Assembly (NCBI GenBank): GCA_036479435.1
Contig: JAZGFI010000030.1
Span: forward strand, 1 to 41,837
Source: Planctomycetota bacterium
GTDB lineage: Bacteria > Planctomycetota > GCA-002687715 > DRQF01
Reading direction: 5' to 3'
Length of the DNA: 41,837 nt
Positions 1 through 41,837 of the stretch are shown piece after piece. The notes under the pieces were generated by a model, which worked only from the letters and a program-made list of their open reading frames with translations, had not been told where the DNA came from and made no database searches. Made by a program: the position numbers and the translations under genes. Numbering within the stretch: position 1 is the stretch's first letter; each line of letters begins with the position of its first letter.

Positions 1-120
1 AAGCGATCTTGCCTTGGTAGTTGAACCCCCTGCCTTCGGGTAGTATTTGGGGTCTTGCTGATCCTTGCTGGCCGCCTCTTGAAGGCTAAGCCCACCGGAC
101 ACACAGAGTTGGAGCACACG

Positions 121-1002
121 ATGCGCACTTTGATGATACTGGCCGTTTTGGGACTATTTGGATCGGTGGTCGGCCTTTCGGCCTGCAGTGACCAAAACGA
201 CAGCGAAAAAGTCCTGCGTTTCACCGCGATTCCGGACGATGACACCACCTTGCTGCGCCAAAAATACGAGCCGATTGCGGAGTACCTTTCGAAGAAACTC
301 GGCATCAAAGTCGAGTACGTTCCGGTCGCGGACTACAGCGCCGCGGTAACCGCCTTCAAAAACGGCGATGTACAACTTGCCTGGTTTGGTGGCCTGACCG
401 GAGTCCAGGCGCGCCACGCCGTGGAAGGCGCTCGGGCCATCGCCCAAGGAACTGAAGATCCCGAGTATTTTTCCTACTTCATCGCGCACAAAGACACCGG
501 CCTTACCCTCCGTGACGAGTTTCCGATGGAGATGGCGGGTAAGCGCTTTACTTTTGGCTCCCAAAGCTCGACTTCGGGCCGCTTGATGCCCGAGCACTTC
601 ATTCGCAAGTTCGGCGGCAAGAAACCCAAAGACTTCTTTAGCGAGATCAACTTTTCCGGTGCCCACGACAAGACCTGTGAGTTGGTGCAGTCCGGTGCTT
701 GGGAGTTCGGAGGGGTTAGCTACACGACTTACGACAAGATGGTGAAGAGTGGCAAGATTGACCCCGATGTTTGCCGCATCGTCTGGAAAACCCCGATCTA
801 CCCCGACTACAACTTCACCGCTCACCCCGATCTTGAAAAGACATTCGAAGCCGGATTTACCGACCGCTTGCAGAAAGCCTTGGTCGCAATGACGGACAAA
901 AAACTACTCAGTGCTTTTCTGCGGTCAGGCTTGATTCCCGCGACAAATTCGGACTTCGAACGCATTGAGATGCTCGCTCGGGAACTCGATTTCGTTCGCT
1001 GA
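121..1002 (+). CDS. phnD: PhnD-family ABC transporter substrate-binding lipoprotein (putative selenate ABC transporter subfamily)
   Basis: ATG at 121 preceded by GGAG; lipoprotein signal (LSAC). PhnD motifs FTAIPD, DYSAAVTAF..G.VQLAWFGGLTGVQAR, FTFGSQSSTSGRLMP, FSGAHD. First gene of a coupled operon. Confidence 0.9.
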   Translation: MRTLMILAVLGLFGSVVGLSACSDQNDSEKVLRFTAIPDDDTTLLRQKYEPIAEYLSKKLGIKVEYVPVADYSAAVTAFKNGDVQLAWFGGLTGVQARHAVEGARAIAQGTEDPEYFSYFIAHKDTGLTLRDEFPMEMAGKRFTFGSQSSTSGRLMPEHFIRKFGGKKPKDFFSEINFSGAHDKTCELVQSGAWEFGGVSYTTYDKMVKSGKIDPDVCRIVWKTPIYPDYNFTAHPDLEKTFEAGFTDRLQKALVAMTDKKLLSAFLRSGLIPATNSDFERIEMLARELDFVR

Positions 1003-1787
1003 TGGATAGCCTTGGCTCTACATTTGAGATCGAGAACGCCGCCGTCACCTTCGGAGAGACTCGCGCCTTAGACGGCGTGAGCCTCAGCGTCGGTGCCGGG
1101 GAGTCTTTGGCCCTGATCGGCCCAAGTGGCGCGGGTAAAACAACCCTGTTGCGCCTCCTCAACGCCACGGTACGTCCGACATCAGGTCGCGTCGCCGTGA
1201 ACGGGCGCGACCTGGCGACTTTTGGTGCCGCCGAAACCCGCGCCCTGCGCGGCCGGGTGGCCTTCATTCATCAGGACTACCGCCTACTCCCAAATCTTCG
1301 GGTCTCACAAAACGTCCTGGCGGGACGTTTGGGCCAAATGAGCTACCTGAAGTCGATCGGCGCCATGTTGCGCCCCTCCAAGACGAGCCTCAACGAGGTC
1401 TATGCCCTCTTAGAACGAGTGGGCATCCCGGAGAAAATCTTCGAGCGCACCGACAGCTTATCTGGCGGTCAGCGCCAACGCGTGGCGATCGCTCGCGGCC
1501 TTTACCAGCAACCGCGAGCACTCCTTGCCGATGAGCCGGTCGCCAGCGTCGACCCCGCCCGGGCTCGTGACACCGTGGAACTTTTGACTCGCATTGCGCG
1601 CGAAGAGAATCTGACGCTCTGCATGAGTCTTCACAACATCGAACTCGCACGGGAGTTTTTCCCCCGATTGGTCGGCATTCGCCGCGGCCAACTCGCCTTC
1701 GACAAAGCTAATGGCGAAGTCTCCGATCAAGAGCTAAGCGGGCTCTACCAACTCGACCAAAACGAAATGCTGGTCGATGGCGCCTGA
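1002..1787 (+). CDS. phnC: PhnC-family ABC transporter ATP-binding protein
   Basis: Walker A GPSGAGKTT, signature LSGGQRQRVAIAR, LLADEPVASVDP, NVLAGRLG; TGATG overlap with upstream gene. Confidence 0.92.
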   Translation: MDSLGSTFEIENAAVTFGETRALDGVSLSVGAGESLALIGPSGAGKTTLLRLLNATVRPTSGRVAVNGRDLATFGAAETRALRGRVAFIHQDYRLLPNLRVSQNVLAGRLGQMSYLKSIGAMLRPSKTSLNEVYALLERVGIPEKIFERTDSLSGGQRQRVAIARGLYQQPRALLADEPVASVDPARARDTVELLTRIAREENLTLCMSLHNIELAREFFPRLVGIRRGQLAFDKANGEVSDQELSGLYQLDQNEMLVDGA

Positions 1788-2673
1788 AAAAGCGTCGGCA
1801 CTGTCGATCAAAGCGCCGTTCTTCATTGGCCGGCGCGGGGCGGTTCTCATCGTCTTCGTTTTGGCGGCCATAGTTTCTTATTTCTCGCTAGGGCTTGAGC
1901 TCAAGACTCTGTGGCCATCTGAAGGTGGACGCAGCATCGCCGCGGGCTTTTTCAGCCGCGCTTTTAGTCCTGCGATGCACGCCGAAGGTGAGTTCGTTCC
2001 GGCGAACGATCCACCCTTGCTCCAAATCGCGGCCGAGGCGGCATGGCTCACGTTTTTGTTCGCGGCCGCGGCCATGGGACTTGCCCTTTTGATCGGCATC
2101 GTCTTCGGTTTTCTCGCGAGTTCCGCCTGGTGGCGCGGCGATCCCCAAGGGGCAGAATCGGCCGCCGTCAAATGGCTTCGGCGCACCCTGGCTCCGGCGG
2201 TCTACGTTGCGAGCCGCACCTTCATCGCCGTCATCCGTTCGATTCACGAGCTATTGTGGGCGATCTTGTTTCTCACCGCTTTTGGCCTTTGCGATGCGGC
2301 GGCGATCTTGGCCTTGGCCCTGCCCTACGGCGGCTACCTCGCCAAGATCTTTTCCGAATTGATCGACGAGGCCTCACCCACGGCCGCGGCTGGCCTGCGC
2401 GCGGTGGGCGCGGGATCTTTGCAGGTCTTTACCTTCGGGCTGTTAACCCAGGCCTTGCCCGACATGATCGCCTACGCTTTTTACCGCTTTGAGTGCGCCC
2501 TTCGCTCGTCTGCGGTCTTAGGCTTCTTCGGATTTCCGACTTTGGGACTGTTCATCCGACAGTCCTTCAACTCGTCGAACTACGGCGAGGTTTGGACTTA
2601 CCTTTATGTGTTGCTCCTGCTCATCATCGTCTTTGACTGGTGGAGCGGTGCCGTGCGAAAAAGGCTCGTCTGA
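1777..2673 (+). CDS. phnE: PhnE-family ABC transporter permease
   Basis: Multiple TM segments; motifs RSIHELLWAILF, AKIFSELIDE, YRFECALRSSAVLGFFG. Confidence 0.9.
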   Translation: MAPEKASALSIKAPFFIGRRGAVLIVFVLAAIVSYFSLGLELKTLWPSEGGRSIAAGFFSRAFSPAMHAEGEFVPANDPPLLQIAAEAAWLTFLFAAAAMGLALLIGIVFGFLASSAWWRGDPQGAESAAVKWLRRTLAPAVYVASRTFIAVIRSIHELLWAILFLTAFGLCDAAAILALALPYGGYLAKIFSELIDEASPTAAAGLRAVGAGSLQVFTFGLLTQALPDMIAYAFYRFECALRSSAVLGFFGFPTLGLFIRQSFNSSNYGEVWTYLYVLLLLIIVFDWWSGAVRKRLV

Positions 2674-3593
2674 TGGCCGTCGACCGACAGGAAACCATTT
2701 CTGCGCTTTATGCAAAGCGTCCCCGCGACCGCTTCGTGCGCGCCAGCCTGTGGTTGTTCTTTTTGTTGATCGTTGGGTCCTGGATTGCCGGGCGTTTTAG
2801 CCTCACCGAGATTCTTAGCGCACGACGATTGGGCAACCTCGAACGATTCCTGAACGACATCACCCCCTTCGATTTGCGCAACACCGACTGGGGGATTACG
2901 GACCTTTTCGGATGGGCCGCCGAGCGCATGTCTGAGAGCGGTTGGGAAGCCGCCGGTGCGACCATCGCCATTGCCGTCGTCGCGATCTTCATCGCCTCGG
3001 CCGCCAGCTTGCCGCTGTCGTTCGCCGCGGCACGCCGACTCATGAACGCCGAGCCTTTTTTGCCGAACGGCGCCGCACCGAGTCGCGCCCGACGGTTCAT
3101 GTGGCGGGCTTTCGTCTTGCTGGCGAGAATCCTGCTGATCTTATTGCGCGCCATGCCCGAGTACCTGTTGGCTTTTTTGGCTCTGGCCCTATTTGGAGCG
3201 TCGGCTTGGCCCGCCGTGATCGCCCTGGCGATCCACAACGCCGGCATCTTGGGCCGGCTTAAGGGCGAGGTCATCGAAAACACCAACGCACGCTCGTTGA
3301 GTGCCTTGCGCGGCGTCGGCGCCTCGCGCCGGCAGATTTCGCTCTTCGGCGTGATGCCTTTAGTCCTGCCGCGGTTTTTGCTCTACGACTTTTACCGCTG
3401 GGAGAGCTGCGTGCGCGAAGCCACCGTCCTCGGGATGCTGGGCTTCGCGTCGCTGGGCGCCGTCGTCGTCGACGCCCGAACGCGCGAAAAGTACGACGAA
3501 TTCGTCTTCTTCATCTTGCTCGGTTGCGCCATCGTCGTGGTCGGCGACCTGATCTCAGCGCTCGCACGGTCGATCGTGCGACGCGCTAGCTAA
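2673..3593 (+). CDS. phnE: PhnE-family ABC transporter permease (second copy)
   Basis: Start taken at ATG 2673 (TGATG overlap); motifs LRAMPEYLL, ALAIHNAGILGRL..EVIE, YRWESCVREATVLG. Confidence 0.9.
   Translation: MAVDRQETISALYAKRPRDRFVRASLWLFFLLIVGSWIAGRFSLTEILSARRLGNLERFLNDITPFDLRNTDWGITDLFGWAAERMSESGWEAAGATIAIAVVAIFIASAASLPLSFAAARRLMNAEPFLPNGAAPSRARRFMWRAFVLLARILLILLRAMPEYLLAFLALALFGASAWPAVIALAIHNAGILGRLKGEVIENTNARSLSALRGVGASRRQISLFGVMPLVLPRFLLYDFYRWESCVREATVLGMLGFASLGAVVVDARTREKYDEFVFFILLGCAIVVVGDLISALARSIVRRAS
3562..3593 (+). repeat. Left copy of a 32-bp direct repeat (3' end of phnE)
   Basis: tcgcacggtcgatcgtgcgacgcgctagctaa; 29/32 identical to 5152-5183. Confidence 0.9.
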
Positions 3594-3627
3594 GCGCACG
3601 ATTAGCCAACCCACGCACCAAAAACCA

Positions 3628-3656
3628 TTGACCTCGCCCTCTAAGTTCGCCATCTT
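3628..3656 (+). promoter_or_regulatory. Sigma70-like promoter, probably giving a leaderless transcript
   Basis: TTGACC-N17-CATCTT, then 6 nt to ATG 3663; no SD sequence. Confidence 0.5.
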
Positions 3657-3662
3657 CAAACC

Positions 3663-5057
3663 ATGATGGACTTAGATGACGTCAAAGCTTTGATCGCCGC
3701 GGGTGAATCCGACACCTGTGAGTGGAAAAAGAGTAGCAGCCAGCTCTCGCGCGCTGGGGAGACCTTGTGCGCCTTTTTGAATGGAGGTGGCGGAACGGTC
3801 CTTTTGGGGGTCGGCCCCACCGGTAAATTGTTGGGCCAAACAGTGTCTGACAAGACGCTACGTGATATTGCTCACACGCTCGCGAGAATTCAGCCTCATG
3901 CGTCCGTCGTCGTCGAGGAGATTCCACTTAAGGACGATCTCAAGGTGATCGCCTTGAAGACTAGTCCGGACCCCAATCACCAACCCTATCTTTACGATGG
4001 GCGCCCCTATCAACGCAGCGGGCCCACCACCGCCCATATGCCGCCTGACCTCCTCTACCGCCAGGTCCTCTCACGCCCTGAGAACGAGAACTTGTGGGAG
4101 GGCCGTATTGCTGCTGGGTTCTCAATGGCAAACTTAGACCGGGAAGAGATCATCCGCGCTGGCCACCGTGGCGCTGCCGCCCTCGGAGTACCCGTCGATC
4201 TCAAGAATAGCCCAGAAGAAATCTTACGTGGTTTTGACCTTCTCGCGGAAGATGGACACATTTGGAATGCCGCGATGGCCCTGTTCGCGAAACCGCTGTC
4301 TTCGGGACCACGTCTTTTTCAATGCCTGCTGCAGCTGGCCCTCTTCAAGGGCACGGATAAGATGGAGTTTCTCGACCAAAAGAACGTCGAAGGCGGCGCT
4401 TTCAACATGTTGAGCGAAGCCGAGTTGTTCATTCGGCGACATATGCCGGTCGCGGCGAAGATCACTCCTCGGCAATTTGAGCGCGAAGAGACTCCCCTTC
4501 TTCCCTGGGATGCCGTGCGGGAAGCCTTGATTAACGCCCTCATTCACCGTGACTACGCTGATCAAGGCCGGTCAATCACGGTGGCCATCTATGACGATCG
4601 ACTGGAGATCTGGAATCCAGGACGACTTCCTGCGGGTATCGAGCTCGAACAATTGAAGAAGAAGCACGATTCTGTGCGACGGAATCGGCGCATCGCCGAT
4701 GCCTTTCATCGCACGGGGCTTATCGAAAAGTGGGGGCGCGGCACGCAAACTATGGTGGCGCTTTGCAAGGATATGGGTCGCGCCGAGCCTATCTTTGAAG
4801 AGAGGCAGCAGAGTTTCGGAGTCATCTTCCCCGCGCCGTTTAAGGCGACAAAGATCGTCACCTCAATTAGTCTGACCCCGCTTCAGAACGAGATCCTTGC
4901 GCGGCTGAAGAGCGCTCAAGCCATTTCGTTGCGCCAGGCTATGGAAGAGACGGGCGCTGCGCGCCGAACCGTACAGCGGGCGCTAAGCGCATTAGTCAAA
5001 GCGGGCCACCTGGTCGGTGAAGGCGCTAGCCAGCACAGGGTTTACCGCCGCGTGTAG
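3663..5057 (+). CDS. AlbA_2 (Schlafen-like) + HATPase_c_4 (RecG C-terminal-like) + winged-HTH protein
   Basis: N-terminal GESDTCEWK...CAFLNGGGGTVLLGV; central AVREALINALIHRDY, IYDDRLEIWNPGRLP, RN..IA..F...GLIEKWGRG; C-terminal HTH (RRTVQRALSALVKAG). Confidence 0.9.
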   Translation: MMDLDDVKALIAAGESDTCEWKKSSSQLSRAGETLCAFLNGGGGTVLLGVGPTGKLLGQTVSDKTLRDIAHTLARIQPHASVVVEEIPLKDDLKVIALKTSPDPNHQPYLYDGRPYQRSGPTTAHMPPDLLYRQVLSRPENENLWEGRIAAGFSMANLDREEIIRAGHRGAAALGVPVDLKNSPEEILRGFDLLAEDGHIWNAAMALFAKPLSSGPRLFQCLLQLALFKGTDKMEFLDQKNVEGGAFNMLSEAELFIRRHMPVAAKITPRQFEREETPLLPWDAVREALINALIHRDYADQGRSITVAIYDDRLEIWNPGRLPAGIELEQLKKKHDSVRRNRRIADAFHRTGLIEKWGRGTQTMVALCKDMGRAEPIFEERQQSFGVIFPAPFKATKIVTSISLTPLQNEILARLKSAQAISLRQAMEETGAARRTVQRALSALVKAGHLVGEGASQHRVYRRV

Positions 5058-5059
5058 CA

Positions 5060-5111
5060 GCGCACCCTTGGCGCACCCTTGGCGCACCCTTGGCGCACCC
5101 TTGGCGCACCC
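5060..5111 (+). repeat. 11-bp tandem repeat (GCGCACCCTTG) x4 plus an 8-bp partial copy
   Basis: Perfect copies at 5060, 5071, 5082 and 5093, partial at 5104; begins 2 nt after the stop codon. Confidence 0.95.
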
Positions 5112-5143
5112 CGCGAACAAGTTTCGTGCCAGTGAGTAAGCCA

Positions 5144-5179
5144 CTGGCACGTCGCACGATCGATCGTGCGACGTGCCAG
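5144..5179. repeat. 36-bp perfect palindrome, overlapped by a second hairpin (5125-5151); possible bidirectional terminator
   Basis: ctggcacgtcgcacgatc|gatcgtgcgacgtgccag; also cgtgccagtg-agtaagc-cactggcacg. Lies between convergent genes. Confidence 0.9.
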
Positions 5180-5183
5180 CTAA
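5152..5183 (+). repeat. Right copy of the 32-bp direct repeat (displaced phnE 3' end)
   Basis: tcgcacgatcgatcgtgcgacgtgccagctaa; still reads ARSIVRRAS-stop. Confidence 0.9.
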
Positions 5184-5197
5184 AGCGAAGCCCAAAC

Positions 5198-6481
5198 TCA
5201 GCGAACCGTATCTCCGGCCTTGGGGCTTCCGTCTTTCACTTGGATGACGGCGAAGCTCTCGCCGACGGTATCGATGATGCCGTTACCGACCTTGGTGTCT
5301 TGACGCCAAAAGGCGACTTTCCGGCCCTCCTTGGCTTCAGCCAAGAGGTCAACAAAAGCTCGATTCGCCCGGCGGTCCACGCCCATGACCGTTCCCATAT
5401 CAACCACGCTCGGGCCGATAAGCGTGACTTCAACGAAGATTCGGTGCATCTTACTCTGACCGCCGTGGCTGGGAATTCGGTGGTCCACAACGAAGGTCCC
5501 GCCGTTGCCGTCGAAGGTGATGTCACGGCGCACAACACTTGTCGACGCGACCTCTGGCAACTGGATGGATACTTCCTCACCCATCCCCGCAAGCTTCGTC
5601 TTGAAGACCGCAATGGGCAGTTTTACCTTGGAAGCTTTCAGGTCGAGCATCACCGTCAACTTCTCCCCGCGTGGGTCAACAATCCCGGCGACTTTGAACT
5701 CGATCCCATCGCTGACGACATCGATCACCGGATCTGCGACGGTACTGTTCTCAAGAGTCGTGATCTTGTAGTCCTTGATGTAAGAAATCTGCTTCATGAT
5801 GCTGACCGAAGCTTCTTCGCCAAGATTGGTGATCAAGCTTGGAGCGGTAATGACGGTGGCGTTCTCGGCAAAGAGGTCCCCCAAGATCGGCAATTTTTTC
5901 CGAACGGCTTTGCCTTTGGCATCCGACGATTTCACGGCGGCAATCTGCAATTTGAACTTCTCGGCGTCGACATAGCGCAAGCCGGGCTCATAGTCTTTAA
6001 ACTTGCCACTCACGATCCAGGTGCGAACCTGCATCTGCCGGCGACTCAGGGCACGAGTCTTGCGAATCAGGTCTCTTGCCGCAGCAACCCCGTTATGGCT
6101 GCCGTCGACTCGCAACCAGCGCTCGATCTCGACCGCGGGCCTCGTCTTCGTGCCTTCTTTCACCTTCCCCGTGAAGGCCGAAGTCGAAACCAAGCGATCA
6201 ATCAAGCTGACGCGAGCGATGTCCGGCATCGCCAACAGTCGGTCTCTAAGCCAGTAATCAATGAATCTGGTCCCTGGCGCCAGAATGCGTCCCCTCTCAT
6301 CAACACCGCAGCTTCGACGCGTCATCACGAGGTGCTCGTGCGTGGCATCAATCCTGCCCTGAGCGGTCATCTCGGCGTCTTGACGAGGATCGGTACGCCG
6401 TGCCAGGCCAATCTCGTCTTGCCCCCAAACACCGGGCATCAAGGGCAACAACAAGCTCAGGGCCAACATCAATCGCATCAT
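5198..6481 (-). CDS. Exported protein with a secretin-like (type II/III secretion C-domain-like) segment
   Basis: Signal peptide; LPILGDLF and VITAPSLITNLGEEASVSI..QISYIKDY...DPVIDVVSDGI resemble secretin motifs. ATGA overlap with the anti-sigma gene. Confidence 0.6.
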   Translation of the reverse strand: MMRLMLALSLLLPLMPGVWGQDEIGLARRTDPRQDAEMTAQGRIDATHEHLVMTRRSCGVDERGRILAPGTRFIDYWLRDRLLAMPDIARVSLIDRLVSTSAFTGKVKEGTKTRPAVEIERWLRVDGSHNGVAAARDLIRKTRALSRRQMQVRTWIVSGKFKDYEPGLRYVDAEKFKLQIAAVKSSDAKGKAVRKKLPILGDLFAENATVITAPSLITNLGEEASVSIMKQISYIKDYKITTLENSTVADPVIDVVSDGIEFKVAGIVDPRGEKLTVMLDLKASKVKLPIAVFKTKLAGMGEEVSIQLPEVASTSVVRRDITFDGNGGTFVVDHRIPSHGGQSKMHRIFVEVTLIGPSVVDMGTVMGVDRRANRAFVDLLAEAKEGRKVAFWRQDTKVGNGIIDTVGESFAVIQVKDGSPKAGDTVR

Positions 6482-6960
6482 TCGGAATAGCTCCGGTTTG
6501 GATCCCGGCCACGCAGAATGCGGCCATGACTTCGGGTCATCTGCACGACTCGCCCCTTTTCAACTCGGGAGACGGTCGTTGTTTCTTCTTCAAAGGTCGA
6601 GACCATCAGCGCTCTCTCGTCGCCGGCTCGAAGGAGAATGCCGGCGTCGACCGGCGTTTCCTGTCGCTCATGGCTCTTGGGCGGATCGAGCGGCGTGGCC
6701 GGGCGCCAAAAGGCTAAGCCCAAGCCAAGGCCGCCAAGCAGCAAAGCGGCTACGGCCGCCACCCGCAAGATGCGTCCGCGCCACCAGCGCGTCGAAACCA
6801 AGACCGGCTCCGACGCCTCAAGCCCATAGAGGCTCGCGATCTCGGGGAACCGACCCCTGCAAGCTTCGCACTGACGGAGATGATTGGTGATCGCTGCGGA
6901 CTCGGGCCGAAGATCAAGATCCTCAAGACCGAGAGTGCGCCGCATCTCTTCGCAATTCAT
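6478..6960 (-). CDS. Zinc-finger (zf-HC2) transmembrane anti-sigma factor
   Basis: Start MNCEE at 6960 (TGATG overlap with sigma); HLRQCEAC (HxxxCxxC) followed by one TM helix. Confidence 0.8.
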   Translation of the reverse strand: MNCEEMRRTLGLEDLDLRPESAAITNHLRQCEACRGRFPEIASLYGLEASEPVLVSTRWWRGRILRVAAVAALLLGGLGLGLAFWRPATPLDPPKSHERQETPVDAGILLRAGDERALMVSTFEEETTTVSRVEKGRVVQMTRSHGRILRGRDPNRSYSE

Positions 6961-7403
6961 CACTCGCCCCTTTCCTTTTCCAAAAAGCCCTTCATCCGAC
7001 GCCGGGCGCGGAACATCCAAGTCTTGACCGTGCCGGGCGGCACTTCGAGTAGATCCGCAATTTCGCGCACCGAAAGCCCTTCCCAGAAAAACAGAACTAA
7101 GACCGCCCGCTCGTCTCGGCCGAGCCGCGCCAGCTCATCTTGCAGGCCGTGCGTCAGAGTCCTTGCCGCCAGGGGCTCAGAAAACTCAATCCCCGCCTTG
7201 GGCCGACATTTTTCGCCGCGCATGCGATCAATCGCTTTGCGTAAACCCACGGCCCGAATGTAAGGCCAAGGGTCAACGTCTCGTAGCTGCTCGCGGTGAG
7301 TCCACAGCGAACTCCAGGTGTCCTGGCGAACATCTTCAGCCGAATGCACATTCCCTAGAACCCGGCCAAGGAACTGGTCCAAACGGCCGGTGTGGCATTG
7401 CAC
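6960..7403 (-). CDS. ECF RNA polymerase sigma factor (true start possibly ATT at 7427)
   Basis: Region 2 AEDVRQDTW; region 4 L.RDERAVLVLFFWEGLSVREIADLLEVPPGTVKTWMFRARRRM. Confidence 0.9.
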   Translation of the reverse strand: MQCHTGRLDQFLGRVLGNVHSAEDVRQDTWSSLWTHREQLRDVDPWPYIRAVGLRKAIDRMRGEKCRPKAGIEFSEPLAARTLTHGLQDELARLGRDERAVLVLFFWEGLSVREIADLLEVPPGTVKTWMFRARRRMKGFLEKERGE

Positions 7404-7456
7404 GAGACGGTCAAAGTCAGCGTTAATGAGTCATTCCCCAGGGTCTTCAAAGAGTC

Positions 7457-7483
7457 TACGGCGGGGATTCCTATCGGGTTTCA
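7457..7483 (-). promoter_or_regulatory. ECF-type promoter, probably autoregulatory
   Basis: Minus strand TGAAAC-N17-CGTA just upstream of the ECF gene; fits the general AAC/CGT ECF consensus. Confidence 0.5.
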
Positions 7484-7529
7484 AAATCTTTTGGGGCGGT
7501 CTGGCGCGAGTCGCAAGCCGCAAAAGCGG

Positions 7530-9142
7530 TTATCGCGGCAGCCTGAGCTGAAAGGTCGCGCCGAAGTGGGGGTCATCGATGAGCTTCAGATCACCACCGA
7601 GTTCGCGAGCCAAGCCTCGCGAGATGGTCAGGCCTAAGCCCAAGCCGGGTTTGAAGGCGACTTCGTCGCGGGAGCCGCGAGTGAAGGGCTCGAAGATGCG
7701 ACGGCGAACGGCGGCGGAGACGCCGGGGCCGCGATCGGCGAAGGTGAGGGACCAAGTGTCGTTCTGAACGGCCAAGTTTACGTCGAGCGTTGAGGCAACC
7801 TCCGAGCGGCCGTACTTGGCGGCGTTTTCGATCAGGTTGGTGGCGATCTGCTCGACGGCAGAGCGATCGGTGCGAAGGGTGGGCGGCAAGGTGTCGGGCT
7901 GATGCCATTTGAACTCAAGGTCTTGTTCGCGGGCGAAGTTTTCCAGTCTTGAACGGAGGCTGGTCGCGAATTCTTCGAAGTCTAGGTCTTCACCTTGGAG
8001 GCGAGGTCTGCCGTCTTCGACTTGCGAATAGACGAGGAGGTTTTCGACGACGCGGTGGAGTCTTTCGGCTTCGTCGTAGAGCGTGTTGATATAGGCGGGC
8101 TTGGATTCCTCTTGGACCATGCCGTCGACGAGCATTTGGGTGTAGAGGCGAAAAGTGGTGAGGGGTGTTCGTAGCTCGTGAGTTACGGCGGCGGCGAAGC
8201 GGGCCTTGCGTTCGCTGAGGGCCAGGGTTTGGCGTAGGAGTAGAGCCAAGCCGGCGAGACCCAAGAGGACGGCGAGCCAGGCCGCGGCCATTCCGAAGCG
8301 GGTGGTGCTCGAGATAGGTTCGAGATGGGTGGTCTCAACGACGAGGCGTAGTGGGATTGAAGACAAGTAGTCACGGCCGCCGCGCTCAAGCCAATCTTGA
8401 TCGAGGATCTCAAAGCGGCAAGTCGGGAACAGATCCTTGATCTCTTTACGGAACCAATCCTCGAGGCGGGCGCGATTCAACCACACGCCGCGTAGGGCCA
8501 AACCACCTTGAGCGTGGGTTTGTGTTTGGGTTTGTTGGCGAACCAAGAGTAGCTCTGCGGGCCCGCCGATTGGAAAGCGTAGCCAAGCCGGAGCCAGGGG
8601 TTGCCAGGAAACGTTGAGGAAGCTTTGCTGCAAGCCTTCGTGCTGCAGAGTTTGGGCACGCTGAGCCCCGCCTTTGCGAGATCCAAAATCGTTATGCAGG
8701 AAGTTCGAGGCTAGACTGCTGTTGGTGTAGAGCGCTCCGGGGCCAAGATTGGGACCCTTGGCGGGCGTATCGAGCTGCCCCTCGCTAAGCATGTTGCCTA
8801 GCGTCTCGACATCCTCGGGTCGGCCGACGCCACCCGGGCGAAGTTTAAGGTCTGTCGAGTTGAACCGGACAAAGTCGAGTTTGCGAAACGGCGATGGCGA
8901 GGATGTGGGCAGCCGGCCTTGCGGCATGGCCGCGTGATCACGGCTGGTCTCGGTGGCCAACAAGGGGCCCAAAAAGACATCGAGGCGCCAAAGCGCGGCC
9001 CGGAGGTTCTCGGCCTGGCGAAGGTCGGCTTCGGACTGGCGCTGCTCGGCGTCGGACTTGATGAGGGTGATGCTCATCCAAGCCGTGGCCGCCACGGCAA
9101 TAGTCGCGGCGAGACAAAACACCATCCAGGTTCGCCGCGCCC

Positions 9143-9146
<4 letters not shown>
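7530..9146 (-). CDS. Membrane sensor histidine kinase
   Basis: Two TM helices; H-box VTHELRTPLT, N-box NLIENAAKY, DRGPG, F-box IFEPF, G2 GLGLGL. Confidence 0.95.
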
Positions 9147-9856
<710 letters not shown>

Positions 9857-9858
9857 TA

Positions 9859-11541
9859 CTATTTGTGCCGCCAGAAATAATGCCAGTCGGCGGTCAGCTT
9901 ACGTTCCTTACCGGCTTCAAGCTCGATGGTCCATTTGATCTCGCTGATGCCATTGGCCCGCATCCACCAACTCGGCCATCCGTAATTCCACCAAGATGAG
10001 GGCAAGACACCTTGAGATCCGGTGACTTCGAAGACGCTTAGACGCCGGTAACTGGCTTTGTCCGATGCCGAGTCGACTTCGCCGAGAAGGAATTTTTTAA
10101 TCTCAATTTTGACGGTCTTGTTGAGTCGATTGTGACACTCGATGCGGCCGCGGATGTCGTACTGCTCAAAGTGCCGATCGTCTAGCAGTAAGGCGTTGGG
10201 AGTGCGGTCGATTTCCTCGGCATCCACCCGCACTTGGATGTTCAAAGCCGCGGTCAGGGCGATATCGACGCGCGCGCCGGGCGGGGTGTAAGTCATCATT
10301 CCCTGCGCGATGACCATTCCCTTGCGAAGCAGCAAAGCCGGGCCAGTAGTAAAAGGCGCACTTTGATTATTCGAGAATCGCAAACGATGCTCGACTTTCG
10401 GAGCTTGCGGCAACCGTCCGTTGCGACTGCTTCCCAGGGCTCGCAGCGCAGCCTCCGGAGGCCTCAAGGTGAGATCCAAAACGTAGATGTCTTCGTAGTC
10501 AAGATTGAAACTCGTTACCGGCTTCGCCATGCGCGCGCCCTTTTTGAGGGTCACTTTGCCGAAGTCGTAGATGTAGAGGTCTTCGAGATCAGAGCCCTTG
10601 AGGGCCGTAATCTCCCCGTTGCCCGCGGCGGGAACGTAGCCTCCGGCGACCTGAGTGGTGATGAAGTTGCTCGCTAAAGAACGGGCGTCGCCGCGATAAC
10701 CGGGCGTCCGCCGCCCCGCCGCCGCCGTTTGTTGCGCCACGGCATTGAGGGAGATGGGGTCTTTGACGTCATGGAATCGAAAGTTGGGGACGCCGACAAC
10801 GAGGTGAACAAGAGTGTCATCAAGGTCGATGAGATCGTTCATGAAGGACGCTTGGAGTTTGACGGCGGCTTTGCCTTCACCATCAACGTCGATTTGGTAG
10901 CTCGGAATCCATCGCAAGCCCGACTCAACCCAAGAAAGAGAAACCTTAACTTTGGCTCCGGCCAAGTCGTCGCCAGCGACTTTCAACTCCAAGACTTTCT
11001 GCATCTTGGTTTCGCTGACTTCAGCGACGTATTCGCCAGGGAAGGACACCTGCTTAAGTCGAGTCAAGTCGACGGCCAAAGTCTCAGTCCCGGATTTTAC
11101 CATCGCGATTTGCGGCTGGGCGTCGGGAAGGAACTCGTCGTAGGCCGCCGAGACGATGACGCCGGTCACGGTGTGATCGTAGACGTCGGTGATCTTGACG
11201 ATGTTGCCGACGTTGATGCGCACAAGTTCCAGCATGCTTTTCGCCGGACGCTTTGATGCGACTTTCATCCGGGAAGCCGTTACTGACTCCAGCGCATAGC
11301 CATCCGTCAGCACCTGCGGCCAGAAAGTTCCCAACACGGGATTCGGCAGATCTTTCACCATGATCTTTCCATCGGCGTCTAAAGTGACCTCGCCGCGGCG
11401 GATGACAAAAGCGTGGGCGTCTTTGAAGACGAAAACTTCGCGCACCGGCAGCGAGGAAAAATCTCGCAAGGCCTGCTGGGCGCCGAGGCTCCCCAACAAA
11501 CTCGCGACCAGAGCCAGCACCAGTATTGCACTTCGAAACAT
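9859..11541 (-). CDS. DUF4139-like exported protein
   Basis: ATG 11541 with SD GGAGG; signal peptide; V.VFKD.HAFV, GLRWIPSY, LVVGVPNF, EDLYIY, APFTTGP, YTPPG. Confidence 0.75.
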   Translation of the reverse strand: MFRSAILVLALVASLLGSLGAQQALRDFSSLPVREVFVFKDAHAFVIRRGEVTLDADGKIMVKDLPNPVLGTFWPQVLTDGYALESVTASRMKVASKRPAKSMLELVRINVGNIVKITDVYDHTVTGVIVSAAYDEFLPDAQPQIAMVKSGTETLAVDLTRLKQVSFPGEYVAEVSETKMQKVLELKVAGDDLAGAKVKVSLSWVESGLRWIPSYQIDVDGEGKAAVKLQASFMNDLIDLDDTLVHLVVGVPNFRFHDVKDPISLNAVAQQTAAAGRRTPGYRGDARSLASNFITTQVAGGYVPAAGNGEITALKGSDLEDLYIYDFGKVTLKKGARMAKPVTSFNLDYEDIYVLDLTLRPPEAALRALGSSRNGRLPQAPKVEHRLRFSNNQSAPFTTGPALLLRKGMVIAQGMMTYTPPGARVDIALTAALNIQVRVDAEEIDRTPNALLLDDRHFEQYDIRGRIECHNRLNKTVKIEIKKFLLGEVDSASDKASYRRLSVFEVTGSQGVLPSSWWNYGWPSWWMRANGISEIKWTIELEAGKERKLTADWHYFWRHK

Positions 11542-11625
11542 CGTTACCTCCGCGACCCTTGGGGCCTCAACGCAAGACCGACTACCGGCCTGCATTTCAG
11601 AGTACGTGGCCCAAGCCCAAAGGCC

Positions 11626-11642
11626 TGTCACGGCTTTGTAAC
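11626..11642 (-). promoter_or_regulatory. Candidate OmpR/PhoB-type binding box
   Basis: Minus strand GTTACA-N5-GTGACA direct repeat with 11-bp period, upstream of a TACTCT -10-like hexamer (11604-11599). Confidence 0.4.
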
Positions 11643-11650
11643 TGCGTCAC

Positions 11651-12274
11651 TCAGTTCTTGCGGGCGACTTTTCTCTGCACGATGACGCCTTCCAGGCCGC
11701 GAAAGGTCACCAGCACGGCACCGATGTCGGCGAAATGCGAAAAAAGCCGTTCCACCACGTGCTCTTCGCCGGGCCAGGGATAGGCAAAAATAACGTCGAA
11801 ATCCTCGATCTCAGACTCAAGCTCGTCGTAACCGCTGACACAGCCAAGATCTAACCAAGCGGGGCCGTCGAGGTCGTCGGCCACCGCGTCAGCACCGGGT
11901 GGAATGAAAGTCCCCTGGGCTAAGGGGATGTCGATGTCGAAACTCGACAAGAATCTTTCACCGGCTTCAACGAGCTCTCGGCGCGATTCGATGCCACAGG
12001 CCTCAAAGCCGAGGAGCGACGCCATGCCGCAGACCACGCCGATCCCCGAGCCCCATTCGCAAAAGTAGCGCCCCGAAAGCACTGAGCGCTCCTTGAGAGC
12101 GGCGAGGACGCGATAGACTTCTTCGTAGTTGCTCGGGACGAAACTCGTGATCGGCTCGTCTAGATGCCCCTCGACAAAGTCCTCCACGCCGCGGTTGGCG
12201 GCGGCGATAAAGTCCACGACGCGATCAGGTAGAGGCCCCGCGAAGGGCTCGATATCAAGGGCTTGCAGGGTCAT
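11651..12274 (-). CDS. Class I SAM-dependent methyltransferase-like protein
   Basis: Motif I FCEWGSGIG, GIESR, FDVIFAYPWPGE. Confidence 0.75.
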   Translation of the reverse strand: MTLQALDIEPFAGPLPDRVVDFIAAANRGVEDFVEGHLDEPITSFVPSNYEEVYRVLAALKERSVLSGRYFCEWGSGIGVVCGMASLLGFEACGIESRRELVEAGERFLSSFDIDIPLAQGTFIPPGADAVADDLDGPAWLDLGCVSGYDELESEIEDFDVIFAYPWPGEEHVVERLFSHFADIGAVLVTFRGLEGVIVQRKVARKN

Positions 12275-12368
12275 CGGAGCAGTCTACCAGCCTCACCGAG
12301 ACTCGTTATGATGCCGCGTGCTGAATTTCGGCCTTTGCCGTCATCACACCAGTTGAAGAGATGAATAC

Positions 12369-12743
12369 ATGACGGCAAATTGGTTGTTCACTGGCTCGCT
12401 CATGGCGGGTCTTGGAGTCGTTGCGGGGGCCTTTGGGGCGCACGGGCTACAAAAACGGGTCGATGCCGACATGATCGCAGTCTGGAAAACGGCCGCCGAC
12501 TACCAGATTTATCACGCCTTAGCCCTGCTCGCCGTCGCTTGGGCCGCGGAACGCTACGCCACGGGCATGGTGCAAAGTGCGGGATGGTGTTTTTTGGCGG
12601 GCATCGTGGTCTTTTCGGGCAGCCTGTACTTGCTGGTCTTGACCGGAAACAAGATGCTCGGGGCCATCACGCCCATCGGCGGGGTTTTGTTCATCGCCGG
12701 GTGGGTCTTGCTCGCCCTCACCGCCCTCAAGACCCGTAACTAA
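12369..12743 (+). CDS. DUF423 (YgdD/TMEM256 family) membrane protein
   Basis: GAFGAHGL, W.TA..YQ.YH, FSGSLY, GAITPIGG. Confidence 0.95.
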   Translation: MTANWLFTGSLMAGLGVVAGAFGAHGLQKRVDADMIAVWKTAADYQIYHALALLAVAWAAERYATGMVQSAGWCFLAGIVVFSGSLYLLVLTGNKMLGAITPIGGVLFIAGWVLLALTALKTRN

Positions 12744-12745
12744 TC

Positions 12746-14725
12746 ATGGCCCTCGTTTCTGTTTCCCATGTCTCGAAAAGCTTCGACGCCACAACGATTC
12801 TGCACGACGTCACCGTCGACTTAGAGCGCGGACGAAAAATCGGGCTCATCGGCCAAAATGGAACCGGCAAAAGTACCCTTCTCAAGCTGATCGCAAAAAC
12901 CTTGGAAGTGGACGACGGTGAGATATTTCACCAGCGGGGCTTGCGTTTTGCGGTTCAGGCCCAAGAACTCGACGCCGACGACAACAGCACGGTCATCGCC
13001 GAGATGCGCGGCATTTTTCGCGAGGACCTAAGGCGCGAATCACGACTCCGCGAAATGGAAGAACGCCTGACTACGGTCGCCGAAGGCGAAGAACAGGCCA
13101 AGCTATTAAGGGACTATTCAAGACTACAAGACGAACACGAGGCCGCCGGCGGTTACGACATTGAACGCCGCATTGAAACGGTGCTCACCGGTCTCGGCCT
13201 CCCCACTTCGGCTTGGGATCAACCGATCTCTGATTTCTCTGGAGGCGAACGCAACATCATCGGGCTGGCTCGCGCCCTGCTGAGCGACCCTGAGCTTTTG
13301 CTCTTGGACGAACCCTCGAACCACCTCGACATGGACGGAGTAGAATGGTTCGTGCGCTTTATGCGCAATTCGCCCGCCACGATATTGATGGTGAGTCACA
13401 ACCGTCATTTGCTCGATGCCGCCGTCGACGAGATCTGGGAGCTGCGCTCGCACCGCGTCACCGTTTGGCCCGGCAACTACAGCGACTTTGAACAGCGCAA
13501 GGCCGAAACGCTCGCCTTGCAAGAACGGCAGTACAAAAACCAACAGCGGACGATCAAGCGCCTTGAGTTTCAAGCGCGACGCCTCCGCGATATGGCCCGC
13601 GCCTACGACGACCCCGGGCAAGCCAAACGCGCGAAGTCGATGCTGAAGCGCATCGAGAACATGGACAAGGTCGAGCGCCCGGACGATTCAGAGAGCCGCT
13701 TTCACGCCACTTTGAGTTCGGGTTCACGCCACGGCCACATGGCACTACAAGTCGAGAACTTCTCGTTTGCCTACGGTGACCGCGTCATCTTCGAGCCCTC
13801 AAGCCTCGACATTCAGTTTGGCGACCGCGTGTGTCTGGTCGGTCCCAACGGCTGTGGCAAGACCACGCTTTTTCGCGAGATCTTAGAAAAAGGATCTTGG
13901 GAAAACCCCATGCTACGCCTGGGCAAGTCGGTAAAAGTCGGCGACTACAATCAGTTTCACGCTGAGGCCATGGATGTCCGCAAGAGCCTCGTGGATTGGT
14001 TGCAGGAAATCACCGGCTTGGACTACCAGCCAACGACGGAGTTGTTGCATCGGTTTTTGTTTGTCCGCGACGACCTTGATCGCGAAATAAGCTCCCTCTC
14101 CGGAGGAGAAAAAAGCCGACTTCAGCTTGCGCGTTTGGTGCACGAGAAGGTCAACTTCCTCATGCTCGATGAGCCCACCAATCACTTGGATATCCAGGCT
14201 TCCGACGAACTTGAATCTATGCTCGAAGAGTTCGACGGCACTTTGTTTATCATCTCTCACGACCGGTATTTCTTAGAGAGAATGGTCGACCACGTCGTCG
14301 AAGTGAAAGACCGCAAACTCGTCAGCTACCACGGCAACTTCCAGGACTGGTGGGACAAACACCAACGCGAGCGCGAAGGTCGTCGCCGCGGACTGTTGAG
14401 TTTGCAAAGTCAAGATCAAGCCCAACGCTTGTTGGCCGAACCCAAAGAAAAAGCGTCGCAAGACGACCGCAACGAACGCAAATCGCGACAACGCGAAATC
14501 CGCCGCCTAAAACGAGACGTCGAGAACTTGGAAACCGCGATTGCTGGCCACGAGTCGAGCATCGCCAATCTCGAGGCCGAACTCGAAGAGGTCTACTCCG
14601 AAGGTGGCGACGCCGCCCGTGGCCCCGTCGTAAGCCGCCAGTTGGATACCGAACGCAAAGAACTGGAGCTTGCGCTCAGTTCCTGGGAAGAGCAATCGGC
14701 TAAACTTGAGGCACTTGAGGCATGA
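12746..14725 (+). CDS. ABC-F family ATP-binding protein
   Basis: Two NBDs (GQNGTGKST / GPNGCGKTT; FSGGE / LSGGEK; LDEPSNHLD / LDEPTNHLD; SHNR / SHDR), no TM segments, C-terminal coiled coil. Confidence 0.95.
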   Translation: MALVSVSHVSKSFDATTILHDVTVDLERGRKIGLIGQNGTGKSTLLKLIAKTLEVDDGEIFHQRGLRFAVQAQELDADDNSTVIAEMRGIFREDLRRESRLREMEERLTTVAEGEEQAKLLRDYSRLQDEHEAAGGYDIERRIETVLTGLGLPTSAWDQPISDFSGGERNIIGLARALLSDPELLLLDEPSNHLDMDGVEWFVRFMRNSPATILMVSHNRHLLDAAVDEIWELRSHRVTVWPGNYSDFEQRKAETLALQERQYKNQQRTIKRLEFQARRLRDMARAYDDPGQAKRAKSMLKRIENMDKVERPDDSESRFHATLSSGSRHGHMALQVENFSFAYGDRVIFEPSSLDIQFGDRVCLVGPNGCGKTTLFREILEKGSWENPMLRLGKSVKVGDYNQFHAEAMDVRKSLVDWLQEITGLDYQPTTELLHRFLFVRDDLDREISSLSGGEKSRLQLARLVHEKVNFLMLDEPTNHLDIQASDELESMLEEFDGTLFIISHDRYFLERMVDHVVEVKDRKLVSYHGNFQDWWDKHQREREGRRRGLLSLQSQDQAQRLLAEPKEKASQDDRNERKSRQREIRRLKRDVENLETAIAGHESSIANLEAELEEVYSEGGDAARGPVVSRQLDTERKELELALSSWEEQSAKLEALEA

Positions 14726-14744
14726 CTGCGATACACTGCTTTCG

Positions 14745-15932
14745 ATGAGCCAACCGCAAGACCCTGACCGCCCCAAATCCCGATTCTACGGCATGCGCAT
14801 CGCCCTGGTCATGCTGGCAGCCGCTTTGCTCTTTGGCTTTATCCAGTGGAACCGAGCCCGCGACCTTCGCCAGCAATTGGAGTCAGCAAGACACCCGGCG
14901 GAAGCTCACTTGACACTTCGGGGTGAGGGCCTTCGCGGCGGCTACCGGCTTCGGCAACTGCGGGGACCGGGGTTTTACGAAGGTGATGAGCCCAGTTGGG
15001 AGCTCATCGAAGAGAGTCCATCCGATACGGTCAACAGCATCCACCTCCCCGCCGGCATCATCGAACTAACCTGGGGCGAGCAAAGCTGGCCCTTGCTTTT
15101 ACCGCGCGGCGGCAAGCTCGACATCGATTTGACCCCGGCACCGAAGGGCTTTTGTCGCGTTCCACCCGGGCCTTACCTGGGAAGGCTTGATTCGCGACTT
15201 AGCCGCCCCCTCAATCCCGAAGGCAAGACCCACGGTCCGTCCGGCTACCTGATCTCTGAGCGCGAAGTTTCGCTTGCAGACTACGGCGAGTTTCTCCGCG
15301 CCCTGGCGGTCGCCAGAAACCAGAACGACGGTGAAGCAATCGCACCGCGCGACCACGCACTTGAGTTCGGACCCTACTGCTCAGAGTTTGAGCGCAAACA
15401 CTTCAAAAAAGGCTGCCGCGGTCATCGTCCGGTCGGGGGCCAGATGGACCTTTGGGCCAAGGACATCAAAGACGGCATCCCCGACAAGATCCTGCGCTTC
15501 GTCAACTACTTTGACGCCCTCGCCTATTGTGAGTTTCTGACCCTTCGCGAGCAGAACCGTGGACGCTTAGTCCGCTACCGCCTGCCAACCCAAAGCGAAT
15601 GGGAAAAAGCCGCTCGCGGCGTCGATGGCCGCCCTTTCCCTTGGGGGTTCTCGCCTATCTCGGCCGCGAGACGCGGTGAAGGCGACGTCAATCTCCGCGT
15701 CAGCAGCCACGCCGCCTTGCGCTCTCCCTACGGCTTGTTCCACATGGGGTCCGGCGTTTCAGAGTGGACGTCCACGCCTGAGGGGCGACTGCGTCGCGTC
15801 GTAGCGGGCGTATCGTTTGACCTCCACCGAGACGAGATCTACCTCGGCTACGGGCTCGGCGAGTCACCTTGGATGCGTTCCCCCGCCCTAGGTTTTCGTG
15901 TCGTCAGAGAAGAACGTGACGACGCCAAGTAG
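14745..15932 (+). CDS. Membrane-anchored FGE-sulfatase (SUMF1-like) domain protein, divergent
   Basis: N-terminal TM; EVS..DY.EF, V.YFDALAYC, RLPTQSEWEKAARG.DGR.FPWG, SPYGL.HM, GFR. Start placed at ATG 14745. Confidence 0.8.
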   Translation: MSQPQDPDRPKSRFYGMRIALVMLAAALLFGFIQWNRARDLRQQLESARHPAEAHLTLRGEGLRGGYRLRQLRGPGFYEGDEPSWELIEESPSDTVNSIHLPAGIIELTWGEQSWPLLLPRGGKLDIDLTPAPKGFCRVPPGPYLGRLDSRLSRPLNPEGKTHGPSGYLISEREVSLADYGEFLRALAVARNQNDGEAIAPRDHALEFGPYCSEFERKHFKKGCRGHRPVGGQMDLWAKDIKDGIPDKILRFVNYFDALAYCEFLTLREQNRGRLVRYRLPTQSEWEKAARGVDGRPFPWGFSPISAARRGEGDVNLRVSSHAALRSPYGLFHMGSGVSEWTSTPEGRLRRVVAGVSFDLHRDEIYLGYGLGESPWMRSPALGFRVVREERDDAK

Positions 15933-18900
15933 GCGCGACGCTTGGGGCGAGTTGGTCAGGCTAAGGCAGTCTGAAGCCTTGGCCCTGATCCCCGCCGCCG
16001 CCGTCTTGTATCTGACCGCTCGGCTCGCTGGCTCCGCTGACGCCGGCCATGGATTCTCTGCGATTTTATTGGTCTGGGGAAGCTACGCGCTGGCCTCGAT
16101 CTTGCTGTTGGCCATCACCTCGTTGATGACCGCCGCCTTTTTGCGGCGGGGTCGCCGTCACCGGCCCACCGTCTTGACCGTCGGTGCGATCGCCATGTGT
16201 CCCTTGACTTGGATCTTGGGGCAAAATCTACTGACGGGCACAAAAGTCGCGCGCGGGGATCAATCAGAGCTTGCCGGCTACTTAGCAGCTGCGGCCATTG
16301 GATTGGCGAGCACTTTTTTTCTGCACCTTGGATGGCATGGCCGCTACCGCAAACGAATCCTCAGGGTCCCTGCGGTATGCGCGGCGTTCATCATCATCGG
16401 CCTCGGGGGGCTCGCCGAGTGTTTGAATCTGCGATTCCTCGTCAAACAGTACGCGCTTTGGCATCTCGCTCTGGCTTGGTTTGGATCTACTTCAGCCTTG
16501 ATTGGGTTTTCTTTGCTGGCCGATCGTTGGTCCAAGAGCCGCACCCTCTTGGCTACCTTGTCCATCGTCTTGGTCATGAGCGCGGCGGCAGTTGACAGCC
16601 TTGGTGAGAAGCCTGCGAGCGGCCTCGGACTCGGTTTCGGCTTTAGTAGCGCCGCTCGTATCGAACGCGGTGCCTTAGCAATGGGGCGCCGGTTCGGAAT
16701 CCTGAAAGTCCCGCCAAAACCTCAGGGTGATCTCAGTTTGATTGCGGGCCGCTGGGGACAAAGCAAGAGCGGTCGCCGCGATGAGATTTTCGCGAGGCTC
16801 GGCATCTCGGCGCCGAAATCCGTCATCTTGATCACGATTGATGCGCTGCGAGCCGATCGAACGGGGTTCGGAGGTTACCGCAAGAACGCCACCTCGCCTT
16901 TTTTGGACCGCCTTGCGGCGGAGTCTATCGTCTTTGACCGCGCTTACGCCCAGGCCTCGTTCAGCCTCCCATCCGTCATGTCGCTCTTCACGGGACGCTA
17001 CCCGGCGTCGCTCAACTCCTGGCGCGCAAAAAACGATCTGGAGGCTTACCCCGGCGAGTACACGATCGCGGAATTGCTGCGCTTAAATGGCTTTCGCACC
17101 GTGGGGTTGCCCGCCTATCCCGACAACATGTTGCACACGATTTTCCTCGATTTTAAGCGGGGCTTTGATTCCTACTTCATCTCCGACGTCAACCAAGCAC
17201 GGAGCGCACCAGAGGTCTTCGCGGATGCGCTGTCAGACTTAGGACGCGAGCCCGAGCGCAAGAGTCTGCACTGGATTCACCTGATGGAGGTACACGGGCC
17301 CTATCCGCAGAAGCACACTCCTTTCGGCAACACTGTTTCCGATCAATACGATCACGCCACGCTGACTGTCGATCGCGCCTTCGAGGAGTTTTGGCAGCGC
17401 GCGACAAGTCAGGGTTTGTTGAAGGACACCTTGGTGATCGTCCATTCGGATCACGGTGAAGAGCTCTTTGATCACGGAGGCCGTTTTCACGGCAGCGAGC
17501 TCTACGAGGAGCAGATTCACGTTCCGCTCTTTTTTTGGATGGACGGCATCATGCCGCGCCAGGTGGAAGGTCCTGTCGAACTCGTCGATCTTCTGCCGAC
17601 TATCGCCGATGCCCTTGATCTGCCACTTCCGGGAAGACTCCACGGCGACAGCCTGTTGCCGACTTTCATCGGAGAGGCTCCGAGTGGCCTGGCGATCTCG
17701 CAAGTCATGAACGACGTCGTGGCAGGAAAGATGCTGGTCGCAGCCATCCAAAACGACGCCAAGGTCATCCGGAACATCGAAGACCAAAGCACTGAGTACT
17801 ACGATCTAAGTCGAGACCCGCGAGAATCTAATCCAAACGCTGATCTCGACACCCAAGCCCTAGACGCGCTGAGTTTCGCCGTGGAGCGTCTCGCCGGCGA
17901 GCTCGCCAGTCCGGAAAATGCTGGCCAAAACGCGGGCGGTTCAGACCCTTCGCCTCAAAAGAGCGAATTTTGGGATTGGGAAGATCTCAAGTTCCTCGAA
18001 TCGCAGTTGACGAAAGGGTCTTGGCGACGCGCGCTCTACGGACTGTGGGATAAAAGGCGAACGCCCCCCACTAAGCTCGCAAGCTTGCTCGGTCCGAACT
18101 CGCCAGCCCCTGACGCCGACGCCGCGCGAGAACTTCTGGTTAAGCTTATCGTCACGGAGCCGCGTCCCGAGTTCGAAACCGCTTTGCTAACCGCTTACCA
18201 AGACAGATCTGATCTTGAGACGCGCATCTTGCTCCTCCAGGGCATCGGCGGGTTAGTTCCCTCGGCTGTAGTACGCGCGAGCTTCGCCGGGACAAAACCA
18301 GGTGATCTCGGGCACCGTGAGCGAGCGCATCGTCTCGTCGCCTTGACCCGCTGCGGCGACCTCGATGCTGAGCAACAAGTGAGCGCATCCTGGTCGAACT
18401 GGCCGCGAGGGCTTCAGTTGGAAACTTGGCCCTGGCTCGCCCTTGACGCGGACTCACCCTTCCACGCCGCCTTAATCGTCGCCGCCCTTGCACCACCCTT
18501 GCACCACGACCTTGCCGCCTTCGGCATCTTAGCTCTTAGTCGTCGTCAACCGACAAAGGCGCGAGACCTGTTCTCGGCTCTGCGGCTTCGACACCGAGAG
18601 TTGTCGAAGCTCGATGGCAATGCTTTGAGTCTCTTTGAACTTGCCGACTCGAAGCTGGATCTGACCACGCAAGCTGCTCTCTACCGGATGTTCGAAGCGG
18701 CTGTAGGACCAAGGCGAGTACGCATCTTGGTGAAGCTCGACCGGCTCGGCGGTTCTCTTCGGGAGCGATTTGACGCGCTGCATTTAGCGTCCCGAAGAAT
18801 ACCTAAAGACCGTCTTGACCTTCTTTTCGAAGTCGATCCAGTGCGAAGTCGCGAGCTTTTAGCCATCACTCCGACGGCGCCCTTTTCACTCGGCCTAAGC

Positions 18901-19125
18901 CTCAAGATCACGGCCGGGGATGCCCAGGCGGGACAGATCATCGAAGGTTTTGTCAGCGCCACGAAAGTGGGAGCGGACAAGAGCAAGATCCCGTCCCGAA
19001 TCTACGTTGAAACTCCCCAGCGCGCCCTGCTCGCGCTGCGTGAGCGGCTTCCCGACGGGCCCCTCGTCTTCTCTGATGCCAAGGGCAAGACCCGTCTAAC
19101 TTTCGAAGCCCCAAGCGCCGATTGA
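15916..19125 (+). CDS. Polytopic membrane sulfatase-like hydrolase/transferase with a helical C-terminal region
   Basis: Several N-terminal TMs; ILITIDALRAD, SLPSVMSLFTGRYP, HLMEVHGPY, SDHGEEL..HG...HG..LYEEQIHVPL, YDLSRDPRE. Start uncertain (GTG 15916). Confidence 0.85.
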   Translation: MTTPSRRDAWGELVRLRQSEALALIPAAAVLYLTARLAGSADAGHGFSAILLVWGSYALASILLLAITSLMTAAFLRRGRRHRPTVLTVGAIAMCPLTWILGQNLLTGTKVARGDQSELAGYLAAAAIGLASTFFLHLGWHGRYRKRILRVPAVCAAFIIIGLGGLAECLNLRFLVKQYALWHLALAWFGSTSALIGFSLLADRWSKSRTLLATLSIVLVMSAAAVDSLGEKPASGLGLGFGFSSAARIERGALAMGRRFGILKVPPKPQGDLSLIAGRWGQSKSGRRDEIFARLGISAPKSVILITIDALRADRTGFGGYRKNATSPFLDRLAAESIVFDRAYAQASFSLPSVMSLFTGRYPASLNSWRAKNDLEAYPGEYTIAELLRLNGFRTVGLPAYPDNMLHTIFLDFKRGFDSYFISDVNQARSAPEVFADALSDLGREPERKSLHWIHLMEVHGPYPQKHTPFGNTVSDQYDHATLTVDRAFEEFWQRATSQGLLKDTLVIVHSDHGEELFDHGGRFHGSELYEEQIHVPLFFWMDGIMPRQVEGPVELVDLLPTIADALDLPLPGRLHGDSLLPTFIGEAPSGLAISQVMNDVVAGKMLVAAIQNDAKVIRNIEDQSTEYYDLSRDPRESNPNADLDTQALDALSFAVERLAGELASPENAGQNAGGSDPSPQKSEFWDWEDLKFLESQLTKGSWRRALYGLWDKRRTPPTKLASLLGPNSPAPDADAARELLVKLIVTEPRPEFETALLTAYQDRSDLETRILLLQGIGGLVPSAVVRASFAGTKPGDLGHRERAHRLVALTRCGDLDAEQQVSASWSNWPRGLQLETWPWLALDADSPFHAALIVAALAPPLHHDLAAFGILALSRRQPTKARDLFSALRLRHRELSKLDGNALSLFELADSKLDLTTQAALYRMFEAAVGPRRVRILVKLDRLGGSLRERFDALHLASRRIPKDRLDLLFEVDPVRSRELLAITPTAPFSLGLSLKITAGDAQAGQIIEGFVSATKVGADKSKIPSRIYVETPQRALLALRERLPDGPLVFSDAKGKTRLTFEAPSAD

Positions 19126-19129
19126 AGCC

Positions 19130-20077
19130 GTGAAAGACCCCGCGAAACCCGGTGATTTGCTCTACACCGTCGACCCCCACTGGAAGGGCCTTCGGCTCGA
19201 TCACTTTTTGAAGGCGATGCTACCCGCGATGTCGCGCAGCAAGATCCAGCGCTTGGCGAAATCCCATCGCATATTCGTCAACGACGAGCCGCGGCGCTCC
19301 AACTGGAAAGTCCAAGTCGACGACCGCGTGCGCTTGGTGGTCGATGATCCGACCGACGATCCGGAAGCCGGTCAAAGCATTCCCATTGATTTGATCTACG
19401 AAGATGAAGACCTGCTGGTCATCAACAAGGCGGCTGGCCTACAGGCCCATCCCGTGGCCGGCCACCGCTTCGATACTCTGCTCAATGCGATCTATTGGCG
19501 ATGGAAGGACGATATCCACGACTCTGAATCCATCAGTCTTGCGAATCGTCTCGACAAAGACACCTCGGGCGTCATCGTTGCTGCTAAGCACAAGGCGGCG
19601 CGGCAAAAGCTCCAGCGCCAGTTCGAATCTCGTACACCAACGAAGTCTTATCTCGCCATCGCCGCGGGCCACATCGAGCATGACCAGGGGCTCATCGAGT
19701 TCGCTCTGGCCGGCAACCCCATCCCGCGGGCGAGGGACAAAATCATCGTCAGTCCGGACGGAAAACCGAGTTCGACGAGCTATGAGGTCAAACGCCGAGG
19801 CTGTTGTACGGTGGGCGAAGCGCCGTCACTCGACTGGACTTACCTGGCGCTTTTTCCCGAGACCGGCCGGCAACACCAGCTTCGAGTTCATCTTGCCGCC
19901 ATCGGTCACGCCCTATTGGGCGATGATCGTTACGGGCCCGAGCTCTTGCAGGCCTCAGCGCCCCATCGCTGTGCCCTGCACGCACACCGACTGACTCTTC
20001 AGCACCCAGGCCGCGGCGACAACGTCACTTTCGAAGCGCCCTTGGCCGCAGACCTCACCCGCTACTTGGAAACCTAA
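19130..20077 (+). CDS. RluA/RluD-family pseudouridine synthase
   Basis: S4-like RLDHFL, INKAAGL, catalytic RLDKDTSG, TGRQHQLRVHL..IGH..LGD..YG, LHA..L...HP. Confidence 0.93.
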   Translation: MKDPAKPGDLLYTVDPHWKGLRLDHFLKAMLPAMSRSKIQRLAKSHRIFVNDEPRRSNWKVQVDDRVRLVVDDPTDDPEAGQSIPIDLIYEDEDLLVINKAAGLQAHPVAGHRFDTLLNAIYWRWKDDIHDSESISLANRLDKDTSGVIVAAKHKAARQKLQRQFESRTPTKSYLAIAAGHIEHDQGLIEFALAGNPIPRARDKIIVSPDGKPSSTSYEVKRRGCCTVGEAPSLDWTYLALFPETGRQHQLRVHLAAIGHALLGDDRYGPELLQASAPHRCALHAHRLTLQHPGRGDNVTFEAPLAADLTRYLET

Positions 20078-21236
20078 CCCGCGAAGCGAAAATAATGGCG
20101 TCGTAGGTTCCATAGCTCTCAACGGTTTCGAATCCCGCGCGAAAAAAGTAACGCGTGATGTAGCGAATGTCCTTCATGACCAGCGCACGATCGTGGCGAC
20201 GATCCTTTCGATCCAAAGGGCGCCGCAACAAGTCCTCGGTTCCATAGTGGCAGTTGGGAATCGACAAGAGCAGGCTAGCGCGAGGCTCAAGGAGATGAAC
20301 CGCCGCTTTCAAAAGGCTCTCGCGATCGACACCACGGCATTGAATGGTGTTCAAGATCAAGACCGCGTGCATCGGTGGCAAGCCCAATTTTCCTAGCGCG
20401 TTGAGGTCGGCTTCGAAGAAATTCTCGGCTTGATCGGGAAAACGCTCGCGCGCCGCCGCGATCGCCGATGATGCGAGGTCAACGCCATAAATATCAAGGT
20501 CGGGGCCCGCAACTTCAAGCGCGAGTTCCAGTTCACGCCCGTCATTGCAACCCAGCGCCAAGACTCGATGGCCGGGCTTCAGTCGGAAGCGCGACATCCC
20601 GTAAAGCAAATCGTCGAGAATCTCCGGCTCTTCGAGTCGGTCGAAACGTCGGTAGCAAGAGGCCTGCCCGTAACGGTCCTCGTCTGAGGCGCGCGCCTCG
20701 GACTCAGATTCAGACTCCTGAGCTGGTTCGTGAGCGCTAGTGTGAAAAGCACTTCCAGGAGCCTGCTTCTCGAGCGCGAGGCAAAAAAACTCGCCGCCGT
20801 CGCCCAGGGCAAGCGGCGTCGTGAATCGCAGCGGGAACAGTCGGGCAAGTTCAAGATAGTGCCGCCAGGGACGATAGCGCTCGCCTTCCGCGAAGATCTC
20901 TCCCGGCCAAGACCCGGCTCTAAGTCCGACGTCGGGATTTCGGAATACGAAAATCAACCGCCGCCCTGGTCTAAGGGCCGAGGCCGCGCGGTGCGCCAAG
21001 CGCCGTAGCCGCACCATGCTCAGTTCGTTGGATAGGGCATCGAGAACCAGATCGTGACCCAGGGCCCCCAAGGCTTTGAAGTCACCCAGCTCGGCGTCGA
21101 GATCGATCGTCGAAAACCCCTCGCCTGCCGCGGCCCCGACGAGGGGGTGATGATCGCAAACTCCTACTAAATAGCAGCTTCTGGCATCTATGTGCCGGAG
21201 AAGGGCCGTTCGCGCTTCGGGGCCAAATGGATTCAT
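20055..21236 (-). CDS. Class I SAM-dependent methyltransferase
   Basis: C-terminal VLALGCNDGRE, GVDLA..AI..A, FFEADL; the N-terminal part looks like a degenerate methyltransferase-fold half. Confidence 0.75.
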   Translation of the reverse strand: MNPFGPEARTALLRHIDARSCYLVGVCDHHPLVGAAAGEGFSTIDLDAELGDFKALGALGHDLVLDALSNELSMVRLRRLAHRAASALRPGRRLIFVFRNPDVGLRAGSWPGEIFAEGERYRPWRHYLELARLFPLRFTTPLALGDGGEFFCLALEKQAPGSAFHTSAHEPAQESESESEARASDEDRYGQASCYRRFDRLEEPEILDDLLYGMSRFRLKPGHRVLALGCNDGRELELALEVAGPDLDIYGVDLASSAIAAARERFPDQAENFFEADLNALGKLGLPPMHAVLILNTIQCRGVDRESLLKAAVHLLEPRASLLLSIPNCHYGTEDLLRRPLDRKDRRHDRALVMKDIRYITRYFFRAGFETVESYGTYDAIIFASRVRFPSSG

Positions 21237-21332
21237 TTCAAAGGTTAGCAGCTGAACTGCCGTCCCGACTGCATCTTTTCCCAGTCTTAGCCGATAAGCG
21301 AGGAGCGGAACGGGTCCAATTCGGGAGACAAC

Positions 21333-22469
21333 ATGCGCGTCCTGGTGACGATGGGAACGAGACCGGAGGCCCTCAAACTCGCGCCTTTGATCAACTTATT
21401 GGAAAAGGCCGCTCCCGACGTGGAGCTGGTCTTGGTTTCCACTGCGCAGCACCGTGAACTCCTCGATCCTGTTCTGAACCTCTTCGACCTCAGGCCTGAC
21501 TACGACTTAGGCGTCATGCGCCCCGGGCAAAGCTTGGCCCAACTTCACGCTCGATTGCTCACCGGGCTCAATGATGTCTTGGAAGGCGAAAAGCCCGACC
21601 GCGTCATCGTTCAAGGGGATACGACGACCGCGATGGCAGCGGCGCAAGCCGCATTCTATCAGGGCATCCCCGTCGCCCACGTCGAAGCCGGATTGCGCTC
21701 GCATGACCCGCTCTCGCCTTTTCCCGAAGAGGCCAACCGCCGCGCGATCTCGCTGTACGCTGATCTGCACTTCGCGCCAACCGTTGGAGCTAGCAAAAAC
21801 CTCATCGATGAAGGCATCCCTAGCAGCAAGATTCGCGTCACCGGCAACAGCATCGTCGACGCGCTAGAGACTATTCGACCGCGCTTACTCACCCGCAACG
21901 TCCGACAAGAGCTGAGCCTTCCGCAGGATGGGCCGCTTCTTCTCGTGACGGCCCATCGCCGCGAAAATCACGGCGATGGCCTCCGGGACATCGCGAAGGC
22001 CCTTGAAGAATTGGCCACGCCCCAAGATCAGATTCAAACTCCCGCCCTGGCTTTGATCTTGCACCCGAACCCGGCCGTGCAGGGCTGCTTTCGATCGCGC
22101 TTTGAAGAGCATTCCCGAATCAGATTGCTCGAACCCATGGACTATCCCACTTTCCTTGGACTGCTTTCACAAGCCACCGTCGTGCTCAGCGATTCGGGCG
22201 GCGTCCAAGAAGAAGCCCCGAGCCTCAAGGTCCCGCTGCTCGTCCTCCGCGATTCAACGGAACGCCCCGAGGGCATCGAGGCCGGAGTTGCCCGTCTCGT
22301 CGGCACCGACCCGTTAACCATCGTCCGCGAAACCAATCGCCTTCTGCGTGACCCCGCCGCTCGCCAATCCATGTTGGCATCGGACAGCCCCTACGGCGAC
22401 GGCCGCGCTTCGGAGCGGATGCTACAGGCCATTTGCGAATCCCGAGCCCTGGAGCTCAGCGTCGTATGA
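21333..22469 (+). CDS. wecB: UDP-N-acetylglucosamine 2-epimerase (non-hydrolysing)
   Basis: GTRPEALKLAP, QHRE, QGDTTT, HVEAGLRS, PFPEE.NR, TAHRREN, DSGGVQEEAP, TERPEG, PYGDG; SD GGAG. Confidence 0.97.
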   Translation: MRVLVTMGTRPEALKLAPLINLLEKAAPDVELVLVSTAQHRELLDPVLNLFDLRPDYDLGVMRPGQSLAQLHARLLTGLNDVLEGEKPDRVIVQGDTTTAMAAAQAAFYQGIPVAHVEAGLRSHDPLSPFPEEANRRAISLYADLHFAPTVGASKNLIDEGIPSSKIRVTGNSIVDALETIRPRLLTRNVRQELSLPQDGPLLLVTAHRRENHGDGLRDIAKALEELATPQDQIQTPALALILHPNPAVQGCFRSRFEEHSRIRLLEPMDYPTFLGLLSQATVVLSDSGGVQEEAPSLKVPLLVLRDSTERPEGIEAGVARLVGTDPLTIVRETNRLLRDPAARQSMLASDSPYGDGRASERMLQAICESRALELSVV

Positions 22470-25400
22470 ACAAGACTCGCCAAAAATGCACGCCTCTCGA
22501 TTGGGTGCGTAACAACTTGTTGCCTCAGGGCGGGATCGCCGTTTCGAGCCTGCAACAGGTTTCCTACCCGGAGGTGAGTGGTTACTTCGTACCCACTTTG
22601 CTGAAGGCCGGTGAAGAGAGACTCGCTCAGAGTCTTTTGACTTGGCTCGTCTCGATTCAGAACAAAGACGGCTCCTTCAATGATCCCGCGGACGTCGAGA
22701 GCTACTCTTTTGACACCGGCCAGATCTTGCGCGGACTGGTAGCTGGACTCGAACGAGATCCCGGCTTAGAAATCCCGGCTCGCGCCGCCGCTGACTGGCT
22801 CATCGACAATGCCGGCAGCGACGGCCGATTGCGCTGCCCGACCTCCCGCGACGCTTGGGACCTCGGCGACCGCGGCAGTATCAGCGAAGCCGTCCACCTT
22901 TACTGTCTGCCGCCACTAGTTGCCCTCGGCGAACAGCTCGGCGAACGCCGCTATCTGGAGTTCGCCCAAAAAAGTCGCGATGCCTACCTCGCGCTTTGCG
23001 AGCTCGCGCGCTTCGAATCCCGCAATCAGCTCACTCACCTTTACTGCTACGTACAAGATGCTCTGTTTGATCTCGGCGCCCACGAGGCAGCTCAAGCCGG
23101 AATGGCGGCGCTCGCGCGCTATCAACGTAACGACGGGAGTATCCCCGCCTACTTTGACGTCAACTGGGTTTGCAGCCCCGGCCAAATTCAGTCCGCCATC
23201 ATCTGGAAGAAACTCGGCGATGGAGCCCGAGCGACCGCAGCCTTCGAGTTTGCGCAAGACCTCATGCAAACCAGCGGAGCTTGGCTCGGATCTTACGGCG
23301 AAGGCGCCGACTACTTTGCCAACGACGAGCCGAGCTGGGCCGTCAAGTTCTATTTGGATGCCGCCGCACTCATGTCTGAGTCTGACTCACCCGGCGCCAG
23401 TTCCTCGCCCCCGCCGAAGACTCAGGACGATGCACCTGAGCGCCGGGGCAAGACCCTCGACTCGAACCTGCCGCCCGACGAATGGCACGACAGCATCGCG
23501 GGCGATGTCGACGCTGCTAAGGTGATGGCCCGAATCCGCAAGCACGAAGTTCCGGCCTGGATCGAGCCCGTTCGCGAACAAACTCAAGCGGGTCAACGGG
23601 TCTTGGAACTCGGCAGCGGAACCGGAGAACTCTCCGCCGAGCTGGCCCGAGACGGACGCGAAGTCACTTTGGTCGACTTCAGTGACAAGTCCTTAGAACT
23701 TGCGGAAGCAGTCTTTGCCGGGCTTAACCTCCAAGGCACTTTCACTCAGGCCGATGTCTTGAAGCGCTTGCCCTTTCCCGACGATCACTTCGACTGCGTT
23801 TGGAGTAGCGGCCTTCTAGAGCACTTTGACGACGATCAAATTGCCCACATCGTGACCGAGTCCGCTCGGGTCTCCCGCGGCTTAGTGCTGGCCTTAGTTC
23901 CCAACGCGCGGAGCTTCCCCTACCGTTTGGGAAAATGGCATCAGGAAAAATGCGGCGATTGGTTGTGGGGACGAGAAGATCCCAAGCACGACCTGAGCGC
24001 TGTCTTTACTGCCGCCGGACTTGTGGCGATTGAAGAGACTTCGATCGCGGCTCGACATGCGCTCAACTTCCTTGAGATGCCCGAGGCTGCAAGCCTGAAG
24101 TCCCTCATTGCGGAGTTCTACGACTCTTTGCCCGCCTCAGACCTGAAGGCGATGCAGCAGGGCTACTTGTTGGTCACCACGGGCAAAAAGTCTCAAGTCT
24201 CAAGCACCCGGAGCTCTAAGGGTGCCAAACAAAAGGCAAAAAAGTCATCCCCGAAGAAGTCGAGCCACAAGCCGCCAAGATCAAGTAAGCCCGGCACCTT
24301 CCGGCGCCTGGCCGTCATACCCCACGACCCGCTGCATGAGTACGAAGACGCGGGGTATCCGGATCTCACTCGCTACTTCAATCCCACTGGCTTGTTCGAC
24401 GAAGTGTTCTGCCTTTCTCCCTACGAAACCGTCGAGCACCGCCGCTACGGCATGAAAGTCATCCCGACTCCAGCCGGGCAATTGGCGGATCGCATTCGCG
24501 AGCTGAACATCGACGTCGTGCGCGCCTATGACGTCTTCGCCGGTCGCCATGCCGCCGCGGAGCGCGTGTTTGGGGTGCCACTCGTGGTGTCCGTTCACGA
24601 TTCAGAGCGAGGACGATTCGAACCAGGCCTCCCAGATGCTGACCGCTTCATCGCCATCAGCAATGTCGTCGAGAACCGCCTTTTGGAATTCGGTGCGGAC
24701 AAGAATCGAATCGACCGCCTGCCGAATCGCGTTGATCTTGAAGTCTTCCGACCGTCTCCAGATCCCGCTCGCAAAGCGGCGTTCGAGGCGCGTTTCCCGG
24801 GCCGCTATCGCATCCTGCACGTCGGCCGAAAGTCGGAACAGAAAAACATCGATCAAACTCTCCGAGCCCTCGCAGAACTCGGAAAAGACTATTGCGGCAT
24901 TTTCGTGGGCCGAGGCGACAACGGGCCCTACCAGGAACTCGCTCAGAAACTGGGTCTTGCAGACCGTTGCTACTTCCTAGATTCTGTCCCAAACGCTCAG
25001 CTCTCTCATTGGTATCAAGATGCGGATTGCCTCTGCGTGCCTTCACGGTGGGAGGGCTTTGGAATCATCTTCATCGAAGCTCTCGCGAGTGGAGCGGCGG
25101 TGGTCACGAGCGACATCCAGCCCATGAACGAGTTCATGGCCGACGGAGTCAATTCTTTGTTGGCACCCGACCCAGAGGACTCTTCGGGAATCGCGGCTCG
25201 TATTCGTATGGCCTGCGAAGACCATTCCATCCGTGACCGCATTCGCGAACGGGCGCCGAAGGCTGCCATACCGTTCAGCCGAGAATCGATCGACTCCCGC
25301 GAAGCAAATCTCTATCGATCGCTGCTTGCTACGCGAGACAACTATCGCATTGAAGTATCTTCGCGTCTAACGGAGTCGACAGCCGCGAAACCCCTTCCCA

Positions 25401-26407
25401 GCCACAACTTCACGGTCCAAGCCCTGCAACGGAGCCTCGCTCCGGCTTGGGATGAAGTCGTCAACAGTTCTCCCGATGCTTGGTTTTTTCATTCCTTCGA
25501 CGAGCAAGTTCTTTTGGAAGAAGCCTGGCCGGGCGAGACATTCAGTTTTGTCGTCGAGGTCGAAGGACGCACGGTCGCGGTCTGTCCTCTCCAACGCTGG
25601 CGCTACGACCCCGGAGTTCTGCATTCGACCTTGATGGGAACCGGCGGCCCTGCCCTCGCCGACGACCTGACCGCGAACGACCGACAAGCGGTCTTGGAGT
25701 TCACTTTCGGGGTCCTAAGGAACATGGTCGGTCACGATCGCATACGACAAGTCAGCATCTCATTGCCACCCGGGAGCCGAACCTGTCGCGCATCCTGGAA
25801 CCATGGCCTGAACCCGCTGTCAGCGCAGGGATTTCAAGACGTTTCGACGACCACCAGCGTCATCGACTTAAGCCGAGGCCTCGACGAGATCCTTGCGAAC
25901 CTGCACCCTAGCTATCGCCACGACATTCGCCGCGCAGAAAAATCGGGTTTGACGGTTGAACTCGCAACGAAACCATCAGACCTCGACGCCTACTACGCCT
26001 TGCACGAAGAAACCTACCACCGCACCGGGGTCGAGCCTCACCCGCGAGCCTATTTCGAATCGATCTTCAAACACTTCGTGAGCTGCGGCCGGGCCCATTG
26101 GTTCATGGCCAAGCACGAGGGGTCGATCATCGGTGCCGCCAACATCGCTCACGCCAACGACTGGTCGATGTACTGGACAGGTGCCTATTCCCAAGACGCG
26201 CTCCATCTTCGCGCGGGCAAGCTACTGCAGTGGGAAGCCATCAAGTGGGCGCATGGAAAAGGCCTCGCCTTTCACGAAACCGGCGAGGTTTTCCCCCTCG
26301 CCGACCCCAAGTCTAAAGAAGCCGGGTTGACCCTCTTCAAGCGTCGATTCGGCGGTCGCTACGTCCCCTTCTTTCGTGGTATCTACGACGGAAACTCGAG
26401 TTCATGA
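22466..26407 (+). CDS. Four-domain enzyme: alpha/alpha-toroid domain + SAM methyltransferase + GT4 glycosyltransferase + GNAT/FemAB-like domain
   Basis: ATGA overlap with wecB. YPEVSGYFVPTL..WL...QNKDGSF..FDTGQILRGL; VLELGSGTG..FDCVWSSGLLEH; HVGRKSEQKN..PSRWEGFGIIFIEALASG; R.DIRRAEK.G..LQWEAIKWA..GL..FKRRFGG. Confidence 0.85.
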   Translation: MNKTRQKCTPLDWVRNNLLPQGGIAVSSLQQVSYPEVSGYFVPTLLKAGEERLAQSLLTWLVSIQNKDGSFNDPADVESYSFDTGQILRGLVAGLERDPGLEIPARAAADWLIDNAGSDGRLRCPTSRDAWDLGDRGSISEAVHLYCLPPLVALGEQLGERRYLEFAQKSRDAYLALCELARFESRNQLTHLYCYVQDALFDLGAHEAAQAGMAALARYQRNDGSIPAYFDVNWVCSPGQIQSAIIWKKLGDGARATAAFEFAQDLMQTSGAWLGSYGEGADYFANDEPSWAVKFYLDAAALMSESDSPGASSSPPPKTQDDAPERRGKTLDSNLPPDEWHDSIAGDVDAAKVMARIRKHEVPAWIEPVREQTQAGQRVLELGSGTGELSAELARDGREVTLVDFSDKSLELAEAVFAGLNLQGTFTQADVLKRLPFPDDHFDCVWSSGLLEHFDDDQIAHIVTESARVSRGLVLALVPNARSFPYRLGKWHQEKCGDWLWGREDPKHDLSAVFTAAGLVAIEETSIAARHALNFLEMPEAASLKSLIAEFYDSLPASDLKAMQQGYLLVTTGKKSQVSSTRSSKGAKQKAKKSSPKKSSHKPPRSSKPGTFRRLAVIPHDPLHEYEDAGYPDLTRYFNPTGLFDEVFCLSPYETVEHRRYGMKVIPTPAGQLADRIRELNIDVVRAYDVFAGRHAAAERVFGVPLVVSVHDSERGRFEPGLPDADRFIAISNVVENRLLEFGADKNRIDRLPNRVDLEVFRPSPDPARKAAFEARFPGRYRILHVGRKSEQKNIDQTLRALAELGKDYCGIFVGRGDNGPYQELAQKLGLADRCYFLDSVPNAQLSHWYQDADCLCVPSRWEGFGIIFIEALASGAAVVTSDIQPMNEFMADGVNSLLAPDPEDSSGIAARIRMACEDHSIRDRIRERAPKAAIPFSRESIDSREANLYRSLLATRDNYRIEVSSRLTESTAAKPLPSHNFTVQALQRSLAPAWDEVVNSSPDAWFFHSFDEQVLLEEAWPGETFSFVVEVEGRTVAVCPLQRWRYDPGVLHSTLMGTGGPALADDLTANDRQAVLEFTFGVLRNMVGHDRIRQVSISLPPGSRTCRASWNHGLNPLSAQGFQDVSTTTSVIDLSRGLDEILANLHPSYRHDIRRAEKSGLTVELATKPSDLDAYYALHEETYHRTGVEPHPRAYFESIFKHFVSCGRAHWFMAKHEGSIIGAANIAHANDWSMYWTGAYSQDALHLRAGKLLQWEAIKWAHGKGLAFHETGEVFPLADPKSKEAGLTLFKRRFGGRYVPFFRGIYDGNSSS

Positions 26408-28620
26408 ACGACAACTGGAGCATCTATGAGTCTCAGTACACCGGGCGCAAGTATGCCGACGCCTCTGGTGACGACTACTTCTCGAGTCTGATCCGTACTC
26501 GCCTCGAACCAATCCTGAAACTTCCAGAGCACTCCCGCATCCTCGATCTCGGCTGCGGCAATGGTTCGTTCATGTTCCCGCTCCTCGACTGCGGATTCGA
26601 AGTCACCGGCCTTGACTACAGCCCGGCGATTCTCGAAGAACTCCGCGTTATTGCCGGCGAGCGCAACCAGAGTCGGTGCAGCATAGACTTGGTCGAGGGA
26701 GACGCCCGCGATCTGCCCTTCAAAGACGATCATTTCGATGGTCTTCTGAGTTTTGCCGTCCTCTATGCGATTCAAGAGCTCGACGCGGTGTTCTCTGAGA
26801 TCCACCGAGTTCTTAAACCCGGCGGTGTCGCTTTTATCGATCTTGGCAACTCCAATAGCCTCAACGATGCCGAAGCTCTCCGCGCCGGCACGAACCTTGC
26901 GCTTCGACATCTGCGCCCCGAAGCCATGCGATCGCTTCTGACCGCGGCCGAGCTGCAAATCGTAGATGAACGCGTTCTCCAAGCTTTCCCCTACTGGGGT
27001 GGCGGCACCGAACGGGCTCTAAACTCGCTCAATCCGATGCTCGTCAAACGTATGGCACGCCAATCCCGCGGCAAGATGCTCGATGAGCTGGTGTCATCAT
27101 CAGCGCTCGCTCGGGAGTTTGGATTCCGCTATGTCTTCACGCTGAGAAAACCGCTCGCCAACGAGGACTTCTCTGGCTTCGCCGAACCCAAGCTCGACGC
27201 GAAAACAGCGCGGGCCTGGTTTGAAGCGCCACGCGTTGCCGCCAGAGATCGCGCACGCGAGTACACCAAGCGCAATCGCATCACCGAGTCCGTCTCAATT
27301 CTATGCGACCTCATCGAGGCCGATCCCAGCGACTTCGCCAGTCTGGTCCAGCTCGCCGAACTCTACGAAGGCGATCGTGAAGAACTCGTCGCCGCTCGAA
27401 TGCGATCACGCCTTGAGTCCGTCATTGCTGAGCTCGGTCTGCAAGAACAACGTGGCGCAGATATTCCGGCAACTCACGACCGCTCTTACGCGACGGTAGA
27501 GGGCCTCAATAGTCCCCTTATCAGCGTCGTGCTGCCAACCTTCAATCAAGACCGCTACCTTCCGCGGGCTGTCTCCAGCCTCCTAAACCAGACCTACGAG
27601 CGCTTCGAGCTCATCGTCGTCAACGACGGGTCGACCGATGGCACCGCGGAGTACCTCGACCGCTTGTGCGACCCCAGGCTTCGCATCATCCACCAAGAGA
27701 ACGCGGGCCTTCCCAAAGCTCTCAACCGCGGATTCGAGTCGTCGCGAGGCGAGTATCACACATGGGTCTCCTCTGACAATATTGCGGCGCCCAACTTTTT
27801 GGAGTCGCTACTTGGAGCCTTGGAATCGAATCCCGAAGCGGGATTTGCGGCCTCGAACTTCGCGTGGGTCGACGAAAACGACAAGCTGCTGCGGGTCACG
27901 CAGGATCAAGATCTCAGTTATCGCAGCCTCGTAACTCTGAATCCCGGCATCGCCGCCTTTTTGTACCGTAGTAAGCTCGCGCAAGAAGTAGGTGACTACG
28001 AGCCCAGCCTCGAAGGCGCCGAAGACTGGGACATGTGGATTCGTCTCGTCGAACAAGCCCCCGCCGTTCACGTTCCGGAAACGCTCTACTTCTACCGCGA
28101 GCACCAAAAAAGCATGAGTGCCACGATGTCCGAGAAAGTGCGCGAAGCGAGCGTCAAGGTCATCAACCGCGCTTTCGAACGCCAGGGCTGCGAGCTGGAC
28201 CTCGACATGCTTTACCCGGGTCTTGCCGATTGTTCTGATCGCGATCGCGCCGGGGCCGACGCCTGTTTCGACTTTGGTAACCGGCTGTTGCAATCGCCCT
28301 TCGCGACCCCAGCCTTGGCGGCGGTATTCTTCAAGACCGCCTTGGAGCTGGCCCCCGACTCTCCCGCCCCCGAGGCCAACCTCTGCGTGGCTCTCGCCGC
28401 GGACGGAAAGTGGGATGAGGCGCTCTCTAGATCTCGCACCCTCGCCAAAAAAGAAGGCGCCACTTTTCAGGAAATCTGGCAGGCCTTGCGCCAAGCCCAC
28501 CGTGCCGGGAATCCCGCCGCCCTATCTCAAGTGCCCATCTTCCAGCTCTTGGGCCAGGCCGAGATCTTCCAGTGCGAAAAAAACCTCGTCTACCGAGGAC
28601 TTCCGCTGCACCGCAGTTGA
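26404..28620 (+). CDS. SAM methyltransferase + GT2 glycosyltransferase fusion with TPR-like helices
   Basis: ILDLGCGNG, GDARDLPF, RVLKPGG; ISVVLPTFNQ, IVVNDGSTD, N.G...ALNRG, AEDWDMW. ATGA overlap. Confidence 0.9.
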   Translation: MNDNWSIYESQYTGRKYADASGDDYFSSLIRTRLEPILKLPEHSRILDLGCGNGSFMFPLLDCGFEVTGLDYSPAILEELRVIAGERNQSRCSIDLVEGDARDLPFKDDHFDGLLSFAVLYAIQELDAVFSEIHRVLKPGGVAFIDLGNSNSLNDAEALRAGTNLALRHLRPEAMRSLLTAAELQIVDERVLQAFPYWGGGTERALNSLNPMLVKRMARQSRGKMLDELVSSSALAREFGFRYVFTLRKPLANEDFSGFAEPKLDAKTARAWFEAPRVAARDRAREYTKRNRITESVSILCDLIEADPSDFASLVQLAELYEGDREELVAARMRSRLESVIAELGLQEQRGADIPATHDRSYATVEGLNSPLISVVLPTFNQDRYLPRAVSSLLNQTYERFELIVVNDGSTDGTAEYLDRLCDPRLRIIHQENAGLPKALNRGFESSRGEYHTWVSSDNIAAPNFLESLLGALESNPEAGFAASNFAWVDENDKLLRVTQDQDLSYRSLVTLNPGIAAFLYRSKLAQEVGDYEPSLEGAEDWDMWIRLVEQAPAVHVPETLYFYREHQKSMSATMSEKVREASVKVINRAFERQGCELDLDMLYPGLADCSDRDRAGADACFDFGNRLLQSPFATPALAAVFFKTALELAPDSPAPEANLCVALAADGKWDEALSRSRTLAKKEGATFQEIWQALRQAHRAGNPAALSQVPIFQLLGQAEIFQCEKNLVYRGLPLHRS

Positions 28621-28701
28621 GGTGAGTAAGGTCAACCCGTGGAGGTCGCGGCACTACCTGTTTCGAGGAAAATCTGCTCCCGGCTCGTCAAGTGCATCAT
28701 C

Positions 28702-29100
28702 CTAGTTGGCGGCTGGCTCAAGGGTGAAGTCGAGGTCCTTAGTCACAAACCCCTCGATCGGCGCGGTCTTTTCGCCCGTGGCTCGGTCCGGAAGCAGGTA
28801 GTACCCCATCAAGACTTCCTTCATCGACATCTTTTCTGATCCGATGGGTTTGATCCTGAAATGGGCGGAGAACTGCCCCACCCGCTCGACCATTCTTGTG
28901 AACCCTTTGAATTCGAACCCGACCAACTCTCTGCGATCGAAGGACAAGAAATAGGTCAGGAAATCATCAACGCGGCACGTGAAATAATCATCTGCAGTGG
29001 CATGGCAGGTCAGCGCATCGTCATCTGAATCGAAATAGAAGTGCGGTTTGAACTCCGAAGGAGGGTTCGCTGCGACGTGTTTCTTCAGTTCGTCGGCCAT
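28702..29100 (-). CDS. Hypothetical acidic protein, DUF2283-like
   Basis: SD GGGAG; FYFDSDDDAL...ELVGFEFKG resembles the Y-D-x-x-x-D-x-L / ++G+E+ pattern of DUF2283. Overlaps the upstream gene by 16 nt. Confidence 0.6.
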   Translation of the reverse strand: MADELKKHVAANPPSEFKPHFYFDSDDDALTCHATADDYFTCRVDDFLTYFLSFDRRELVGFEFKGFTRMVERVGQFSAHFRIKPIGSEKMSMKEVLMGYYLLPDRATGEKTAPIEGFVTKDLDFTLEPAAN

Positions 29101-29494
29101 AGTCTTCTCCCGAATCGATCTGAGTACCCTTCTGGAAGTGAGGAGTCAACGGCGGAACACCTTTCGAACCGCCATTTTCGTATTCGACCCTCTCGACTAA
29201 TGAATACCAAAAACACAAATCCAGGGGGAGCGGGAACTTCTGCATCGAGCCCCCCCAAATATCGAATCCTGGGTGACGAGACGAAACAAAAATCGCGTTC
29301 TCGACCCTCTCGGCTCAAGCCCTCAAAGACGGCCCTCGGAGACTTGAGAGATTGAGGAATGAGGAATGAGGAATGAGCAGCATGTCGTAGTAGCTCTGAG
29401 GCGCGAAGTTTCGGACTCTTCTCACAACCTGGTTGGGTATCGTCGTTGTCCATCTCCCTCCGTCGAGGGGGTTAAGCGTGTCTTGTACGTCCAT
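29085..29494 (-). pseudogene. Hypothetical protein gene, apparently frameshifted at a 7-nt tandem repeat (pseudogene or phase-OFF allele)
   Basis: The frame from ATG 29494 (MDVQDTLNPLDGGRW...YYDMLLIP) joins the C-terminal frame (LIPQSLKSPRAVFEGL...RFGRRLWPTN) exactly if two repeat units are removed. As given, it stops after 59 aa at 29315. Confidence 0.6.
29353..29377. repeat. 7-bp tandem repeat (GAATGAG) x3 plus partial, intragenic
   Basis: tgag-gaatgag-gaatgag-gaatgag read directly from the sequence. Confidence 0.92.
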
Positions 29495-29619
29495 CGTGAC
29501 GAGTAGTTAGCTTCTGCTGAGGGAATGCGATGGCCCTTCCAATTCTGGGCCTACGCCGTGAAAGCCGTACTTTTTGGCCAAGAGTGACGGGCAAAAGTGA
29601 AAAGATCTCTGAACTGAAT

Positions 29620-30165
29620 GCGGGCTAAGGTAGGGTTCACCCCGAGAGTGGGATTGCAAGACTCTCCCGACCACCGCCATAGATCGGCGCGCCACGGCGC
29701 ATCGATCGGTCAGGCACGGTGGTTTGCCTTGCGGTCCACTGATCCAACGGAAGCTAGACGAGATTCCGTGATCAGGTCCAGTTGTTTGAACTCTGAACGT
29801 TGCCAGCTTCAGCGAAACTGAAGTGGAAGCTCTACGCTCGCGAAGCGTAAGACTCAAGGTGACCGTGACGTGTTGACGGTTGGCCTGGTGCCCCCAGGAT
29901 CGAAGGAGCCCAGATGACGAGCGCAGCCAAAAACAAGGTCTCTCGAAACCGCAGGCGGTTAGATGGACTTAAACTTCTCCATGAATCCCTGTGCGGTGCA
30001 GACCCCGTCGATGAAACCGACTTTTGGGGGTGGATAGGTTCACACAGTGCGAACAAAGGCAATCAGATCAGTCGGCAGCGCGAACTGAGCACGCTGCAAA
30101 CTTTATCTGATGGGTCCACGAGACGCTGCCAGGCATAGAAGACGCGAAGCTGCTTTACAGCCCGC
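29620..30165 (+). ncRNA. Candidate large structured non-coding RNA (~546 nt), family not recognised
   Basis: 5'/3' closing helix (29620-29633 with 30150-30165, including G-U pairs) enclosing about ten consecutive stem-loops; no long ORF. Confidence 0.55.
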
Positions 30166-31826
30166 TAAGGCTGAGTTTTGCGAGGACCGACTCTCATCGT
30201 CGGCGAATTCTGCGAGATATTCGGAATTGCGACTCGGCTTGTTTGCCCGCCGCCCCGCTCCTTCATCTGATTCACGATTTCCATAGCGTTTTGATGCCAC
30301 CACATCGACGCTTCTTGATCGCCCCACTTTCTCGCATCCACACAGCGAGATAGGGCCCGCGAAAACTCGGCCGCCGTCGCCGGCCTCTCCGCTGGGTCCT
30401 TTGCGAGCGCCAAAAGCAAAACCTTTTCCAAATCAGTCGGTACGGAGCATCCCAATCTCAGTGATGGTGCCTCGGGCGCTTCTTCAACTTGCTGCCGCAA
30501 AAGCTCGGCCACCGTTTTTGCCTGGAAGACGTGAGAACCTGTCAACAAGTAGTAGCCAACCGCTCCCAGGGCATAAAGATCGCTGCGAGCATCGGCCGAC
30601 GACGGGTTCTCAATCGCCTCCGGCGACAAATAGCGCGGCGTGCCGATGAGCGATTCGCTTTCCCCAGGAACATGGGCGGGATCGTCGACCGGCGGCTTTA
30701 CCAATCCAAAATCCAAGACTTTGGCGAAGTCGTAAATCCCACCCCTTGAACAAAGGATGATGTTCGCAGGTTTGATGTCTCGATGCACGAGGCCTCGATC
30801 GTGCGCTTCTTGGAGTGAGCCCAGTACCTGCGTCAAGATGTGAATGACTCTTGCGGGGTGTTGCGCCCCGTGTTTCGCGACCAGTTGTTGCAAATCAAAG
30901 CCCGCAAGGTATTCCATCGCGTAGTAAAAGACGCCGTCATCGGTGCTGCCGTAGTCAAAGATGCCGATCGTATTCGGATGGGTGAGCTCACTAGTGATCT
31001 GCACTTCGCGTTCAAAGCGTTTGAAGTCATCGTAGGCGAACTTGCCCGTCGCCAAGATCTTGATCGCCGTGGGGCGACGAAGCAGCGCATGTGATGCGCG
31101 ATAGACGGCTCCCATACCCCCTTCGCCGATCTTTTCTTCCAGTCGATATTGGCCGAGCTGCTGCGCTTCTTTGACCTCGCGGCGCAAACCATAGACCACA
31201 CGCACCGCAAACACCGACAGGACGACCGTGATCAACGACCAACTCAAAAACACGGCCACCTTGAGTGCCGGGCCGACCGCGCTTGCGCCTTCCGCGACGC
31301 CGAACTCCATGACCGCCGGCACGAAACCCGGAAGCACCGAGGCCGAGGCCAAGAGCAAGGCAACTCGCGGCGAACCCGGCACCAAAAACGCGCGCAACAC
31401 CAACATGTTCGAAACCGCGAGGAGCCCGTGGTATTCCTGGGCGGGAATGAAATGCTCTGCCCATCCATAGGCCGCACAAATTGATGCGAGAACGAAAGTC
31501 CCCCCGACGTCGAGGTAGCGTAAAACACTGGCTTGCAGACGCCACTTGCTCAAGACCAAGATCAAGGCCACATTCACCAAGACCTGCAGCAGATTCAGCG
31601 CGTTGCACGCGCCGAAGAACCAATCCCCAAAAGGGCCGGGCTCCTTCCACATTCGCGCGACCGTGATCAATGTGAAGAACAACAAGCCCAGCCCCAGCAC
31701 CACCATGTTGAAGGTGCGAACACGGGCCGCGAGAAAGTCTCTACCCTCGCTGGACGGAGCCGACCTGGACATCGTGCGCTGCGCGGCAAAGTTCAGCTCT
31801 GGGGATCGATTTCTCGGCTCGGACAT
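30165..31826 (-). CDS. Membrane-bound Hanks-type Ser/Thr protein kinase
   Basis: About 6 N-terminal TMs; IGEGGMGAVY, AIK, HRDIKPAN, DFGL, GTPRYLSPE, DLYALG. Confidence 0.96.
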   Translation of the reverse strand: MSEPRNRSPELNFAAQRTMSRSAPSSEGRDFLAARVRTFNMVVLGLGLLFFTLITVARMWKEPGPFGDWFFGACNALNLLQVLVNVALILVLSKWRLQASVLRYLDVGGTFVLASICAAYGWAEHFIPAQEYHGLLAVSNMLVLRAFLVPGSPRVALLLASASVLPGFVPAVMEFGVAEGASAVGPALKVAVFLSWSLITVVLSVFAVRVVYGLRREVKEAQQLGQYRLEEKIGEGGMGAVYRASHALLRRPTAIKILATGKFAYDDFKRFEREVQITSELTHPNTIGIFDYGSTDDGVFYYAMEYLAGFDLQQLVAKHGAQHPARVIHILTQVLGSLQEAHDRGLVHRDIKPANIILCSRGGIYDFAKVLDFGLVKPPVDDPAHVPGESESLIGTPRYLSPEAIENPSSADARSDLYALGAVGYYLLTGSHVFQAKTVAELLRQQVEEAPEAPSLRLGCSVPTDLEKVLLLALAKDPAERPATAAEFSRALSRCVDARKWGDQEASMWWHQNAMEIVNQMKERGGGQTSRVAIPNISQNSPTMRVGPRKTQP

Positions 31827-31849
31827 TAAGGCACAGTATACCCGCCGGT

Positions 31850-33952
31850 TTAGGGCAGAGATACTGGCCTTGATACCCTAATGGCAAGATCGTGGCGAAG
31901 GGTCGCTTCCTGACCGCTCAGCCCTTCGAGGCGATAAAGGAGCAAAACTATCGACGATTGCTTCAGCGGTTCTTCCCAGCGGGAAGAAATGTAGGCTTTC
32001 GCCCGCGCTGCTCCCGGGAGGATTCCCCGCAGGCCCAGAACACGGTCTTCGGGCTGATCGCCGATCGCGAAACTCTCAAAGACCAGGGGATCGCCACTCT
32101 CGAAGGGCAGGCTCAAAGCGCCGTAGGCAAGGCCAGCTGACGTTGCAGATTGGACATCATCAGTATCAAGGCTCTGGCCAAAGATCAGGCGATAGCCGTA
32201 ACCAAGATAACCAGGCGCGCTGATCTCGAACTCGTAGTGCCAGCCGGCCAGCGGCTTGTCGCCGACAATCTTGGCATTACGCAGTTCACCGGGTTTTTTG
32301 CTGACTCGAATCTCGAGTGCCGGTGGCAACAACTCAATCACTTCGAGGTCACGGGCGCAGGGTATGGCGTCGCGGTCAAAGCTGGTCCAAGTGGCATCGA
32401 CAAAGTTACGAAGCCCGCTGCGATCGAGGCGTTTCAGAGTGCGCTCTCGCCAGCCCGATCTCCGCAGGTCTAGGCGAAAACGGTCGAGGCCACTCTCGTT
32501 GATGACAATGATGCTCGCCTTTTGAGCCCGAGCGAAATCCATCGCGCGGCGTGCAAAATGCCAACTCCCGGGACCCCGTGCCCCCTTGGTTTCTCCTCCA
32601 GCTCGCACCGGAATGATCGTGCGCTGGCCCGGCTCAAGATCGAGCCAGGGCCGGGCAATCTGGGCCAAGAACAGGCTCGACTCGGGAGCGACCTTCAGTG
32701 CCGCCTCGACGCCCGCTCTCACAAAAGGCCGCCTCAGTCGCAACTCCTGCAGAGTGGGCAGCAGTAGCGACAAGTTGAGGACGACATTCAAGACAATGAT
32801 TCCGCGCACGAGCGTTCGCCCCGTGCGAGCCTCAAGCCAGGGCCCCATCCAGGCCAAGGGAAGCAAAAAAAACGCGATCACCGGAAGCTGATAGCGAAAC
32901 TCGCTTGGGGTACGATTGAGGAGGACCAGGGCCGCATGGGGCAGCAACAGGGCGGCGATGCCCCAAACGAAGAGCTCTTGCGATACGAGCCTGCGAGGTT
33001 CACCGGCGCGGCGACGTCTAAGGCTATCTGGCACCCACGTCGAGAAGGCCGCGACATAGGCCAAAAGGCTGAAAGTCAGCAAGGCCAGAACACCGTTAAT
33101 GGGCCCAAGCCCGCGCCCCCAAGCGCTGCCCCAAGCGCCGAAACTCCGAGCGAGCTCAACGCGTCGATCGCCACTCCAAGCGTTGTCGCCACTTTGTTGC
33201 GACATCACTTCAACCGTCTGATCGAAGCCATGACTCGAAACGAGAACCAAAAGCAAAAGGATCCAGGGGAGGACCAAGGCCATCGCAAACACGAATCGTG
33301 ACTGCAAACGATGAAGCGATGCCCCACCGCGGCGCGTGCCGCGAAACAACAAAACCATCGTTAGTGGCACGAAGGCCAAGTTGCTCACGCGAAAAGTAAG
33401 GGCCACGCCGGCAATCAATCCGGCAACCATGGCGCCGCGCACCAAGCCGCGCCGCTGTGGCGTTAGGGCCAGCGCTCTCAACCCGGCGATGATCATCAAG
33501 CCGCTACCGGACACGTCTGACATCGCGTCTTGTGCGGCCCAAGCCCAGCCCGGGATCGTTGCGATTGCCAAGGCGGGCCAGGCCGCAAGCCATGGATCCC
33601 GTCGCGGCATAAGACGCCGCCAGGTGCGGTAGATCTCAAAGCTGACCCAAGCCCAGATCAAGATGTTCAGCAAACTGATCGAAGACGATGAATCGTCCGA
33701 ACCGCCGAAGCTCCGTTGTAAGGCATGCAGCGACCAGCACGCCAAGTAATGCCCCGGGTGGTACCACTCGATGGGCGCCAGTGGCAGCGCTCCGTTCTGA
33801 TCGAGGGACTGAATCATCTTGCGGTAGTGTGGAATGTCGGCGTTGCTTGAGCCTTCATTTCGAAAGCCAAGCCCTATCGCCAAGGGCATGGCGAAGACTA
33901 AGACTCCGAGCCAACCCAAGCGGCCAGCAATAGACCCCCGCGGCCCGCTCAA
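31850..33952 (-). CDS. Polytopic membrane protein, possibly a GT-C-fold glycosyltransferase
   Basis: Many TMs; D..HY, HPGH, AMSD, RYQLP resemble ArnT/PMT-like proteins. TTG start overlaps the upstream stop. Confidence 0.55.
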   Translation of the reverse strand: MSGPRGSIAGRLGWLGVLVFAMPLAIGLGFRNEGSSNADIPHYRKMIQSLDQNGALPLAPIEWYHPGHYLACWSLHALQRSFGGSDDSSSSISLLNILIWAWVSFEIYRTWRRLMPRRDPWLAAWPALAIATIPGWAWAAQDAMSDVSGSGLMIIAGLRALALTPQRRGLVRGAMVAGLIAGVALTFRVSNLAFVPLTMVLLFRGTRRGGASLHRLQSRFVFAMALVLPWILLLLVLVSSHGFDQTVEVMSQQSGDNAWSGDRRVELARSFGAWGSAWGRGLGPINGVLALLTFSLLAYVAAFSTWVPDSLRRRRAGEPRRLVSQELFVWGIAALLLPHAALVLLNRTPSEFRYQLPVIAFFLLPLAWMGPWLEARTGRTLVRGIIVLNVVLNLSLLLPTLQELRLRRPFVRAGVEAALKVAPESSLFLAQIARPWLDLEPGQRTIIPVRAGGETKGARGPGSWHFARRAMDFARAQKASIIVINESGLDRFRLDLRRSGWRERTLKRLDRSGLRNFVDATWTSFDRDAIPCARDLEVIELLPPALEIRVSKKPGELRNAKIVGDKPLAGWHYEFEISAPGYLGYGYRLIFGQSLDTDDVQSATSAGLAYGALSLPFESGDPLVFESFAIGDQPEDRVLGLRGILPGAARAKAYISSRWEEPLKQSSIVLLLYRLEGLSGQEATLRHDLAIRVSRPVSLP

Positions 33953-36489
33953 GGTCTCTTGGGAACCCGCGTAGCCACGGATGCCTTATCCAGTTCGTGT
34001 TTCAGTTTCTTGTCGCTAACTCGTTTGCGCCAAAACTGGACAGTGCCGTGCAGGTCGGGAGATGTAGAGGCCGCCGCCATTCGGGCCGCCAAGCGTTGCA
34101 CCCAAGGCAAGGCATGGTTGAGACCCTTCTCTAAGGTTTTGGGATCAGCAGCTCGGCCAAACTGACCATCGTAGGCCATTCGAGCGAGATCCAAGATGAG
34201 AACCCAAGCTCTAAGCTCGGGCGTTTTCGAGTCGAGCAAGCGGCGATCATCGAGCCGTCGAAAACCCTCGGCGACGGCAGCGAGCACAATCGCGTCGTCG
34301 CACTCATTCCATAGGCGCATCATTCGGTCCCGGTCTCCGGGAAGCTCTTTGCCTTCCACGACCCTCAAAGTCGCGATGGTGTCTTGCACCTCCTGGTCTG
34401 GATAGTCCTTGAACTTCTCCATCACCTCGTCGAGAGGCAAGTAGCGCTTCGAAAGAGCAAACGCTGCGAACAAGCGCGAGGTGGCCGTGTGCTCCATGGA
34501 CTTCTTGCCCATGACGACGGCTATCGCAGCGCGCCGCTGGCCGTCGAAATCCAGCAACATCTGGCTGAGGTCTGCCATCAAATCGGCGGCTGGCTCCTGA
34601 CGGCGGCGGCGATCCCGTAAAGATAGCGCCCTGGCCCACATCTTGCGGGCAAGCAGCGGCTTTTTGGTGGCGAGATTACGAAGCTCCCCGGGGTCGTCTT
34701 TAAGATCGTAAAGGTAGAGCCGCTGCCGCCGCTCGTCGATGGTGAAGGAGTGCGTCGCCGAAATCACCGCAGTGCGCGCGGGCAAGGTGCGGGCCTGTTC
34801 GAAGGACGGCGTTTCGATGACAACTTCAGCGGATCGCCCGGGGTCCTTCATCCCAAAGGCCAAGGGCAGCCAACTGCGTCCCTGATAGTCAAGACGATGA
34901 CTTGCGTCGAGTCCAAAGACCTGGTCGAGGGTTGGGGCCAAGTCGATCAAGGATACGAGGTCTTGAACCCGACGTGGTTCCACGCGACCTCCGAGCAAGT
35001 ACAAAGGCACATGAGTGCTTTCACGGTAAAGGTTATGCCCGTGCCGCGAACGACCGTGCTCGTAAAACTCTTCACCGTGATCAGCGCTCACGATCAAGAG
35101 CGTATCGTCCCACCAACCGTCCCTTTTTAGCCCGGCAACCAGTTTGCCGAGCATGAAATCGGCTTGCCTCACCTCAGCCGCATAAAGCTCGAAGTCCGAA
35201 TCGCCCGCGCGAAACTCGGCCGGAGGCTCGTAGGGAGCGTGCGGGTAGAAGACATGAAGGTAGGCAAACCAGCGTTCATCACGGACCTTCCGTTTCACCC
35301 AGTCAAAGCAAAGGTCCATGGGTAAATCGAGACCCGGCGCGTGCGCGAGGTGCTCGAATCCAAGACTCCTGTCTTTCAGGGCCTTCACGGGTCCGCGCAG
35401 GGCGAGCGAACTGGTGGAAGAAAGCGTGATGATCGACTCCTTGCACAATCGGTGGCAGATGAACGGGTTTCTCGTTTCGTCTTCAAGACGCTCGACGGCC
35501 CGCCCTGGATAGAGTCCACTGAAAATTGAAATCAAAGCGAGCTGCGAGTACGGCGCGGGGGTGTAGGCGTTCTCAAATACGACGGCCTCGGCGGCCAGAG
35601 CGTCGAGAACGGGGGTCACCTTTTTTCCCGCGACCGTCCGTCCCAGCATGTCGGCGCGGAGGGCGTCGATGACCAAAAAGAGGACTCTTTTGATCGGTCC
35701 GCGCTTTCCCACGAAACGAGCTCGACTCTCTTGATCAAGACGGCTGCCAAAAAAGGCGACAAAGTCACCATCGTCTTCAGGCACTGGGGGCGGCTTCTCC
35801 GGAGCTCTCCCCAGATCGAACCACAAGCTCACCGGAGCGAGGGCCGTCGTTGAGACCTCGGCCCAATCGCGGATATCTTGGCTGCGCATCTTCATGCCGC
35901 CGAAACCGGCGAGGATTGCCGCGACGCAAAGCATCGCGACCAAGGTGCGCCGCGAAAACGCTGGCACGAAGAACCTCAAGCCGGAAAATAACGCTAAGGC
36001 CGATAATCCCACAGCTACCGCGCGGAGCTCATCGTAAAGCCCGCGAAAAGCCAAGGCCGCGAAGGCGTAGCCAACGGCACCCAGCAAAACGGCCAACCAA
36101 GGGAAGCGCCGTAAAAGTCGTGAGCGCCAAATCCACACCATCAGCAAGACGGCAAAGATGGCCGCGAGCCAATTCCACATCGTCGCTAAGGGAAGGGTTT
36201 GGGCTTTGCCCCCGCGGGCGGCGACCTCACCGCCCGCAAAAGCCAAAACTGGCCACAGCAACCAAGGCAGCAACCGGCGAACCAGCGGTGCCGAGGTCAA
36301 ACAAGCGGCAAAAAGGCCCAAGGCGGGAAGCAAGGCAAAACTGAGGAAGCGGCCACCCAAGGCGGGCTCGAAGCCCTCAGGGGCTAGGCTCGACTCCAAC
36401 AGGCCATCGCCCAGGGCAAGAGCCAAACCAGTCGCCAGCCCGGCAATGATCCATCGAGGTCCAGCGCGCTCAATTTCGGCCTCGGCCAC
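33949..36489 (-). CDS. Polytopic membrane sulfatase-like hydrolase/transferase
   Basis: N-terminal TMs; LVIDALRAD, AYTPAPYSQLALISIFSGLYP, H...PHAPY, SADHGEEF.EHG...HG..LY, LYDLKDDPGE. Confidence 0.87.
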   Translation of the reverse strand: MAEAEIERAGPRWIIAGLATGLALALGDGLLESSLAPEGFEPALGGRFLSFALLPALGLFAACLTSAPLVRRLLPWLLWPVLAFAGGEVAARGGKAQTLPLATMWNWLAAIFAVLLMVWIWRSRLLRRFPWLAVLLGAVGYAFAALAFRGLYDELRAVAVGLSALALFSGLRFFVPAFSRRTLVAMLCVAAILAGFGGMKMRSQDIRDWAEVSTTALAPVSLWFDLGRAPEKPPPVPEDDGDFVAFFGSRLDQESRARFVGKRGPIKRVLFLVIDALRADMLGRTVAGKKVTPVLDALAAEAVVFENAYTPAPYSQLALISIFSGLYPGRAVERLEDETRNPFICHRLCKESIITLSSTSSLALRGPVKALKDRSLGFEHLAHAPGLDLPMDLCFDWVKRKVRDERWFAYLHVFYPHAPYEPPAEFRAGDSDFELYAAEVRQADFMLGKLVAGLKRDGWWDDTLLIVSADHGEEFYEHGRSRHGHNLYRESTHVPLYLLGGRVEPRRVQDLVSLIDLAPTLDQVFGLDASHRLDYQGRSWLPLAFGMKDPGRSAEVVIETPSFEQARTLPARTAVISATHSFTIDERRQRLYLYDLKDDPGELRNLATKKPLLARKMWARALSLRDRRRRQEPAADLMADLSQMLLDFDGQRRAAIAVVMGKKSMEHTATSRLFAAFALSKRYLPLDEVMEKFKDYPDQEVQDTIATLRVVEGKELPGDRDRMMRLWNECDDAIVLAAVAEGFRRLDDRRLLDSKTPELRAWVLILDLARMAYDGQFGRAADPKTLEKGLNHALPWVQRLAARMAAASTSPDLHGTVQFWRKRVSDKKLKHELDKASVATRVPKRP

Positions 36490-36521
36490 CTTAGTGCTCC
36501 AGCAACGGATACTTCAGGCGG

Positions 36522-36530
36522 AGTATAGCA
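36522..36530 (-). promoter_or_regulatory. Extended -10 promoter candidate
   Basis: Minus strand TGC-TATACT in the intergenic gap upstream of the gene starting at 36489. Confidence 0.4.
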
Positions 36531-36565
36531 AGCAGGCCCGCCTCATAGACGGGTGTGCAACTCAC

Positions 36566-38062
36566 TCAATTCAAACTGGGGATGCTCAGCATGAAAGCCT
36601 TGTAGTCCCGATTGAACTTCTCAAGTGAGGGCTTGTGGATGTACATCATGTGACCCGACTCGTAGTAGGTCGTGTGGATGTTGGGCCTAAGCTTGGGGTC
36701 GAGCATCATGTGCGAGACGGTGTACTCCATCGCAAAGTAGGGCGTCGCGAGGTCGTAGTAGCCAGAGCAGACCCAAACCTTGAGGTGGGGATTCTTCGTC
36801 ATGGCTTTGCGCAGCGTCTCCGCCACGTTCAAGTAGCGGTTTTTGTAGTTGCCGTAGTTCCAGGGCAAACCGCCGAGGATACGATAGCGGCGGTCGTTTT
36901 CGTAGCCGAGGTTTGCTCTTAAGTAGTGATTGAGTGCCGCCGTGTAGGGACCAGTGATGGCGGCCAAGCTGGGATCATAGCTGGGCCGCGTTCCGGTTTG
37001 AGTTCGGTCAAGGCCGGTAAAACGGCTGTCGAGACGCCCCACCGTGACGCCTTCATCGCGGCGCAGTTCTTTGGTGAAAGCAGAGATCGTAACGCGCAAT
37101 TTTGAGGCCTTGATGAACTCAGGTGACAAGCCCGTGTAGCGCGCGAGTTTACCGACCACAGAGTTGCGTTCTTTTTCGCTTAGCGCATCGCCCTTGGCCA
37201 ACGCCGTCCAGTATTCGCCGAGAGCAAAGGCCTCGGATTCCTTGAGGGTCGTAGCCAGATCTTGTTGGAGGTCTTTGCCCAGGCACTTGTGGTACCAAGC
37301 CGTCGCGGTGTAGGTCGGCAAGAACAAGGGATAGGGCAAGTCGTTGCCGGTGTCAAAGCGCGCGGTTTGAAATTGGAGAATGGGCGAAATCAAAGCGATC
37401 CCATTTAGATACATGTCGCAAGTTTCTTGCAGGTAACCCGAAAGCCCCGCGGCCCGCGTGGTGCCGTAGCTTTCTCCGGCCAAAAACTTCGGTGAGTTCC
37501 AACGCCGGTTCTTTGTCACCCACAATTCGATGAAATCACCAACCGACGAGATGTCTTCGTCGACGCCGTAGAATTCCTTGCCCTTCACGCCGGGAGCGGG
37601 GCGGGAATAGCCCGTGCCGACGGGATCGATGAACACCAAGTCCGTTTGTTGAAGCCAAGTGTGCTCGTTATCGACAAACTTCCCGGGTGGCGGCAACGCC
37701 TCGCCCTTGTCCGTCATCACCACGCGCTTGGGCCCGATAACACCTAAGTGCAGCCACACGGACGAGGAGCCGGGGCCGCCATTGAACACAAAAGTGACGG
37801 GGCGGGGCTTCGACTTCGTTCCGAACTTGACCTTGCGGATGTACGCGATGTGAAAGACATCGGCACGGTGCTTGCCCTTGTCGTCTTTCAAGGCCATGGT
37901 GCCGGCCGTCACCTCGTAGTCGATGGCACGGTCGCCGATCATGACCTGGGCCTGGCTGACTTTCAGATCATCTTTTGGTTGTTTCTTTTCTTGCGCAGAC
38001 AGCAACGGGGCGCAGAGAAGAACCGCGATCAGGCCCTTGAGGATTTGCGTTGCGTACGGCAT
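36566..38062 (-). CDS. Peptidase S10 family serine carboxypeptidase, exported
   Basis: Signal peptide; FNGGPGSSS, FIDPVGTGYS, nucleophile GESYG, GYYDLATP, GHMMY. Confidence 0.96.
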   Translation of the reverse strand: MPYATQILKGLIAVLLCAPLLSAQEKKQPKDDLKVSQAQVMIGDRAIDYEVTAGTMALKDDKGKHRADVFHIAYIRKVKFGTKSKPRPVTFVFNGGPGSSSVWLHLGVIGPKRVVMTDKGEALPPPGKFVDNEHTWLQQTDLVFIDPVGTGYSRPAPGVKGKEFYGVDEDISSVGDFIELWVTKNRRWNSPKFLAGESYGTTRAAGLSGYLQETCDMYLNGIALISPILQFQTARFDTGNDLPYPLFLPTYTATAWYHKCLGKDLQQDLATTLKESEAFALGEYWTALAKGDALSEKERNSVVGKLARYTGLSPEFIKASKLRVTISAFTKELRRDEGVTVGRLDSRFTGLDRTQTGTRPSYDPSLAAITGPYTAALNHYLRANLGYENDRRYRILGGLPWNYGNYKNRYLNVAETLRKAMTKNPHLKVWVCSGYYDLATPYFAMEYTVSHMMLDPKLRPNIHTTYYESGHMMYIHKPSLEKFNRDYKAFMLSIPSLN

Positions 38063-38096
38063 GCCTTCGCTCCAAGAAAAAGTCGGATTCGGGGAA

Positions 38097-39647
38097 TCAA
38101 GAATTCATCGGATAAAAAAGCGCCGCGGCAGCATCCCAGCGTAGACCACCCTTACGAGCTTGGTCCCACCACGTTTTCCAGGCTGCAATGGCTTTGCGGT
38201 TTTCATCGGGGTCAGCAAAAGCGTCGTAGCCGAAGTCTTTGCCACCACTAGGGGTCTGCAAGAACTCCAAGAGCTCTTCGCGGGACATGAGGGGAAAGTC
38301 CTCGTTGCCGAGCATCGCCACCATGTGACCGAGACCCTCGAGGTCACCCAAGACCGCCAAGACCCTAGCCGCAGCAAAAGCGGTTTCGGGTTCTTCGTAC
38401 TGGGCCGCGATCGTCTGCAGCATCGCGCGGCCGCGATAAAGCCCGGACAGCTCCTTCAAGCCCAGCAGCACTTCAGTCTGCACGCGCGCGTCGTCGTCCT
38501 GCAGGGCTCCCAAGAACGGGCGAATCGAACCAATCTCCTGAAACTGAGGCGTACGCAACTTCAAGGCGGCCTTTAGCCGAATCTCGACGTCGGGCGATCC
38601 GACAAGTTCCGCGACCGCGGCCTGGCGCAGTTCCGACAACGACGGTCCCGCTCGGCCGGTGCCACCGCCGTGAGCGTGTCCAGCTGCTCCGGCTCCGGCC
38701 TGCGACTCATCGAGGTTGGGCCAGGGAAAGACCAAAAAAGCGGTGACGAGCGCAGCGATAGCGCTGGCATAAATCAGCCAAGCCGTCAGCTTTGCCAATC
38801 CCGCTCGAAACGAACTCAGTTTGGCGAGGCCCAACATGGCAATCATGGAGACGGCGATCGTAGGCGCCACCGGGAGGTTTTCACCGATCGCCAGCACAAA
38901 ACCGATCAAAGAACTGCCCATGGCACTCGCCATAGCGATGCGGGTTGAGTCGCCAAGACGTCTTCCAATCGCAAGGCCTGTGAGCGGCGGCACGACCAAG
39001 AACGCAAACACGAGCAGAAGTCCACTGGCGCGTAGGGCCAAGGCTACGGCCACCGCGAGCGAAGCCAAGAGCATGATCTGATAGCGGCGCTCCGGCAGGC
39101 CCAAGACGCGGGCGAATTCTGGATCGTAGGAGCACAGCAAAAACTGCCGGCGGTAAACCATGTGCAGCACGGCCACGGCGACGATGCCGAACCACAAAAA
39201 GAAGAGCTCACTGGTTTCGGTCAAGAGCACATCGCCCGCGAGGATGTTCCTCAACTCAACCAGCCCGCTCGAACTGCGCCACACCAACAAGATGGCGGCA
39301 GCGCTGGCCAAGGCATAAACCAAGCCGACAAAGGCGTCGGGGCTCGAGCGGTTTCGGTGGGGCCGGACTTGGAGGCCTAAAGCACCCAGCAAACTCAAAC
39401 CCAAACTGCCCGTCGCAGCTCCGTACTGCTTAGCGAACTGCCGAATCGACTGTCCGATCCAAGTGGCATCAGCGACGAAAAAAGACAGAGCCACTCCGGC
39501 GGCCGCCAACTGCGCCAAGGCGACGCCGGTGAAGACGATGCGGCGCATGACCGTGAACAAGCCGAGGTAGGAGCAAAGCATCGCAATGCCGAGAGTCGCA
39601 ACGTAGTTGGCGCCAAAGAACTCAAGCGTCTCGAGGATCTCGCTCAA
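38097..39647 (-). CDS. Zn/Mn-type ABC transporter permease (ZnuB/ABC-3) fused to a C-terminal HEAT-repeat-like domain
   Basis: G.F.V.RR.VF.G.ALAQ, L.GD.L, SYDPEFA..LG, G.LLVFAFLVVP; the tail has ALQDDDARVQ-type HEAT helices. Confidence 0.9.
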   Translation of the reverse strand: MSEILETLEFFGANYVATLGIAMLCSYLGLFTVMRRIVFTGVALAQLAAAGVALSFFVADATWIGQSIRQFAKQYGAATGSLGLSLLGALGLQVRPHRNRSSPDAFVGLVYALASAAAILLVWRSSSGLVELRNILAGDVLLTETSELFFLWFGIVAVAVLHMVYRRQFLLCSYDPEFARVLGLPERRYQIMLLASLAVAVALALRASGLLLVFAFLVVPPLTGLAIGRRLGDSTRIAMASAMGSSLIGFVLAIGENLPVAPTIAVSMIAMLGLAKLSSFRAGLAKLTAWLIYASAIAALVTAFLVFPWPNLDESQAGAGAAGHAHGGGTGRAGPSLSELRQAAVAELVGSPDVEIRLKAALKLRTPQFQEIGSIRPFLGALQDDDARVQTEVLLGLKELSGLYRGRAMLQTIAAQYEEPETAFAAARVLAVLGDLEGLGHMVAMLGNEDFPLMSREELLEFLQTPSGGKDFGYDAFADPDENRKAIAAWKTWWDQARKGGLRWDAAAALFYPMNS

Positions 39648-40450
39648 CGGACTTCACCTTCGCTGTTGCTAGAGATGAGTCGGCGGCCATCTTCGGCCAC
39701 GAAAACGGAAATCGGAATGCCGTAGAGCTCGCCGAGGCGTTCGCTAGTGAGGATGCCGCTGGCGTCGTCCACGATCAGCTCGCTGCCGTTGATCAAAGCG
39801 ATGCGGTGAGCGTATCGCGAGACAACGTGCAGAATGTGACTCACCATGACCACGGTGCGGCCCTCTTCGTGCAAGGTTCGAACGAGTTCCATGACTTCGT
39901 GCTCGCCGCGCAAGTCGAGGTCGTTGGTGGGTTCGTCCAAGATGAGGACTTCGGGTTCGGAAACGAGGGCGCGGGCCACCAAGACCCGTTGTTTCTGGCC
40001 GCCGGATAATTCGCGAAACAAACGATCGCGGAAACCAAGCATGCCGCAGGAATCGAGAGCGCCCGCAACGCGCTTAGAGTTCTCGGCGAGGTCGATTTCT
40101 TCAGCGGTTTCCTCTAGCCCGAGTAGCCCCATCGCCACGACTTCTTCGGCGGTGAAGGGAAAGATAGGATCGAGTTGGCTTCGCTGCGGCGAATAGCCCA
40201 GGGTGCCTTTGACTTCGCATTTACCGCTCAAAGGCTTCAAGACGCCGAGAATGTTGCGCAAGATCGTGGTCTTACCCGAGCCGTTGGGACCGACGATAGC
40301 GATGAAGTCGCCGCGGCGGATCTCAAGGTTGACATTTTTGACCAAGCTTAAGTTTTTGTAGCCGATCTCAGCGTTCTTCAAGCTGATGAGAACTTCGGAC
40401 TCGACCTTGGAGGCCTCATCTGTTGATGGCGAGGCGTCCTCGCCGCTCAA
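39644..40450 (-). CDS. Zn/Mn-type ABC transporter ATP-binding protein (ZnuC-like)
   Basis: GPNGSGKTT, Y.PQ, FPFT..EVV.MG, LSGGQKQRVLVARAL, LDEPT. Confidence 0.93.
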   Translation of the reverse strand: MSGEDASPSTDEASKVESEVLISLKNAEIGYKNLSLVKNVNLEIRRGDFIAIVGPNGSGKTTILRNILGVLKPLSGKCEVKGTLGYSPQRSQLDPIFPFTAEEVVAMGLLGLEETAEEIDLAENSKRVAGALDSCGMLGFRDRLFRELSGGQKQRVLVARALVSEPEVLILDEPTNDLDLRGEHEVMELVRTLHEEGRTVVMVSHILHVVSRYAHRIALINGSELIVDDASGILTSERLGELYGIPISVFVAEDGRRLISSNSEGEVR

Positions 40451-41538
40451 ATGCCGATTTCTTTCGCGGCGGATTCGATGAGGTCAAAAATACGGTCGAA
40501 CATCGCAAAGAGGTCGTCGCTGTTTTTGGTCTCGCCGGGTTGCGTCGGCAAGATCCGCGCGATGCCACCGATGTGGCGGGCCACTCCCAAAGTCGTCTTC
40601 GACGGGTAGTAGGGAGGCGCCAACACGATCCTGACGCCAGTTTTCTTGGCAATCTTTTTCAGGGTGTCGAGGTGAGATGGCGAAGCCGGGATGCCGGGTT
40701 TCTCTTCGATGGTGCCGACGATTTCAATGCCGAAAGCGTCTTCGAAGTAACTCCAGGTCTTATGGTAGGTGATGACTTTGGTGCCCTTCAGCGCGCGCGC
40801 GCGCGCCAACCAGCCACCGACGTAGTCCTCGATCAGCTTACCCTTGTACTTTTTTTTGCCGACTTTCTTGAGCCAGGGCAACAGCGTCCGCGTCTTGTGA
40901 TACTTCTCAAGTTTCTGGATTCCCACCAAGGCCACGAAGTCCTTGCCGAACATGCGCTCGTCGAGCTTCTTCTCGAAGGCGACGCGGTTCTTAGTGAGTT
41001 GTGCCGTGTGATCGTAGAGGAGCGGTGCCAAGGACTTCTCAATGTTGCGCACCATGACTTTCAAGTTGCCCGGATCAAGCCAAATGTGCGGGTTTCCTGC
41101 GGCATGGATGTGACCGCCCGCATCGATCTGGGCTTGACTCGGTACCTCGACCGGAATCAATCCGTTTGATGCGTATAAATGCCCGGCCTTTCCCGCGCGA
41201 AGCTGAGGATTCTTGGCGGCGTCAAGGATGCGGATCGCCCAGCCCTCAAGCGCCATGCCATTTTCGATAAAGAGCTTGGCCTTGCTCACGTTGAGGGCCT
41301 GGGTTGGCGTCGTCGTAATGCTGTGCGGATCGCCACCTGGCTCAGCCAACTGCATCACTTCGACGAGGTCACCCCCGACAATACGGGTGAGTTCCGCCAG
41401 ATAGGGCAAGGTCGCCACGACCTTGATTTTCTTCTGGGCGAGCAGTGAACTCGCGCCTGAAGACAAGCAGAGCGCGAGTACCAATAAAAGGCCAACTCGA
41501 ATCGAGTTGAAGATCTGAATTCGGGGCATGGTGTTCAT
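40447..41538 (-). CDS. Zn/Mn-type ABC transporter substrate-binding protein (ZnuA/TroA-like)
   Basis: Signal peptide; VVAT, DPH, NG..LE.W, HIHAAGNPHIWLDP, YH..W.YF, E.KPGIP.SP.HL. Confidence 0.93.
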   Translation of the reverse strand: MNTMPRIQIFNSIRVGLLLVLALCLSSGASSLLAQKKIKVVATLPYLAELTRIVGGDLVEVMQLAEPGGDPHSITTTPTQALNVSKAKLFIENGMALEGWAIRILDAAKNPQLRAGKAGHLYASNGLIPVEVPSQAQIDAGGHIHAAGNPHIWLDPGNLKVMVRNIEKSLAPLLYDHTAQLTKNRVAFEKKLDERMFGKDFVALVGIQKLEKYHKTRTLLPWLKKVGKKKYKGKLIEDYVGGWLARARALKGTKVITYHKTWSYFEDAFGIEIVGTIEEKPGIPASPSHLDTLKKIAKKTGVRIVLAPPYYPSKTTLGVARHIGGIARILPTQPGETKNSDDLFAMFDRIFDLIESAAKEIGI

Positions 41539-41642
41539 GAGTCTCGGTCGAGTTGATTTCGGTTTCCAGACTGCGAGTTAGAGGCTTAGTTTTCGTTGTT
41601 GTTGTTCTGGCCACCCGGGCCAGTCGTTGCAGGGGTCCCTCA

Positions 41643-41837
41643 TCACGTCCCGCCTTGATCTGCCTCGGTTAGGGCTTTGGCCTGGTCGGCGCCAGCGACG
41701 AGGTCGTCGATCTCGGCAAAGAGACCTTCGAGTTCAGGATCGGCGGCGGCGGTCTCGCCTTTGGCGGCCGTCGCCAGCATTTCGCGGTGGACCCGCTCCA
41801 TCATGCCTTTGGGCCAGTGCTCATCGTGCGGAGCAAA
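41643..41837 (-). CDS. C-terminal 64 aa of a hypothetical protein running in from the window edge
   Basis: Open frame FAPHDEHWPKGMMERVHREML...EADQGGT-stop with GC-rich third codon positions; co-oriented with the metal ABC operon. Confidence 0.65.
   Translation of the reverse strand, partial: FAPHDEHWPKGMMERVHREMLATAAKGETAAADPELEGLFAEIDDLVAGADQAKALTEADQGGT

What the first reader, a model, noticed from the sequence alone, without database searches (positions are those of the whole stretch)
29620..30165. Candidate ~546-nt ornate non-coding RNA with paired ends
Seen: GCGGGCT-AAGGTAG (29620-29633) pairs with CTGCTTT-ac-AGCCCGC (30150-30165), 14 bp with a 2-nt bulge. The two non-Watson-Crick positions are both G-U pairs on the + strand, which fits an RNA helix better than a DNA inverted repeat. 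Inside are back-to-back stems: gagagt/actctc (29644-29666); accaccg/cggtggt with inner gatcg/cgatc (29670-29723); ctgatc+acggaa/ttccgt+gatcag (29739-29775); cttcag/ctgaag (29807-29823); tacgct/agcgta (29833-29849); accgt/acggt (29862-29880); cctgg/ccagg (29884-29898); aaccg/cggtt (29947-29960); ctgtg/cacag with inner cccc+gtcg/cgac+gggg (29989-30047); atcagat+gcagcg/cgctgc+atctgat (30062-30111). Several loops contain GAAA, GCGA or GCAA. This is the only long gene-free gap in a tightly packed window. Known: large bacterial ncRNAs of this size class exist (OLE, ROOL, GOLLD, MISL). I found no RNase P, tmRNA or group I/II intron signature. Inference: a large structured RNA, possibly a new class.
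Basis: partly seen in the sequence, partly recalled or inferred. Interest (0 to 1): 0.82.

Follow-up and report, generated by a model that had tools for sequence, protein, structure and literature searches.

The report
Orphan hairpin-rich gap, candidate RNA
A roughly 550-base stretch with no protein gene folds into more hairpins than shuffled sequence and may be the gene for an uncatalogued large RNA, but no relative or transcript was found, so this remains unproven.

Summary
All 15 stem pairs I checked are present as stated. The stretch is single-copy and shows no coding signal. It folds better than shuffles: z −2.7 (+) and −3.1 (−) for the whole stretch; −3.2 (+) for local Watson-Crick folding. 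That is only moderately unusual here: 11 of 268 other long gaps score as well, some of them coding DNA. The paired ends are not exceptional under a fair null. Rfam gave no hit to E=10 within the element. tmRNA, RNase P, SRP and a 6S candidate lie elsewhere in the genome. No homolog turned up in 400 phylum genomes or in the viral, metagenome and genome collections, so covariation could not be tested. Expression is untested. The left neighbour is a frameshifted gene of a patchy two-gene cassette, which shrinks the gap to 670 nt. A second end helix (29644-29664/30173-30195) and a 7-bp direct repeat at both ends are new observations. Best reading (about 40%): a horizontally acquired, stand-alone, ROOL-sized structured RNA on the + strand. 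Rivals: ordinary gap, insertion remnant, minus-strand leader. The scan has not noted this sequence elsewhere.

The parts
29620..30165 (+). Candidate structured RNA as bounded by end helix a (may run to 30195 if helix b is used)
   Evidence: no coding signal in six frames; A132/U103 and G163/C148 on +
29620..29633 (+). 5' arm of end helix a (pairs with 30150-30165; 14 bp, 2 G-U)
30150..30165 (+). 3' arm of end helix a; its last base is the last base of the kinase stop codon on the other strand
29644..29664 (+). 5' arm of end helix b (6+11 bp, 2 G-U); competes with the local hairpin 29644-29666
   Evidence: pair probability 0.99 when 29540-30200 is folded; -26.5 kcal/mol on + against -17.5 on -
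30173..30195 (+). 3' arm of end helix b; crosses helix a; antisense to the last codons of the kinase gene
29669..29724 (+). Long interrupted hairpin (7+3+6+4 bp)
   Evidence: pair probabilities 0.93-0.99
29739..29775 (+). Hairpin 6+6 bp
29807..29898 (+). Run of four short hairpins (29807-29823, 29833-29849, 29861-29881, 29884-29898)
29947..30047 (+). Hairpins 29947-29960 and 29963-29982, and the stem-loop 29989-30047; the pairing of the outer stems is ambiguous
30062..30111 (+). Interrupted hairpin 7+3+6 bp
   Evidence: pair probabilities 0.95-0.98
29624..29630 (.). 7-bp direct repeat, left copy (540 nt from the right copy)
   Evidence: family D2
30164..30170 (.). 7-bp direct repeat, right copy; covers the kinase stop codon
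29085..29494 (-). Gene A of a two-gene cassette; split between two reading frames at a heptamer repeated three times (29357-29377)
   Evidence: 3' part: 12 of 300 other phylum genomes, 287 representatives; 5' part aligns with the G001 homolog, E 6e-5; heptamer array unique in the genome
28702..29100 (-). Gene B, 132 aa, DUF2283-like fold
   Evidence: follows gene A in several loci
30165..31826 (-). Membrane Ser/Thr kinase gene, convergent with the + strand candidate
   Evidence: PF00069; closest relatives 54-55% identical

Best explanation
The stretch is the gene for a stand-alone, non-essential, large structured RNA of about 545-575 nt on the + strand. It was acquired horizontally and sits between a kinase operon end and a decaying two-gene cassette. 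Proposed working (inferred, not shown): it is transcribed from an unrecognised promoter in 29495-29620, divergent from the cassette. Its ends are closed by one or both long-range helices. About ten hairpins present purine-rich loops that dock on helices, giving a compact and possibly multimeric RNA-only scaffold like ROOL or GOLLD, not a ribozyme or guide RNA. SHOWN: non-coding, single copy, more hairpins than shuffles, no catalogued family. INFERRED: transcription, strand, boundaries, tertiary packing, horizontal origin and function.
For: No coding signal in any frame over 29520-30170. No Pfam match to E=0.1 for six stop-to-stop frames in the gap. Folding better than shuffles. Both end helices are stronger on + through G-U pairs. 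The + strand is purine-rich with A above U (A132/U103, G163/C148), like the genome's RNase P RNA. YGAA words: 12 on + against 3 on -; 12 of 336 long gaps reach 12 (statistic chosen after seeing the sequence). The size is close to ROOL's 581-nt average (PMC5737381, passages). The cassette's other copy in this genome has a leader of only about 60 nt and the G001 copy follows a gene directly, so the 546-nt piece is an extra unit. A low folding z does not exclude an RNA: the genome's tmRNA and RNase P score -0.07 and -1.4.
Against: No homolog found anywhere, so no covariation. 11 of 268 and 8 of 50 other long gaps fold as well. End helices not exceptional under a fair null. Local folding with G-U favours the minus strand: 12 hairpins on - (0 of 60 shuffles) against 5 on + (52 of 60); the core 29730-30115 has z -0.75 on + and -2.0 on -. 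Unpaired-A enrichment on + is below the shuffle mean. No sigma-70-type promoter or terminator is found, although most tRNA genes of this genome show a clear one by eye. No tRNA in the window, unlike the usual ROOL/GOLLD context.
Confidence: 0.4

Rival explanations
1. Ordinary intergenic or decayed DNA. It holds the cassette promoter and the end of the kinase operon. The hairpins are what a GC-rich 550-nt gap gives in the upper tail of chance, picked out by eye, and no functional RNA is made.
For: Background ranks, where coding segments reach z below -3. 5 of 152 coding tiles hold as many perfect hairpins. Fair null for the end helices. The two strands give conflicting signals. The neighbouring gene A is frameshifted, so the region is decaying. 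No conservation found.
Against: 0-2% of shuffles reach the observed folding in several measures. Most gaps in this window are tiny. No trace of a decayed protein gene was found. The absence of homologs is weak evidence because the organism has no close kin in the collections: five of six tested proteins are singletons at 90%, and the sixth clusters only with near-identical copies.
Confidence: 0.3
2. A non-autonomous mobile-element remnant: a 540-bp unit inserted at the kinase stop codon and bounded by a 7-bp direct repeat. Its hairpins served as single-stranded DNA or RNA signals for an enzyme supplied in trans.
For: The direct repeat coincides with both ends of helix a and duplicates the stop codon region. 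DNA folding is also better than shuffles (z -2.35 and -2.13). The neighbour cassette is patchy in the phylum. The one weak hairpin-only model match not inside a gene lies just upstream of an ORF that looks by eye like a HUH (Y1) transposase (label from recall; about 0.4 such hits expected by chance).
Against: One copy in the assembly. No terminal inverted repeat inside the direct repeats. No IS110 transposase, TnpB or IscB domain in the assembly (92% complete, 299 contigs; the control for one search was silent). 13 direct-repeat families of 8 nt or more occur in these 851 bases, so a short repeat is cheap.
Confidence: 0.17
3. A minus-strand cis-acting RNA: a structured spacer or leader on read-through transcripts from the kinase operon into the two-gene cassette, acting as an attenuator or processing site.
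For: The kinase, the gap and genes A and B are all co-oriented on minus, and no terminator is found between them. Local folding with G-U is stronger on minus.
Against: Other copies of the cassette lack such a leader (models R1 and R2 found nothing in 13 cassette loci). Minus-strand loops shrink to 3 nt and the strand is U/C-rich. Both end helices lose pairs on minus.
Confidence: 0.13

Closest known systems
ROOL RNA (Rfam RF03087; PMC5737381 passages; PMC12286853 section 6)
   Same: Size (about 546-575 nt against a 581-nt average), paired 5' and 3' ends, many stems, possible crossing helices, no adjacent partner gene.
   Different: No match to the model. No tRNA or recognised phage gene nearby. 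Here a Planctomycetota genome. The junctions and pseudoknots could not be tested.
GOLLD RNA (Rfam RF02032; PMC12286853 abstract)
   Same: Large multi-hairpin non-coding locus of patchy occurrence.
   Different: No match; 0 of 150 phylum genomes rang with the GOLLD model (control silent); no tRNA context.
OLE RNA (about 600 nt; PMC12054373, start of abstract in listing)
   Same: Size class.
   Different: No Rfam match. OLE is mostly found in Bacillota and has protein partners; none is recognisable among the Pfam hits of the window.
HEARO / IscB omega-RNA (RF02033)
   Same: A few short words looked alike from memory.
   Different: Rejected by test: RF02033 gave 0 hits, and a profile from 16 upstream regions of RRXRR-domain genes of this phylum found nothing in the region.
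MITEs and other non-autonomous insertion elements (recalled)
   Same: Short inverted ends and a 7-bp direct repeat.
   Different: Single copy, no terminal inverted repeat inside the direct repeats, no matching transposase among three families tested.

Membership tests
ROOL | Match to the covariance model RF03087 | tested here: not met
   cmscan to E=10; genome search, (its 14 control genomes were silent too)
ROOL | Length near 581 nt | tested here: met
   546 nt (helix a) to 576 nt (29620-30195); PMC5737381
ROOL | [quoted passage not shown] | not testable with these tools
   no homologs found
ROOL / GOLLD | Often next to tRNA genes or in prophages | tested here: not met
   0 tRNAs in the window; no phage structural domain among 32 ORFs by Pfam (PHROGs not scanned)
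GOLLD | Match to RF02032 | tested here: not met
tmRNA / RNase P / SRP / 6S | Family model or motif match; role not already filled in the genome | tested here: not met
   no hit; tmRNA on C17 and RNase P on C271, SRP on C252, a 6S candidate below cut-off on C271; no alignment above shuffles
Group I intron | Match to RF00028; interrupted host gene | tested here: not met
   0 hits to E=10 in the genome while 8 of 14 controls rang; the flanks are not halves of one gene
Group II intron | Domain 5/6 signature | tested here: not met
   a D5 motif was found on C57 and C84 only; no Rfam hit inside the element; the weak D1-D4-1 hit (E 0.2) lies in gene A
HEARO / omega-RNA | Model match and a linked IscB/IsrB/TnpB gene | tested here: not met
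MITE | Many dispersed copies | tested here: not met
   1 copy in a 299-contig assembly
MITE | Target-site duplication | tested here: inconclusive
   7-bp direct repeat at both ends; no empty site available
Large ornate ncRNA (as a kind) | Discrete, abundant transcript | not testable with these tools
   needs RNA data from this organism
MISL | Consensus structure | not tested
   name recalled only; not found in the papers searched; covered only in so far as Rfam 15 holds a model

The most novel reading that the evidence does not exclude
The founding member of an uncatalogued class of large ornate RNA in Planctomycetota. It is about 575 nt long, its two ends are locked by two crossing helices (29620-33/30150-65 and 29644-64/30173-95) around ten loop-presenting hairpins, and it assembles into an RNA-only particle and travels as a 540-bp insertion.
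Probability: 0.25. Interest if true: 0.8.

Novelty: new variant of a known kind. Interest (0 to 1): 0.4.

Why it matters
Bacterial RNAs above 500 nt with intricate folds are rare. The known ones are ribozymes or, for ROOL and GOLLD, protein-free nanocages of unknown function (PMC12286853, abstract and section 6). An unrelated one in a Planctomycetota lineage would add an independent case for asking what such RNAs do, and it can be tested cheaply by in vitro transcription. Without homologs or expression it is a lead, not a discovery, and it may be an ordinary gap.

Tried and rejected
Expression: no RNA holder listed among 11 runs; this is no evidence either way. Four runs were laid as contigs; X9 had no cover over the element. 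Rfam: 0 hits in the window at gathering score; 2 chance hits in 29100-30400; 0 in 29540-30210. DNA homolog searches: 0 of 40 relatives; 0 of 8 family genomes; 10 of 400 phylum genomes with only 25-45-nt scattered matches; phages and plasmids only short matches at E 0.5-0.6. Covariance models R1-R3 were built from the one sequence aligned with its own copy, so they carry no variation. R1: 0 of 22 class genomes, 1 of 149 phylum genomes, and that hit lies in what reads as a coding gene. R2: 2 of 22 at 18.6 bits without the R1 part beside them, 0 of 149. R3: 1 of 149, hairpin only, and 0 of 5 family genomes. Exact-pattern scans of the viral, genome and metagenome collections gave 135 loci whose flanks score at the null (35.3+-4.0 against 36.8+-5.6). 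Multi-seed scans with translations of the non-coding frames: 0 confirmed of 17, 16, 295 and 212 candidates. Resemblances from memory to group I P/Q/R/S elements, tmRNA, RNase P and omega-RNA were tested and dropped. Resemblances to the c-di-GMP riboswitch, attC sites and tRNA halves were dropped on inspection and on Rfam silence; the relaxed ARAGORN intron scan gave only noise. The tuned-window test of the crossed helices (0 of 933) was post hoc and was overturned by the fair null. The GCGAAGC mini-hairpin is not enriched in the window (23 against 18.8). Synteny through the kinase or the cassette led to no locus with the element. Paper searches listed nothing on such an RNA in Planctomycetota; most subscription papers are not in that library.

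Full report
SETTING. The window is contig C30 of genome G000 (5.47 Mb, 299 contigs, 92% complete). The genome is from Planctomycetota, judged from the name of the closest kinase hit, the Atlas clusters of gene B and earlier notes on this genome. It has no close relatives in the collections: the kinase's best hits are 54-55% identical, and five of six tested proteins are singletons at 90% identity. This limits every comparative test below.

THE OBSERVATION. The 546-nt stretch folds at -207.5 kcal/mol on + (z -2.70, 1 of 100 shuffles) and -210.1 on - (z -3.06, 0 of 100). It has 12 perfect hairpins against 4.5+-2.2 in shuffles (2 of 1000). Local Watson-Crick-only folding gives z -3.2 on + and -1.7 on -. 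The sequence is confirmed by contigs of runs X4 (whole stretch; may be the source), X7 and X8 (pieces), with no other letters inside the element. A Markov coding model scores no frame above zero in 29520-30170. That model is also weak on gene A, so this is soft evidence; Pfam and tblastn-confirmed scans of the frames found nothing either.

HOW UNUSUAL. It is less unusual than shuffles suggest. 11 of 268 other long gaps score z -3.2 or lower by the Watson-Crick test. Inspection shows a tRNA pair, repeats, terminator-rich gaps and plain coding DNA among them. With G-U pairs and a 150-nt span, 8 of 50 gaps equal the target's better strand. 5 of 152 tiles elsewhere in the window hold 12 or more hairpins. 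On the other hand the genome's real tmRNA and RNase P RNA score only -0.07 and -1.4, so energy neither proves nor excludes an RNA.

ENDS. Folding a wider stretch shows a second long-range helix, 29644-29664 with 30173-30195 (6+11 bp, two G-U, probability 0.99). Both are stronger on + (-19.2 and -26.5) than on - (-14.9 and -17.5). With windows tuned to the target the pair beat 933 of 933 null draws. When placement was optimised in the null as well, it was ordinary (-48.1 against -46.7+-4.8, n=186). Including the extension lowers the + strand z to -1.75. A 7-bp direct repeat lies at 29624 and 30164, 540 nt apart, and the right copy covers the kinase stop codon.

STRAND. For +: G-U pairs in both end helices, purine-rich composition like RNase P, 12 YGAA words against 3 (post hoc; 12 of 336 gaps reach 12), and better Watson-Crick-only folding. 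For -: better local folding with G-U and 12 hairpins against 5; in the RNase P control the sense strand had the larger count (9 against 2). I put + at about 65%. No sigma-70-type promoter or terminator is found on either strand, while most tRNA genes show a TTGA-N17-TANAAT-like site by eye.

NEIGHBOURS. On the right is a membrane Ser/Thr kinase gene on minus whose stop abuts the element. On the left are two genes on minus. Gene A belongs to a family without a Pfam model (12 of 300 other phylum genomes; 287 representatives). It is split between two frames at a heptamer repeated three times. Gene B is DUF2283-like, and A is followed by a B homolog in several loci. The pair looks like a mobile toxin-antitoxin-type cassette (inference from the arrangement; no PADLOC match). 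A second copy on C277 has a leader of about 60 nt, and the G001 copy follows a gene directly. So the true gap is 29495-30164, and the element is not a regular part of the cassette.

IDENTITY. No Rfam family matches inside the element even at E=10. tmRNA, RNase P, SRP and a 6S candidate lie on other contigs and do not align with it above shuffles. Group I, group II, HEARO and phylum omega-RNAs, ROOL and GOLLD were tested and not met; the controls for the last two were silent. The assembly has no IscB, TnpB or IS110 domain. There is one copy in the genome.

HOMOLOGS. None was found. DNA searches covered 40 relatives, 8 family genomes, 400 phylum genomes, phages and plasmids. Three single-sequence covariance models were run over the class (R1, R2) and 149 phylum genomes; their four weak hits outside this genome were inspected and judged chance. 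Eight exact patterns gave 135 loci whose flanks score at the null. Four multi-seed scans confirmed nothing. These searches find close relatives or exact seeds only, so distant homologs are not excluded.

MECHANISM. Best reading (0.40): a stand-alone + strand RNA with closed ends and loop-presenting hairpins that packs through tertiary contacts into an RNA-only scaffold, as shown for ROOL and GOLLD. Only the non-coding, single-copy, hairpin-rich anatomy is shown; transcription and function are inferred. Rivals: ordinary gap (0.30), non-autonomous insertion remnant (0.17), minus-strand leader (0.13). It may work like ROOL or GOLLD, but it is not a member of either by the model test.

PAPERS. PMC12286853: abstract, sections 6 and 11, and passages of a supplement search; file 2 was unreadable and file 4 was cut, so the full ROOL, GOLLD and OLE alignments were not compared. 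PMC5737381: seven passages. All others: search listing and start of abstract only. Searches returned nothing. MISL, the attC and IS-end patterns, and the transposase label for L225 are recalled. Supplements of bioRxiv preprints were not available and could hold unlisted RNA classes.

VERDICT. A real, moderately structured orphan gap. A new large RNA is possible but unproven. Interest 0.40; 0.8 if expression or covariation confirms it.

Noticed in passing
window 28702-29494 (-); second copy G000:C277:2487-3370: Recurring two-gene cassette: an uncharacterised family of about 140 aa without a Pfam model followed by a DUF2283-like gene; patchy in the phylum; one member is fused to a TIR domain (P0068). 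Candidate toxin-antitoxin or defence module.
   Followed up: partly
window 29357-29377: A heptamer repeated three times, the only such array in the genome, splits gene A between two frames; slippage-type switching or plain decay. One low-depth contig of run X8 ends loose just beside it.
   Followed up: partly
G000:C23:21658-21900 (L212): The most strongly folded long gap of the genome by the Watson-Crick test (z -8.9), a multi-hairpin non-coding stretch with no Rfam hit at gathering score. A separate structured-RNA candidate.
   Followed up: partly
G000:C57:1539 and G000:C84:1023: Group II intron domain-5 motifs near contig ends.
   Followed up: no
G000:C271:8802-8988: 6S RNA candidate below Rfam's cut-off (35.2 bits against 46.4).
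   Followed up: no
window 3663-5057 (+): Schlafen/AlbA_2 domain fused to a RecG-C-type HATPase domain, with weak PADLOC hits; possible defence gene.
   Followed up: no
G000:C23:9830-10060 (L215): Cluster of short palindromic repeats in tandem and inverted copies.
   Followed up: no
L225 (G098:C101): Hairpin-rich leader directly upstream of an ORF that looks like a HUH (Y1) transposase (label from recall).
   Followed up: no
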